Of a stretch of DNA of 43,362 nt, positions 1 through 43,362 are shown piece by piece. Made by a program: the position numbers and the translations under genes. Under the pieces are notes generated by a model. The model saw only the letters and a list, made by a program, of their open reading frames with translations, did not search any database and was not told the DNA's origin. Position 1 is the stretch's first letter; each line of letters begins with the position of its first letter. The DNA is from a virus. Its lineage: Duplodnaviria > Caudoviricetes. The stretch spans positions 1 to 43,362 of the IMG/VR virus record IMGVR_UViG_3300011102_000453; one strand, 5' to 3'.

Positions 1-123
1 GTCACTTTATAACGGCGTGGCGGAAGTCGTTACACAAACGCCGTTCGGAACGGTCCACCGCCTTTGCGAACTTGAACAACGAGTGCAGGAACTCGAACGG
101 CTTATCAAGACAATGAAGAACCA
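1..123. repeat. Terminal direct repeat, copy 1 (circular assembly overlap)
   Basis: Bases 1-123 are identical to 43240-43362. Confidence 0.97.
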
Positions 124-150
124 AGTCGCAGACCTCAACTACGCCATCCG

Positions 151-354
151 ATGAAACGAAACTGGGACGTTGCCAAACTCGCGACCACGAGCCGGACCGT
201 GTATTACGGCGTTGGGAAGGCCATCACTGTGATTGCGGTCCGCGGTTCCACCGGGGAGCGATTCACTTGTTTAACCTGCCGTAAGACCGATGCGTGTGAA
301 CATGCCGACGCCGTGGCTGACCATGTCGCCACCCACGCGCAGGAGGCGGCATGA
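151..354 (+). CDS. Small Zn-binding (SWIM-like) protein
   Basis: CLTC...CEH motif; ATGA overlap with the junction-spanning ORF upstream and with the next ORF. Confidence 0.65.
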   Translation: MKRNWDVAKLATTSRTVYYGVGKAITVIAVRGSTGERFTCLTCRKTDACEHADAVADHVATHAQEAA

Positions 355-512
355 CAATTCGGCGCGCACTGATTCAATACCCTCGCGAGCAGGTGACCAG
401 ACGCTGGCTTCAAAAAGAAGAGCTGTTACTTGCCACGGTGGGCCTTCGAGTCGTCGGGGGCATCTACCGGAGGACCCACATCACCCTGATTGCCGTGAAG
501 GCGGAGATCTAA
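351..512 (+). CDS. Hypothetical protein (53 aa)
   Basis: Read by hand: GGAGG RBS, ATGA overlap, TAA just before the ATG at 514. Confidence 0.55.
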   Translation: MTIRRALIQYPREQVTRRWLQKEELLLATVGLRVVGGIYRRTHITLIAVKAEI

Positions 513-513
513 G

Positions 514-1281
514 ATGACACGCAATGACAAACCCGAAGACGTGTGGCCCAAGTTAGCGGCTCCGCTCGATCCGAAAGAGATTAGCTGGCGCATTGATAGT
601 CGCCCGGTGGCCCGTGATGGGAAGTTCTTTGCTCGCTTCGTCTGCTATGTCGAAGCGAGCACGGTACGAGAACGACTGGATAGCGTCGTTCCTGGTGATT
701 GGAATCTCGAACTCAGTCTCTTGCCCGAAGCTGCTGACAGCGAGGGTGTCCCTCAGCAAGCCTTTAAGGCGCGACTGAATATCCTTGGGGTAGTCCGTGA
801 GGATGTGGGAGTCGGATCGGACTACAAGCAGGCGGCGACGGATGCCTTTAAACGAGCTGCGGTTCGTTTCGGTATCGGACATGAGTTGTACCAAATGGAA
901 CAGAACTGGGTCGAGGTCGACAGCGATAGCAAGTATGCCAAGCCGGTCGAAGACCCACAGGCTGCCTATAGTCGACGGTATCGGAGTGGTCAGCAGTCCT
1001 CACGCCCTACGTCGTCCCCGCCCTCACCGACTGGTGGCGCGGCTACGGAATCGACGAGCGCCCCTTCCTCGAAGGATTTCGTCTCGTGTCCCAAATGTGG
1101 CGGGAGGATGTGGGACAACCGCAAGACCAAGCGAAACCCCAAAGCGCCTGATTATAAATGTCGCGATCGAAACTGTGACGGGGTGATTTGGCCCAAGATA
1201 CCGCAAGAGGAGATCTTCGATACAGATCTCCTCACCGATGACGACGACGGCTATCTCGATGCGTTGGCGGAGGGCTATTAA
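514..1281 (+). CDS. Rad52/Rad22-family single-strand annealing protein (Sak-like) with C-terminal Zn ribbon
   Basis: LAAPL..EISWR, YVEASTVRERLDSV...W, REDVG, KQAATDAFKRAAVRFGIGHELY motifs; CPKC...C..C tail. Confidence 0.9.
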   Translation: MTRNDKPEDVWPKLAAPLDPKEISWRIDSRPVARDGKFFARFVCYVEASTVRERLDSVVPGDWNLELSLLPEAADSEGVPQQAFKARLNILGVVREDVGVGSDYKQAATDAFKRAAVRFGIGHELYQMEQNWVEVDSDSKYAKPVEDPQAAYSRRYRSGQQSSRPTSSPPSPTGGAATESTSAPSSKDFVSCPKCGGRMWDNRKTKRNPKAPDYKCRDRNCDGVIWPKIPQEEIFDTDLLTDDDDGYLDALAEGY

Positions 1282-1650
1282 GTGGGCGCCCTTCCCAGCT
1301 CATTCATTCCGGATGAAACTGACGAGATCATCCAGCAACTTGATGACGATCTCGATCCGTTCGCTAAGCTAGCCGCGCTCTTCGAACGTGTGGGCGCGGC
1401 TGGCACCATGTGGGAACACTTCCGGAAGATCAAGCTCGCCTCGATCTCTGAACGCATTCGCGAAGAGTATCTCGAACGCGGAGAGAAAATCACCGACGGT
1501 CGCTGTGATACACTCGCGCACTGTCACCCCGAGTATATCGCGTTTGTAAAACGGGGCCTCGCTCAGAAAGAAGTCTATCACGAAAAGTTTAACCGCCGCA
1601 TCGAGCACTACATCTCGCTTCGAGAACTTTCCAATAAGGGTATCCGATAA
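1282..1650 (+). CDS. Hypothetical helical protein, possibly a recombination mediator
   Basis: Abuts the annealing-protein gene; KIT...HPEY pattern recalls UvsY-like helical proteins (inference). Confidence 0.55.
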   Translation: MGALPSSFIPDETDEIIQQLDDDLDPFAKLAALFERVGAAGTMWEHFRKIKLASISERIREEYLERGEKITDGRCDTLAHCHPEYIAFVKRGLAQKEVYHEKFNRRIEHYISLRELSNKGIR

Positions 1651-1853
1651 TGGCCACCACCAACCCCTATGCCCCGCTCATTCGGGAAGCGAAGCTCTAT
1701 CTAGACGCACAGAAGCCCCTTCCCTTCACGCTCGGTCAAGATTTGATCAATGCCCTCAACAATACGCTGACGCTACACGCCCTCACACGGGACCTCAACC
1801 TTCCGGTCTCTGATCCGGCTGTCAGCAGCCTCTACGGAGTTCCCGCCGAATGA
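1650..1853 (+). CDS. Hypothetical protein
   Basis: Overlapping stop/start junctions on both sides. Confidence 0.6.
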   Translation: MATTNPYAPLIREAKLYLDAQKPLPFTLGQDLINALNNTLTLHALTRDLNLPVSDPAVSSLYGVPAE

Positions 1854-2902
1854 GCAGTCGCGGGTATTTCCAACTCCCCCGCGATCAATTCGCGGGGGAC
1901 GACCTGTTGTGGGACGATGGGACGCCATTCGATTCCCGTAGCGCCTGGATTTGGCTATGCCAGTCCGCCGCATGGAAGGATGGGGAGTATCGCAGCGGGA
2001 ACCGCGTTGATTCACTCAAGCGCGGCGAGTTTGTGGCATCCATCCGCTATCTCGCACGTCGATGGCAGTGGGACAAGAACCGAGTCAGTCGTTTTCTTAA
2101 AAAAATGACCGACGCGGGACGTATTACGAGACAGCGCACGGGACAACACGGGATCGTCTATCTCATTGTCAATTACGACGTTAGTGGTTCATGGCACCCG
2201 AGTTACGGGACACACACCGGGACAGACGGTGAGACAATAGTGGGACACGCACGAGGCAGTCGGCGGGACAGCAGTGCGGACAAAGTAGAAGAATATAAAA
2301 AAATAAAAAATATATCTGTCACATCTGGCGATGTGACGGCGCCGTATTCGCCGGAGTTTGAACAACTCTGGGCCGTCTACCCAAAGCGGTCGGGTTCGAA
2401 TAGCAAACGCGCAGCGTATCGCCAATACGTGGCACGATTAAAACAGGGCGTATCGCCCACGGAGATGTACGACGGTGTTGTGCGGTATGCGGCCTACGTG
2501 GAAGCGCGAGGATTAGCGGGGACGGAGCTCGTGAAAATGGCGTCGACGTTTTTGGGGAGGGACGAACATTTTCGCGATCGCTATGAGCTCCCGCCGCCAT
2601 CAGCGACCAGCACCCCGGCTCCGACCCATGTGGAGCGTGCGAGGCAATTGTTTGCGTTGTACAAAGAGCACGGGTTTTCGCGGGTGCAGTCCGTGGACGC
2701 GTATAAAGCAACAGTCCAGCACTTGGCCAACACTGGCGTCATCCGTGAGCCTCGACGGTTCTGGGCGGAGCTGCTGCACGTGAAGCCGTGGACGTGGTTG
2801 AGTAGTATCCGTGCGACCGACACCACCGCTGCAGTGCGTCGCATTGCGGAAGCGATTGCGCAGGTTCCGCCAGTCGTGGAGAAATCGGAGGCGGCGGCAT
2901 GA
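1850..2902 (+). CDS. Phage replication initiator (N-terminal winged HTH)
   Basis: LKRGEFVASIRYLARRWQW..RVSRFLKKM N-terminal domain and FEQLWAVYPKR..SKRAA domain; directly upstream of dnaB; carries internal iterons. Confidence 0.85.
   Translation: MSSRGYFQLPRDQFAGDDLLWDDGTPFDSRSAWIWLCQSAAWKDGEYRSGNRVDSLKRGEFVASIRYLARRWQWDKNRVSRFLKKMTDAGRITRQRTGQHGIVYLIVNYDVSGSWHPSYGTHTGTDGETIVGHARGSRRDSSADKVEEYKKIKNISVTSGDVTAPYSPEFEQLWAVYPKRSGSNSKRAAYRQYVARLKQGVSPTEMYDGVVRYAAYVEARGLAGTELVKMASTFLGRDEHFRDRYELPPPSATSTPAPTHVERARQLFALYKEHGFSRVQSVDAYKATVQHLANTGVIREPRRFWAELLHVKPWTWLSSIRATDTTAAVRRIAEAIAQVPPVVEKSEAAA
2206..2316. other. Putative replication origin (iterons plus AT-rich tract) inside the initiator gene
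   Basis: GGGACA-like hexamers at about 2207, 2219, 2231, 2242, 2265 and 2277 (11-12 bp period), followed by AGAAGAATATAAAAAAATAAAAAATATAT. Confidence 0.7.
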
Positions 2903-4224
2903 CCGACACATTCCTGACCTCCCACGTCGCGGAAGAAGCCGTGTTGAGTGCGATGCTGCTGGATCCCGATGTGATTCCATCGGTTCGACAGACGGTGACG
3001 GCAGAGATGTTTGCCGATCCCAGTCGATCGACGCTATTTCGGATCCTCTGTGAAATGACGGATCAACATACCGCGATCGATCCGCTCACGATCGTGCACA
3101 CCCTGGAGCGGTCCAAACAATTGGATCAGGTCGGAGGCCGTGAGTATCTCGTGTATCTCTCTGACGTGGTCCCAACGGCAGCGAACGTGCGCTATCATGC
3201 CAAAATTGTGCGGGAGAAGGCCCAGAGACGCGCGATTCTCAAGCTCGTTGAAGACGCGGCAGAACTCATTCATGCGGGGCAATTGCTTCCGCAAGAGATC
3301 GCCGCTCGACTGCAACAAGAGTTACTCCCCGTCACGGTTGATCCAACGGAACACGGCTACCGGGAGATTACGCGCCACGAACTCGAACAATTAGCGGACG
3401 AGATCGAAAAACGCGGAGAGGCGATCGCACGCGGCGACTTTCCGGGGCTTCCAACCGGATATTACGACATTGACAGCAAAACACATGGATTCCGTCCCCA
3501 CCATGGAGAACTCGTCATCTTCGGTGCTGGTCCCAAGGTTGGAAAATCGCTGCTCGTTGCCAATATCGCGTTGAATCTCCGTCGCATGAAACGCGTCGGT
3601 GGTCAAGTGAGCGCTGAGATGGCGCGCCAAGAACTCATTGAGCGTATGATTGGAATCGAGGCGCAAATTGAGCTGGGACGTCTGTCGCGTGGAACCCTGA
3701 CGTCCGATGAATGGCAACGGTTCTTCCATGTCGCTCCGATCCTTGAGCATGGGTTCCATATCGATGACCAAGCGTTCCCGCAATTGGACGCGGTCATCGC
3801 GCGGGCGTGTGATCTCAAGAATCGGGTGCCGGAGTTGGAGTATCTCATCTTTGATTACCTCCAGCTCATCACGAACCGGTTGCAGGGACGCCGTGGAGAC
3901 GAAGAGATTAGTGCCACCACAAAAGCATTACGATCGCTCTGTAAAAAGTTGAAAGTGGTCGGGTTCGCGCCGGCGCAGTGCAACTTTAAAGAAATCGATG
4001 CGCGGGAGGATAAACGGCCACAGCTGCGTGACATTCAAGGATCATCAGGCCCTGCGCAGGACGCCAATTTCGTCGGGCTGCTGTACAACCCGTTAGTATA
4101 CGATCCTACCGCCCAACCGATTCTGGAAATCAACTTTGCGGCGTCGAGACGAACACCGCAGTGGGTGGCCTATCTCGAATTGCAGCCGAAGTATCAACGA
4201 CTTGTGAACCGGGGGATGCGATGA
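2899..4224 (+). CDS. dnaB: Replicative DNA helicase, DnaB family
   Basis: AEEAVLSAMLLD N-domain, GLPTGY, Walker A GAGPKVGKS, SAEM, IFDYLQLI, RPQLRDIQGSSGPAQDAN. Confidence 0.93.
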   Translation: MTDTFLTSHVAEEAVLSAMLLDPDVIPSVRQTVTAEMFADPSRSTLFRILCEMTDQHTAIDPLTIVHTLERSKQLDQVGGREYLVYLSDVVPTAANVRYHAKIVREKAQRRAILKLVEDAAELIHAGQLLPQEIAARLQQELLPVTVDPTEHGYREITRHELEQLADEIEKRGEAIARGDFPGLPTGYYDIDSKTHGFRPHHGELVIFGAGPKVGKSLLVANIALNLRRMKRVGGQVSAEMARQELIERMIGIEAQIELGRLSRGTLTSDEWQRFFHVAPILEHGFHIDDQAFPQLDAVIARACDLKNRVPELEYLIFDYLQLITNRLQGRRGDEEISATTKALRSLCKKLKVVGFAPAQCNFKEIDAREDKRPQLRDIQGSSGPAQDANFVGLLYNPLVYDPTAQPILEINFAASRRTPQWVAYLELQPKYQRLVNRGMR

Positions 4225-4538
4225 CAGTCAATGTCCAGCCCCCCTTCCCCTGCTATCGCTGCAAAACGCTACATCAGTGTTTTACGCCTCGACAGCTGTG
4301 TCCGGCCTGTCGTGCCATCAATGGCCGTCGCACCTGCGACCGAGCGCCCTATGATGTTGCGCTCCTCGAAATGATTGCGAAATACGGTGAGGAGAAAGCG
4401 AAGGCCGCAGATTACGTCTGCTGGGGATCGCAAAAAACCGATCCCGAGTTGATTGCGATCAACAAAGAGATGTATAGCCGGATGCGGGAGATCCTTCGAG
4501 AACAAGAGAGTGTACTCCTTGCGGAGGTGGCCGCATGA
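4221..4538 (+). CDS. Zn-finger hypothetical protein
   Basis: CYRC...CPAC; ATGA overlap with dnaB (start trimmed from 4161). Confidence 0.6.
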   Translation: MTVNVQPPFPCYRCKTLHQCFTPRQLCPACRAINGRRTCDRAPYDVALLEMIAKYGEEKAKAADYVCWGSQKTDPELIAINKEMYSRMREILREQESVLLAEVAA

Positions 4539-4921
4539 TGCTCCGGAGAAAAACGCCACTGCGGAGTCGTACTCCGCTTCGGCGTAAAACACACTGGGAA
4601 TATCAACGAAAACCACTCCGGAAACATGGTGTGATCAAACAGCAGCGGATGCAACGATACCGGGCGCATCTCAACTCACGCTATTGGGCTACCCTGCGCG
4701 CGCTCGCTGGACAACGGGACGGACTTGTCTGCCAAGATTGCGGTCGGACGGTGCCGAAACGCGGGTGGCATCTCGCTCACCGCACCTATAAACGCTTTGG
4801 TCACGAATGGCTTTCAGATGTCTACGTCAGCTGTCGTGACTGTAACCTCAAGGAACGCGCGAGCCGTGCGTGGTACTTAGGGGCGCTCTTTTCACCATCA
4901 ACCGGAGGATATTATCAATGA
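4535..4921 (+). CDS. HNH endonuclease
   Basis: RDG..CQDCG...HLAHRTY..FGHE..SD....CRDCN. Confidence 0.8.
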   Translation: MMLRRKTPLRSRTPLRRKTHWEYQRKPLRKHGVIKQQRMQRYRAHLNSRYWATLRALAGQRDGLVCQDCGRTVPKRGWHLAHRTYKRFGHEWLSDVYVSCRDCNLKERASRAWYLGALFSPSTGGYYQ

Positions 4922-5112
4922 TCGGCGGTACACCGATTCCTGCGCGGAAACGTTGCCCGCGATGCAACAAAACGTTGCACCACACCGCGTTTTATCAGCG
5001 AACACTCGCGAGTGGGCGGCGAGCGTTATCGAGTTACTGCAGACGCTGTCAGAAAGCCTATTCCCAAGAGCAATGGGCGGCGAAGACGGCGTTTCTGAAG
5101 AGGAGCGCATAA
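4918..5112 (+). CDS. Small Zn-finger protein
   Basis: KRCPRC...FY....SSYCRRC; GGAGG RBS. Confidence 0.65.
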   Translation: MIGGTPIPARKRCPRCNKTLHHTAFYQRTLASGRRALSSYCRRCQKAYSQEQWAAKTAFLKRSA

Positions 5113-5297
5113 TGGGAGACACGTCATTCACACTCATCGTCCCCTCGACACAAGCGACGGTCCTGCAGCACCTGACTATCCAGAGTTTCACCACACGAAT
5201 TACCGCAAGCACAAAGGGAAGTACGTCCGGCGTCAATGCCATCACCGGATTGAGATGAGCCGGTTCAGCTACCGACATACACAGAGGAGAAGTAAAC

Positions 5298-5543
5298 GTG
5301 CGTAAGAGAAAACCCAACAGCATCCGCGCGATGCGGGAGCTTCGGAAGGAAAACCTGGAATTGCAGGAGCGGCTCCGGTTCGCGCAACACACTACAGACC
5401 GGAAGCTGATTGCGACGGCCAATATCCATGATGAACTCAAGGGCAGGATTCGATCCGCGCGCCTGTTAGGGTATGTCGTCGAGGTGTCCGTCGATGTTGA
5501 AGGATATATGCGATGTGAAGCCGTAAAGCGGGAGGACGCATGA
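5298..5543 (+). CDS. Hypothetical protein
   Basis: GAGGAG RBS, GTG start, overlaps the next gene. Confidence 0.6.
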   Translation: MRKRKPNSIRAMRELRKENLELQERLRFAQHTTDRKLIATANIHDELKGRIRSARLLGYVVEVSVDVEGYMRCEAVKREDA

Positions 5544-5905
5544 GCAACAATCTCTCCTCTCTCTCTGCTGCGCAGCAGGAACAAGTAGGTGCGGCTAAGC
5601 GGAAATTCGCCACCCGCCTCGACGCGTTGCGATCGGTACGAGTTGAATCGCTGATCGCTGATGTGGAGCTTTACGCGACTCGGCTTGAGTCTGAATATGA
5701 GGCGGTAATCTCCTCCCAGGCCGAAGAGATCGACAACCTGATTTCCTATATCCTCCGATCATTACCCACCACCTCGTTGAGGGCAACCGCCGCGACGAGT
5801 GCGGCGGGCTCCTGCGTAGATCCAGCGACCCTCGCAGCGATGAAAGAGAAGGTGATGGCTGATATACGCGCTCTTCCTCCACGGGAGGGGGCCGAAAGAT
5901 GCTAG
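5540..5905 (+). CDS. Hypothetical protein containing a 49-bp copy of acrVA2 DNA
   Basis: GGAGG RBS; coupled junctions; segment TTSLRATAATSAAGSC is encoded by the copied DNA. Confidence 0.65.
   Translation: MSNNLSSLSAAQQEQVGAAKRKFATRLDALRSVRVESLIADVELYATRLESEYEAVISSQAEEIDNLISYILRSLPTTSLRATAATSAAGSCVDPATLAAMKEKVMADIRALPPREGAERC
5766..5814. repeat. 49-bp dispersed direct repeat A, copy 1
   Basis: Matches 9116-9164 at 48 of 49 positions (A5771 vs T9121). Confidence 0.95.
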
Positions 5906-6234
5906 GGGGAATCGCAGGCGAGTTTCGCGCACTGATAGACGAGGGGCCACACGGCGCGTTTGAGCAAACTGTAGAGCGCGTACTCGGTGATCGTGTTCGC
6001 TCGAATATTTGGGTGGCACGAGCGTTGTGGTGCGCACTCGCAAACGTCGATTGGACACATCCGGATCACGGTGAGGTCGGTTATTCGTTCCGCGCCGCTG
6101 GTGATCTCGTGGCCGCCATTCGTAAAGAAGGCGACTACATGGATTGGTATTGCTGCGGACGTGACGGGACCGTCGATGAGATTATCTCCGACGCACTGGA
6201 GCCGGAAGGCTGGACATTCGAGGTGTGCCGATGA
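5899..6234 (+). CDS. Conserved phage protein of unknown function
   Basis: LWCALAN..W...SFRAAGDLVA.IR..GDYMDWYC.G..G.V motif, which I recognise from a widespread phage family. Confidence 0.75.
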   Translation: MLGGIAGEFRALIDEGPHGAFEQTVERVLGDRVRSNIWVARALWCALANVDWTHPDHGEVGYSFRAAGDLVAAIRKEGDYMDWYCCGRDGTVDEIISDALEPEGWTFEVCR

Positions 6235-6304
6235 CCTTCGTCCTCCTGAAAGACTGGGAAGCGAAAGAAAGAATTCTCTGCTATGGCGTTCGGAGGGTAG
6301 AGGC

Positions 6305-6529
6305 ATGACAGAACCGAAGCATCTATCACCGATACGGCACGTCAGGTTCGACGATATGACATGGCCCCTTCCTGCTCCTGATTTAGAATGGCGACTCCGA
6401 TACGGCGCACGCTTCTCTGATGCGGAGAAGATGACACTTGCGTCGATTCTGAGCGCGTATCGCGAGCTGATCGACGCAACGGCGAAGAAGCGGAACTATG
6501 TCATCGGAAAAATCCGGGAGGCTCGCTAA
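6305..6529 (+). CDS. Hypothetical protein
   Basis: GGAGG upstream of ATG 6305; TAATG junction with the next gene. Confidence 0.65.
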   Translation: MTEPKHLSPIRHVRFDDMTWPLPAPDLEWRLRYGARFSDAEKMTLASILSAYRELIDATAKKRNYVIGKIREAR

Positions 6530-6933
6530 TGGGAGAGATACAGATAACAGTTCCCATGCCGCCGAACCTCGCCAATGGGCGCATGCATCACATGGTGAAG
6601 CATCGGGAGAAAAAGAAATACTGGCGGGCGCTCGACGAGAGGCAACAAAGCGGGTTGCTCCCGCCTCCCCCGGTGCAGCCCTACCACCGTGTGCGGATTG
6701 CGTCACACATGGTCCTGCGTGCGTACATGGATGACGACAACGCGTTGGCGCGACACAAGTGGATCTTGGATTGGCTCGTGACGCGCGGGTATCTCGCCGA
6801 CGATAGGAAGCAAAACATTGAATGGGATGCGCTGCCAATTCAAGAAGCGAGTCGAAAACGCATCCCTGAAATCACGCTCACACTCACCCCTTTATTCCCG
6901 ATCTCTGAGGAGGGATCAACTAATGCTGACTAA
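6529..6933 (+). CDS. RusA-like Holliday junction resolvase
   Basis: N-terminal ITVP.PP..N; DDDN...K.ILD.LV..GYLADD catalytic pattern. Confidence 0.75.
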   Translation: MGEIQITVPMPPNLANGRMHHMVKHREKKKYWRALDERQQSGLLPPPPVQPYHRVRIASHMVLRAYMDDDNALARHKWILDWLVTRGYLADDRKQNIEWDALPIQEASRKRIPEITLTLTPLFPISEEGSTNAD

Positions 6934-6965
6934 CGAACAAAGACTCCCCCAATGAGAGATAACAA

Positions 6966-8180
6966 ATGACTAACTTGCATCCTATGATCTTCGGAACTCA
7001 CGACGAAAAAACCCTCGCGCAGCTCAACGATGTCGCTAGCCGCGCCGAACGTGTTGCCCTCATGGCAGACGGGCATTGTGGCTATGTGATGCCGATCGGT
7101 GGTGTCGCCGCCTACGACAATGCCGTATCCGTGGTCGGTGTAGGATTCGACATTGCGTGTGGGAATGCGGCGATTCGCACGAATACCCGCGCCGACCGCT
7201 TCACTCGGGCAGAGTATGAGCAACTAGCCGATGAGATCGCCAACGCGATCAGTTTCGGGGTTGGACGATCTAACGCGGCCGACGACGCGCCTGTCGATCA
7301 TCCGCTCTTCAGCTCCGACGCGTGGTCATTGCTACCAAAACGTGCCAACGTCGAAGGCCTGATGGACAAGGCCAGAAAGCAGCTCGGTACCGTCGGCTCT
7401 GGCAATCATTACGTCGACGTCTTTACGGACGAAGCAGGATACCTCTGGGTGGGGGTTCACTTCGGGAGCCGCGGCCTTGGCCACACGATCGCATCGGGCT
7501 TCCTTGCAGTCGGTCAGGGCGCACAGTGGGGAGAGCGCGTCCCGGAGCGTGAAGTACTCCTAAATCTTGAGAGCGAATTAGGACACGACTACTGGCATCT
7601 GATGCAGATGGCCGGGGAATATGCCTACGCCGGTCGCGAATGGGTGGCGCGCAAGGTGGTATCAATGTTTGGCGGCGAAGAAGTCGAGCTGGTCCACAAC
7701 CACCACAACTTTGCCTGGAAAGAAGTGCACGACGGACGCGAGTATATCGTGGTTCGGAAGGGCGCCACACCCGCGTTCCCAGGCCAGAAAGGCTTTGTCG
7801 GTGGATCGATGGGCGATGACGCAGTGATCCTCGAAGGCTCGAGCGCTGATACCGAGACGCAGCGTGCCGCCCTCTATTCGACGGTCCACGGCGCCGGACG
7901 TGTGATGTCACGCACTGAGGCCCGCGGAAAAACGAAGGGCTGGGGGAAGCGCGCCAAGATCGTCGCACCGGGCAAAGTATCATGGGAGATGGTAAACGAC
8001 TGGCTCGGTCCTCGCGGCGTCATTCTCCGTGGCGGCGGATTGGATGAAGCCCCGCACGCCTATCGTCGATTACCTGACGTGCTCGCAGCACAGGGCGATA
8101 CCGTTCGTGTTCTGCACACACTCACCCCATTGATTGTCGTCATGGCAGGCGAGAACGAGTATGACCCCTACAAAGATTAG
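6966..8180 (+). CDS. rtcB: RtcB RNA ligase (tRNA/RNA repair)
   Basis: MADGH.GY..PIGGV, VGFDIACG, QLGTVGSGNHY, HFGSRG, HNHHN, RKGATPA, GSMG, HGAGR, DEAPHAYR. Confidence 0.96.
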   Translation: MTNLHPMIFGTHDEKTLAQLNDVASRAERVALMADGHCGYVMPIGGVAAYDNAVSVVGVGFDIACGNAAIRTNTRADRFTRAEYEQLADEIANAISFGVGRSNAADDAPVDHPLFSSDAWSLLPKRANVEGLMDKARKQLGTVGSGNHYVDVFTDEAGYLWVGVHFGSRGLGHTIASGFLAVGQGAQWGERVPEREVLLNLESELGHDYWHLMQMAGEYAYAGREWVARKVVSMFGGEEVELVHNHHNFAWKEVHDGREYIVVRKGATPAFPGQKGFVGGSMGDDAVILEGSSADTETQRAALYSTVHGAGRVMSRTEARGKTKGWGKRAKIVAPGKVSWEMVNDWLGPRGVILRGGGLDEAPHAYRRLPDVLAAQGDTVRVLHTLTPLIVVMAGENEYDPYKD

Positions 8181-8212
8181 CACCTCCACCCCAGCCCAGC
8201 GGTAGGATGAGA

Positions 8213-8404
8213 CTATCGTCCCCCTGGAAGCGATGCTCCCAGTGCGGCAAGCACCATCACTGCAGCAAATCCGAGCGCTATCAGGATGAGCGTCGCCGGG
8301 ATGGAGGCGAGCGTGACTTTTACCAATAGCCACATGAGATCAAAGAATGGGATGCGGACGCCTTCGACGATCACACGGGTTTCTCGCGGGTATTCTTTGA
8401 GCAT
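8213..8404 (-). CDS. Small membrane protein
   Basis: VRIPF..L..LLVKVTLASIPA followed by a long hydrophobic stretch. Confidence 0.7.
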   Translation of the reverse strand: MLKEYPRETRVIVEGVRIPFFDLMWLLVKVTLASIPATLILIALGFAAVMVLAALGASLPGGR

Positions 8405-8546
8405 AGGGATGGGTGGCTTTGGTGAGAGGGGAAACGCCGCAAAAATAGCTTCGTCGAATCCTGCTTGCCAGTTGTCACCCCCCCCAGCAATGCCACTTCA
8501 CGAGTCACGAGGGCACTGAGGAGGCCCTGAACGAGGCTCGCGTTGG

Positions 8547-9740
8547 CTAGTGGGAGTGTGTGGGTTGACCGAGATCGTCCCATAGCGTGACTCGATGCGT
8601 ATCGGCTGGGAGTTTGGCAACATCCTCCCACTGCACGGCCACGGGCGTTGGTGGAATCCAGCGCAGCACCGGAACGCGATGGTCAGGCGCCGAGCGCGGC
8701 CCCATCCAATACGTATGCCAGTGTGCACGACGCATATGGGGGCGCACGAGTGGATACGACCCCGGTGTCGTGCGTCCAGGTTCACCCTCCCGGTTGGCGG
8801 GTTTCCCCACGCGAAGCGCGGCCCCGACCCGTGCGCCCACCATCCATTCCGTGATGTTGTGAGCGGCAATCAATTTACGCCCCTGGCGCGGTGCGGCTGG
8901 CTCGGGTGGGTGCATCGCCATAACATCCGGCTCGTCGGAGCACAAATACAGGATGAGCGACAGCAGGGGCGCCAACTGCGGGGCCCAGTACGCCAGACGT
9001 GCCTCACGTTTTGCGCTAAACACCTGCTGGATCACGTGCTGAAACCGGTCCGCGCCCATTGCATGGAGCATCGTCGTGGCCCACATCGTCCGTGTGGCGG
9101 TGAGGAGCCCGCGTTCCACCTCCTCGTTGAGGGCAACCGCCGCGACGAGTGCGGCGGGCTCCTGTCCGTGTCGTGACTCGCAATCCAGCACAAGCGTGAG
9201 GCTATCGAATGTTGGGCGCTGCATCGCGGCCAACAGTGTCGGATCAACTACCTGCCGCAGCACGCCGTAAGGGGTCGCATCCAGCGTTGCAAACACCCCT
9301 CGCAGCGGCACGGCGGGTGTGCCTGGTGCCTCCGAAAACATCATCCCAGGGGTGCAGAGATACACTCCCCAGTGCGGCAGCCGTGTAAATATTTCCGCGG
9401 GGAGCACCACGTCTGTAATTGGTGTCCCCAGCAGCATGTCATAGAGTGTGGGGTCAAACTGATAGATCGGTTTCCCCATGCGCCACGAGGCCAGCGCGTG
9501 CACAATCCAGGGATTTCGTCCCGGAGCATCACGAGGCGCTGGAGGGTCTACGAGCGTATCAATCGCTCCGGTGGCGATGGACGCCGGGATATAACACCAC
9601 GGCGCCCACGGCGTATCGGTATCAGTGAGATATTTCTCGCGTGCGCGATCAATGACACGCCACACGCGCGGCGAATACGCGCGCTCGCACACACGCAGCC
9701 AATGATAGGGGCGTTCGGCTATCGTTGACGCCGCCACCAT
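8547..9740 (-). CDS. acrVA2: AcrVA2/FinQ-family anti-CRISPR protein
   Basis: Colinear motifs matching AcrVA2 as recalled: WR..KPIYQFD, IF..LP.W.VY, RGVFA..D, LILYLCSDEPD, VG.RVG..LR, RPHMRRAHWHTYW.G, RW.PP..V. Confidence 0.85.
   Translation of the reverse strand: MVAASTIAERPYHWLRVCERAYSPRVWRVIDRAREKYLTDTDTPWAPWCYIPASIATGAIDTLVDPPAPRDAPGRNPWIVHALASWRMGKPIYQFDPTLYDMLLGTPITDVVLPAEIFTRLPHWGVYLCTPGMMFSEAPGTPAVPLRGVFATLDATPYGVLRQVVDPTLLAAMQRPTFDSLTLVLDCESRHGQEPAALVAAVALNEEVERGLLTATRTMWATTMLHAMGADRFQHVIQQVFSAKREARLAYWAPQLAPLLSLILYLCSDEPDVMAMHPPEPAAPRQGRKLIAAHNITEWMVGARVGAALRVGKPANREGEPGRTTPGSYPLVRPHMRRAHWHTYWMGPRSAPDHRVPVLRWIPPTPVAVQWEDVAKLPADTHRVTLWDDLGQPTHSH
9116..9164. repeat. 49-bp dispersed direct repeat A, copy 2 (inside acrVA2)
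   Basis: Matches 5766-5814 at 48 of 49 positions. Confidence 0.95.
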
Positions 9741-10123
9741 TGCTCGACGGCCTCCACGATGGCCACCTCCTCGTGATAGGAGAGCGTCTCCAGTTTCTCC
9801 AGGAGCGACCGGTGCAGGTCGGATAGATCCCCGTCCTCTCGTGGCTCGTCGACGTCGTCAAGATAATCTCGAACCCCGACGACGAGCCCACGGATCATGG
9901 CAGCTGGCTCGTGAATCACGCCCTGCAGCGCGGCCCGCAGGACGTCCCACTCCTCTGGCGTAAATTTTCGTTCGATTCGCGTTCGTTCGAGCATTTCAGC
10001 ATAGCGATCCGCGATCGTGGTGAGCCGCCCAGTGAGGGACACCCCCTCCGGCATCGCTCCCAACGCGTTCTGGAGTGGTGGGGTCAGGTAAATCGAGCGT
10101 TTTCGTTTATCGTATGTCGCCAT
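9719..10123 (-). CDS. RHH-like DNA-binding protein of mobile elements
   Basis: N-terminal RKRSIYL beta strand followed by two helices (SLTGRLTTIADRY); overlaps the acrVA2 start. Confidence 0.65.
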   Translation of the reverse strand: MATYDKRKRSIYLTPPLQNALGAMPEGVSLTGRLTTIADRYAEMLERTRIERKFTPEEWDVLRAALQGVIHEPAAMIRGLVVGVRDYLDDVDEPREDGDLSDLHRSLLEKLETLSYHEEVAIVEAVEQWWRRQR

Positions 10124-10421
10124 AGGATATTTCGGTCTGTGATGCTGACGTGGTTGAGGCGAACCGTCCAATCCATCGCTCCATCATGGCCGCGAGAATC
10201 GAGGCTCCGGTCAGGACGAGACTGAGCATGATGCCCACGGCAGCGAGCACGCAGAGCACGCCCAGGAGCGTCCAGTTGATGACGGAGGGGGGTTTTGATT
10301 GGGCGACGATGATCGCAGCCACCACGATGGTCATCATGGCTCCGGCCATCCCTACGCCCACCACGGCGAACAGCTCAAAAAAATATTTTTCCGCGACGGC
10401 ACGCATTGTTTTTGTTGTCAT
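10107..10421 (-). CDS. Two-TM membrane protein
   Basis: GAGGAG RBS before ATG 10421; two hydrophobic segments. Confidence 0.65.
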   Translation of the reverse strand: MTTKTMRAVAEKYFFELFAVVGVGMAGAMMTIVVAAIIVAQSKPPSVINWTLLGVLCVLAAVGIMLSLVLTGASILAAMMERWIGRFASTTSASQTEISYGDIR

Positions 10422-10450
10422 TAGAGGCTCCTCTCGGATGTTGATCGGAA

Positions 10451-10479
10451 CGGGGACGATGGGCTCCCCATCGCCCCCG
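10451..10479 (-). other. 13-bp RNA hairpin between genes (stabiliser or attenuator)
   Basis: CGGGGACGATGGG-CTC-CCCATCGCCCCCG; the single mismatch becomes a G-U pair on the minus strand. Confidence 0.6.
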
Positions 10480-10490
10480 CATATCACCGG

Positions 10491-10805
10491 TTACCAGGTT
10501 TCGATGTCCCGCCACATTTTGCGGGCCTCACGTCGGATGAGAGCGGCGAGCGGCTCCCGTCCATCCCACCGCAGCGTGTTCCCTGTCGAGGCGAGGCCAT
10601 CACAGACCTGTGGGTTGCGTCCGTCGCTCGTGCGTTGGCGGACATACCCGCCGCCGATCGGCGCAAAAAATGCCCACTCGACCTGCTCCCCGAATCCATT
10701 ATCTCCGACATAGGTGGCCTGGTTGTCACGGTCAGCAACCACCCGATAGCGAGGGGAGCGGCGTGAGGTGGCGGTGGCGGCAGTGGTGTTCGTTACGTTC
10801 ATCAT
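10491..10805 (-). CDS. Small protein, possible AcrIE9-like anti-CRISPR
   Basis: F.P.G..YV...QVC.G....G.TL.WDG....A.IRR pattern resembles AcrIE9 as recalled; first gene after a strong promoter; AAGGAG RBS. Confidence 0.5.
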   Translation of the reverse strand: MMNVTNTTAATATSRRSPRYRVVADRDNQATYVGDNGFGEQVEWAFFAPIGGGYVRQRTSDGRNPQVCDGLASTGNTLRWDGREPLAALIRREARKMWRDIETW

Positions 10806-10877
10806 AATAATTCTCCTTGCATGACCTTTTCGGTCGTCTCATGGGTAGCGATCGACCCCGTGTCGATCGCACGAGGA

Positions 10878-10905
10878 AATATATACAGACTCACTACATA
10901 GTCAA
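10878..10905 (-). promoter_or_regulatory. Sigma70-type promoter P2 of the acr island
   Basis: TTGACT-N16-TATATT on the minus strand; tandem TGACTAT repeats overlap the -35; 9-bp hairpin at 10848-10870 in the 5' UTR. Confidence 0.75.
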
Positions 10906-10931
10906 TATATAGTCAGCGCGTTTTTCGTTTT

Positions 10932-10957
10932 GTTACAATTCATTCGGGATTTCTTCG
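10932..10957. repeat. 26-bp direct repeat B, copy 1
   Basis: GTTACAATTCATTCGGGATTTCTTCG, identical to 11919-11944. Confidence 0.95.
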
Positions 10958-11251
10958 GATGGCCTCTTTTTCTCCCTGGCCCGCTAGTCCTCCCTCCTGT
11001 GTCCCGCCCCGATAGATCTGGTAGGGCTGGGGGCCTCGGTCCAGGCGGATCATCTCCACAATCGGCGGATACATCACGATCGCCCGCAGCAGTTGGCGGG
11101 TCGTGCCGCCAACCCTGGGGAATGGTCTCGAGCCATCCCGCCAGCCGCGCACGGTGCGCTCGTTCACGCCGCACACTGCGGTTGCAAATTTCCGATCCGA
11201 GAGCCCCGCCGCTGCAATGGCGGCCTCCAACAGGCGTTGATCCGTGGTCAT
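10940..11251 (-). CDS. Aca-like HTH regulator
   Basis: GLSDRKFA...GVNERTVRGW..G.RP HTH; last gene of a two-gene unit in the acr island. Confidence 0.7.
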   Translation of the reverse strand: MTTDQRLLEAAIAAAGLSDRKFATAVCGVNERTVRGWRDGSRPFPRVGGTTRQLLRAIVMYPPIVEMIRLDRGPQPYQIYRGGTQEGGLAGQGEKEAIRRNPE

Positions 11252-11254
11252 GGA

Positions 11255-11812
11255 TTAGCCCTCCTGGGTGAGGAGGGCATCGATCTCAGCGATCCGAGCC
11301 ACGAGGCGATCCCGCTCGGCCTGCAATGCAACACGGTCGATCACTGGCGCCTCATCGACGATGTCGAGCCCCAACTGTTCGGCTGTCGCACGCGGGAAAT
11401 CCCGCACGAGCACCGCGGTCCCGTCGACGACCTGGGTCTCCCAGTTTTTCACCGAGCCGCCGCTGCGAAACCCGCCGGATTCCAGGATAACCCCGTCGCC
11501 CAGCTTGGCCCCCCCATCCCGCCCAAACGCCCGTGCAATCGTCCGTCCCGCGACCGCGATCGGACCACACCGCACCGCCGCGGCCTTCTCAAATCGGACC
11601 CGCACCGTGACGAGATCCTGTGTCCGGCCATCACTGCCATAGATGGTTTGACACAGCTCACGCACACGGGCCTCGTCGCGGATGTCGAACCGCCAGGATT
11701 TATCTGCCGCATGCCATTTCCCGGCGATCCGCCTGGCCGCGTCCACGAACTCGGGGTTATACGGGGCGACGACGGCAATCTGTGTGTCAGTCGTGGTGAT
11801 CGTGACAATCAT
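11255..11812 (-). CDS. Conserved MGE protein, candidate anti-defence factor
   Basis: PYNPEFV..AR...GKW....W.FD.RDE..VRELC..IYG.DG...GRD.GA.LGDGV...GG..SGGS.KNW...L.AER.RL.ARIAEIDALL, a family I recognise from phages and plasmids; GAGGAG RBS. Confidence 0.75.
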   Translation of the reverse strand: MIVTITTTDTQIAVVAPYNPEFVDAARRIAGKWHAADKSWRFDIRDEARVRELCQTIYGSDGRTQDLVTVRVRFEKAAAVRCGPIAVAGRTIARAFGRDGGAKLGDGVILESGGFRSGGSVKNWETQVVDGTAVLVRDFPRATAEQLGLDIVDEAPVIDRVALQAERDRLVARIAEIDALLTQEG

Positions 11813-11863
11813 TGTATGCTCTCCTCGTATTTGGTCGGGCGTCATTGCCCTGACACATGGAGG

Positions 11864-11892
11864 AATATAGGGTCTATTGCCCTAGGGCACAA
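11864..11892 (-). promoter_or_regulatory. Sigma70-type promoter P1 with overlapping inverted repeat (candidate Aca operator)
   Basis: TTGTGC-N17-TATATT on the minus strand; TGCCCTAGGGCA palindrome flanked by TAGGGT..ACCCTA. Confidence 0.75.
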
Positions 11893-11918
11893 TACCCTAA
11901 TTGGAGGTATCGTACATC

Positions 11919-11944
11919 GTTACAATTCATTCGGGATTTCTTCG
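11919..11944. repeat. 26-bp direct repeat B, copy 2
   Basis: Identical to 10932-10957. Confidence 0.95.
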
Positions 11945-12021
11945 CTTTTACCCCCTTCCCTAGCCCCTAGCCTCTCGGGCCCTCGGGGCCTCTGCATATA
12001 GGATGCGGACGGGGGTTGACG

Positions 12022-12078
12022 GGGGTGTTAAATTTCGCGTTAACACGCGTATAACGCGAAATCGCAGATTAACACCCC
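12022..12078. repeat. 57-bp interrupted inverted repeat abutting the terS start codon
   Basis: GGGGTGTTAA/TTAACACCCC and ATTTCGCGTTA/TAACGCGAAAT arms. Confidence 0.85.
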
Positions 12079-12639
12079 ATGGCGCAGACCAGTACGAAAA
12101 AGACCGGCGAAAAGGCCGGGGGCTCAAATACGGAAAAGTCCGCACAGCGGACGCTAGGCGAACTCGTGCCACAGCCACACGGGGGTGCGATCTACCAGGG
12201 CCCTCCTGCCAATCCTGTCGCTGGTCCGGGTCGCCCGAAAAACGAAATCCGCGAGCAGTTACTGGAGCTCGGATATGAAAGCGGACTCCCGTTTCTCAGG
12301 CAGCTATTTCAAGGGACGGTGGAGGTGCAGTTCGTTGGCACCTGTCCGCAGTGCAATGCCACGTCGCCGATCCCGAAGGGGGCGTTCCTGGACTCCCTGC
12401 TCCATCGTGCTGAGGCCGCGGTGAGACGCAGCATTGACCATCGCCTACGCGCGTCGGAACAGTCGTGGAGATACGGTCTCGGCGAGGAGAACAAAATCAC
12501 GCTGGATCACCCATTGTTCCAGTCTGAGGCGCGCCGGTACATCGAGACGGTCGAGGCGGTGATCCGGAGCAGCGTCGGCCCTGCGGTCGCGGAGCGTATG
12601 ATCGGAGAGATCCACGCACAGCTCGGAGGTGGACAGTGA
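12079..12639 (+). CDS. Putative terminase small subunit
   Basis: NP..GPGRPK motif followed by a helical body; first gene of the rightward late block upstream of terL. Confidence 0.55.
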   Translation: MAQTSTKKTGEKAGGSNTEKSAQRTLGELVPQPHGGAIYQGPPANPVAGPGRPKNEIREQLLELGYESGLPFLRQLFQGTVEVQFVGTCPQCNATSPIPKGAFLDSLLHRAEAAVRRSIDHRLRASEQSWRYGLGEENKITLDHPLFQSEARRYIETVEAVIRSSVGPAVAERMIGEIHAQLGGGQ

Positions 12640-12818
12640 TCGGCACGGAATGCAAATGCCATCGTTGTGGCACGTTTATCGGTCACGCCCGCGGAGATGT
12701 ACAGTATGTCGAGATGGTGAAACGCTGTACGGATAAACCCGATGGACGCGAATACAAATTTTGCCGTCACTGTCGGATGTACAACGTGTTTGCCGAAAAG
12801 AAAAAGGTTGCGGCGTAG
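12636..12818 (+). CDS. Zn-ribbon protein (Mu Com-like)
   Basis: CHRCG...FCRHCRMYN; GTGA overlap. Confidence 0.6.
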   Translation: MIGTECKCHRCGTFIGHARGDVQYVEMVKRCTDKPDGREYKFCRHCRMYNVFAEKKKVAA

Positions 12819-12835
12819 TAAAATCGTGCTATATT
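12808..12835 (+). promoter_or_regulatory. Promoter for the tRNA/ncRNA/tad2 transcript
   Basis: TTGCGG-N16-TATATT with extended -10 (TGcTATATT). Confidence 0.6.
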
Positions 12836-12968
12836 GACAGACTAGTTAGCTTCGCCGCTGCATCTGGCGAGGCTCGGTTGGACGGCTCATCTACCATGCG
12901 TAGAAGGAGCAACGAGGCCGTTTCAGGCGGTGACGGTCTAGACCTGGGTGGGGACACTCCCCCCAAAT

Positions 12969-13041
12969 AGCGGCGAATGTTCCAAGGCTGGCGACGGAGA
13001 CTCCAAATCTCTGTGGGTGGGTTCGATTCCTACCGCCGCTG
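12969..13041 (+). tRNA. tRNA-Trp(CCA), non-canonical; CCA end not encoded
   Basis: Acceptor AGCGGCG/CGCCGCT plus discriminator G; anticodon arm CGGAGA-CTCCAAA-TCTCTG; T arm GTGGG-TTCGATT-CCTAC. Confidence 0.85.
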
Positions 13042-13042
13042 T

Positions 13043-13266
13043 GGTTCGTGAAATCGGCAATGGCGAGGATGACCGTGCAAGGGCTTGGCGGAGTCCGCAT
13101 CTGGAAACACGCGAAAATGCCCAGTGAAGTCATAGCCCGGCAACAGCCCGCGAACCGCCGTGGTGTCAGTGTCGTCGAATCACCCGTGAGGGCGACACGG
13201 TAACGGATCGGGAACCACACAGATTCTGTGGTCCGATCGACCGGAATTCTATCACTGATCGGGCCG
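13043..13266 (+). ncRNA. Putative structured RNA between the tRNA and tad2
   Basis: No credible ORF; nested stems GGTTCGTG/CGCGAACC, ATGAC/GTCAT, GGGC/GCCC, GTGTCGTC/GGCGACAC, GATCGG..ACCACA/TGTGGT.CCGATC. Confidence 0.5.
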
Positions 13267-13311
13267 AACGGCTCTCTATCTCCGCACTGCGGAACTGGAG
13301 GGCCGTTTTTT
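13267..13311 (+). terminator. Intrinsic terminator-like hairpin that sequesters the tad2 RBS
   Basis: AACGGCTCTCTA/TGGAGGGCCGTT stem plus T tract; GGAGG at 13297-13301 lies in the 3' arm. Confidence 0.75.
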
Positions 13312-13552
13312 GTTAGAGACGTTTGATTTTGGCACCGCAATCGAGAGACTGAGAGCGGGCTATCTCGTCACGAGAAGCGGATGGAATGGGCGAGGCATGT
13401 GGCTCGCGCTTCAGGAGCCGGATGACAGCTCGAACATGACACGCCCATACATCTACATGAAAACGGCGGACGATGCATTCGTCCCGTGGGTGGCGAGCCA
13501 GAGTGACATCCTCGCGAACGACTGGCAGACGATCACAGCCCCGTCGCAGTGA
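13310..13552 (+). CDS. tad2: Tad2-family (DUF2829) immune-signal sponge
   Basis: FG.AI..L..G..V.R.GWNG.GMWL....PYIYMKTA....VPW.ASQ.D.LA.DW signature; TTG start. Confidence 0.88.
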   Translation: MLETFDFGTAIERLRAGYLVTRSGWNGRGMWLALQEPDDSSNMTRPYIYMKTADDAFVPWVASQSDILANDWQTITAPSQ

Positions 13553-13659
13553 TGGAATACACCTGCCAGTGCACCCACTGGGGTTCGTCCTACACAGTGG
13601 GAACCGTCGAAATCGTGAAATGTCACGCCTGTGGGGCTGAGAAGGTGGTGAGCAAGTGA
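13552..13659 (+). CDS. 35-aa Zn-ribbon microprotein
   Basis: Read by hand: MEYTCQCTHW...KCHACG; overlaps both neighbours. Confidence 0.5.
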   Translation: MEYTCQCTHWGSSYTVGTVEIVKCHACGAEKVVSK

Positions 13660-13961
13660 GGGACGCTCTCAGATACGCGTGGCGTCTGCTGCAACACGAA
13701 AATGTCTATCCTACACTCTGGATCACATGCTACGCGATGTTCTTAGGTGCTGCGTTAGCACGGCGTGAGTGGGGATGGATAATCTTCCATTTTGCTATCG
13801 TGATATTCTGGTGGTATGCCATCCTCAATCGTGAGCGTAAACGTCCCACTCTCTGCGTAGCCCCCTATCGGACGTGGGACGCCACAGCTGAAAAGTGGGT
13901 GGACTTTCAGGCTGGCGACTTCGAGACGAAGCGGACGCTTGCCGTCGTGGAGCACGTGTGA
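13656..13961 (+). CDS. Membrane protein
   Basis: Two hydrophobic, aromatic-rich segments; coupled junctions. Confidence 0.6.
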   Translation: MRDALRYAWRLLQHENVYPTLWITCYAMFLGAALARREWGWIIFHFAIVIFWWYAILNRERKRPTLCVAPYRTWDATAEKWVDFQAGDFETKRTLAVVEHV

Positions 13962-14164
13962 ACTACCTCTCCAAATCCTTCTCTGTCCCCCAGTCTGGGA
14001 GAGATCCGAAGACGTGTAGTCATGGGTGGGTGCGGTTCACCTTTATCACCGACGGACATCACGAGGGCGATTGTGTAATGTGTGGCGCGCGCGTCGTATC
14101 AGACCTGACGGACACGCCATCGGAGGTGACAACGCCAGTCGTGAACGGGGGGGTGACATCGTGA
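13958..14164 (+). CDS. Small Zn-binding protein
   Basis: CSH...CVMCG; GTGA overlaps. Confidence 0.55.
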   Translation: MNYLSKSFSVPQSGRDPKTCSHGWVRFTFITDGHHEGDCVMCGARVVSDLTDTPSEVTTPVVNGGVTS

Positions 14165-14688
14165 GCACCATGCGCGTGTGTGCAACAAAATGCCATCGCG
14201 GGACAGGTCAGCCGTTGTGTGACCGGTGTATCGGAATGCCTGCCCCAAGTAAGGATGACAACATGGCCGATCAACTCTTCAAGCCTCTCCATGAGCAGGT
14301 GGCTGATGTGACGTACAAACGCATCCAGGAATATCTCAAGACCCCCGAAGGCCGATCGCAGCTCAAGCAGATGATCGAGGAGGCGGAGAAGAAGGACGTT
14401 TCGCTATCTACTGCACTGCTGCGGTATGCTGAGACATATCGTGAGGGATTCTCGATTCACTGTATCACAGATGAGCATTGGGATGCGCTGAGAGAGGCGA
14501 AGAAGGCAGTTCGCGCCGCCGCCCAACGGGAGTACGGGAAGACGGTCGGTGTGAAAGACGAGAGCATAACCGCGAGCATCAACAACGACCGCGTGTACGT
14601 CTGGAAGAGCGGGTGGCTCCACTTAGACTGTCGCGCAGAAGACCTCCCCGGCATCCTCTACGCCCTCTCCACGCTGGAGGAGAAGTGA
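14161..14688 (+). CDS. Hypothetical protein
   Basis: GTGA overlap; start uncertain (an alternative Met follows AAGGA). Confidence 0.6.
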   Translation: MSTMRVCATKCHRGTGQPLCDRCIGMPAPSKDDNMADQLFKPLHEQVADVTYKRIQEYLKTPEGRSQLKQMIEEAEKKDVSLSTALLRYAETYREGFSIHCITDEHWDALREAKKAVRAAAQREYGKTVGVKDESITASINNDRVYVWKSGWLHLDCRAEDLPGILYALSTLEEK

Positions 14689-14906
14689 TCCAAGAGCCAA
14701 TCGATCTCGCTCCGGTCATCGAAACATCACGAGCCCAGATCGCAAAACTGCGAGAGCAGCGCGAGAAACTGGAGTCTGTGTACAACGAGGCGCATACCTC
14801 CTTCGGCTTTGCGCCGTTCGTCACGCTCATCCTGGCGTCTGTAAACAGCTGCGACGAGCAGATCCGCAATTGGGAACGCATGCTCCGCCTGATGGAGGAG
14901 AAATGA
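14685..14906 (+). CDS. Hypothetical coiled-coil protein
   Basis: GGAGGAG RBS, GTGA overlap. Confidence 0.65.
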   Translation: MIQEPIDLAPVIETSRAQIAKLREQREKLESVYNEAHTSFGFAPFVTLILASVNSCDEQIRNWERMLRLMEEK

Positions 14907-15085
14907 GCACAATCGAAATTGTCGTATTGGCCGCGTATGTAATCGGTGGCGTTGCGGCGGTGCTGTGGGCTCGGCACGACGGCGAGTTGCGAGTCTCGCG
15001 TTCTAAGGCGCTGCTCATCTTCTTTGGCTGGCTTTTGCTCGTCTTGGTCCTGTCTTTCCTGTTCTACGAGTGGCTGACGCAATGA
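14903..15085 (+). CDS. Small two-TM membrane protein
   Basis: GGAGGAG RBS, ATGA overlap, two hydrophobic helices. Confidence 0.65.
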   Translation: MSTIEIVVLAAYVIGGVAAVLWARHDGELRVSRSKALLIFFGWLLLVLVLSFLFYEWLTQ

Positions 15086-15222
15086 CTGACCGCCCCTCCC
15101 ACTGCGCTCACTGTGGTTTGACGTTCGGCACGCATGAACCGCGTATTGTCGATCCCCTAGATCCGAAGAAGCAGTACCATCCCTATGATGCGCCCTACTC
15201 GGTACGGGAGCGCTCAAAGTGA
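15082..15222 (+). CDS. 46-aa microprotein (CxxC)
   Basis: Read by hand; fills the gap with 4-bp overlaps on both sides. Confidence 0.5.
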   Translation: MTDRPSHCAHCGLTFGTHEPRIVDPLDPKKQYHPYDAPYSVRERSK

Positions 15223-15440
15223 ACGGCTTTCAAGGCGGTTGCGGCGCATTTCAAGAAGCCACGGGCGTTACACCCGAAAGCGGCTGCTGCATTAGCTGTA
15301 TGTGTGACGAAGAAAACGGCTACGACTATGGCGTTGAAGTATTTGCGAAAGACGAAGCCATCGAGGGATTTCCCGATGGCGCGTATTGGCATGTCTGCTG
15401 TGCGTGCTCACGGGCATTCGACGAGAGGAATTCAATATGA
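15219..15440 (+). CDS. Cys-rich acidic small protein
   Basis: CCISCMCDEE...VCCAC; coupled junctions. Confidence 0.6.
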   Translation: MNGFQGGCGAFQEATGVTPESGCCISCMCDEENGYDYGVEVFAKDEAIEGFPDGAYWHVCCACSRAFDERNSI

Positions 15441-15634
15441 GCGGCCGCGGCGGCGACTTCGACGAATCCGAACCCACCGCCTACGAACGGCGTGTTGTAG
15501 ACACCGGCAACGGCATTCCTCCTCATGATCGCTCCACTGCCGGAGTAAGCGAGGGTGATAATAAGCCATCCTCTGCTCCCGTCTCCACGCATTCCCTTCC
15601 CCAACCCCACCGTTTCACCAAACCCAACCTATGA
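15437..15634 (+). CDS. Hypothetical protein
   Basis: GAGG RBS, ATGA overlaps on both sides. Confidence 0.45.
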   Translation: MSGRGGDFDESEPTAYERRVVDTGNGIPPHDRSTAGVSEGDNKPSSAPVSTHSLPQPHRFTKPNL

Positions 15635-15840
15635 CACACGACCAGATCGAATCCACCTTCTCCTCCCATGATGTTGACCCCTCCCAGGACATCACTATGG
15701 AGAACGTCAGAATGCACGCCAAAGTTTTGGCTCACTACATCGAGGACCACTGCCCGGACTCTCGGGAGAAATCGCTCGCGTTTACCAAGCTGCAAGAGTG
15801 CGTGATGATGGCGAACGCGAGTATCGCGATCCCGCGCTAG
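15631..15840 (+). CDS. Acb2/Tad1 hairpin-domain protein (candidate signal sponge)
   Basis: F..H.....Q.....VR..AK.LA..I...CPDSREKSLA.TKL.E.VM.ANA.IA signature. Confidence 0.75.
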   Translation: MTHDQIESTFSSHDVDPSQDITMENVRMHAKVLAHYIEDHCPDSREKSLAFTKLQECVMMANASIAIPR

Positions 15841-16086
15841 TGCCACCGATTCAGTGAGCCGATATGATGGACAACCTGATTGAAACGGTCCTTGTGATGA
15901 TTATGCTCGCTGTAGGCGGTGCAGCGCTGGCAATACTTGGCTTGCTTGTCTTTACTGGCACGATGGCTGGCGCCTGTCGGATTGGAGGTCTATTGTGACT
16001 GACCATCTCCGACTCGCAATTAGTATCCTCTCAGGCGCCGTGATAGGTACGTGGATCGGAAACGGGATCATTCGGGTCCTTGGGTT

Positions 16087-16518
16087 ATGACTGACCAGAT
16101 CCAACCCGCTATGAGCGCCGAACTCTGGAAAGAGTGGATGGAGAACAGGTGCCTCCAATTTGCCAACCCGGACCTCCCAATCGCAGATGTTGACGGATGG
16201 CTGTCCGTACTTGGTGAATGGGAGCACAAGCTCGACAGCGGGGATCGTCACGCCCTTGGGGCGGTATGCCTCCACCAACAGCCCTACGGGTTTACACACG
16301 ACGATCCGTATATCCTGCGCGAAGTCGCAGAGACGATCGATAAGCTCTGCGACGGCCCCAAGATGGTTGGGATAGCTCGCATCAAATCGGAGATGGGTGA
16401 AGAGGTGTCGGTGTATTACTATGTCGAGCACTTGCAGCGTTTGGCTGACCGCATCGAAGCCCTATTGCCACCGAATCAGGTCGAAGACCCCACCTACGAG
16501 GGAGAAGACGGCGGGTGA
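16087..16518 (+). CDS. Hypothetical protein
   Basis: Long ORF with GTGA overlap onto terL. Confidence 0.7.
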   Translation: MTDQIQPAMSAELWKEWMENRCLQFANPDLPIADVDGWLSVLGEWEHKLDSGDRHALGAVCLHQQPYGFTHDDPYILREVAETIDKLCDGPKMVGIARIKSEMGEEVSVYYYVEHLQRLADRIEALLPPNQVEDPTYEGEDGG

Positions 16519-18059
16519 GCTTGTTGTTCCTCCAGGCGATGGAGCAACTGCGTGGCGCGCCACGCTATACGGGGACGCTCCGGCAGTTTATGCGAGAGGT
16601 GAATCCCAAATACCGCTGGTATCGGCATGTCGACGTATTGGCAGAATCGCTGGAGGCGGTCATTAGCGGGGAGATTCACCGGCTCATGGTGTTTATGCCG
16701 CCGCGTCATGGGAAATCGGAACTCATCTCGCGGGGATTCCCCGCGTACGCGCTTGCTCGCCATCCGGACCGGTGGATCGGACTCTGTTCGTACGAAGCGA
16801 CATTAGCGCAGGATTTTAGCCGCGTGGCGCGCGACCATTACGAACGCATCGGCGGACAAATGCGCGACGATTCGCGCGCGGTCTCACTCTGGCAAACGCT
16901 CGAGCGCGGTGGGATGTGGGCCGCTGGGGTTGGTGGTCCGATCACGGGGAAAGGGTTTCATCTCGGTATCATTGACGACCCAATTAAAAACTGGGAAGAG
17001 GCGCACTCTGAAACCATCCGCGAAAAGCACAAAAGTTGGTACGAATCAACGTTCTATACTCGCGAAGAACCTGGCGGTGCACAGATCATCATTCAAACCC
17101 GCTGGCATGAGGACGATCTCTCCGGCTGGCTGCTCTCGCGTGAGGCCGATGCGCCGCAGCATTGGCATATCGTGAATTTTGAGGCGATTCGTGACGGTGA
17201 TGGGATTGTGTTCCCTGTCACCTGCACGGTGGCGCCAGACGACCGCGCGATGGGAGAACCGCTGTGCCCGGAACGATACACCAGAGAAAAGCTCCTCGAG
17301 ATCAAGGCGCGTGTTGGCACCACGGTATGGGATGCGCTCTACCAACAACGTCCCTCCCCCGCTGGGGGGACAGTCTTTAAGCGTGATTGGTGGATGTTCT
17401 ACACAACAGTAGATCATCCAATCCCTGGGGTGCCATTCCTCCCCGCCCTCACGCGCACCATTCAGTCCTGGGATATGTCGTTTAAGGACGGCGACGACAA
17501 CGATTACGTCTCTGGACAGGTGTGGGGGCGTGAGGGGGCACGGTTCTATCTCCTCGACCGCGTGAACGAGCGTATGTCGTTTACGGCGGCGTGTCAGGCG
17601 ATCAAAACGATGAGCGCAAAACACCCGAAGGCGATCGGGAAATACATCGAGGACAAAGCCAATGGCCCCGCGATCATCAATGCACTCCATCGCGACATGC
17701 CGGGATTTGTCGCGGTCAAACCGGACGGCGGGAAAGTCGCGCGTGCCTACGCGGTACAACCGCTCGTCGAAGGGCGGAATGTGTATCTCCCCCACCCTAC
17801 GATTGCGCCCTGGGTGGAGGATTTCATTCGACAGCTCGCGCAATTCCCGCATGGCACGCACGACGACGATGTTGACGCCTGCACACAAGCGTTGAATCAA
17901 CTCGCATGGGGCGCGGTAGACAAACCGACGGAGGAAGCGGAGGCCAGTGCGTTTGCGCCGGAAATGTTACAAGCCGAGTACGAAGCGAAATACAAGCTTG
18001 GGAACCGGCTCAAGAAACGAAAGAGCCGGATCTATGATCCACAATTTGGAGGGTATTAA
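16515..18059 (+). CDS. terL: Terminase large subunit
   Basis: MPPRHGKS Walker A, GGPITGKG, IIDDPIK Walker B, QTRWHEDDL, LYQQRP, SWD, IEDKANG, FPHGTHDDDVDA. Confidence 0.96.
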   Translation: MSLLFLQAMEQLRGAPRYTGTLRQFMREVNPKYRWYRHVDVLAESLEAVISGEIHRLMVFMPPRHGKSELISRGFPAYALARHPDRWIGLCSYEATLAQDFSRVARDHYERIGGQMRDDSRAVSLWQTLERGGMWAAGVGGPITGKGFHLGIIDDPIKNWEEAHSETIREKHKSWYESTFYTREEPGGAQIIIQTRWHEDDLSGWLLSREADAPQHWHIVNFEAIRDGDGIVFPVTCTVAPDDRAMGEPLCPERYTREKLLEIKARVGTTVWDALYQQRPSPAGGTVFKRDWWMFYTTVDHPIPGVPFLPALTRTIQSWDMSFKDGDDNDYVSGQVWGREGARFYLLDRVNERMSFTAACQAIKTMSAKHPKAIGKYIEDKANGPAIINALHRDMPGFVAVKPDGGKVARAYAVQPLVEGRNVYLPHPTIAPWVEDFIRQLAQFPHGTHDDDVDACTQALNQLAWGAVDKPTEEAEASAFAPEMLQAEYEAKYKLGNRLKKRKSRIYDPQFGGY

Positions 18060-18391
18060 TGTTCGTTAGTCGTGCGGCATTTGACGCGGTGTGCCAGGAA
18101 CGCGATCGGCTCGCGTCGCTCCTCGAAACCACGCTCGGCCATCTCCATCAGCTGACGCAACAGGTGGTCCGCATGAAGCGGCAGGGGTACGAACTCGCGC
18201 GGAAGCCTGTCGCGAAGGTCATCCCTGCCCCACCTGAGCCAGAGCAACGAATTGAACGCGCGATTAGCCACGCGACGATCATGCAGATGGCGACGGACAT
18301 TCGGAGGGAGCGCCCCGATCTCACGGAACGCGAGGCGGTTGCACACGCCGAAGCACTTGCTCGTGAACTGGATCCCACGAACGCCCAATGA
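18059..18391 (+). CDS. Hypothetical protein
   Basis: GGAGG RBS, TAATG junction. Confidence 0.7.
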   Translation: MFVSRAAFDAVCQERDRLASLLETTLGHLHQLTQQVVRMKRQGYELARKPVAKVIPAPPEPEQRIERAISHATIMQMATDIRRERPDLTEREAVAHAEALARELDPTNAQ

Positions 18392-18600
18392 TCACGGTTC
18401 GACTCACTCCCGCCCAGCGTCGGTTGCTTCCGTTCATCCGTGAAGGCCTCCAGTATCGCGTCATCGCTGAACGGCTCCACCTCTCTGTGGGGACTGTGAA
18501 AAACGCGGTACATGCGATCGCAGAGAAATTGGATTCTATCGAGGGAGTTCCGCCGTATCGTCGCGTGCAGCAATGGGCGATTGAACATCCCGACATATGA
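18388..18600 (+). CDS. LuxR/GerE-type HTH protein
   Basis: LTPAQRRLL..IREG..Y..IAERLHLSVGTVKN.V..I.EKL. Confidence 0.85.
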   Translation: MITVRLTPAQRRLLPFIREGLQYRVIAERLHLSVGTVKNAVHAIAEKLDSIEGVPPYRRVQQWAIEHPDI

Positions 18601-18986
18601 CCTTTTGCACTTGTGTTAGCACGCAAATGCCAGAGATTTCAAAGTGTATGACTACAAATACGCCCGCGCTGGACGTTAAGCCAGGAGCGGGCTTTCGTAT
18701 TCCTGCGCTGTGCCCGTACAATCACGCCCACGCGCCCGACCATGTGCGGTACTGTTCGCATTGTCGAGATATGGCGTCGGTTCTCCCGAAGCTCAAGCAG
18801 CCCTCATGGGTGCAGTTGATTAAGGCGGTGGTTCGCGAAGAAGCGCCAAAGATCGCTCACGATCATCTCTCCAAGCAAGAGCGGAAGAAGCGTGCGAAGG
18901 CGAACCATAAGGCGTACCTCCGCATGCGTCGGGCATGGCGCGGAGAATTCACCCGCTCACGTCGTCTCACCCTCCGCCCAGCTTAA
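18597..18986 (+). CDS. Hypothetical basic protein (start uncertain)
   Basis: ORF fills the gap; CSHC motif, Arg/Lys-rich C-terminus. Confidence 0.45.
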   Translation: MTFCTCVSTQMPEISKCMTTNTPALDVKPGAGFRIPALCPYNHAHAPDHVRYCSHCRDMASVLPKLKQPSWVQLIKAVVREEAPKIAHDHLSKQERKKRAKANHKAYLRMRRAWRGEFTRSRRLTLRPA

Positions 18987-18988
18987 CG

Positions 18989-19357
18989 ATGGCCCGTCGT
19001 CGCGTTGTCATTGATTCCAACACCGATACCGTCCTCGGTGTCGCCTCCAAATCCTCGGTGAACCGCACGGGTTCACGCATGGTGATGCAGCTCATCGCCG
19101 AGGATTCATGGGACGGCAAAGCGACGATCAAGCGGCGTCTCCTGAAACACCCGTCACAGTCCTCCCCGCCTGAGGCGGTCGCAGTCAGCTACACCGATGA
19201 GACGGACGACTCAACGCCCCTCAAGAGCGGTGCACTGACGGGCACCACGCTGAACACGATTCTCAGCGTGCGCGCCGATTGTAGTGAGATCGTGATCACG
19301 ACTGAGGACGCCACCACCGGCGCGCTCATTATCGAATACGACGGCGTCGACAACTAA
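18989..19357 (+). CDS. Putative virion protein
   Basis: Beta-rich, Thr/Ser-rich; immediately upstream of the portal gene. Confidence 0.55.
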   Translation: MARRRVVIDSNTDTVLGVASKSSVNRTGSRMVMQLIAEDSWDGKATIKRRLLKHPSQSSPPEAVAVSYTDETDDSTPLKSGALTGTTLNTILSVRADCSEIVITTEDATTGALIIEYDGVDN

Positions 19358-19360
19358 TTG

Positions 19361-21607
19361 ATGGCCCACACCTTTATCCCCATCCGCGAGCATCCGCGTC
19401 AACCTGACGACCTCGATGCGAAACGGATCGAGCTTGTGCGCGGTCGGTGGTCAGCCCAGGACGCCGCGATGGTTACCCGCGCGCGGCAGATCGAGGAAAA
19501 TGTGCGGATGATCGCGGGCCGACAGTGGGATGTGTACTCCGAGGTTCTGGGCCGGTTCGTCGATGTCACCCGCTACATGACCGACGACGAACGGCGGTGG
19601 CGTCAGCGTCCGGTGATCAACTACTTGCAATACTGGTTCATGTTGACGCATGCGCGGCTCACGGAGAATCCGCCTATCGTCACGTTCCAGCCGAGTAGCG
19701 CCGATCGCATCGATGCGATGCTGGCCGAGGTGATGGACACCATCTACAAAACGCTCTGGAATTCGTGCGGCATGTTAGAGGTGGACGACCTCGTCACGCG
19801 GTGGATCGTCGCAGCCGGATACGGGTTTGTGAAGTCGGCAGTCGACTATAAACGTGGTCCAGAGCGCGAGTTGATTGGCGACGCCGTGCTGTCACTGGAC
19901 TCACCAGACGGCTCCATCGAGCGGTACATCGAGCACGCGCCCTATGATGCACAGGGGAACCCGCTGGTCACCCTCACGGAGGACGGTGAAGGGTACGACA
20001 TCCTGGGCGAACCGGCCAAGGAACGCGAGGGAGAAATCTGCGTCAACGTCCTGAATCCGCTGGAATGCCGCGGAGAGTGGGGCAACAGTATTCCCTGGCA
20101 TAAGAAGCGGTGGCATATCCATCGAAGCTATCTCCCGCCTGAGGTTGTGTATGAGCGGTGGGGCGTGGAGTGTGAGCCGGATACATATCTCGATGGTGGT
20201 GAAGACGGCGGGTTCCTCGAACGCCTCCTTGCGAGCGCTGGATATTATGGCGCCGTCACGCATGCGCCGGGCTCAGAGCTTGGCGGAAGCGGCATGCAGT
20301 CGAACAATGAAGGGTACGTCTGCGTCGACGAAATGTGGGAAGCGCCCTCTGGCAATTCGCCAGAGACGGACGAGTCCCCAGGCGGACGGCTGCTGATCGT
20401 GACGCCCTCGCAGGTGTTGCACGATTCAGTACGCCCCTTTCGCTGCAAATACACGAGTCCGATTCGGTATTTCGAGTTTGTCGGGATTCCTGGACGCCCT
20501 GCGGGATCATCGCCGGTTGAAATGATGATCCCGATTCAGAAAGCGATCAATCGCGGCGCAGCGCAGATCCTCGAGCATCGCAACCTGATGACGAACCCGA
20601 AGGTGCTGATCGATCCCGCCTCCGGACTCGATGAAGGCGATTTCTCGAACGCGCCCGGCGAAGGGGTGATCGGTGGGATGCGAGAGGGGCAACGTATGGT
20701 GGACTATCTCTCTCCGCCCCCTCTTTCTGGCGATGTCTGGCGCACCCAGAAAATGCTGGAAGAAGTGTTGCTCACGTTGGGCAACATTCACGGCGCCGAA
20801 GGGACGCCGCCAACGCCAGACGCCTCTGGTGAGCTCGTCAAAGAGCTCCGCTTTAACAGCGATCGCTTTATTGCCGCGACCGCACGCAATAAAGTCGTCG
20901 AGTACGCGCGACTGATCGAAGACTGGATGGCGATTCTGCCCACCATCTGGACGGAAGAGAAGATTATTGCGTACGCCGGTGATGACTCTGTTGTCCGTAC
21001 CGTGACGGTGCTCCCTGAAATGTGGGATGGCAAGGTCAACGTGATTCCGGATATTGAATCGATGTTGCCGGAAGGACGCGGAGAGCGACAACAGCGCGCG
21101 CTGGTGTTGTATGAGCGCGGATTGTTTGGCGACCCGAACAGTCCGGAAGCGAAAAAGGTATTCCTCGAAATCGGTCGATTCCCGCACCTCGGGCGTGTCT
21201 ATCGCCCTGGTGGCGTGAATCGCATTACCGCCGAACAGAATCTCGGTGAGTTGGTCCGCGGGGCGACGTGGGAGGACATTCCGATCTACGAATGGTACGA
21301 CCTCAATGTCCATCTCGCGGTCACCGAAGAATTCATGTGCACGCCTGAGTTCAAGAAGTTGGCTCCGGAGATCCAAACGAATCTCGGGACCTATCGCGAA
21401 GCGCTCCGTGGCGCCATTGTCGCCAAAGAGTTGAACCAACAGCGCATTGCGGGACAACTCCAACTCGCGGCTGGCGCCCAACAGGCGATGGTCGCGACGC
21501 AGGCGGCTACCATGCTCCCTGCTCCATCACCCTCCACCCCACCCATGCCGCCCGATGGCGGGCCAGTTCCCGACGATCTGTCGGCCATGGCCGATCGCGC
21601 CGCATAA
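19361..21607 (+). CDS. Portal protein (podovirus/P22-like)
   Basis: About 750 aa after terL; G.QW, RPVIN, IPIQKAINR, NPKVLI, Gln/Pro-rich C-terminal tail. Confidence 0.85.
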   Translation: MAHTFIPIREHPRQPDDLDAKRIELVRGRWSAQDAAMVTRARQIEENVRMIAGRQWDVYSEVLGRFVDVTRYMTDDERRWRQRPVINYLQYWFMLTHARLTENPPIVTFQPSSADRIDAMLAEVMDTIYKTLWNSCGMLEVDDLVTRWIVAAGYGFVKSAVDYKRGPERELIGDAVLSLDSPDGSIERYIEHAPYDAQGNPLVTLTEDGEGYDILGEPAKEREGEICVNVLNPLECRGEWGNSIPWHKKRWHIHRSYLPPEVVYERWGVECEPDTYLDGGEDGGFLERLLASAGYYGAVTHAPGSELGGSGMQSNNEGYVCVDEMWEAPSGNSPETDESPGGRLLIVTPSQVLHDSVRPFRCKYTSPIRYFEFVGIPGRPAGSSPVEMMIPIQKAINRGAAQILEHRNLMTNPKVLIDPASGLDEGDFSNAPGEGVIGGMREGQRMVDYLSPPPLSGDVWRTQKMLEEVLLTLGNIHGAEGTPPTPDASGELVKELRFNSDRFIAATARNKVVEYARLIEDWMAILPTIWTEEKIIAYAGDDSVVRTVTVLPEMWDGKVNVIPDIESMLPEGRGERQQRALVLYERGLFGDPNSPEAKKVFLEIGRFPHLGRVYRPGGVNRITAEQNLGELVRGATWEDIPIYEWYDLNVHLAVTEEFMCTPEFKKLAPEIQTNLGTYREALRGAIVAKELNQQRIAGQLQLAAGAQQAMVATQAATMLPAPSPSTPPMPPDGGPVPDDLSAMADRAA

Positions 21608-21619
21608 CCCCACACCACA

Positions 21620-22942
21620 ATGGAAACGAACACAGAACCGACGCTCACCACGTCGACGCCCGCGGCTGCCCAACCGTCAGCCCCAGCGCCAACGTCCGCT
21701 CCCACATCGACCGACTCCACGACCCCCTCGGCATCATCGACCTCAACACCGCCCTCCATCCATGATGCAGGACGACAGTTCTTGGAGTCGTTCAATAACG
21801 CCGACGTGTCCTGGGATGCGGTGGCACAACGCTACCGTGATGCGAATGGCAAATTCGCCCCAGATCCTTCCGATGCAGATGAGGCTGATACTGAGGATGG
21901 TGTCGACGATGTAACCGTCGCCGATGGCGACGGGAATGCGAACGAAACCGCGTCAGCCGAGGACACGGCAAAAGATGCCGTCGACACCGATGAGGCGACC
22001 GACGAAGCGACGGCTGAGGCGTCGGAAGAAACGAGCGAATCCGTTGTTCGTATCACGCTCCCTGGGGACCCGCAGCGCGACGAAGAAGACCTCGACATTG
22101 AAGTAACCGATCCTGCTGTCGCGGATCGTCTTGCGCGTCTTAAAAACGATGGATTGCGACGAAACGAGTTTCAGCGTCGCATGAAAGATGTGACGGCGAA
22201 AGAATCCGAGATCAAAGCGATTGAGATCGAGATGGCCACGAACCCAGTTGGGTTCTTACTCGAACGACTGGCGCCAGCGCGACAACTCGACGTTGCACGT
22301 GCGTTGATTGCGCAGAATTTCGAGGCGTTAGCGCCAGACATCGAAAAGTATTGGACCGATGAGGCAGAGCGGAAACTCACGCTCGCTGAAATCAAAGAAT
22401 CCATGATTGAAGCGCGACGCGCGGCAGAAGCGCAGACCGCGCAACAGCATCAGGTGATGCAGGTCGTGCAGACCGTACACGACCTCATTCCGGAGCAAGC
22501 TCCCGAATCCGACGCGGAGGAATTCCGCCGCCTGTCGTTACTGCACCTCGAAGCGATCTCGCGCGAACGGGGCGCGATTATTCGCCCCGATGAGGTGCCG
22601 ACCCTACTCGCGTCACTTAGATCCCGGTACGGATTCCATCAGACAGGAACGACCGCGACGCCCGCGAGTGCGTCAGCAGAACCGTCGCCCGCGACCCCGC
22701 GGATTGCCGTTGCTCGCCCAGTTGGGGAGAACGCCAAAGCCTTAGCGGAACGTGCGAAGGCGGCGCAACAGCGCAGGAAGGTTGTTCGCGCACAACGAGA
22801 AAATGCCGCCGCGATCGCCCCGCCGGGCGCCGGTGCCATGCCGATTGAGCGACCGAAACCACCCGCAGGCGCTGATGTGAAACAGGCCTCGGCCTGGTTG
22901 CGACAGCATCTCACGTCCAACCGCTGGGCCTCTCCTTCGTAA
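21620..22942 (+). CDS. Capsid scaffolding protein
   Basis: Between portal and capsid genes; RDANGKFA motif, acidic disordered N-terminus, coiled-coil body. Confidence 0.75.
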   Translation: METNTEPTLTTSTPAAAQPSAPAPTSAPTSTDSTTPSASSTSTPPSIHDAGRQFLESFNNADVSWDAVAQRYRDANGKFAPDPSDADEADTEDGVDDVTVADGDGNANETASAEDTAKDAVDTDEATDEATAEASEETSESVVRITLPGDPQRDEEDLDIEVTDPAVADRLARLKNDGLRRNEFQRRMKDVTAKESEIKAIEIEMATNPVGFLLERLAPARQLDVARALIAQNFEALAPDIEKYWTDEAERKLTLAEIKESMIEARRAAEAQTAQQHQVMQVVQTVHDLIPEQAPESDAEEFRRLSLLHLEAISRERGAIIRPDEVPTLLASLRSRYGFHQTGTTATPASASAEPSPATPRIAVARPVGENAKALAERAKAAQQRRKVVRAQRENAAAIAPPGAGAMPIERPKPPAGADVKQASAWLRQHLTSNRWASPS

Positions 22943-22963
22943 CCCTTCGGCATTACACGAACA

Positions 22964-24280
22964 ATGGCCACTACAGGAACAAAATCCGGGACCGGTGATT
23001 TTACCGGACTCAACGACATTCTCAAACACACCTATACGGAAGCGTTTGATAACAATGTCGAAAAGGAAAGTGAAGTTTCCGATATTTTCCAAAAAGCAGA
23101 GGGATTCCAGGTCCATGAGGGACCAGACGGAAAACAAATCAACCTCAGCCACGTCTTCAGCTCTGGCGGTGGCGTCGGGGCAATGAATGAGGACGACTAC
23201 CTCTACACGCCAACCAGCCCCACCGCCAAACAGTCATACATCACGATTAAGCAGCTCTCCGCCACGGTGGAGTTGTCCGGTCGTGTGCTACGACGTGTGA
23301 AAGAAGGCCCCGCTGCGTTTATCACGTGGGCGAATGAAGCATTGCCACGGAGAGCGCAACGGCTCGCGTATCACAAAGACCGGATGTATCTCGGCACTGG
23401 AACCGGGATCATTGCGAGGTACAACGGATCCCCTGACGGGACCGGCGACGGTATCGACTCGGCGTTCGGGATCGCGGGGCTTGAAGGGGCATGCAATCTC
23501 ATCTTGCGTGATGACAACCTCCGCGCTGGACCGAATGCGGATGGCAGCTCACTCCGGAGCGGAACGGCGCTCGTGACCGGGATTAACTACGATCTCTCGC
23601 AGATCAACACCTCGGTCGCGGGATCACCCGGGGCTCCCTCGTCAGCCGCCGATAACGACTATCTGTTCCTTGGGGACGATAACGTCAACGGGTCTGGCGC
23701 CCGTGAATTGATGGGGATGGAAGGGATCATCGATGACGGGACCAACCTGGCCACCTTCCAAGGGTTGTCTCGGTCTACGTATCCCGAAATGAACGGACAG
23801 GTGATCGACTCCACCGCGAACGGATATGACGGTACACTCAACGAAGAGTTGCTCGATTTCGCTGCGGCGCGGTGTTACGAACGCGGGAACCTCGGGATGC
23901 CGTCGATTATTCTGGTCAACCGGACCGCGCAACGCGCCTTCTGGAAGACGTTGAAAGACGACCGTGTGTTGAACGACCCTGCGGGAGTCTACACCGGTGG
24001 GAAGGCCAAGCTGCGGATGATCCTTGGCAACAAGGTGGTGGAAGTGCGCGCCGCGCGCAAAGTCCCATCGAGCCGGTGCTACGGCATCGATCCCAGCACC
24101 ATGCACCGATTCAAAATCGGGACAGGTCGGTGGGATGATACCGATGGGTCTGTGTGGAACCGTGTCGTCAACGGCACAGGGCGCAAAGATGCCTTCTACG
24201 CGGTGTACATCGAGGAAGAAGAAGTCGCGTGCTCCGACCCAGCGAAGAACTTTAAACTCACGAACCTCGCTGCGGCGTAA
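22964..24280 (+). CDS. Major capsid protein (HK97 fold)
   Basis: Position and size; LK..Y, GTG.G, LMG.EGIIDDG...FQGL.R..YP motifs. Confidence 0.88.
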   Translation: MATTGTKSGTGDFTGLNDILKHTYTEAFDNNVEKESEVSDIFQKAEGFQVHEGPDGKQINLSHVFSSGGGVGAMNEDDYLYTPTSPTAKQSYITIKQLSATVELSGRVLRRVKEGPAAFITWANEALPRRAQRLAYHKDRMYLGTGTGIIARYNGSPDGTGDGIDSAFGIAGLEGACNLILRDDNLRAGPNADGSSLRSGTALVTGINYDLSQINTSVAGSPGAPSSAADNDYLFLGDDNVNGSGARELMGMEGIIDDGTNLATFQGLSRSTYPEMNGQVIDSTANGYDGTLNEELLDFAAARCYERGNLGMPSIILVNRTAQRAFWKTLKDDRVLNDPAGVYTGGKAKLRMILGNKVVEVRAARKVPSSRCYGIDPSTMHRFKIGTGRWDDTDGSVWNRVVNGTGRKDAFYAVYIEEEEVACSDPAKNFKLTNLAAA

Positions 24281-24296
24281 GCCGTTTTTATCCTCA

Positions 24297-24345
24297 CCCT
24301 ACAGGGGCGGTCGTACGGAATTGAGTGCGATGCGCCCCTGTAGGG
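24297..24345 (+). other. Long hairpin downstream of the capsid gene
   Basis: CCCTACAGGGGCG...CGCCCCTGTAGGG 13-bp perfect arms; no U tract. Confidence 0.65.
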
Positions 24346-24394
24346 GTTCGCCCCTCCGACGGGCGCCCTTCAAACTCGTTACAGGAATTCTCCG

Positions 24395-24808
24395 ATGGCC
24401 GTTAAAGACAACAACGTCAGTCCAACCGCGAAATTTGTTCGCGAGTGTATCCCCTTCCCGATCGTTACCGCCACATCGCAAACCGATGTCCGTGCGGGCT
24501 CGGTTGTTCCCGGCTTCCCGTTTGAAATCGTCAAGGTGTCTGCGTACGCCAGTGCGGTGACCGGCACGATTAGTTGCAACGTGAAGATCGGCGCCACAAG
24601 TGCGCTCGCAAGTACGATTACCCCCGTTGCCACGGGATCCGGCATTGTGGATGGCTCCCTGAGCAGCACGCTTGCGAATCGTCGCGGCTCTGCAACGGAC
24701 GCGATCAATGTCCACTACACCACCGACAACTCAGGAGCGGCAACCAATCTCCGCGTTACGGTGTGGATTCGACCGCATCCACTCCATGGGGAAGTCTACA
24801 ACGTCTAA
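24395..24808 (+). CDS. Putative capsid decoration/cement protein
   Basis: Beta-rich 137 aa immediately after the capsid gene; AGGA RBS. Confidence 0.6.
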   Translation: MAVKDNNVSPTAKFVRECIPFPIVTATSQTDVRAGSVVPGFPFEIVKVSAYASAVTGTISCNVKIGATSALASTITPVATGSGIVDGSLSSTLANRRGSATDAINVHYTTDNSGAATNLRVTVWIRPHPLHGEVYNV

Positions 24809-25374
24809 TGTGTAGAAGTTGTAGCCTCGTTCGTTTCCCTGCATTTCGCGAAGCCCCGTGCAGTGTTGTGGCGGGGCTTCGTCGTATCGACCCGACAGCG
24901 GAACTCGTGTATTTCGGCGAAGGGAAATGGTTGTTAGGGCGTGTGCGTCCCAATGCCCTGCGGTACAAAGCCGCGGTGCGCATCATTGACCGCGCCCTCC
25001 ATCGACTCGCGGTGGGTGATCAGCTCACGCCGGAAGGACGTGGACGGATTCAACTCGCGTATCTCGCCTTACAAGGATTCGCACCCATCGAGTTCTATAC
25101 AGGCGAACCCACCTACGCGATTGTGCATGATTTTCAGCGTGCGCTGTGGTTACTCAACCATACGACGGACGCGCAGTTCTTCCATGATCTCGATGCGCCA
25201 CGCGAACGAGCCCGCGAAGAAGCGCGCGCCGATCTGCAGGATGACGCCCGCGCACGGGATGCCTGGCGGTACATGTTCACGCTTTCTCACCTCGTCACGC
25301 GCCCTGATCCGGCGCAACAACCAACCCGCTCCGGGTTCACCACGATCAAACGTATCGGAGGTCTCGCTGCATGA
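24808..25374 (+). CDS. Hypothetical protein (morphogenesis region)
   Basis: TAATG junction; LRRIDPTAELVY..GKW motif. Confidence 0.65.
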   Translation: MCRSCSLVRFPAFREAPCSVVAGLRRIDPTAELVYFGEGKWLLGRVRPNALRYKAAVRIIDRALHRLAVGDQLTPEGRGRIQLAYLALQGFAPIEFYTGEPTYAIVHDFQRALWLLNHTTDAQFFHDLDAPRERAREEARADLQDDARARDAWRYMFTLSHLVTRPDPAQQPTRSGFTTIKRIGGLAA

Positions 25375-25661
25375 CACAGTATTCACGCGACTGGCTGATC
25401 GCGCACGCACATCTTGGCCCAGCCATCATTGGCAAGGGAGCAGCGGCCCAAGCGGCAGCCCTCGCCAAAGCCACCAATAACGGGATCCTCGGCCCAGCCT
25501 TACTGACTGACACGAAGACGCCGGCTGCTCCACCACCCGCTCCGAACGAGTCGTCCTCAAACCCGGGGGCGTCCAACGAGAAATCCCAACAGACAGAGAA
25601 GATAGAAAAGACGGAAAAGCCGAAGACGAAGACGTCAAAATCGTCGAAATCTCCCGCGTAG
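25371..25661 (+). CDS. Hypothetical protein with low-complexity C-terminus
   Basis: GGAGG RBS, ATGA overlap. Confidence 0.6.
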   Translation: MTQYSRDWLIAHAHLGPAIIGKGAAAQAAALAKATNNGILGPALLTDTKTPAAPPPAPNESSSNPGASNEKSQQTEKIEKTEKPKTKTSKSSKSPA

Positions 25662-25670
25662 TCCTGACCT

Positions 25671-26837
25671 GTGGCGACGACCCTCGACCAGTATATCCAG
25701 CTGGTTCGCAGTCGGCATCCAGCCTTCGAAAAGCGCCTCGTTCCTGATAAGGCGCTTGCCGATTTTGCGACAACCGAACAACGCCGCGTGCTCACGCTGG
25801 CATTGCGCTGGGATCGACAGTTTCTCTCGCACTCCTTGCCGATTGCGGTAGATGTCCCCAATGCGGGATTAAACGCACCCGGCATCGCTGGGGCTGGGAC
25901 TATGGGGGGGGTGCCCGCCATGGACAATGGGCAAGGCGGGTTTACGTATGTCCAACAGACCGTCGGTTCTGGCGTGGAGGTGGATACCGAGACTGTCATC
26001 ACCCTCGTTGATGACACAGTGGTGCAGAGCGCGACCGCGAATAGTCTGACGGCGTTGGGCGTGAGCTGGGCCACGAATACATTCCAAGACGCCACGGTCA
26101 TCATTGTGGCAGGCACTGGCGCGAACCAACCGCCGCGCACGATTGCGAGTAACACGAACGATACGCTGGTGCTCAGCGATGACTGGGCGATCCAGCCGGA
26201 CACGACGAGTGTGTTTCGCGTGGTCCATGCAACGGCCTATGTGGATCGCGCATTTGGAGTCGTCACGAATCTCCCGAGTCTCGCAACGCAACGTGGCTAT
26301 CTCGTGCGTCTCACTGCGCAGGGCGTGCCGTATCTCGACTACACCCGTCCGCTCGCCGTGAGTGTCACGCAGGGCGTTCCCCTCCCGCCCTACCAAAGTG
26401 TACTTGGTGGCACCGTGCGGTATCGCACGGCGTCACCCGACAGCGACTATTGCGCGGAACCGTTGACACTCGTGTCGTTTGCTGATCGATTCCGGCCCGC
26501 ACGGCGACCTGCCGCCTATCTCTTAAACGGCGCCCTGTTCTTGATTGGCGATCGCTGCGACTGGGAGGATGTGCAAGGGATCGAATTGCATTATGTCCCC
26601 ATTCCTCCCGCCTTTACGAGTCGGACTGACTACTTCCTTTTGCCCGATACCGCGGTGCAACTCCTGGTGGCTCGCGGGGCGATGTTTGCAGCGTCGCGCA
26701 TCGCAGGGCTCCCAGGCATTCCTCAAGTGCCGTTCGATGTCCTCGTTGATGAAGCGAGTCGAGCCGAACGGGATTTTCTCTCAACCTTGCAGCTCACTCG
26801 AAACGCGCGGGTGATGCGCGTGCGTGAGGTGTGGTAA
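25671..26837 (+). CDS. Head-tail adaptor-like protein with inserted beta domain
   Basis: Helical N-terminus and IELHY..P......LPD....LLV..A C-terminus; central I..GTGA.Q..RTI.SNT...PD.TS.F module. Confidence 0.6.
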   Translation: MATTLDQYIQLVRSRHPAFEKRLVPDKALADFATTEQRRVLTLALRWDRQFLSHSLPIAVDVPNAGLNAPGIAGAGTMGGVPAMDNGQGGFTYVQQTVGSGVEVDTETVITLVDDTVVQSATANSLTALGVSWATNTFQDATVIIVAGTGANQPPRTIASNTNDTLVLSDDWAIQPDTTSVFRVVHATAYVDRAFGVVTNLPSLATQRGYLVRLTAQGVPYLDYTRPLAVSVTQGVPLPPYQSVLGGTVRYRTASPDSDYCAEPLTLVSFADRFRPARRPAAYLLNGALFLIGDRCDWEDVQGIELHYVPIPPAFTSRTDYFLLPDTAVQLLVARGAMFAASRIAGLPGIPQVPFDVLVDEASRAERDFLSTLQLTRNARVMRVREVW

Positions 26838-28736
26838 ATGGCTGGTGAATTAGCTCCCCTCAAAGATGGCATCCCGGTGGTTGCCGACGATGTGGCCCGC
26901 GAACAACTCTTTCCACTCGCGACGCGTAAGCAAGACCAGCGTGTCCATCGTAAGGATACTGGGAATATCGAGCGATGGAACGGCGCCGAGTGGGAAGTGG
27001 AGATTATCGGCAGCCAGACCCTCACACCTGTGATTGACGCCGCGATACCGGTGGTGGCTGACGACGCGGCACGAGACGCGATGTTCCCACCCGGCACAGT
27101 CCCAACGAATCAGCGGGTGCAGAACTTAGCCGCGTTTGCCTATCAGCGATTTGCTGGGGGGCAATGGGTCAATGAGGTTCTCACGACGCTGAGGCCTGCA
27201 ATTGACGTGCGCGGCGATACAGACGTGATTCTGGCCGTCGATGATGCTCCGATTCAGTACTTCGGCACGCTGTTGACCACGGGCCGTACGGTCACGTTGC
27301 CGCCCAATCCACCGATTGGCCTCGCCTTTACCATCATTTGCGATGCCCCGGGGACATCCAGTCTCAATGTGGGTGGCGTGTTCACCATCACGGTGCCTGC
27401 CACCTTAACGATTTCCTACAGCAGCGTTGGATGGATCGTTGTGAGCTATACTGAACGGCCCGCCATTACGATCGATCCACCCGTCGGGTTCCTCTACGAT
27501 CCAGGATTAGGGATTACGTTCTTTAACGGGGTCTACACGACCACGTTCGATGCCGCCGACTATAAAGTGGTCGGTCCTGTCGAGTATTGGGTTGACCCTG
27601 TCAACGGCAACAATAACAATCCAGGAACGCAGGTCTCTCCGTTCCGTACGATTAGTGCGGCCCTCGCTGCCGGGGACTGCGATGTCATGCATTTGATAGC
27701 GGGGGTTTACCCGCGTCAAGTTGCCGGCAGCGGCACGAATGCGCTCACCCTCGGCAGTCGATCGATGTCGATCATTGCGGAAGGCGGTGTCGCGCAGATT
27801 TGCTCACACGATGTCCTGTCGTGGACCCAAGTCGGCGTCACGTCGGCGTATCAGGCGACACGATCCGGGGTGATCGCCGTCTGGGATTCTTCTATCGTCG
27901 ACGCCAATGGAGACTACCAAGAACTGACCCTCGTCGGGAGTGCGGCGCTGGTCGAGTCGACCCCAGGATCATGGTTTACGGACGGGACCACGGTCTACGT
28001 GCACACCAGCGACTCCCGTCCCGCTGATGACAATATTCGGTGCTATCTGTCGGTGAATGTGTGCACTATCACGCCCAGTACGGGTCCGATTACGATCTAC
28101 ATGGAAGGATTGCAGTTTGAAGGGCGTGGGGTGCAAATGCAAAACGGAGGGATCGGCAAGGAACTGACCGCCTATGTGAAGAACTGCACCTCAAAATACA
28201 CGATTCGTCGCTTAGGAGGCCAAGATCGGGACGGCTGGCAATTCCGCGGCGTGAATGTCTACCTGCAGGCGTGTGAGGCCGCTCGCACGGGGCTTGACGG
28301 ATTTAACTATCACGCCGCCAATGGGATTCTCTGCCGAGCGTCAGAGATCGCCTGTCTCTCACGTGATACAGGATTGCCGGGCACCACAACCAATCAACCC
28401 ACCACCGCCCACGATGGCTGTCTGATCGTTCGGCTGAATGGTACGTATACCCGCGGACATGGCCCAGGCATCTGCGATGTCAATCCGGGAACACAGAGTT
28501 GGAATATCAACTGTGTATCGGACGCGAATCTGTCCGCGTTGTCCGGTCCCACGAATGCCAATTTCTACATTGAAGATGGCGATATGTGGAATGACGGATG
28601 TGAGTCCGGCGGTGGTGCCATCTATGACCTGTCGGTGAATAAAGCGTCAGGAACCACGCCGAGGATGTTCATTCGTCAATATCGCGGTGGGACATCGTTC
28701 TTTGTCGCATCAGGCGGGATCCTCGAAGGCTATTGA
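26838..28736 (+). CDS. Tailspike / receptor-binding protein with right-handed beta-helix
   Basis: Duplicated N-terminal IPVVADD.AR..FP repeat; YWVDPVNGNNNNPGT..SPFRTI..AL; DGFNYH and TAHDG repeats. Confidence 0.75.
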   Translation: MAGELAPLKDGIPVVADDVAREQLFPLATRKQDQRVHRKDTGNIERWNGAEWEVEIIGSQTLTPVIDAAIPVVADDAARDAMFPPGTVPTNQRVQNLAAFAYQRFAGGQWVNEVLTTLRPAIDVRGDTDVILAVDDAPIQYFGTLLTTGRTVTLPPNPPIGLAFTIICDAPGTSSLNVGGVFTITVPATLTISYSSVGWIVVSYTERPAITIDPPVGFLYDPGLGITFFNGVYTTTFDAADYKVVGPVEYWVDPVNGNNNNPGTQVSPFRTISAALAAGDCDVMHLIAGVYPRQVAGSGTNALTLGSRSMSIIAEGGVAQICSHDVLSWTQVGVTSAYQATRSGVIAVWDSSIVDANGDYQELTLVGSAALVESTPGSWFTDGTTVYVHTSDSRPADDNIRCYLSVNVCTITPSTGPITIYMEGLQFEGRGVQMQNGGIGKELTAYVKNCTSKYTIRRLGGQDRDGWQFRGVNVYLQACEAARTGLDGFNYHAANGILCRASEIACLSRDTGLPGTTTNQPTTAHDGCLIVRLNGTYTRGHGPGICDVNPGTQSWNINCVSDANLSALSGPTNANFYIEDGDMWNDGCESGGGAIYDLSVNKASGTTPRMFIRQYRGGTSFFVASGGILEGY

Positions 28737-28806
28737 CGCGCATGGCCATTCGTCAGCCACTTGGCACCGCCCCCGGCGTATTGTCATACCAGATCATCAA
28801 ACCCTA

Positions 28807-29478
28807 ATGGCGACCACAGTCCAAGACATTATCGATCGCGCGGTCGGGTTGTCCGTAGCGAACCAGGGTCTGGCGACAAACCCGCCAGACCTGATTTACC
28901 GCATCAATCAATATCAACGTCGCGCATTCACCGAATTCATCGACGTGAATCGGTATGCCTATCAAACGAGTGCATCCGTCGTTAGTTCAGCGGGCAACGG
29001 GAATCGTGTTGCGAATCTCGCGACGCTGACGAGCAAGGTGGAGCGCGTCCTGAAGGTAACATTACCGTCAGGGATTGAAGTGAGTCAGGTTGATCTCCAA
29101 GATGTGAACGCGGAACTCGCCCCACGCTATTACGCACGCGGTGAAACGTTGGTCGAGGTTGGCACCGATTGGAATCCTGCGGCGGCGACCGCCGTTGATC
29201 TCACCATTGACTATTGCTCGCGCCCAAACGATCTCGACCCGAATGGGACCACGAACCAACTGGTATCCATCCCCGATGGGTTCTGTGACATCCTTGTCTA
29301 TGAACTCGGTGCATATTTCGCGAGCTCCGATGTAGGACGCGATCCGAATGAAGCCGCTTCGTTGCTGGGACAACGGAACGACGCCATGGATTCCTGGATC
29401 GCCTACGGTGGACACTTCGCCGGAGTCCCGGCTTACCGGCTCGACATCCCGAGCCCCAGCCCGAGAGATAAAGCGTAG
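28807..29478 (+). CDS. Head-tail adaptor / tail tubular A-like protein
   Basis: MATTVQDIIDRA...IN..QR; LTIDY..RP......IPD.F..ILVY. Confidence 0.65.
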   Translation: MATTVQDIIDRAVGLSVANQGLATNPPDLIYRINQYQRRAFTEFIDVNRYAYQTSASVVSSAGNGNRVANLATLTSKVERVLKVTLPSGIEVSQVDLQDVNAELAPRYYARGETLVEVGTDWNPAAATAVDLTIDYCSRPNDLDPNGTTNQLVSIPDGFCDILVYELGAYFASSDVGRDPNEAASLLGQRNDAMDSWIAYGGHFAGVPAYRLDIPSPSPRDKA

Positions 29479-31262
29479 TGCCACTGCAAACGATCTCGCT
29501 CGGGCCTTTCGTTCGCGGTGTCGTTGATACGCGGAACCGATCATTGGATCCCCAGCAAACGCTGCGTATTGGGCGCAACCTGATGTATGTCGGCCTGAAT
29601 GCCTTAGGGATTCGCCCAGGCACGCGAACCCAACTCACGCTGGTCGACGATCAGATGGATCCTGAACCGGTCACCAGCGTGGTCGCCATTCGGCAATTCG
29701 CAGACGGCGCGTTAGCGATTGCGCACTCCACCGCGACCAAGAAATGCTATCTCTACCGCCTCAACGCCACGATGGACGGGTGGTATGATGGGTCTGGGGT
29801 GCTCACCGCGCCAACGGATACCGCAGAGCCGATCGGAGTCTTATGGACGGATATGACGAGCCCGCCCGACGTGCAGATCGATGAAGGGTTAGGCATCGCA
29901 TATATCGCGAATACAGGCGCGATCGATAAAGATGGTCTGTATTGGGCCACGAAAACGTACGAAGATTTTGGCGTCATCGACGATCTCCTCGTCAACGGCA
30001 CCGGCGGCACCGTTGGCAGTGATGTGGCGTATGCGAACGGCGTGGTGTCCTACAACCAGCATCTTTGGATCTTTGGCTATGGCGCAGGCAGCACGCCAGG
30101 CTTTACCTCCTATCGCCCTGAACTCGCGCGGTTTAGTCGTCCCAACTTTGGCCCCTTTCAAGTAGCAGACTCCATCACGTTGGGCGATAGCGTGCGATCG
30201 CTGCGTGAGCGGATCATTGCGGGGGCGGTCGCGGATGACGCCCTGTATCTCGGGGGATCTAGCATGATCACGCGGATTACCGGGAGTGGGCGTGATAGTT
30301 GGTACCGGCAAATCCTTGATCGATCCTACGGGTTTGTGGGTCCGAAATGTTTTGTGACCGTCGGTCGCGCTCTCTACTATTGGAGCCCGCGCGGCCCGAT
30401 GCGCATCGTCAATGGGACGCCAGATCCGTTGTGGGATGGGGTTCCCGAAACCGTCTCGAAGGTTGCCAATGTGGCGAAGGTGACCGCGGCCTTTGATGTC
30501 GAACGCGATCAAGTCCTATTCTTCTTTGATGCCGGCACTGGGGTTCGCACCTTCTGTGCCTTCGATACGCAACGGGACGTATGGCTCGGCCCCGATAACG
30601 ACATCGGCCTCACCATCGCATGTGCGGGAGTCGTATCGCCGGTCTATCAAAGCACGATCGAAGCGCCGATCGGCCCAGCGGGGCCACCCGCGATTGTCTC
30701 CACCACGAATGTCGGGAACTCTACCGCGATTGCGACATGGACGAACGGGGATCCGCTCGCGCAAACCGAAGTCAGCTATCGCGTGCAAGGCACGACGACG
30801 TACACGACCGTCCCACTCGTGGCCGCAGGCAGTACGCAATACACATTCTCTGGACTCGCATTTAACACGCCGTATGAATGGCGTGTGCGGCATGTGCGGA
30901 ACGGCCAGTTCTCGACCTATGATGGACCCGAAGCCGCGAGCCAGTTTACCACCACGAACGTCACGCTGTTGCCACCGTCCGGCTTTAGTGCGGGACAGAT
31001 CAATCCCCCGAATCGGACCTGTCAGGCGAATTGGGTAAACTCCGGAGAAGAAGGGGTGTCCACGGAAGTGTGGGTGCGTCAAGTCTCACCAACCAGCGGG
31101 TCATTTTATCGCGCCGCGACGGTCGGTCCTGGCATCTCGAGCGCCACATTCGTCGTCGCCTCCTATGGGACATGGCAAGGGCATGTCCGTCATACCAAAC
31201 CCGGTGCTACGGCGTCGGCCTACAGCAGCACGAGCAACTTCCCCGTGTCGGATAAGGCCTAA
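29478..31262 (+). CDS. Tail nozzle / stabilisation protein (beta-propeller) with C-terminal FN3 domains
   Basis: F.RGV...N......L.IRPG start; YGFVGP..F...GRALYYWS.RG; W...Y.FSGL..NTPYEWRVR FN3 signature. Confidence 0.7.
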   Translation: MPLQTISLGPFVRGVVDTRNRSLDPQQTLRIGRNLMYVGLNALGIRPGTRTQLTLVDDQMDPEPVTSVVAIRQFADGALAIAHSTATKKCYLYRLNATMDGWYDGSGVLTAPTDTAEPIGVLWTDMTSPPDVQIDEGLGIAYIANTGAIDKDGLYWATKTYEDFGVIDDLLVNGTGGTVGSDVAYANGVVSYNQHLWIFGYGAGSTPGFTSYRPELARFSRPNFGPFQVADSITLGDSVRSLRERIIAGAVADDALYLGGSSMITRITGSGRDSWYRQILDRSYGFVGPKCFVTVGRALYYWSPRGPMRIVNGTPDPLWDGVPETVSKVANVAKVTAAFDVERDQVLFFFDAGTGVRTFCAFDTQRDVWLGPDNDIGLTIACAGVVSPVYQSTIEAPIGPAGPPAIVSTTNVGNSTAIATWTNGDPLAQTEVSYRVQGTTTYTTVPLVAAGSTQYTFSGLAFNTPYEWRVRHVRNGQFSTYDGPEAASQFTTTNVTLLPPSGFSAGQINPPNRTCQANWVNSGEEGVSTEVWVRQVSPTSGSFYRAATVGPGISSATFVVASYGTWQGHVRHTKPGATASAYSSTSNFPVSDKA

Positions 31263-31651
31263 TGCTACTCTATCTTGGTGAAGCCGACGGAGCCCGCATT
31301 CTCCGCTACGGGGTCGGAATCGCGCAAGTGGGAGACGACTATCAGTTGGAGGCGGAGACATGGGAATTGATTCCCGCAGGCGAAATGGGCGACTGCGTGT
31401 TTCGCTCCGTCGGCGTGTCCTTCGAGTATACCAACGGCTATCACATTGGCATTACCCCAATCGTTGACGGCGTCGAACTCCCCGAATCAACGTTTACCGG
31501 CTCAGGATCTGGCATCGATGGCCAAGCACAAGCCTTTGTCCGACACCGCGGGACACAATTGGCGGTGCGCGTGCGCACACTCAGTCGCACCGGTGATCTT
31601 CGGCTCATGAATATTCAAGTGAGTTACTCCCCGCTGCGCCAATGGCCTTAG
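31262..31651 (+). CDS. Tail protein resembling a nozzle C-terminal domain
   Basis: LYLG..DG...; beta-sandwich ending RGTQLAVRV...LRL.NI.VSY. Confidence 0.55.
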   Translation: MLLYLGEADGARILRYGVGIAQVGDDYQLEAETWELIPAGEMGDCVFRSVGVSFEYTNGYHIGITPIVDGVELPESTFTGSGSGIDGQAQAFVRHRGTQLAVRVRTLSRTGDLRLMNIQVSYSPLRQWP

Positions 31652-31905
31652 GACTTCCGCAACATCCCGAAACGGACAATGTCCGTTCCCTCAGTTATTG
31701 GAAATCAGAACGTATGACAGGGATCACGGGAGACACGCTCACCTGTGATCACGTGATTGACCCGGAAGCGCATCTGTTGTTTAAAAACGGGTCACTCGTC
31801 GATCCCTCCACCTACACCATCGACGGACAAACGATTACGGGGTTGAGCCCGGCATCCTCGTCCGGTGATGTGTGGATTCTTCATTACCATTTCCGTCCGC
31901 TCTAG
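31642..31905 (+). CDS. Small tail-associated protein
   Basis: LFKNG.LV....YTIDG..IT......GDV..L.Y repeat unit seen in virion proteins. Confidence 0.6.
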   Translation: MALGLPQHPETDNVRSLSYWKSERMTGITGDTLTCDHVIDPEAHLLFKNGSLVDPSTYTIDGQTITGLSPASSSGDVWILHYHFRPL

Positions 31906-31917
31906 GCAGGAAGGTGT

Positions 31918-32457
31918 ATGTCTTCGTTCACCAATGCAATCGGTCTCGACAAACGGCGTGAGAAAAAAGCGGAAGCGCAATGGGGTGGTGGCCCGGGCGC
32001 GAACCAGCGCTTACGGAACGCCACGATGGCGTACGGCGATTACGCCACGCTTGACCGCAATCGGTTCGTCGATCTTCTAAATCGAGGTCAGGACGCACTC
32101 AACACGAGCGCGCGTGCAGCCGTCGATGCCGCACTCCCCGGCTTTCAACGCGAAATACAATCGATCCGAGAGGATGCGATTCGACGCGGGGTGTCAACGG
32201 GAGACCTCGGAACCAGCTACGAAGGGGACGCCGCCTCCGCGTTTCAACGGAATGTCTCAAATGCGATCGCAGGGCAAGCCATGAACCTGTACGGCTCTCG
32301 ACTTAGGGCAGCTGGACATCTTGCGAGTGAAACTGGACAAACCTATCTCGACCTCCTAAACGGTCGTATGGGCATCGAACAGGCGGCGAAAAACCAACGC
32401 CGTGGGGATCTGGAATCCTTCTTTACCGGGGTCATGTCCCTCTTTGGAGGATTGTAA
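31918..32457 (+). CDS. Putative internal virion (ejection) protein 1
   Basis: Ala/Gln-rich helical protein, RRG..G.LG motif, hydrophobic Gly-rich end; position. Confidence 0.6.
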   Translation: MSSFTNAIGLDKRREKKAEAQWGGGPGANQRLRNATMAYGDYATLDRNRFVDLLNRGQDALNTSARAAVDAALPGFQREIQSIREDAIRRGVSTGDLGTSYEGDAASAFQRNVSNAIAGQAMNLYGSRLRAAGHLASETGQTYLDLLNGRMGIEQAAKNQRRGDLESFFTGVMSLFGGL

Positions 32458-33846
32458 ATGAGCCGGTTTAGTCCTCGTGTATTGCCTACGTCCGATAACG
32501 CATTCGCCGATGGGATCCGCGCGTTCCTCGATGCACGCGAACAAAAGAAAGCGCGAAAAGATCGAGAAGAATTGATGCGACGTGACGCGGACGATCGCGC
32601 ATGGCGACGCGAACGCGACGAATTGGAGTTAGCGCTCCAAGGCATCCACCGTGGCACCAAACCGATCGATGAAACGTCCGTGATGTGGGGCGCCTCAATC
32701 CCCTTCTCTGGCGGAACTCCACGTACCTCCACAAGTGACGTTGACGCGTTTGCTGACGGACTCCGAGGCGCGGTGCAGCGACGGTATCAGTCACCTCCAT
32801 CCACGGGAGATGCCGCCGCGTTTGCGAATACCCTTCGCCAATACATCGATGGCGGCGCGCTCCGTTCGCGATCGTTAGGGCCAACGCCGGGCTTTAATCC
32901 GTCGGCATCCAGTCCAGCGCGCCCAACCGGGTCTTTTGATCCAGTGAGTGGGACGTTTACTCCGGGACACCCCAATTTGATGCAATCACCACGGTATCGG
33001 CAGCTCACCTCATCGCATTACATCGATACGGAGCAAACCCCGGCCGCTATCACCGCACGGAACCAAGCGGCGCAACGCAATCGGCAGCGACAGGCCTATT
33101 TGAATGCGGGCATCCCAGCGCAGGCCGTGGATGCCGTCCTCGAGAATCCAAGTTTGGCTGACAATTATCTCTTCCCCAAACAAGAGACATCCCGCACGCG
33201 ATTTAGTGCCCCCATTATCGGGCCCAATGGGGAGGTGGCGGTCTTTAACACCGAAGACCCGACACAGGTGGTGCGAGTGCCAGGGGTGAGAAGTCGCCTC
33301 CCTTCGGAATCGAGAGAGGGGTCGGAGACAATCGAAGCCGCGCGACGTGAATCCTATTTCAACCAGGTCGCTCGGAATGCAATCCTTGCGGCGAATGGTG
33401 ATCCACGTTTTGATGCGGCAAAGAAGCTCGGCCCCGAAGACGATCTACTGCTGACAAAGATAGCAGCACAAATTATCGTGGAGAATCCGAGCACTCGGAA
33501 CATCTTCACACAGGGGATGGGGTCAAGGCATTTGCTGGCTGCGGCACAATGGCTCAAAGACAACCAGTCCAAGGAGGCGCGACAAAACAGCGGCGGCGCT
33601 TCTGGGGCAGCCATCACCGGAGATCCAGAGCTCGATGCTGTCCTTCGCGGGGTGGGCGTAGGAACAGCTTCTCCGGCCGCGCCAGCCTCTCAGGCCACCC
33701 AGCAACCCGCCCCTCCATCTGGCGGCATCGATCTTAGTGACGACCGAGACGAGCAGCGTCAAGCATGGGATGAGGCGGCTGCGGCCTTGAAATCCCGGGG
33801 AATCCCTGCAGCACAGATTGTACAAACTTTGGGCAACCGACCTTAG
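32458..33846 (+). CDS. Putative internal virion (ejection) protein 2
   Basis: Low-complexity helical protein with AFA.G.R repeats; position before the large ejection protein. Confidence 0.6.
   Translation: MSRFSPRVLPTSDNAFADGIRAFLDAREQKKARKDREELMRRDADDRAWRRERDELELALQGIHRGTKPIDETSVMWGASIPFSGGTPRTSTSDVDAFADGLRGAVQRRYQSPPSTGDAAAFANTLRQYIDGGALRSRSLGPTPGFNPSASSPARPTGSFDPVSGTFTPGHPNLMQSPRYRQLTSSHYIDTEQTPAAITARNQAAQRNRQRQAYLNAGIPAQAVDAVLENPSLADNYLFPKQETSRTRFSAPIIGPNGEVAVFNTEDPTQVVRVPGVRSRLPSESREGSETIEAARRESYFNQVARNAILAANGDPRFDAAKKLGPEDDLLLTKIAAQIIVENPSTRNIFTQGMGSRHLLAAAQWLKDNQSKEARQNSGGASGAAITGDPELDAVLRGVGVGTASPAAPASQATQQPAPPSGGIDLSDDRDEQRQAWDEAAAALKSRGIPAAQIVQTLGNRP
33409..33456. repeat. 48-bp dispersed direct repeat C, copy 1
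   Basis: Matches 35794-35841 at 46 of 48 positions (two A vs G differences). Confidence 0.95.
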
Positions 33847-33852
33847 CCTCCA

Positions 33853-36800
33853 ATGACTGCCCCCATTCAACCTGCCGACGACCCAGTCGCTCGATACCTC
33901 CAGAAGTATGGGAAGACGTCGCAGCCACACGATCCCGTAGAGCGGTATCTCGCGAGGTACGGGAAGCCCAACACAGATGCTCGTACCGGCGTCGAAAACT
34001 TTGGACGTGGCGTCGCGCGTGGTCTCTCAAAGACTGGGACGTCTACCGCGAAAGGAGTTGGTTGGGTCGCGGGCTTAGTCTCGGATGACGTTGGTGGTCG
34101 GATTACCAATTGGGCGAACGAACAAGAACGTCTTGCTGATGAATTCTACGATCCACAAGGGACCGTCGGGAAGGCCGGTGAGATCGTTGGCAGGGTCATT
34201 GGCGAGGGCGCAACGACCCTCGCGGGCGGTGGGCTCATCGGCAAGGCCATACAGAAGCTCGCCCCGGCCTCGAAGGTGGCTCGTGCGATCACGGCAGGGT
34301 CGAAAGGAAATTTTGCACAACGCTTGACAGCCCAAACCGCCCCATTCGTTCCCGCAGATTTCGTGCTTGGTGCAGGGGCTGCGGAAGATGGAGAAAGCCG
34401 CACTGGTGCGGGTGTGACGAATGTCCTGCTTGGCGCGGCTGGCGCCGGCCTCATCGAAGGGGCCGCTTCCGGCTATCGTGCTGCCAAGGGAGCACTCAAA
34501 GGTCGCGGCGGTGATGTTGCCAAGTCGGTCGAAGTGCCCGTCGTCGCACGTGAACCAAAACTACTGCCGGAACGCGCCGGATCTTATGCAGGCGATGCGC
34601 AGCTTGGGCCCGCTATCCCAATGCGCGGCCGCGAGATCGCTGCACCGCCATCGACCAAACGGCTTGGTCCCAAGGTGCCACCGCAGCTGATCGAAGCGGA
34701 AACAAACGCCCAGATGGACGCGATTGAGCGGGCGTTGCCCATGACCCGCGCACAACGCCGTCCACTCCGGAAGCAGATTCGGGCCGACGTGAAGAACCGG
34801 TACGGCTTCGCTGACCCTGCCGTACTCGGACAGGTGGCTGGTGCAGGTGGTGGCGCGCTCATTGGCGCTGCCGTGGACGACGAGAACCCGGGCCGCGGCG
34901 CTCTCATCGGCTTCACCCTCGGCGCCGGGTCCGCACGGATGGCCTCAAAGCAGATCGCCAAGGGCCTGGCACGAGAAGCTCGCGCCTCTGGCCTCTCCGA
35001 TGAACTGGCTGGCGCCTACGAACGCGCTGCGTCCAACATTGACTTCACGGGCGAGATCGCCAAAGCGGCCGATCGTAGCGGTACTGATCGCTCCCTCCGT
35101 GGGATGATCTCACGATTCGCGGATCAGATCGGCAATGGGTACCTCCCGATTGAACGGATCGGAGAGCGAGTGGATTCAAAACTTCGCCCATCCCAGAATC
35201 CGCGAGACCTCATGTCGCTCTTTAAGTCGAGCGACGAAACCGTCAAGCAATTCCTCGACAACGGCGTGATCGATCCGGTCACGCGCGACGTCGTAGGACC
35301 GTCCTATAAATCGCTCTTTGAGCCCTTTGGGCAGAACGATGCACGGATCGCACAGGCCCTAACCTACATCAAAGCCGAACGCGATCTTGGTCGCGGGCTT
35401 TCTGGCGTGGGGGGTGACGCGCAGGCACTTGCCGATGCCCACACGATTGTCACGCACGGACGGAATGATCCCGTGTTGCAGCAGTTCCGCCAGCAGTGGG
35501 AGTCGTATGTTGACGGGATTGGGAACTACGCTGTCAAGTCGGGCCTGTGGACGCCACAGCTCTGGGAGCGGATCAAGAATTCTGATGCGCTGTATGTCCC
35601 ATTCAAACGAATTATGGAGTCCGGCGTCTCTGATGTGCGTCGCGGCGCTGGTCGCGGCCTCGTCAATGTCACACCAGGGGTTAAAAAATTCGTTGGATCC
35701 CGCCGTGCGATCGCCAATCCAGCGGAGGCGATGGCTGAATACACAGCGTTGATTATCCGACGGGCAGATCGCTATCGCGTTGGGGCATCGCTATTTGATG
35801 CGGCAAAGGAGCTCGGCCCCGAAGGCGATCTACTGCTGACACGGATTGACCCCTCCGACATCCCGGCGTCTATGCGTGGATCGCGCGCGATGCAGGCTAT
35901 TGAGAATGCCAAGTCGCTCGGATTGAACGATGATGCCGCATCTGAACTCGCGGAAACGTTTGCGATTCATCACGACCCCAAGAATCCCGTCATCTGGCGG
36001 AACCTCCCAGATGGGTCGAGGGAATACGCCATGGTGAATTCCCCTTCGCTGTGGAATGCCCTATCGATGATGCACGAGCGTGACCCTGGCGCAGTGCGGC
36101 AATTACTAGATGTCACCATTCGTCCACTGAAACGGGTCTTTACCGCAGCAACAACCGGTCTCAACCCTCGGTTCGCCCTCGCAACAAACCCCATTCGTGA
36201 TGTTGTGGACGCATCAGCCAAGAGTCAGGCGGGATTGACTCCGAAAGATATTGCTCGCGGATACTACGAGGGGATCCTTGATGCGTTTGGGAAGTCGGAC
36301 CTCGCCGATGAGGCCGCACGGTTCGGGATGGGGCACGTCTCGATGTTCGATCAGGCGATTGCACCAAAGGCGGTTGCCCGTCGGATCGCGCCCACCTTTC
36401 CACGCGCGAAGGCTCGCTCGCGGATCGAGCGCACCGTGAGTGCGCCAGTCCGGGCGTTAGAAGCGGCGGGCAGCGCAAGCGATCTCGGACCACGACTCGG
36501 TGAATATTTGGCGACGCTCCGGAAGTACCAGCATAAAGTCGATGCGGGCGAATGGACCCCAGCCGATCTCCGCATGCGCGCAAGCACGTTGGGCCGGGGC
36601 GTCACGCTCGATTTTGCCAACAAGCCGGGCAATGCGGTGTTGCGCTTCTTTGGAGATTACGTTCCGTTCTTCAACGTTGCTCTTCAAGCCCCGGTCGCAA
36701 TGGGGCGTGCTGCGGCCAGAAACCCCAGGCGCGTAGCTGGTGCGGCGTCGACCGTTGCAACGGCAACCGCTCTCGCGTGGGCACTCAAGCAGCAACTTCC

Positions 36801-37752
36801 CGAAGATGAGCGACAGGCGCTGAATGATCGCCCCGCGACGGAACGGGCAGCATTTCTACTGGTTCCGACCCCGGGACCTCTCTTGCGCTTCCCCATGGGG
36901 CAAGAGTTCGCGATCATCGCCGCTGGAGTCGAAGCTGCACTCAACCGACTGGCGGGTGAGGACCCATACAGCGCCAACGTCCTCGCACAAAGCCTTGTCC
37001 GTGCGTTGCCTCCAGGGATTGGCGAATTAGCCGAGGGCAACCTATCCGTGCCCATCCCTGGGGTACAGCAACTTTTTGAGAATGCCAAAAACCGACGCGA
37101 CTATGGCGGAGCGCCCGTGGTTCCCCGCCGGCTGGAAGATCTTCCGGCGTCTGAGCGCCGCCAGCCAACGACATCCCCAACCTTTGACGCAATTGCCGCA
37201 GGTGGGCGAGCTCTCGGCTTCGAGGAGTTTTCTCCGCTGCAAGCAGAAAACCTTGTCCGAGGTATAACGTCTGCGGCGACGCCGTTTATTACGTCCGCAA
37301 CCGATCCCATCGCCTCACGCATAATGGGCCGTGATGCCCAACCGAAAATCCCATTTGCGCCATCTGAGCATCCGTTAAATCCCGCCTCGTCCATTATTGC
37401 CCGCGATGTCCCCGGAGGAACGCAAAGCGAGCGAGAGTTTTATGAGATACGCGACAAGGTCCAGCAAGGAGCATCCTTGTTGCGTCAGATAAAAAAAACA
37501 AAGGATTATGCGGGAGTAGAGCGGCTTCGGGAGTATGCGCCGTATTTGGCTCCGGATGTTGCGAATGTTGTTGATGCCGTGGCGTCCGCAGCCAAGCGCA
37601 TCCGCGACCAAGAGGCCATGATCCAAAACGCTTATGGAGAGGGCAAGATCAACTCCCATGTTGCCCGCGAGGCGCTAAACAAGCTGAGAAGTCAGCGCCA
37701 GGAGATCATACGCCGTGGGATGTCTGTCATTCGTACTCGGGTGGGAATGTAA
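33853..37752 (+). CDS. Large internal virion protein (LPD38-like C-terminal region)
   Basis: 1299 aa; YVPF.R, T..NP.F...N..RD, RLGEY, VTLDF, VPFFN..LQ, LRFP.GQE, SP.QAE.L.RG motifs typical of LPD38-containing proteins. Confidence 0.75.
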   Translation: MTAPIQPADDPVARYLQKYGKTSQPHDPVERYLARYGKPNTDARTGVENFGRGVARGLSKTGTSTAKGVGWVAGLVSDDVGGRITNWANEQERLADEFYDPQGTVGKAGEIVGRVIGEGATTLAGGGLIGKAIQKLAPASKVARAITAGSKGNFAQRLTAQTAPFVPADFVLGAGAAEDGESRTGAGVTNVLLGAAGAGLIEGAASGYRAAKGALKGRGGDVAKSVEVPVVAREPKLLPERAGSYAGDAQLGPAIPMRGREIAAPPSTKRLGPKVPPQLIEAETNAQMDAIERALPMTRAQRRPLRKQIRADVKNRYGFADPAVLGQVAGAGGGALIGAAVDDENPGRGALIGFTLGAGSARMASKQIAKGLAREARASGLSDELAGAYERAASNIDFTGEIAKAADRSGTDRSLRGMISRFADQIGNGYLPIERIGERVDSKLRPSQNPRDLMSLFKSSDETVKQFLDNGVIDPVTRDVVGPSYKSLFEPFGQNDARIAQALTYIKAERDLGRGLSGVGGDAQALADAHTIVTHGRNDPVLQQFRQQWESYVDGIGNYAVKSGLWTPQLWERIKNSDALYVPFKRIMESGVSDVRRGAGRGLVNVTPGVKKFVGSRRAIANPAEAMAEYTALIIRRADRYRVGASLFDAAKELGPEGDLLLTRIDPSDIPASMRGSRAMQAIENAKSLGLNDDAASELAETFAIHHDPKNPVIWRNLPDGSREYAMVNSPSLWNALSMMHERDPGAVRQLLDVTIRPLKRVFTAATTGLNPRFALATNPIRDVVDASAKSQAGLTPKDIARGYYEGILDAFGKSDLADEAARFGMGHVSMFDQAIAPKAVARRIAPTFPRAKARSRIERTVSAPVRALEAAGSASDLGPRLGEYLATLRKYQHKVDAGEWTPADLRMRASTLGRGVTLDFANKPGNAVLRFFGDYVPFFNVALQAPVAMGRAAARNPRRVAGAASTVATATALAWALKQQLPEDERQALNDRPATERAAFLLVPTPGPLLRFPMGQEFAIIAAGVEAALNRLAGEDPYSANVLAQSLVRALPPGIGELAEGNLSVPIPGVQQLFENAKNRRDYGGAPVVPRRLEDLPASERRQPTTSPTFDAIAAGGRALGFEEFSPLQAENLVRGITSAATPFITSATDPIASRIMGRDAQPKIPFAPSEHPLNPASSIIARDVPGGTQSEREFYEIRDKVQQGASLLRQIKKTKDYAGVERLREYAPYLAPDVANVVDAVASAAKRIRDQEAMIQNAYGEGKINSHVAREALNKLRSQRQEIIRRGMSVIRTRVGM
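35794..35841. repeat. 48-bp dispersed direct repeat C, copy 2
   Basis: Matches 33409-33456 at 46 of 48 positions. Confidence 0.95.
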
Positions 37753-37760
37753 TGTTTCCC

Positions 37761-38072
37761 CTATTCAGTCGAACCCAGACCTGGGTAGCCACTCCAATAC
37801 TTTCTTCGCTCGCGAGTAATGGAATCTCGTCGCCGAACTTCCGCTACGGCAGTTTTGCTTGGCAGTTTTTCGAACTTGCCACTGGCTTCATTGAAGCAAA
37901 CTTGTTCCTTGTAGCGGTCCGCCCAATAACAGCGAACGGCTGTCCTCGAATTAAAGACGCTTCCGTCGCTTCGCATCTGCCATTTCGGTGCGATCAACGA
38001 ATACGTCAGGGCTCCGCTGACAACGATCAAGCAAGCCGAAAGGATATACCAGAACCAGCGAGGGGCGCTCAA
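37761..38072 (-). CDS. Membrane-anchored protein (moron)
   Basis: N-terminal TM helix; opposite strand to the late genes. Confidence 0.6.
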   Translation of the reverse strand: MSAPRWFWYILSACLIVVSGALTYSLIAPKWQMRSDGSVFNSRTAVRCYWADRYKEQVCFNEASGKFEKLPSKTAVAEVRRRDSITRERRKYWSGYPGLGSTE

Positions 38073-38086
38073 GGTTTATGCTCCAG

Positions 38087-38479
38087 CTATTTGGTGTATA
38101 TCCACAAATATCCGCCGTCACTGATGGTTAACGTGTTGCCAGACCACGATCCTGTCGTTGTTAACGCGCCTTCAGTGGAAACAAACGTCAACGAGCCCCC
38201 AGATTTTTTTATAACGCCACTGTCAGAAATAGTGGTTGTCCCACTTGCAACTTCAACAACAGCTGTCTGGCTGTATGTGTTGTCGCTCTTTAGGGTCACC
38301 GACGCAGAATGGAAAACAACATCGTCTCCGCCGATGGAGATAATGACTGGCAGTTCAATCCCATCGACCGTTTGTAGTGTATACGTACCACTCATAGGAT
38401 TGGGAGCGGTAGAATCGCCTCCACAAGCAAGAACGCCACACAACACGGCGAGAGCGGCAATCGCGCGAAACATTTTCAT
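38087..38479 (-). CDS. Lipoprotein, lipocalin-like beta-barrel (moron)
   Basis: Signal peptide with VLAC lipobox, then GGDSTAP..SGTYTLQTVDG..LP. Confidence 0.8.
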   Translation of the reverse strand: MKMFRAIAALAVLCGVLACGGDSTAPNPMSGTYTLQTVDGIELPVIISIGGDDVVFHSASVTLKSDNTYSQTAVVEVASGTTTISDSGVIKKSGGSLTFVSTEGALTTTGSWSGNTLTISDGGYLWIYTK

Positions 38480-38661
38480 GAAAGTCACCAGGTTGAAGGG
38501 GAGCCATAATTTGGCGTGCCGAAACCTTTCGCGCAACCGAATGAATCCCCACTCGCATTTCCGTCGCCCCTACCAGATCAGCCGATACGCGATGAGTGCC
38601 GCTGCCAGGATCCCCAACCAGACCCAGATCGGTGTTTTCTGCACGGACACGGAGTACTCCT

Positions 38662-38922
38662 ATGGATGAGTTTCTGAAGATTGCGGCATCGACAGCGGGT
38701 CTGATTATCGCCGCGCCAGCCACCTATTCCTGCATCACGTTCGCCCGCCATTGGGGTGCCGTGGTCGAGAAGCTCGACCGCGTGGCTGACTCCTTCGACA
38801 AATATGCCGAGCGGAATGACGAGCGGAGTGCCCAGCATGCCGAGCGGATCTCTCGGATCGAGGCCAAGGTGGATGCGATCTACACCCCGCACACCCGGTT
38901 TCCGCGGCTCACAGACGACTAA
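38662..38922 (+). CDS. Putative holin-type membrane/coiled-coil protein
   Basis: GGAG RBS; N-terminal TM and ERISRIEAK coiled coil; head of the lysis cassette. Confidence 0.55.
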   Translation: MDEFLKIAASTAGLIIAAPATYSCITFARHWGAVVEKLDRVADSFDKYAERNDERSAQHAERISRIEAKVDAIYTPHTRFPRLTDD

Positions 38923-38929
38923 CACCTAG

Positions 38930-39196
38930 ATGACGTCACCACAGCCCACTCCTTCTCACCCCATGCGACCGCCCCGTATTGTGGAATTTCTGGTCAGATT
39001 GACCGCCTTAGATGGCACTGACCACTGGCCCAGCTTCAATAAGCTGATCACGGTGGCGATTGTGTGCTCGTATTTCGTCGGGAAGATCATCCCGCCGGAA
39101 GTGGCCATCATCGTGATCACGTCGTCACATGGCGCCACCGCATGGCTCCGCTACCTCCGAGAGAAACCCAAGCCTACTGCCCCGCCCTCGCCATGA
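38930..39196 (+). CDS. Putative holin
   Basis: Two short hydrophobic helices; overlaps the endolysin start. Confidence 0.5.
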   Translation: MTSPQPTPSHPMRPPRIVEFLVRLTALDGTDHWPSFNKLITVAIVCSYFVGKIIPPEVAIIVITSSHGATAWLRYLREKPKPTAPPSP

Positions 39197-39723
39197 CGTA
39201 CCGCTCTCTCCAGTCTCGTGTTGTGCCGTTGAATAACGCCCGCTACCACGGTCCCAGACGATCACAATTCGACATCAACTTAATCGTGATGCACTGCACC
39301 GCTGGCGCAAGCGCACATTCGTCGATCGTCTATCTGAACCGCCCGAACTCGAATGCTCCAGCCTCGTATCACTATGTGATCGACCGAGACGGGACCATCT
39401 ATCGACATTGCCCACCCGATACGGTTGCCTATCATGCAGGAGATTCCGCATTCCCCGCAGATCCATCAAAGGCGAAGCAAGGCGGCTCGGTTAACCCTCA
39501 CAGTCTCGGCATTGCCTGGGCGAATCGGAACGACGGCGAACCGTTAACAGAACCACAAATTGAAAGCGCGCTCTGGCTCTGCAGCGTCTTTGAGATCCCT
39601 CCAGAGCGGGTCGTCGGGCACTGTGAAGTGTCGCCAGGACGCAAAACAGACCCGCAGCCATGTATGGACATGGATGAGTGGAGAAATCGCCTCAGGGCGT
39701 ATTTACAGGAGAAAGCAGCATGA
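39193..39723 (+). CDS. Endolysin, N-acetylmuramoyl-L-alanine amidase (Amidase_2)
   Basis: IVMHCTA, SYHYVIDRDG, AYHAG, N..SLGI, VVGHCEVSPGRKTDP. Confidence 0.92.
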   Translation: MTYRSLQSRVVPLNNARYHGPRRSQFDINLIVMHCTAGASAHSSIVYLNRPNSNAPASYHYVIDRDGTIYRHCPPDTVAYHAGDSAFPADPSKAKQGGSVNPHSLGIAWANRNDGEPLTEPQIESALWLCSVFEIPPERVVGHCEVSPGRKTDPQPCMDMDEWRNRLRAYLQEKAA

Positions 39724-40163
39724 TCATTCCGCCGCGGTACATTGTTGTCGCACTCCTCTGTATGGGAAGCTTCGCATTGGGCTGGCATCTCCACCCCCCT
39801 GCTCCACCGTCGTATCAGCCAACGATCGCGATCCGCGAACGTGCTGCGGCGGCGGAAACCGTGTTTGTTCGTGACACGGTCCACTTCGCTAAATGGCGCA
39901 CTCACTACGATACTGTCCGTGCCACGCTCAATATCCATGACACAGTTGAGGTTGTAAAATTCGTGCAGGTAGCGGATACGACCATCTTTTCCTGCCGAAA
40001 GGCGCTCCTCAGTTGTACCACTGCCCTGCAAAAGAAGGATACGGTAGTACACACCCAAGCCCGGGTGATCGAGCAGCACCAGAAACCTCGTTCGTTTGTC
40101 CGTGATCTTGTGGTAGGAGCAAGCATGGTTACGCTCGCGGGGATTTTCCTAAAAAATCGATAG
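39720..40163 (+). CDS. Putative spanin (Rz-like)
   Basis: Follows the endolysin; N-terminal TM, helical middle, hydrophobic C-terminus. Confidence 0.5.
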   Translation: MIIPPRYIVVALLCMGSFALGWHLHPPAPPSYQPTIAIRERAAAAETVFVRDTVHFAKWRTHYDTVRATLNIHDTVEVVKFVQVADTTIFSCRKALLSCTTALQKKDTVVHTQARVIEQHQKPRSFVRDLVVGASMVTLAGIFLKNR

Positions 40164-40165
40164 CG

Positions 40166-41335
40166 CTAGGGATTGCTCCGGCAATAGGCTGCAAATTGCT
40201 CATAGACCGACCTGCGAATGCGCTGTAGCCGAGGGCGGCAGTAATCACGAGATCGTACGTGATTCCAAGTAGCCAGTCTTTCCATTTGTCCCGGATTCGA
40301 CCGAATTTCTTGAATTTGTCGAGCTAGGGTGGCACTATCTTTGGGCTTGTGGAGGCATTCTTCAGGTAAGAGTTCTGGAATGCCTCCAACGCTTGAGCCT
40401 AGGGACGGACATGCTCTGAACATGGCTTCAATCATAGCGCGAGGCATTCCTTCGGTATAGCTGGGTTGGAGATAAAGATCGATATTATCCAGCCAATCAT
40501 ATACGGCTGCCCCAGCGGGGCGTGATCCGTCGAAATGGACACGGTGTCCGATTCCCATACGCTGAGCCATGTGACGCCATGGCTCAGGTGATCCTGGCCC
40601 CAGGATACGAAGTGAAAGAGTGTCATCACCAATGCGGCGCAGAGCATCGAATGCAGTTTCAATCCCCTTATAACGGGGTGTGAGCGAGGCGATTATACCT
40701 AGGACAAAATCGCATTTGATACGGTGGATTCTTTCAATTCGACGATGTAGCGTTAGGCTGTCTGGTTCCGGGATTTCAACATTAGAGCAAGCAACCGACC
40801 ACCCTTCTGTTGGATAGCGGCGTTGAAGAAACTGTTGGGTGACATAGACTGCGAACGGTGCATGCTCTACAGCTTTGCGCATAGAGTGACGCCAGACAGG
40901 GGCGAGCGGTGCAATGTATGCGCCACCATAGTTCAGAGCCACATCCCATGGGCACCCTACAACTTCAACCATCCATGGCTTTCGGAGCCGTTTCGCAACG
41001 CGAATGGCCGCAATGCTGATTTGACTCGGGACCCGTGCGATTAGTCCTGCTGCCTGCTTGAGTTGCAGTTCAATTGCATCTTCCACTTGCCGCCGTTTTG
41101 TAATAGTATCCCAAGGATGGCTCAACGACGCCACATATTCAAACTCAATACCCGGACCGCTCGATACCGACAGCTGCCCAGGAGTATCGGTAGTGCCATG
41201 ACGGCCTATCACGGTCATCCTATCAAAGACTTCTAGGTAGCGCTCCCAGACTGCGTAAGGAAATGTGCCATCGCTATAGGCAATCCCGTTCTGGTCGCAA
41301 AGAAATCGATGATCGTGCGAGAAAACTATATGCAT
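40166..41335 (-). CDS. GT4-family glycosyltransferase (moron)
   Basis: YKGIE, DLYLQPSYTEGMPRAMIEAM...P.LGSSVGGIPELL GT-B signature; visibly more AT-rich than its flanks. Confidence 0.92.
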   Translation of the reverse strand: MHIVFSHDHRFLCDQNGIAYSDGTFPYAVWERYLEVFDRMTVIGRHGTTDTPGQLSVSSGPGIEFEYVASLSHPWDTITKRRQVEDAIELQLKQAAGLIARVPSQISIAAIRVAKRLRKPWMVEVVGCPWDVALNYGGAYIAPLAPVWRHSMRKAVEHAPFAVYVTQQFLQRRYPTEGWSVACSNVEIPEPDSLTLHRRIERIHRIKCDFVLGIIASLTPRYKGIETAFDALRRIGDDTLSLRILGPGSPEPWRHMAQRMGIGHRVHFDGSRPAGAAVYDWLDNIDLYLQPSYTEGMPRAMIEAMFRACPSLGSSVGGIPELLPEECLHKPKDSATLARQIQEIRSNPGQMERLATWNHVRSRDYCRPRLQRIRRSVYEQFAAYCRSNP

Positions 41336-41631
41336 AATTGACGGAATGGACGCCCTAACATAGCATAGTAAAAAAAATCGCACCAGAGGTGCGAAAGCCG
41401 CTTCCCTCGGTCCAGCGCTCTCCCCAGCTCCTCCCAGGACACCCCGAGGGCATCAATCACGTTCCCCACGGTATTAATCGTCACATGGCGCTGATCCCGT
41501 TCGATCATGCCAATAAACGTGCGGTCTACGCCCGCCTCAAAGGCGAGTCGCTCCTGCGTGAAATCCGCCTCCTCGCGATAGGCGCGGAGGGTGGGGCCGA
41601 TGACATGGGAGACAGGGTGATCTTTCGCCAC
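41326..41631 (-). CDS. XRE HTH regulator, R-M controller (C-protein)-like
   Basis: LRAYRE...TQERLAFEAGVDRTFIGMIER..R..TI......AL.VS. Confidence 0.88.
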   Translation of the reverse strand: MAKDHPVSHVIGPTLRAYREEADFTQERLAFEAGVDRTFIGMIERDQRHVTINTVGNVIDALGVSWEELGRALDRGKRLSHLWCDFFYYAMLGRPFRQLCI

Positions 41632-41637
41632 AGGGCC

Positions 41638-41676
41638 AGTCTAGCCCTAGACCGACTACTCTTCGACAGACTAGTC
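41638..41676 (-). promoter_or_regulatory. Leaderless promoter with tandem C-box-like operators
   Basis: -10 TAGACT 6 nt before the GTG; GACTAGTC (41669-41676) and GAGTAGTC (41654-41661) 15 bp apart. Confidence 0.6.
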
Positions 41677-41793
41677 GTCTCATTTCAAATCGACCCGATG
41701 TAACACGATTGCGTCTATACGATTGAGGGCGCCACGCACGCGCGTCACGATTCCCTGTTACGATCAAAAACACGGGCCGTCATTTGTTTAGTG

Positions 41794-41834
41794 TTGACGA
41801 AACGAACAGGGCGTCGTATGTTCTTGGCGCCCTG
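41794..41834 (+). promoter_or_regulatory. Rightward sigma70 promoter with inverted repeat across the -10
   Basis: TTGACG-N17-TATGTT; CAGGGCG...CGCCCTG. Confidence 0.7.
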
Positions 41835-41989
41835 CATTTCACATGACGGACGCTGCAGGGTACTCCGAACGCCAGAACACCGGCCAGGGCGGCAACCCTG
41901 AACCGGTGTCTGTCGAGGAGTCTTTCATCTACCTCGTGCGAGTCGGTGTTAGCGCACCTTCCCGCATGGTCACCCTAGGAACAGACCCT

Positions 41990-42508
41990 ATGGCAACCAC
42001 GTTAAACGTAGCTCCAAGCTGCTGTGCAGACAATGCACCGCCGTCACTCACTTCTCCGTGTCCCCGCTGTGGCTATGCCCCACGTCCTCCACGGCCTTGT
42101 CCCGACTCGGTTCCGGTCCAACTCAAACTGAGCCGTGCCACAGCACTGCGCCAAAAACTTCGTCGACTCATTGAGGAATCAAATCTCCCTCAAGGAGTTT
42201 TTGGCGCATGTGTTTTCGGCGTCGATGAAACGACGATCTGTTCGTATCTCGCGGGCGGGAAAATCCCAAACAAGCGGGAACGACAAATCAATCAAATCGA
42301 GCAAGTCATCGTGAAAGGCGGAGCACTGCTCGTGATCTCGTCGTTTCAGTACAACCCCCGCTGGAATTTTCACCTGAAAGCTCGGGCCCGTGACCGGCAG
42401 ACATCCTGCCGCCGCAAGCGCCTTCGATACCGTAACCGATTTATTGGGTCACCTGCCCAATACCACCTCGAGAAGTACGCAGAATATTACCAAAACGCGA
42501 CTTTATAG
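41990..42508 (+). CDS. Zn-finger plus HTH protein
   Basis: CPRCG; LIEESNL....FG..VFGVDETTI..YL.G..IP HTH; AGGA RBS (alternative start at 41843). Confidence 0.6.
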   Translation: MATTLNVAPSCCADNAPPSLTSPCPRCGYAPRPPRPCPDSVPVQLKLSRATALRQKLRRLIEESNLPQGVFGACVFGVDETTICSYLAGGKIPNKRERQINQIEQVIVKGGALLVISSFQYNPRWNFHLKARARDRQTSCRRKRLRYRNRFIGSPAQYHLEKYAEYYQNATL

Positions 42509-42589
42509 TAGTGAAGCACTGTATCAATAGGAATATCCAAATGCCACTTTATATATTATACGAAGTTAATTATACTTTCCTCTGTGAGT

Positions 42590-42611
42590 CCGGACGGTCT
42601 AGACAGTCCGG
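42590..42611. promoter_or_regulatory. 22-bp near-perfect palindrome downstream of an AT-rich promoter region
   Basis: CCGGACGGTCTAGACAGTCCGG; TATACT -10 at 42571-42576. Confidence 0.55.
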
Positions 42612-42633
42612 CACCCAACGTCACGGAGGAACA

Positions 42634-42834
42634 ATGCCCTATATCGATCGAGTTCGGCTGAAGCCGGGAACGGCCGAAAAAATTGGACAGGAATTAGGCT
42701 GTAGCCCGCGGCACGTCCGCTATGTGGCCAACGGCCAGCGACCGGGGTCGCACGCGCTCGTCGCGAAGATCAAAGCGAATATCGTTCGCCCCCACACAAC
42801 CACACACAAACGTTTCCCTGGGAGCGCTGCATGA
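42634..42834 (+). CDS. Cro-like HTH protein
   Basis: GGAGG RBS; KIGQELGCSPRHVRYVANGQR. Confidence 0.75.
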   Translation: MPYIDRVRLKPGTAEKIGQELGCSPRHVRYVANGQRPGSHALVAKIKANIVRPHTTTHKRFPGSAA

Positions 42835-42971
42835 CCGCCGCGGAACTGGGGCGCCTCACCGTGTGCGCGCTTCTCTTCGTCCTCGTCAGCGGGATTGTCG
42901 GGAGCCTGGTCGGCCGACGCCTCCAACGGCGTTTGGAGGACGACGAGCAGCAAAAAGGCCCTCGGGCTTGA
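42831..42971 (+). CDS. 46-aa single-TM microprotein
   Basis: Read by hand; ATGA overlap; hydrophobic core followed by a charged tail. Confidence 0.55.
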   Translation: MTAAELGRLTVCALLFVLVSGIVGSLVGRRLQRRLEDDEQQKGPRA

Positions 42972-43043
42972 CGGAGCCACGAGAGCCTTTCGGGAGTTGC
43001 AATGAAACTCCCTTGAAACTTAACCCCACTTTGGAGCAATGCA

Positions 43044-43196
43044 ATGAAACGATGGATCCTTGTCGCTCTTTGGATGTTCGGTCTCACCGCGTGTGAGGCG
43101 GGTGTGACGTGCCCGATCCCTAGAGTCCTGCGAACAGTCCCTGCCCCTCACCCTCCCGTGTGGATTCCCGCGGTAACGCTTCGGGGAGGAAGCTAA
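43044..43196 (+). CDS. 50-aa putative lipoprotein
   Basis: Read by hand: GGAG RBS, MKRWILVALWMFGLTAC lipobox. Confidence 0.55.
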   Translation: MKRWILVALWMFGLTACEAGVTCPIPRVLRTVPAPHPPVWIPAVTLRGGS

Positions 43197-43198
43197 CC

Positions 43199-43362
43199 AT
43201 GCAGATCGATATCGTAGCCATGTGCCCTCTCTGTGACACGTCACTTTATAACGGCGTGGCGGAAGTCGTTACACAAACGCCGTTCGGAACGGTCCACCGC
43301 CTTTGCGAACTTGAACAACGAGTGCAGGAACTCGAACGGCTTATCAAGACAATGAAGAACCA
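43199..43362 (+). CDS. 64-aa Zn-finger/coiled-coil protein spanning the circular junction (ends at 154)
   Basis: GGAGG RBS; MQIDIVAMCPLC...HRLC...NYAIR* when the ends are joined; ATGA overlap with ORF 151. Confidence 0.75.
   Translation, partial: MQIDIVAMCPLCDTSLYNGVAEVVTQTPFGTVHRLCELEQRVQELERLIKTMKN
43240..43362. repeat. Terminal direct repeat, copy 2
   Basis: Identical to 1-123. Confidence 0.97.

What the first reader, a model, noticed from the sequence alone, without database searches (positions are those of the whole stretch)
8213..11944. Leftward anti-CRISPR island: AcrVA2 homologue plus several uncharacterised Acr candidates
Seen: seven minus-strand genes behind two strong promoters interrupt an otherwise rightward genome. 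One carries the AcrVA2 motif series, including RPHxRRxHWHxYW; two are small DNA-binding proteins (HTH, RHH). Known: AcrVA2 blocks Cas12a biogenesis, and acr genes cluster with aca regulators. Inference: 11255-11812, 10491-10805, 10107-10421 and 8213-8404 are guilt-by-association anti-defence candidates. If the host lacks type V-A CRISPR, this AcrVA2/FinQ-family protein may target a different defence or transfer system.
Basis: partly seen in the sequence, partly recalled or inferred. Interest (0 to 1): 0.8.

Follow-up and report, generated by a model that had tools for sequence, protein, structure and literature searches.

The report
Phage operon pairing two anti-CRISPR families
A bacterial virus carries a seven-gene island in which a relative of the anti-CRISPR AcrVA2 overlaps a relative of the self-repressing anti-CRISPR AcrIE10, so the island likely disarms host immunity early in infection, and type I CRISPR becomes a predicted, untested target for a protein family whose targets are mostly unknown.

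Summary
The island is real: seven leftward genes behind two promoter-like sites that lie in register with an exact 26-nt repeat. 8547-9740 belongs to the AcrVA2/FinQ family (PDB 7CI1, E 8e-10; top Foldseek hits) and keeps all five residues AcrVA2 needs. It keeps DNA-reading R7/S10 but lacks E78. A co-fold with E. coli Cas7 scored 0.81 against 0.08 for the best control, possibly from memory of the solved complex. The two families are neighbours in 6 of 139 distinct AcrVA2-like loci, though neither depends on the other. The other four 'Acr candidates' matched no anti-CRISPR; two look membrane-bound. Host unknown (weak Gemmatimonadota hint); Cas12a absence not shown. The scan has noted each family in phage operons on other DNA; no note or paper I found names this pairing. 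Verdict: new variant of a known kind; no activity tested.

The parts
11919..11944 (.). 26-nt exact direct repeat, copy 1, 27 nt upstream of the P1 -35 box
   Evidence: 2 exact copies, 0 of 100 shuffles; no exact match of an 18-nt part in viral contigs
11864..11899 (-). Promoter-like site P1 (-35 TTGTGC at 11892, -10 TATATT at 11869) overlapped by two TAGGG-N7-CCCTA inverted repeats (11868-11884, 11883-11899): candidate operator
   Evidence: only 2 matches in the window, 6 of 100 shuffles reach 2 at one mismatch; function inferred
11255..11812 (-). 185-aa protein of a widespread unnamed family: HARP-like N-terminal domain, glycine-rich beta domain, C-terminal helix; function unknown, weak anti-defence candidate
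   Evidence: 2073 clusters at E<=0.001; phrog_18108 E 2e-32; model pLDDT 95.6; no PDB fold match at E<=0.001; HARP likeness
10940..11251 (-). Cro/Xre-like HTH protein (about residues 1-68, then a tail that ends inside the repeat): Aca-like repressor candidate
   Evidence: Pfam HTH_23 E 0.009 under cut-off; 44% to the HTH gene behind the same family in L189; 4-sequence profile hits Cro proteins at E 0.009-0.015 and no Aca entry
10932..10957 (.). 26-nt exact direct repeat, copy 2, 27 nt upstream of the P2 -35 box; holds the HTH stop codon
10878..10915 (-). Promoter-like site P2 (-35 TTGACT at 10905, -10 TATATT at 10883) with two near-palindromic 10-mers at an 11-bp period across the -35 box: candidate operator
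   Evidence: same period as the 9-2-9 inverted repeat in front of acrIE9.2-acrIE10 in L241; AT-rich, not tested against chance
10800..10875 (-). 5' leader with a perfect 9-bp hairpin and a Shine-Dalgarno site
   Evidence: fold z -2.82, 1 of 200 shuffles as good
10491..10805 (-). 104-aa soluble basic protein of a small unnamed family; best-placed unknown candidate (first gene behind P2)
   Evidence: 4 relatives at 40-51% identity; no PDB, Pfam, PHROG, NCBIfam or named-phage match
10107..10421 (-). 104-aa hydrophobic protein, likely membrane-bound; poor classical Acr candidate
   Evidence: Kyte-Doolittle 19-residue maximum 2.86; no family
9719..10123 (-). AcrIE10-family protein: N-terminal ribbon-helix-helix plus C-terminal helical bundle; predicted repressor and Cas7 binder
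   Evidence: profile vs PDB 8ji9_D/9m7t/9m71/9uer E 3-4e-12; single sequence E 8e-4; hhalign 97.9%, E 4.6e-13; co-fold
8547..9740 (-). AcrVA2/FinQ-family protein, start codon 22 nt inside the AcrIE10-like gene
   Evidence: phmmer vs 7ci1 E 7.6e-10; Foldseek top three hits 7ci2/7ci1, E 4e-8 to 4e-7; tblastn hits annotated AcrVA2 and finQ; W86, D96, H335, R337, H340 kept
8213..8404 (-). 63-aa hydrophobic protein, likely membrane-bound, 142 nt behind the AcrVA2-like gene; poor classical Acr candidate
   Evidence: Kyte-Doolittle maximum 2.69, no clear Shine-Dalgarno site; one phage hit at E 0.2
6966..8180 (+). RtcB RNA ligase (flank, not part of the operon)
   Evidence: PF01139 E 3e-66
13310..13552 (+). 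Tad2-like protein (flank, not part of the operon)
   Evidence: PF11195 E 3e-25, over the cut-off

Best explanation
The island is two tandem leftward gene blocks, the second carrying an AcrIE10-family gene that overlaps an AcrVA2-family gene, and it likely works as a self-limiting early counter-defence operon. Inferred course: on entry the unrepressed promoters P1 and P2 fire; the AcrVA2-like protein would bind the emerging N-terminus of one host protein on the ribosome and trigger loss of its mRNA; the AcrIE10-like protein would dimerise through its ribbon-helix-helix, shut a promoter of the island, and be released when its C-terminal bundle binds free Cas7; the HTH protein would repress the other promoter. 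My single best guess for the target is the host's type I (I-E-like) CRISPR system, with the AcrVA2-like gene in the cargo role that acrIE9.2 has on Klebsiella plasmids. Shown: gene layout, both homologies, kept residues, repeated adjacency. Predicted: Cas7 binding. Inferred: repression, expression timing, mRNA decay, the target. Odds: anti-defence operon about 0.7; RHH protein represses the island about 0.7; it binds Cas7 about 0.4; the AcrVA2-like target is a type I cas gene about 0.2.
For: AcrVA2 family; W79, D89, H286, R288, H291, which the AcrVA2 preprint found needed, align to W86, D96, H335, R337, H340. AcrIE10 family; R7, S10, T29 (DNA contacts in PMC13530269) align to R7, S10, T31, and R38, Y39, G64, E68, P69, D81 are kept. 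Co-fold of two copies with E. coli Cas7: score 0.81, best of 3 controls 0.08; runs agree in at least 77% of contacts, partner pLDDT at least 79; the mark was reached by 116 of 157 solved complexes and 2 of 215 mismatched pairs (rough here); the predicted surface includes 5 of the 7 mappable positions of the published AcrIE10-Cas7* bonds (60, 67, 69, 72, 83). The two families lie within about 450 nt of each other, same strand, in 8 of 160 AcrVA2-like loci, 6 of 139 clusters at 90% identity, against 0 of 69 loci centred on the 185-aa family. The closest phage relative (L001, 41%) has the same order behind a similar promoter. Operator-like repeats overlap both promoter-like sites. RtcB, a tRNA and a Tad2-like gene flank the island.
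Against: E78, whose loss cripples Cas7* binding and anti-CRISPR activity of AcrIE10, is G83 here and not E in any of 9 relatives aligned; only 1 of 8 published bonding residues is identical, and R113 is A125. The co-fold may rest on memory of PDB 8JI9 and used a stand-in Cas7. The adjacency is rare and the contrast with the control is only p=0.054, with duplicates in and a control that is not neutral. Only 1 of 6 loci centred on the RHH family (5 distinct) holds an AcrVA2-like gene. Of the two cellular genomes with the pair, one has type I-E cas7 (G056) and one gave no match (G015), against 10 of 50 overall. Identity to AcrVA2 is low (21% to a Moraxella phage relative; TM 0.35, model pLDDT 63.6). 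In L001 the AcrVA2-like gene is frameshifted ahead of its HxRxxH motif. FinQ shows that the family also acts on non-defence targets. No host, no expression data, no assay.
Confidence: 0.62

Rival explanations
1. The RHH protein is only an Aca-type repressor that has lost or never had Cas7 binding, and the AcrVA2-like protein silences a non-CRISPR defence gene; the pairing reflects a borrowed regulator.
For: E78 is absent across the relatives aligned; the RHH family mostly sits beside other cargo (1 of 6 loci); AcrVA2 orthologues usually occur without Cas12a; earlier unchecked notes of the scan show AcrVA2-like genes with several different regulators.
Against: The G-x-x-x-E-P loop that contacts Cas7 in the model is the best-kept part of the C-terminal domain; in L068, and probably L094, the neighbour of the AcrVA2-like gene lacks the DNA-binding front end, so it cannot be there as a repressor.
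Confidence: 0.3
2. The AcrVA2-like protein works like FinQ: it silences a gene of a rival mobile element or of a superinfecting phage, and the two small membrane proteins serve exclusion; the island is for competition between elements rather than against host immunity.
For: FinQ is in the family and inhibits F-plasmid transfer; 517 of 557 plasmid records with a match are predicted conjugative; two island genes are hydrophobic.
Against: The overlapping gene is an AcrIE10 relative with a predicted Cas7 interface; the plasmid count is dominated by enterobacterial finQ; no transfer genes were seen among the 46 window proteins scanned.
Confidence: 0.15
3. It is a true AcrVA2 that blocks Cas12a biogenesis in its host.
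For: All five tested residues are kept; AcrVA2 acts on Cas12a orthologues only 35% alike.
Against: Low identity, with most divergence in the N-terminal and middle parts; orthologues are typically found without Cas12a.
Confidence: 0.07
4. An ordinary block of early host-takeover genes with no counter-defence role; the anti-CRISPR likenesses are shared folds only.
For: Five of seven genes have no functional match; GC and GC3 are close to the rest of the genome; no activity was measured.
Against: Two overlapping genes each match a different characterised anti-CRISPR over their length with functional residues kept, and the adjacency recurs in 6 lineages.
Confidence: 0.1

Closest known systems
AcrVA2 of Moraxella bovoculi prophages (PDB 7CI1, 7CI2; bioRxiv 10.1101/2022.11.29.518452) and plasmid FinQ
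   Same: Same family by sequence and fold; W79, D89, H286, R288, H291 equivalents kept; encoded on a mobile element beside another anti-CRISPR-family gene.
   Different: About 21-25% identity, 75 residues longer; partner is AcrIE10-like, not AcrVA1; target unknown; nothing ties it to Cas12a.
AcrIE10 and the acrIE9.2-acrIE10 operon of Klebsiella plasmids (PDB 8JI9, 9M71, 9M7T, 9UER; PMC11317147, PMC13530269)
   Same: Ribbon-helix-helix plus helical bundle over the whole length; R7, S10, T29, E68, D81 kept; overlaps its cargo gene; inverted repeats over the promoter-like sites, one at the same 11-bp period; predicted to dock on Cas7 by the same face.
   Different: About 32% identity; E78 replaced by G, R113 by A; on a phage; cargo is AcrVA2-like, lying downstream, where the plasmid operon has acrIE9.2 upstream; a second (HTH) regulator is present.
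acr-aca operons with HTH Aca repressors (as summarised in PMC13530269)
   Same: Small HTH gene at the end of a gene block; palindromic repeats over the promoter; structured 5' leaders.
   Different: The HTH matched Cro-type proteins only, no Aca entry; its cargo (185-aa HARP-like protein) is no known Acr.

Membership tests
AcrVA2/FinQ family | Sequence and fold homology to AcrVA2 | tested here: met
   phmmer E 7.6e-10 to 7ci1; only three Foldseek hits at E<=0.001, all AcrVA2; tblastn hits to genes annotated AcrVA2 and finQ
AcrVA2/FinQ family | C-terminal H-x-R-x-x-H (H286, R288, H291) and W79, D89 | tested here: met
   H335, R337, H340, W86, D96
AcrVA2 proper (anti-Cas12a) | Binds the Cas12a N-terminus and lowers cas12a mRNA | not testable with these tools
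   needs an assay
AcrVA2 proper (anti-Cas12a) | Host carries type V-A CRISPR | tested here: inconclusive
   host unknown; 0 of 50 genomes with AcrVA2-like genes matched TIGR04330, but no control rang
AcrIE10 family | Full-length homology: N-terminal RHH plus C-terminal helical bundle | tested here: met
AcrIE10 family | DNA-contact residues R7, N8, S10, V28, T29 | tested here: met
   R7, K8, S10, L30, T31: 3 of 5 identical, 2 changed
AcrIE10 as anti-CRISPR | E78, needed for Cas7* binding | tested here: not met
   G83 here; G in 7, D in 1, S in 1 of 9 relatives
AcrIE10 as anti-CRISPR | Binds type I-E Cas7 through the C-terminal bundle | tested here: inconclusive
   co-fold supports it (0.81 against 0.08), but a like complex is solved (8JI9) and the Cas7 is a stand-in
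AcrIE10 as repressor | Inverted repeat over its own promoter with two sub-sites at an 11-bp period | tested here: inconclusive
   P2 has two near-palindromic 10-mers at this period (8 of 10 pairs); P1 has a different repeat and resembles the L001 promoter more; which protein binds which is open
AcrIE10 operon | Linked to acrIE9/acrIE9.2 | not tested
   no direct comparison of the island's small genes with AcrIE9 was run; 10491-10805 had no PDB sequence match at E<=5
Aca HTH repressors | HTH domain homologous to Aca1-13 | tested here: inconclusive
   HTH-like, under Pfam cut-offs; Cro hits only
Aca HTH repressors | Represses the upstream promoter | not testable with these tools
   needs a reporter or EMSA

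The most novel reading that the evidence does not exclude
A Cas7-sensing repressor gates a translation-coupled silencer aimed at the same system: the AcrIE10-like protein reads free Cas7 without E78 and, when Cas7 rises, releases an AcrVA2-like protein that destroys a type I cas mRNA as it is translated. This would give the AcrVA2/FinQ family its first class 1 CRISPR target and a recurring two-step module (block assembly, then block synthesis) found in at least six lineages.
Probability: 0.17. Interest if true: 0.85.

Novelty: new variant of a known kind. Interest (0 to 1): 0.52.

Why it matters
AcrVA2 is the one known bacterial example of mRNA decay triggered by recognising a nascent peptide, and its relatives mostly live in hosts without Cas12a, so their targets are an open question. 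An AcrIE10-like partner points at one testable target class, type I Cascade genes, and extends RHH-type acr regulation from Klebsiella plasmids to a distant phage lineage. Both families are already catalogued, AcrIE10 relatives are already reported in a few phages, and nothing is shown at the bench, which caps the interest.

Tried and rejected
The best plasmid hit of RtcB is Gemmatirosa kalamazoonensis, 65.8% against 48-49% for the next; DnaB and terminase gave only 31-44% hits to mixed groups. This is a hint only. Cas12a survey: 0 of 50 genomes (50 of the 80 genome loci: 5 second loci of one genome and 25 further loci left out, L150 picked on purpose), and an attempted positive control gave 0 of 121 with no control genome ringing, so it is not used as evidence. 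Expression: no RNA holder listed. Variable gene content: one contig in run X5 breaks off at 9737 and one in X3 covers only 10931-10971; these are short pieces that I could not resolve, so I do not claim a swapped slot. The 26-nt repeat has no exact relative in viral contigs and does not fold notably (z -0.15, -0.35). Rfam: no match in the window. The 185-aa protein: no PDB sequence or fold match; the wider fold search never ran. An obligate RHH-AcrVA2 module is rejected. E-values of the iterated RHH profile are circular and not used; the first-pass values are, and the L001 and L021 proteins were in those seeds. A shared operator for the window's and L001's RHH proteins was looked for and not found in consistent geometry. 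My notebook's '500 nt' for L180 was wrong: the AcrVA2-like gene starts about 1.15 kb behind the HARP-like gene, two genes further on, and is cut by the contig end.


Full report
Setting. The window is a whole 43,362-base phage record whose first 20 bases recur near its end, with DnaB, terminase, P22-like portal, major head and amidase genes. The one run holding nearly all of the island is a compost metagenome that may be its source. The host is not known.

Observation. Seven minus-strand ORFs fill 8213-11812. They fall into two blocks. Block 1 is 11255-11812 and 10940-11251, 3 nt apart. Block 2 is 10491-10805, 10107-10421, 9719-10123, 8547-9740 and 8213-8404; the middle three overlap by 17 and 22 nt. 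Each block has a promoter-like site with the same -10 box, TATATT. The consensus scan passes only P2 and finds no more sites than chance, so strength is not shown. Better support is an exact 26-nt repeat lying 27 nt upstream of each -35 box, operator-like repeats over both sites, and folded leaders (z -2.8 and -3.3). The repeat brackets block 1, which may have come in, or could be lost, as a unit (inference).

The AcrVA2-like gene. 8547-9740 matches AcrVA2 by sequence (E 7.6e-10) and by predicted fold (the only three hits at E<=0.001; the model is middling, pLDDT 63.6). It also hits genes annotated AcrVA2 and finQ. The AcrVA2 preprint found W79, D89, H286, R288 and H291 needed; these align to W86, D96, H335, R337 and H340 (the PDB chain is numbered one higher). 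My Pfam copy gave no hit; the precomputed tag PF26125 appears, and its name 'AcrVA2-like' I have only from earlier notes. Membership of the family is met; activity against Cas12a is untested and unlikely, since the preprint reports orthologues mostly in hosts without Cas12a.

The RHH gene is an AcrIE10 relative. A 13-sequence profile of 9719-10123 and relatives hits four AcrIE10 chains at E 3-4e-12 over positions 3-120 of 131. The single sequence hits them at E 8e-4 to 1e-3, and hhalign gives 97.9%. AcrIE10 represses its operon through the RHH and binds free Cas7 through its C-terminal bundle, the two roles competing for one surface. R7, S10 and T29 are kept, as are R38, Y39, G64, E68, P69 and D81. 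E78, whose mutation impairs Cas7* binding and anti-CRISPR activity, is G83, and only 1 of the 8 published bonding residues is identical. Against that, a co-fold of two copies with E. coli Cas7 scored 0.81, best of three controls 0.08, with at least 77% of contacts shared between runs and partner pLDDT at least 79; the mark was reached by 116 of 157 solved complexes and 2 of 215 mismatched pairs, roughly applicable here. The contact face (residues 57-93) is the published one. Because 8JI9 is solved, the pass may show likeness only.

Does the pair recur? I fetched the best 80 of 243 viral loci and the best 80 of 243 genome loci encoding AcrVA2-like proteins. The RHH family lies on the same strand within about 450 nt in 8 of these 160, which are 6 of 139 clusters at 90% identity: three upstream, three downstream. 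In 69 loci centred on the 185-aa family it occurs 0 times; Fisher p=0.054, duplicates included and the control not neutral. In the reverse direction 1 of 6 RHH-centred loci holds an AcrVA2-like gene. So the pairing is repeated but optional. In L068 the neighbour has only the C-terminal bundle, and in L094 it lacks at least the first strand, which a pure repressor role does not explain. L001, the closest relative (41%), has the window's order behind an HTH-like gene and a promoter that resembles P1; its AcrVA2-like gene is frameshifted ahead of the HxRxxH motif. Type I-E cas7 was found over the cut-off in 10 of 50 genomes carrying AcrVA2-like genes, including one of the two with the pair: uninformative.

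The other genes. 11255-11812 belongs to a large unnamed family (2073 clusters), folds confidently (pLDDT 95.6), has a HARP-like N-terminal domain by weak or automatic labels and no solved match. Among 69 loci, 1 has an AcrVA2-like gene nearby (L180) and 5 have an HTH-looking gene next (judged by eye; only L199 checked over a Pfam cut-off; no control). That is mild support for a regulated accessory gene. 10940-11251 is a Cro/Xre-like HTH with weak scores. 10491-10805 has four relatives and no named match. 10107-10421 and 8213-8404 are hydrophobic, which fits classical soluble Acrs poorly (my knowledge). In related contigs the few substitutions listed in 8213-8404 (2 of 2) and 10491-10805 (4 of 6) fall on third codon positions (positions worked out by hand), consistent with real genes.

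Mechanism and rivals. I commit to a self-limiting early counter-defence operon whose best-guess target is type I CRISPR; the steps and odds are in Best explanation. The main rival keeps the anti-defence role but treats the RHH protein as a borrowed repressor; a FinQ-like role against rival elements, a true anti-Cas12a role and no counter-defence role are less likely.

Novelty. Both families are known, and AcrIE10 relatives were reported in 3 lytic phages and 11 prophages. A full-text search for papers holding both names returned one review, whose AcrVA2 passages that I saw treat them separately; searches for each name are. Subscription papers are mostly missing from the library. The scan has noted AcrVA2-like genes with a small RHH regulator and AcrIE10-like repressors in phage operons on other DNA; none of its notes holds both names.

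What I read. 10.1101/2022.11.29.518452: parts 1-2 of 4 (abstract, results, discussion). PMC13530269: parts 1-5 of 9 (abstract to start of methods). PMC11317147, 10.1101/2025.05.07.652737, PMC13131331, PMC13728456, PMC12908700, 10.64898/2026.02.23.707548: passages only. The 2026 journal version of the AcrVA2 work I know only from an editorial passage. No supplements were read; their homologue lists and alignments could bear on E78 conservation and on whether the pairing was already seen.

Noticed in passing
   Followed up: no
window 6966-8180 (+) and 12968-13042 (+): RtcB RNA ligase and a tRNA-Trp gene flank the island; possibly a counter to RNA-cutting defences (inference). RtcB's best plasmid hit is Gemmatirosa, 65.8%.
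   Followed up: partly
window 10932-10957 and 11919-11944: Exact 26-nt repeat in register with both promoter-like sites; could be an upstream factor site or a scar of cassette gain. Recombination between the copies would remove block 1.
   Followed up: partly
L001 5404-6603: AcrVA2-like gene frameshifted ahead of the HxRxxH motif; protein P0002 from another source shows the same out-of-frame tail. Real break, sequencing error or recoding is not resolved.
   Followed up: partly
L068 3383-3709; L094 5004-5498: AcrIE10-like C-terminal bundle without (L068) or with a shortened (L094) RHH front end, next to AcrVA2-like genes.
   Followed up: no
L180 3498-5592: HARP-like family gene, two unknown genes, then an AcrVA2-like gene cut by the contig end, right of a lysis block: a second island sharing two families with the window.
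   Followed up: partly
window 40166-41383 (-): Lone leftward glycosyltransferase gene (GT4-type Pfam hits) near the amidase gene.
   Followed up: no
window 33853-37752 (+): 1299-aa protein with a large polyvalent protein domain LPD38 (E 9e-18), probably an ejected virion protein.
   Followed up: no
L241 816-835: Perfect 9-2-9 inverted repeat ahead of acrIE9.2-acrIE10, matching the published 20-bp, 2-bp-spacer operator description.
   Followed up: yes
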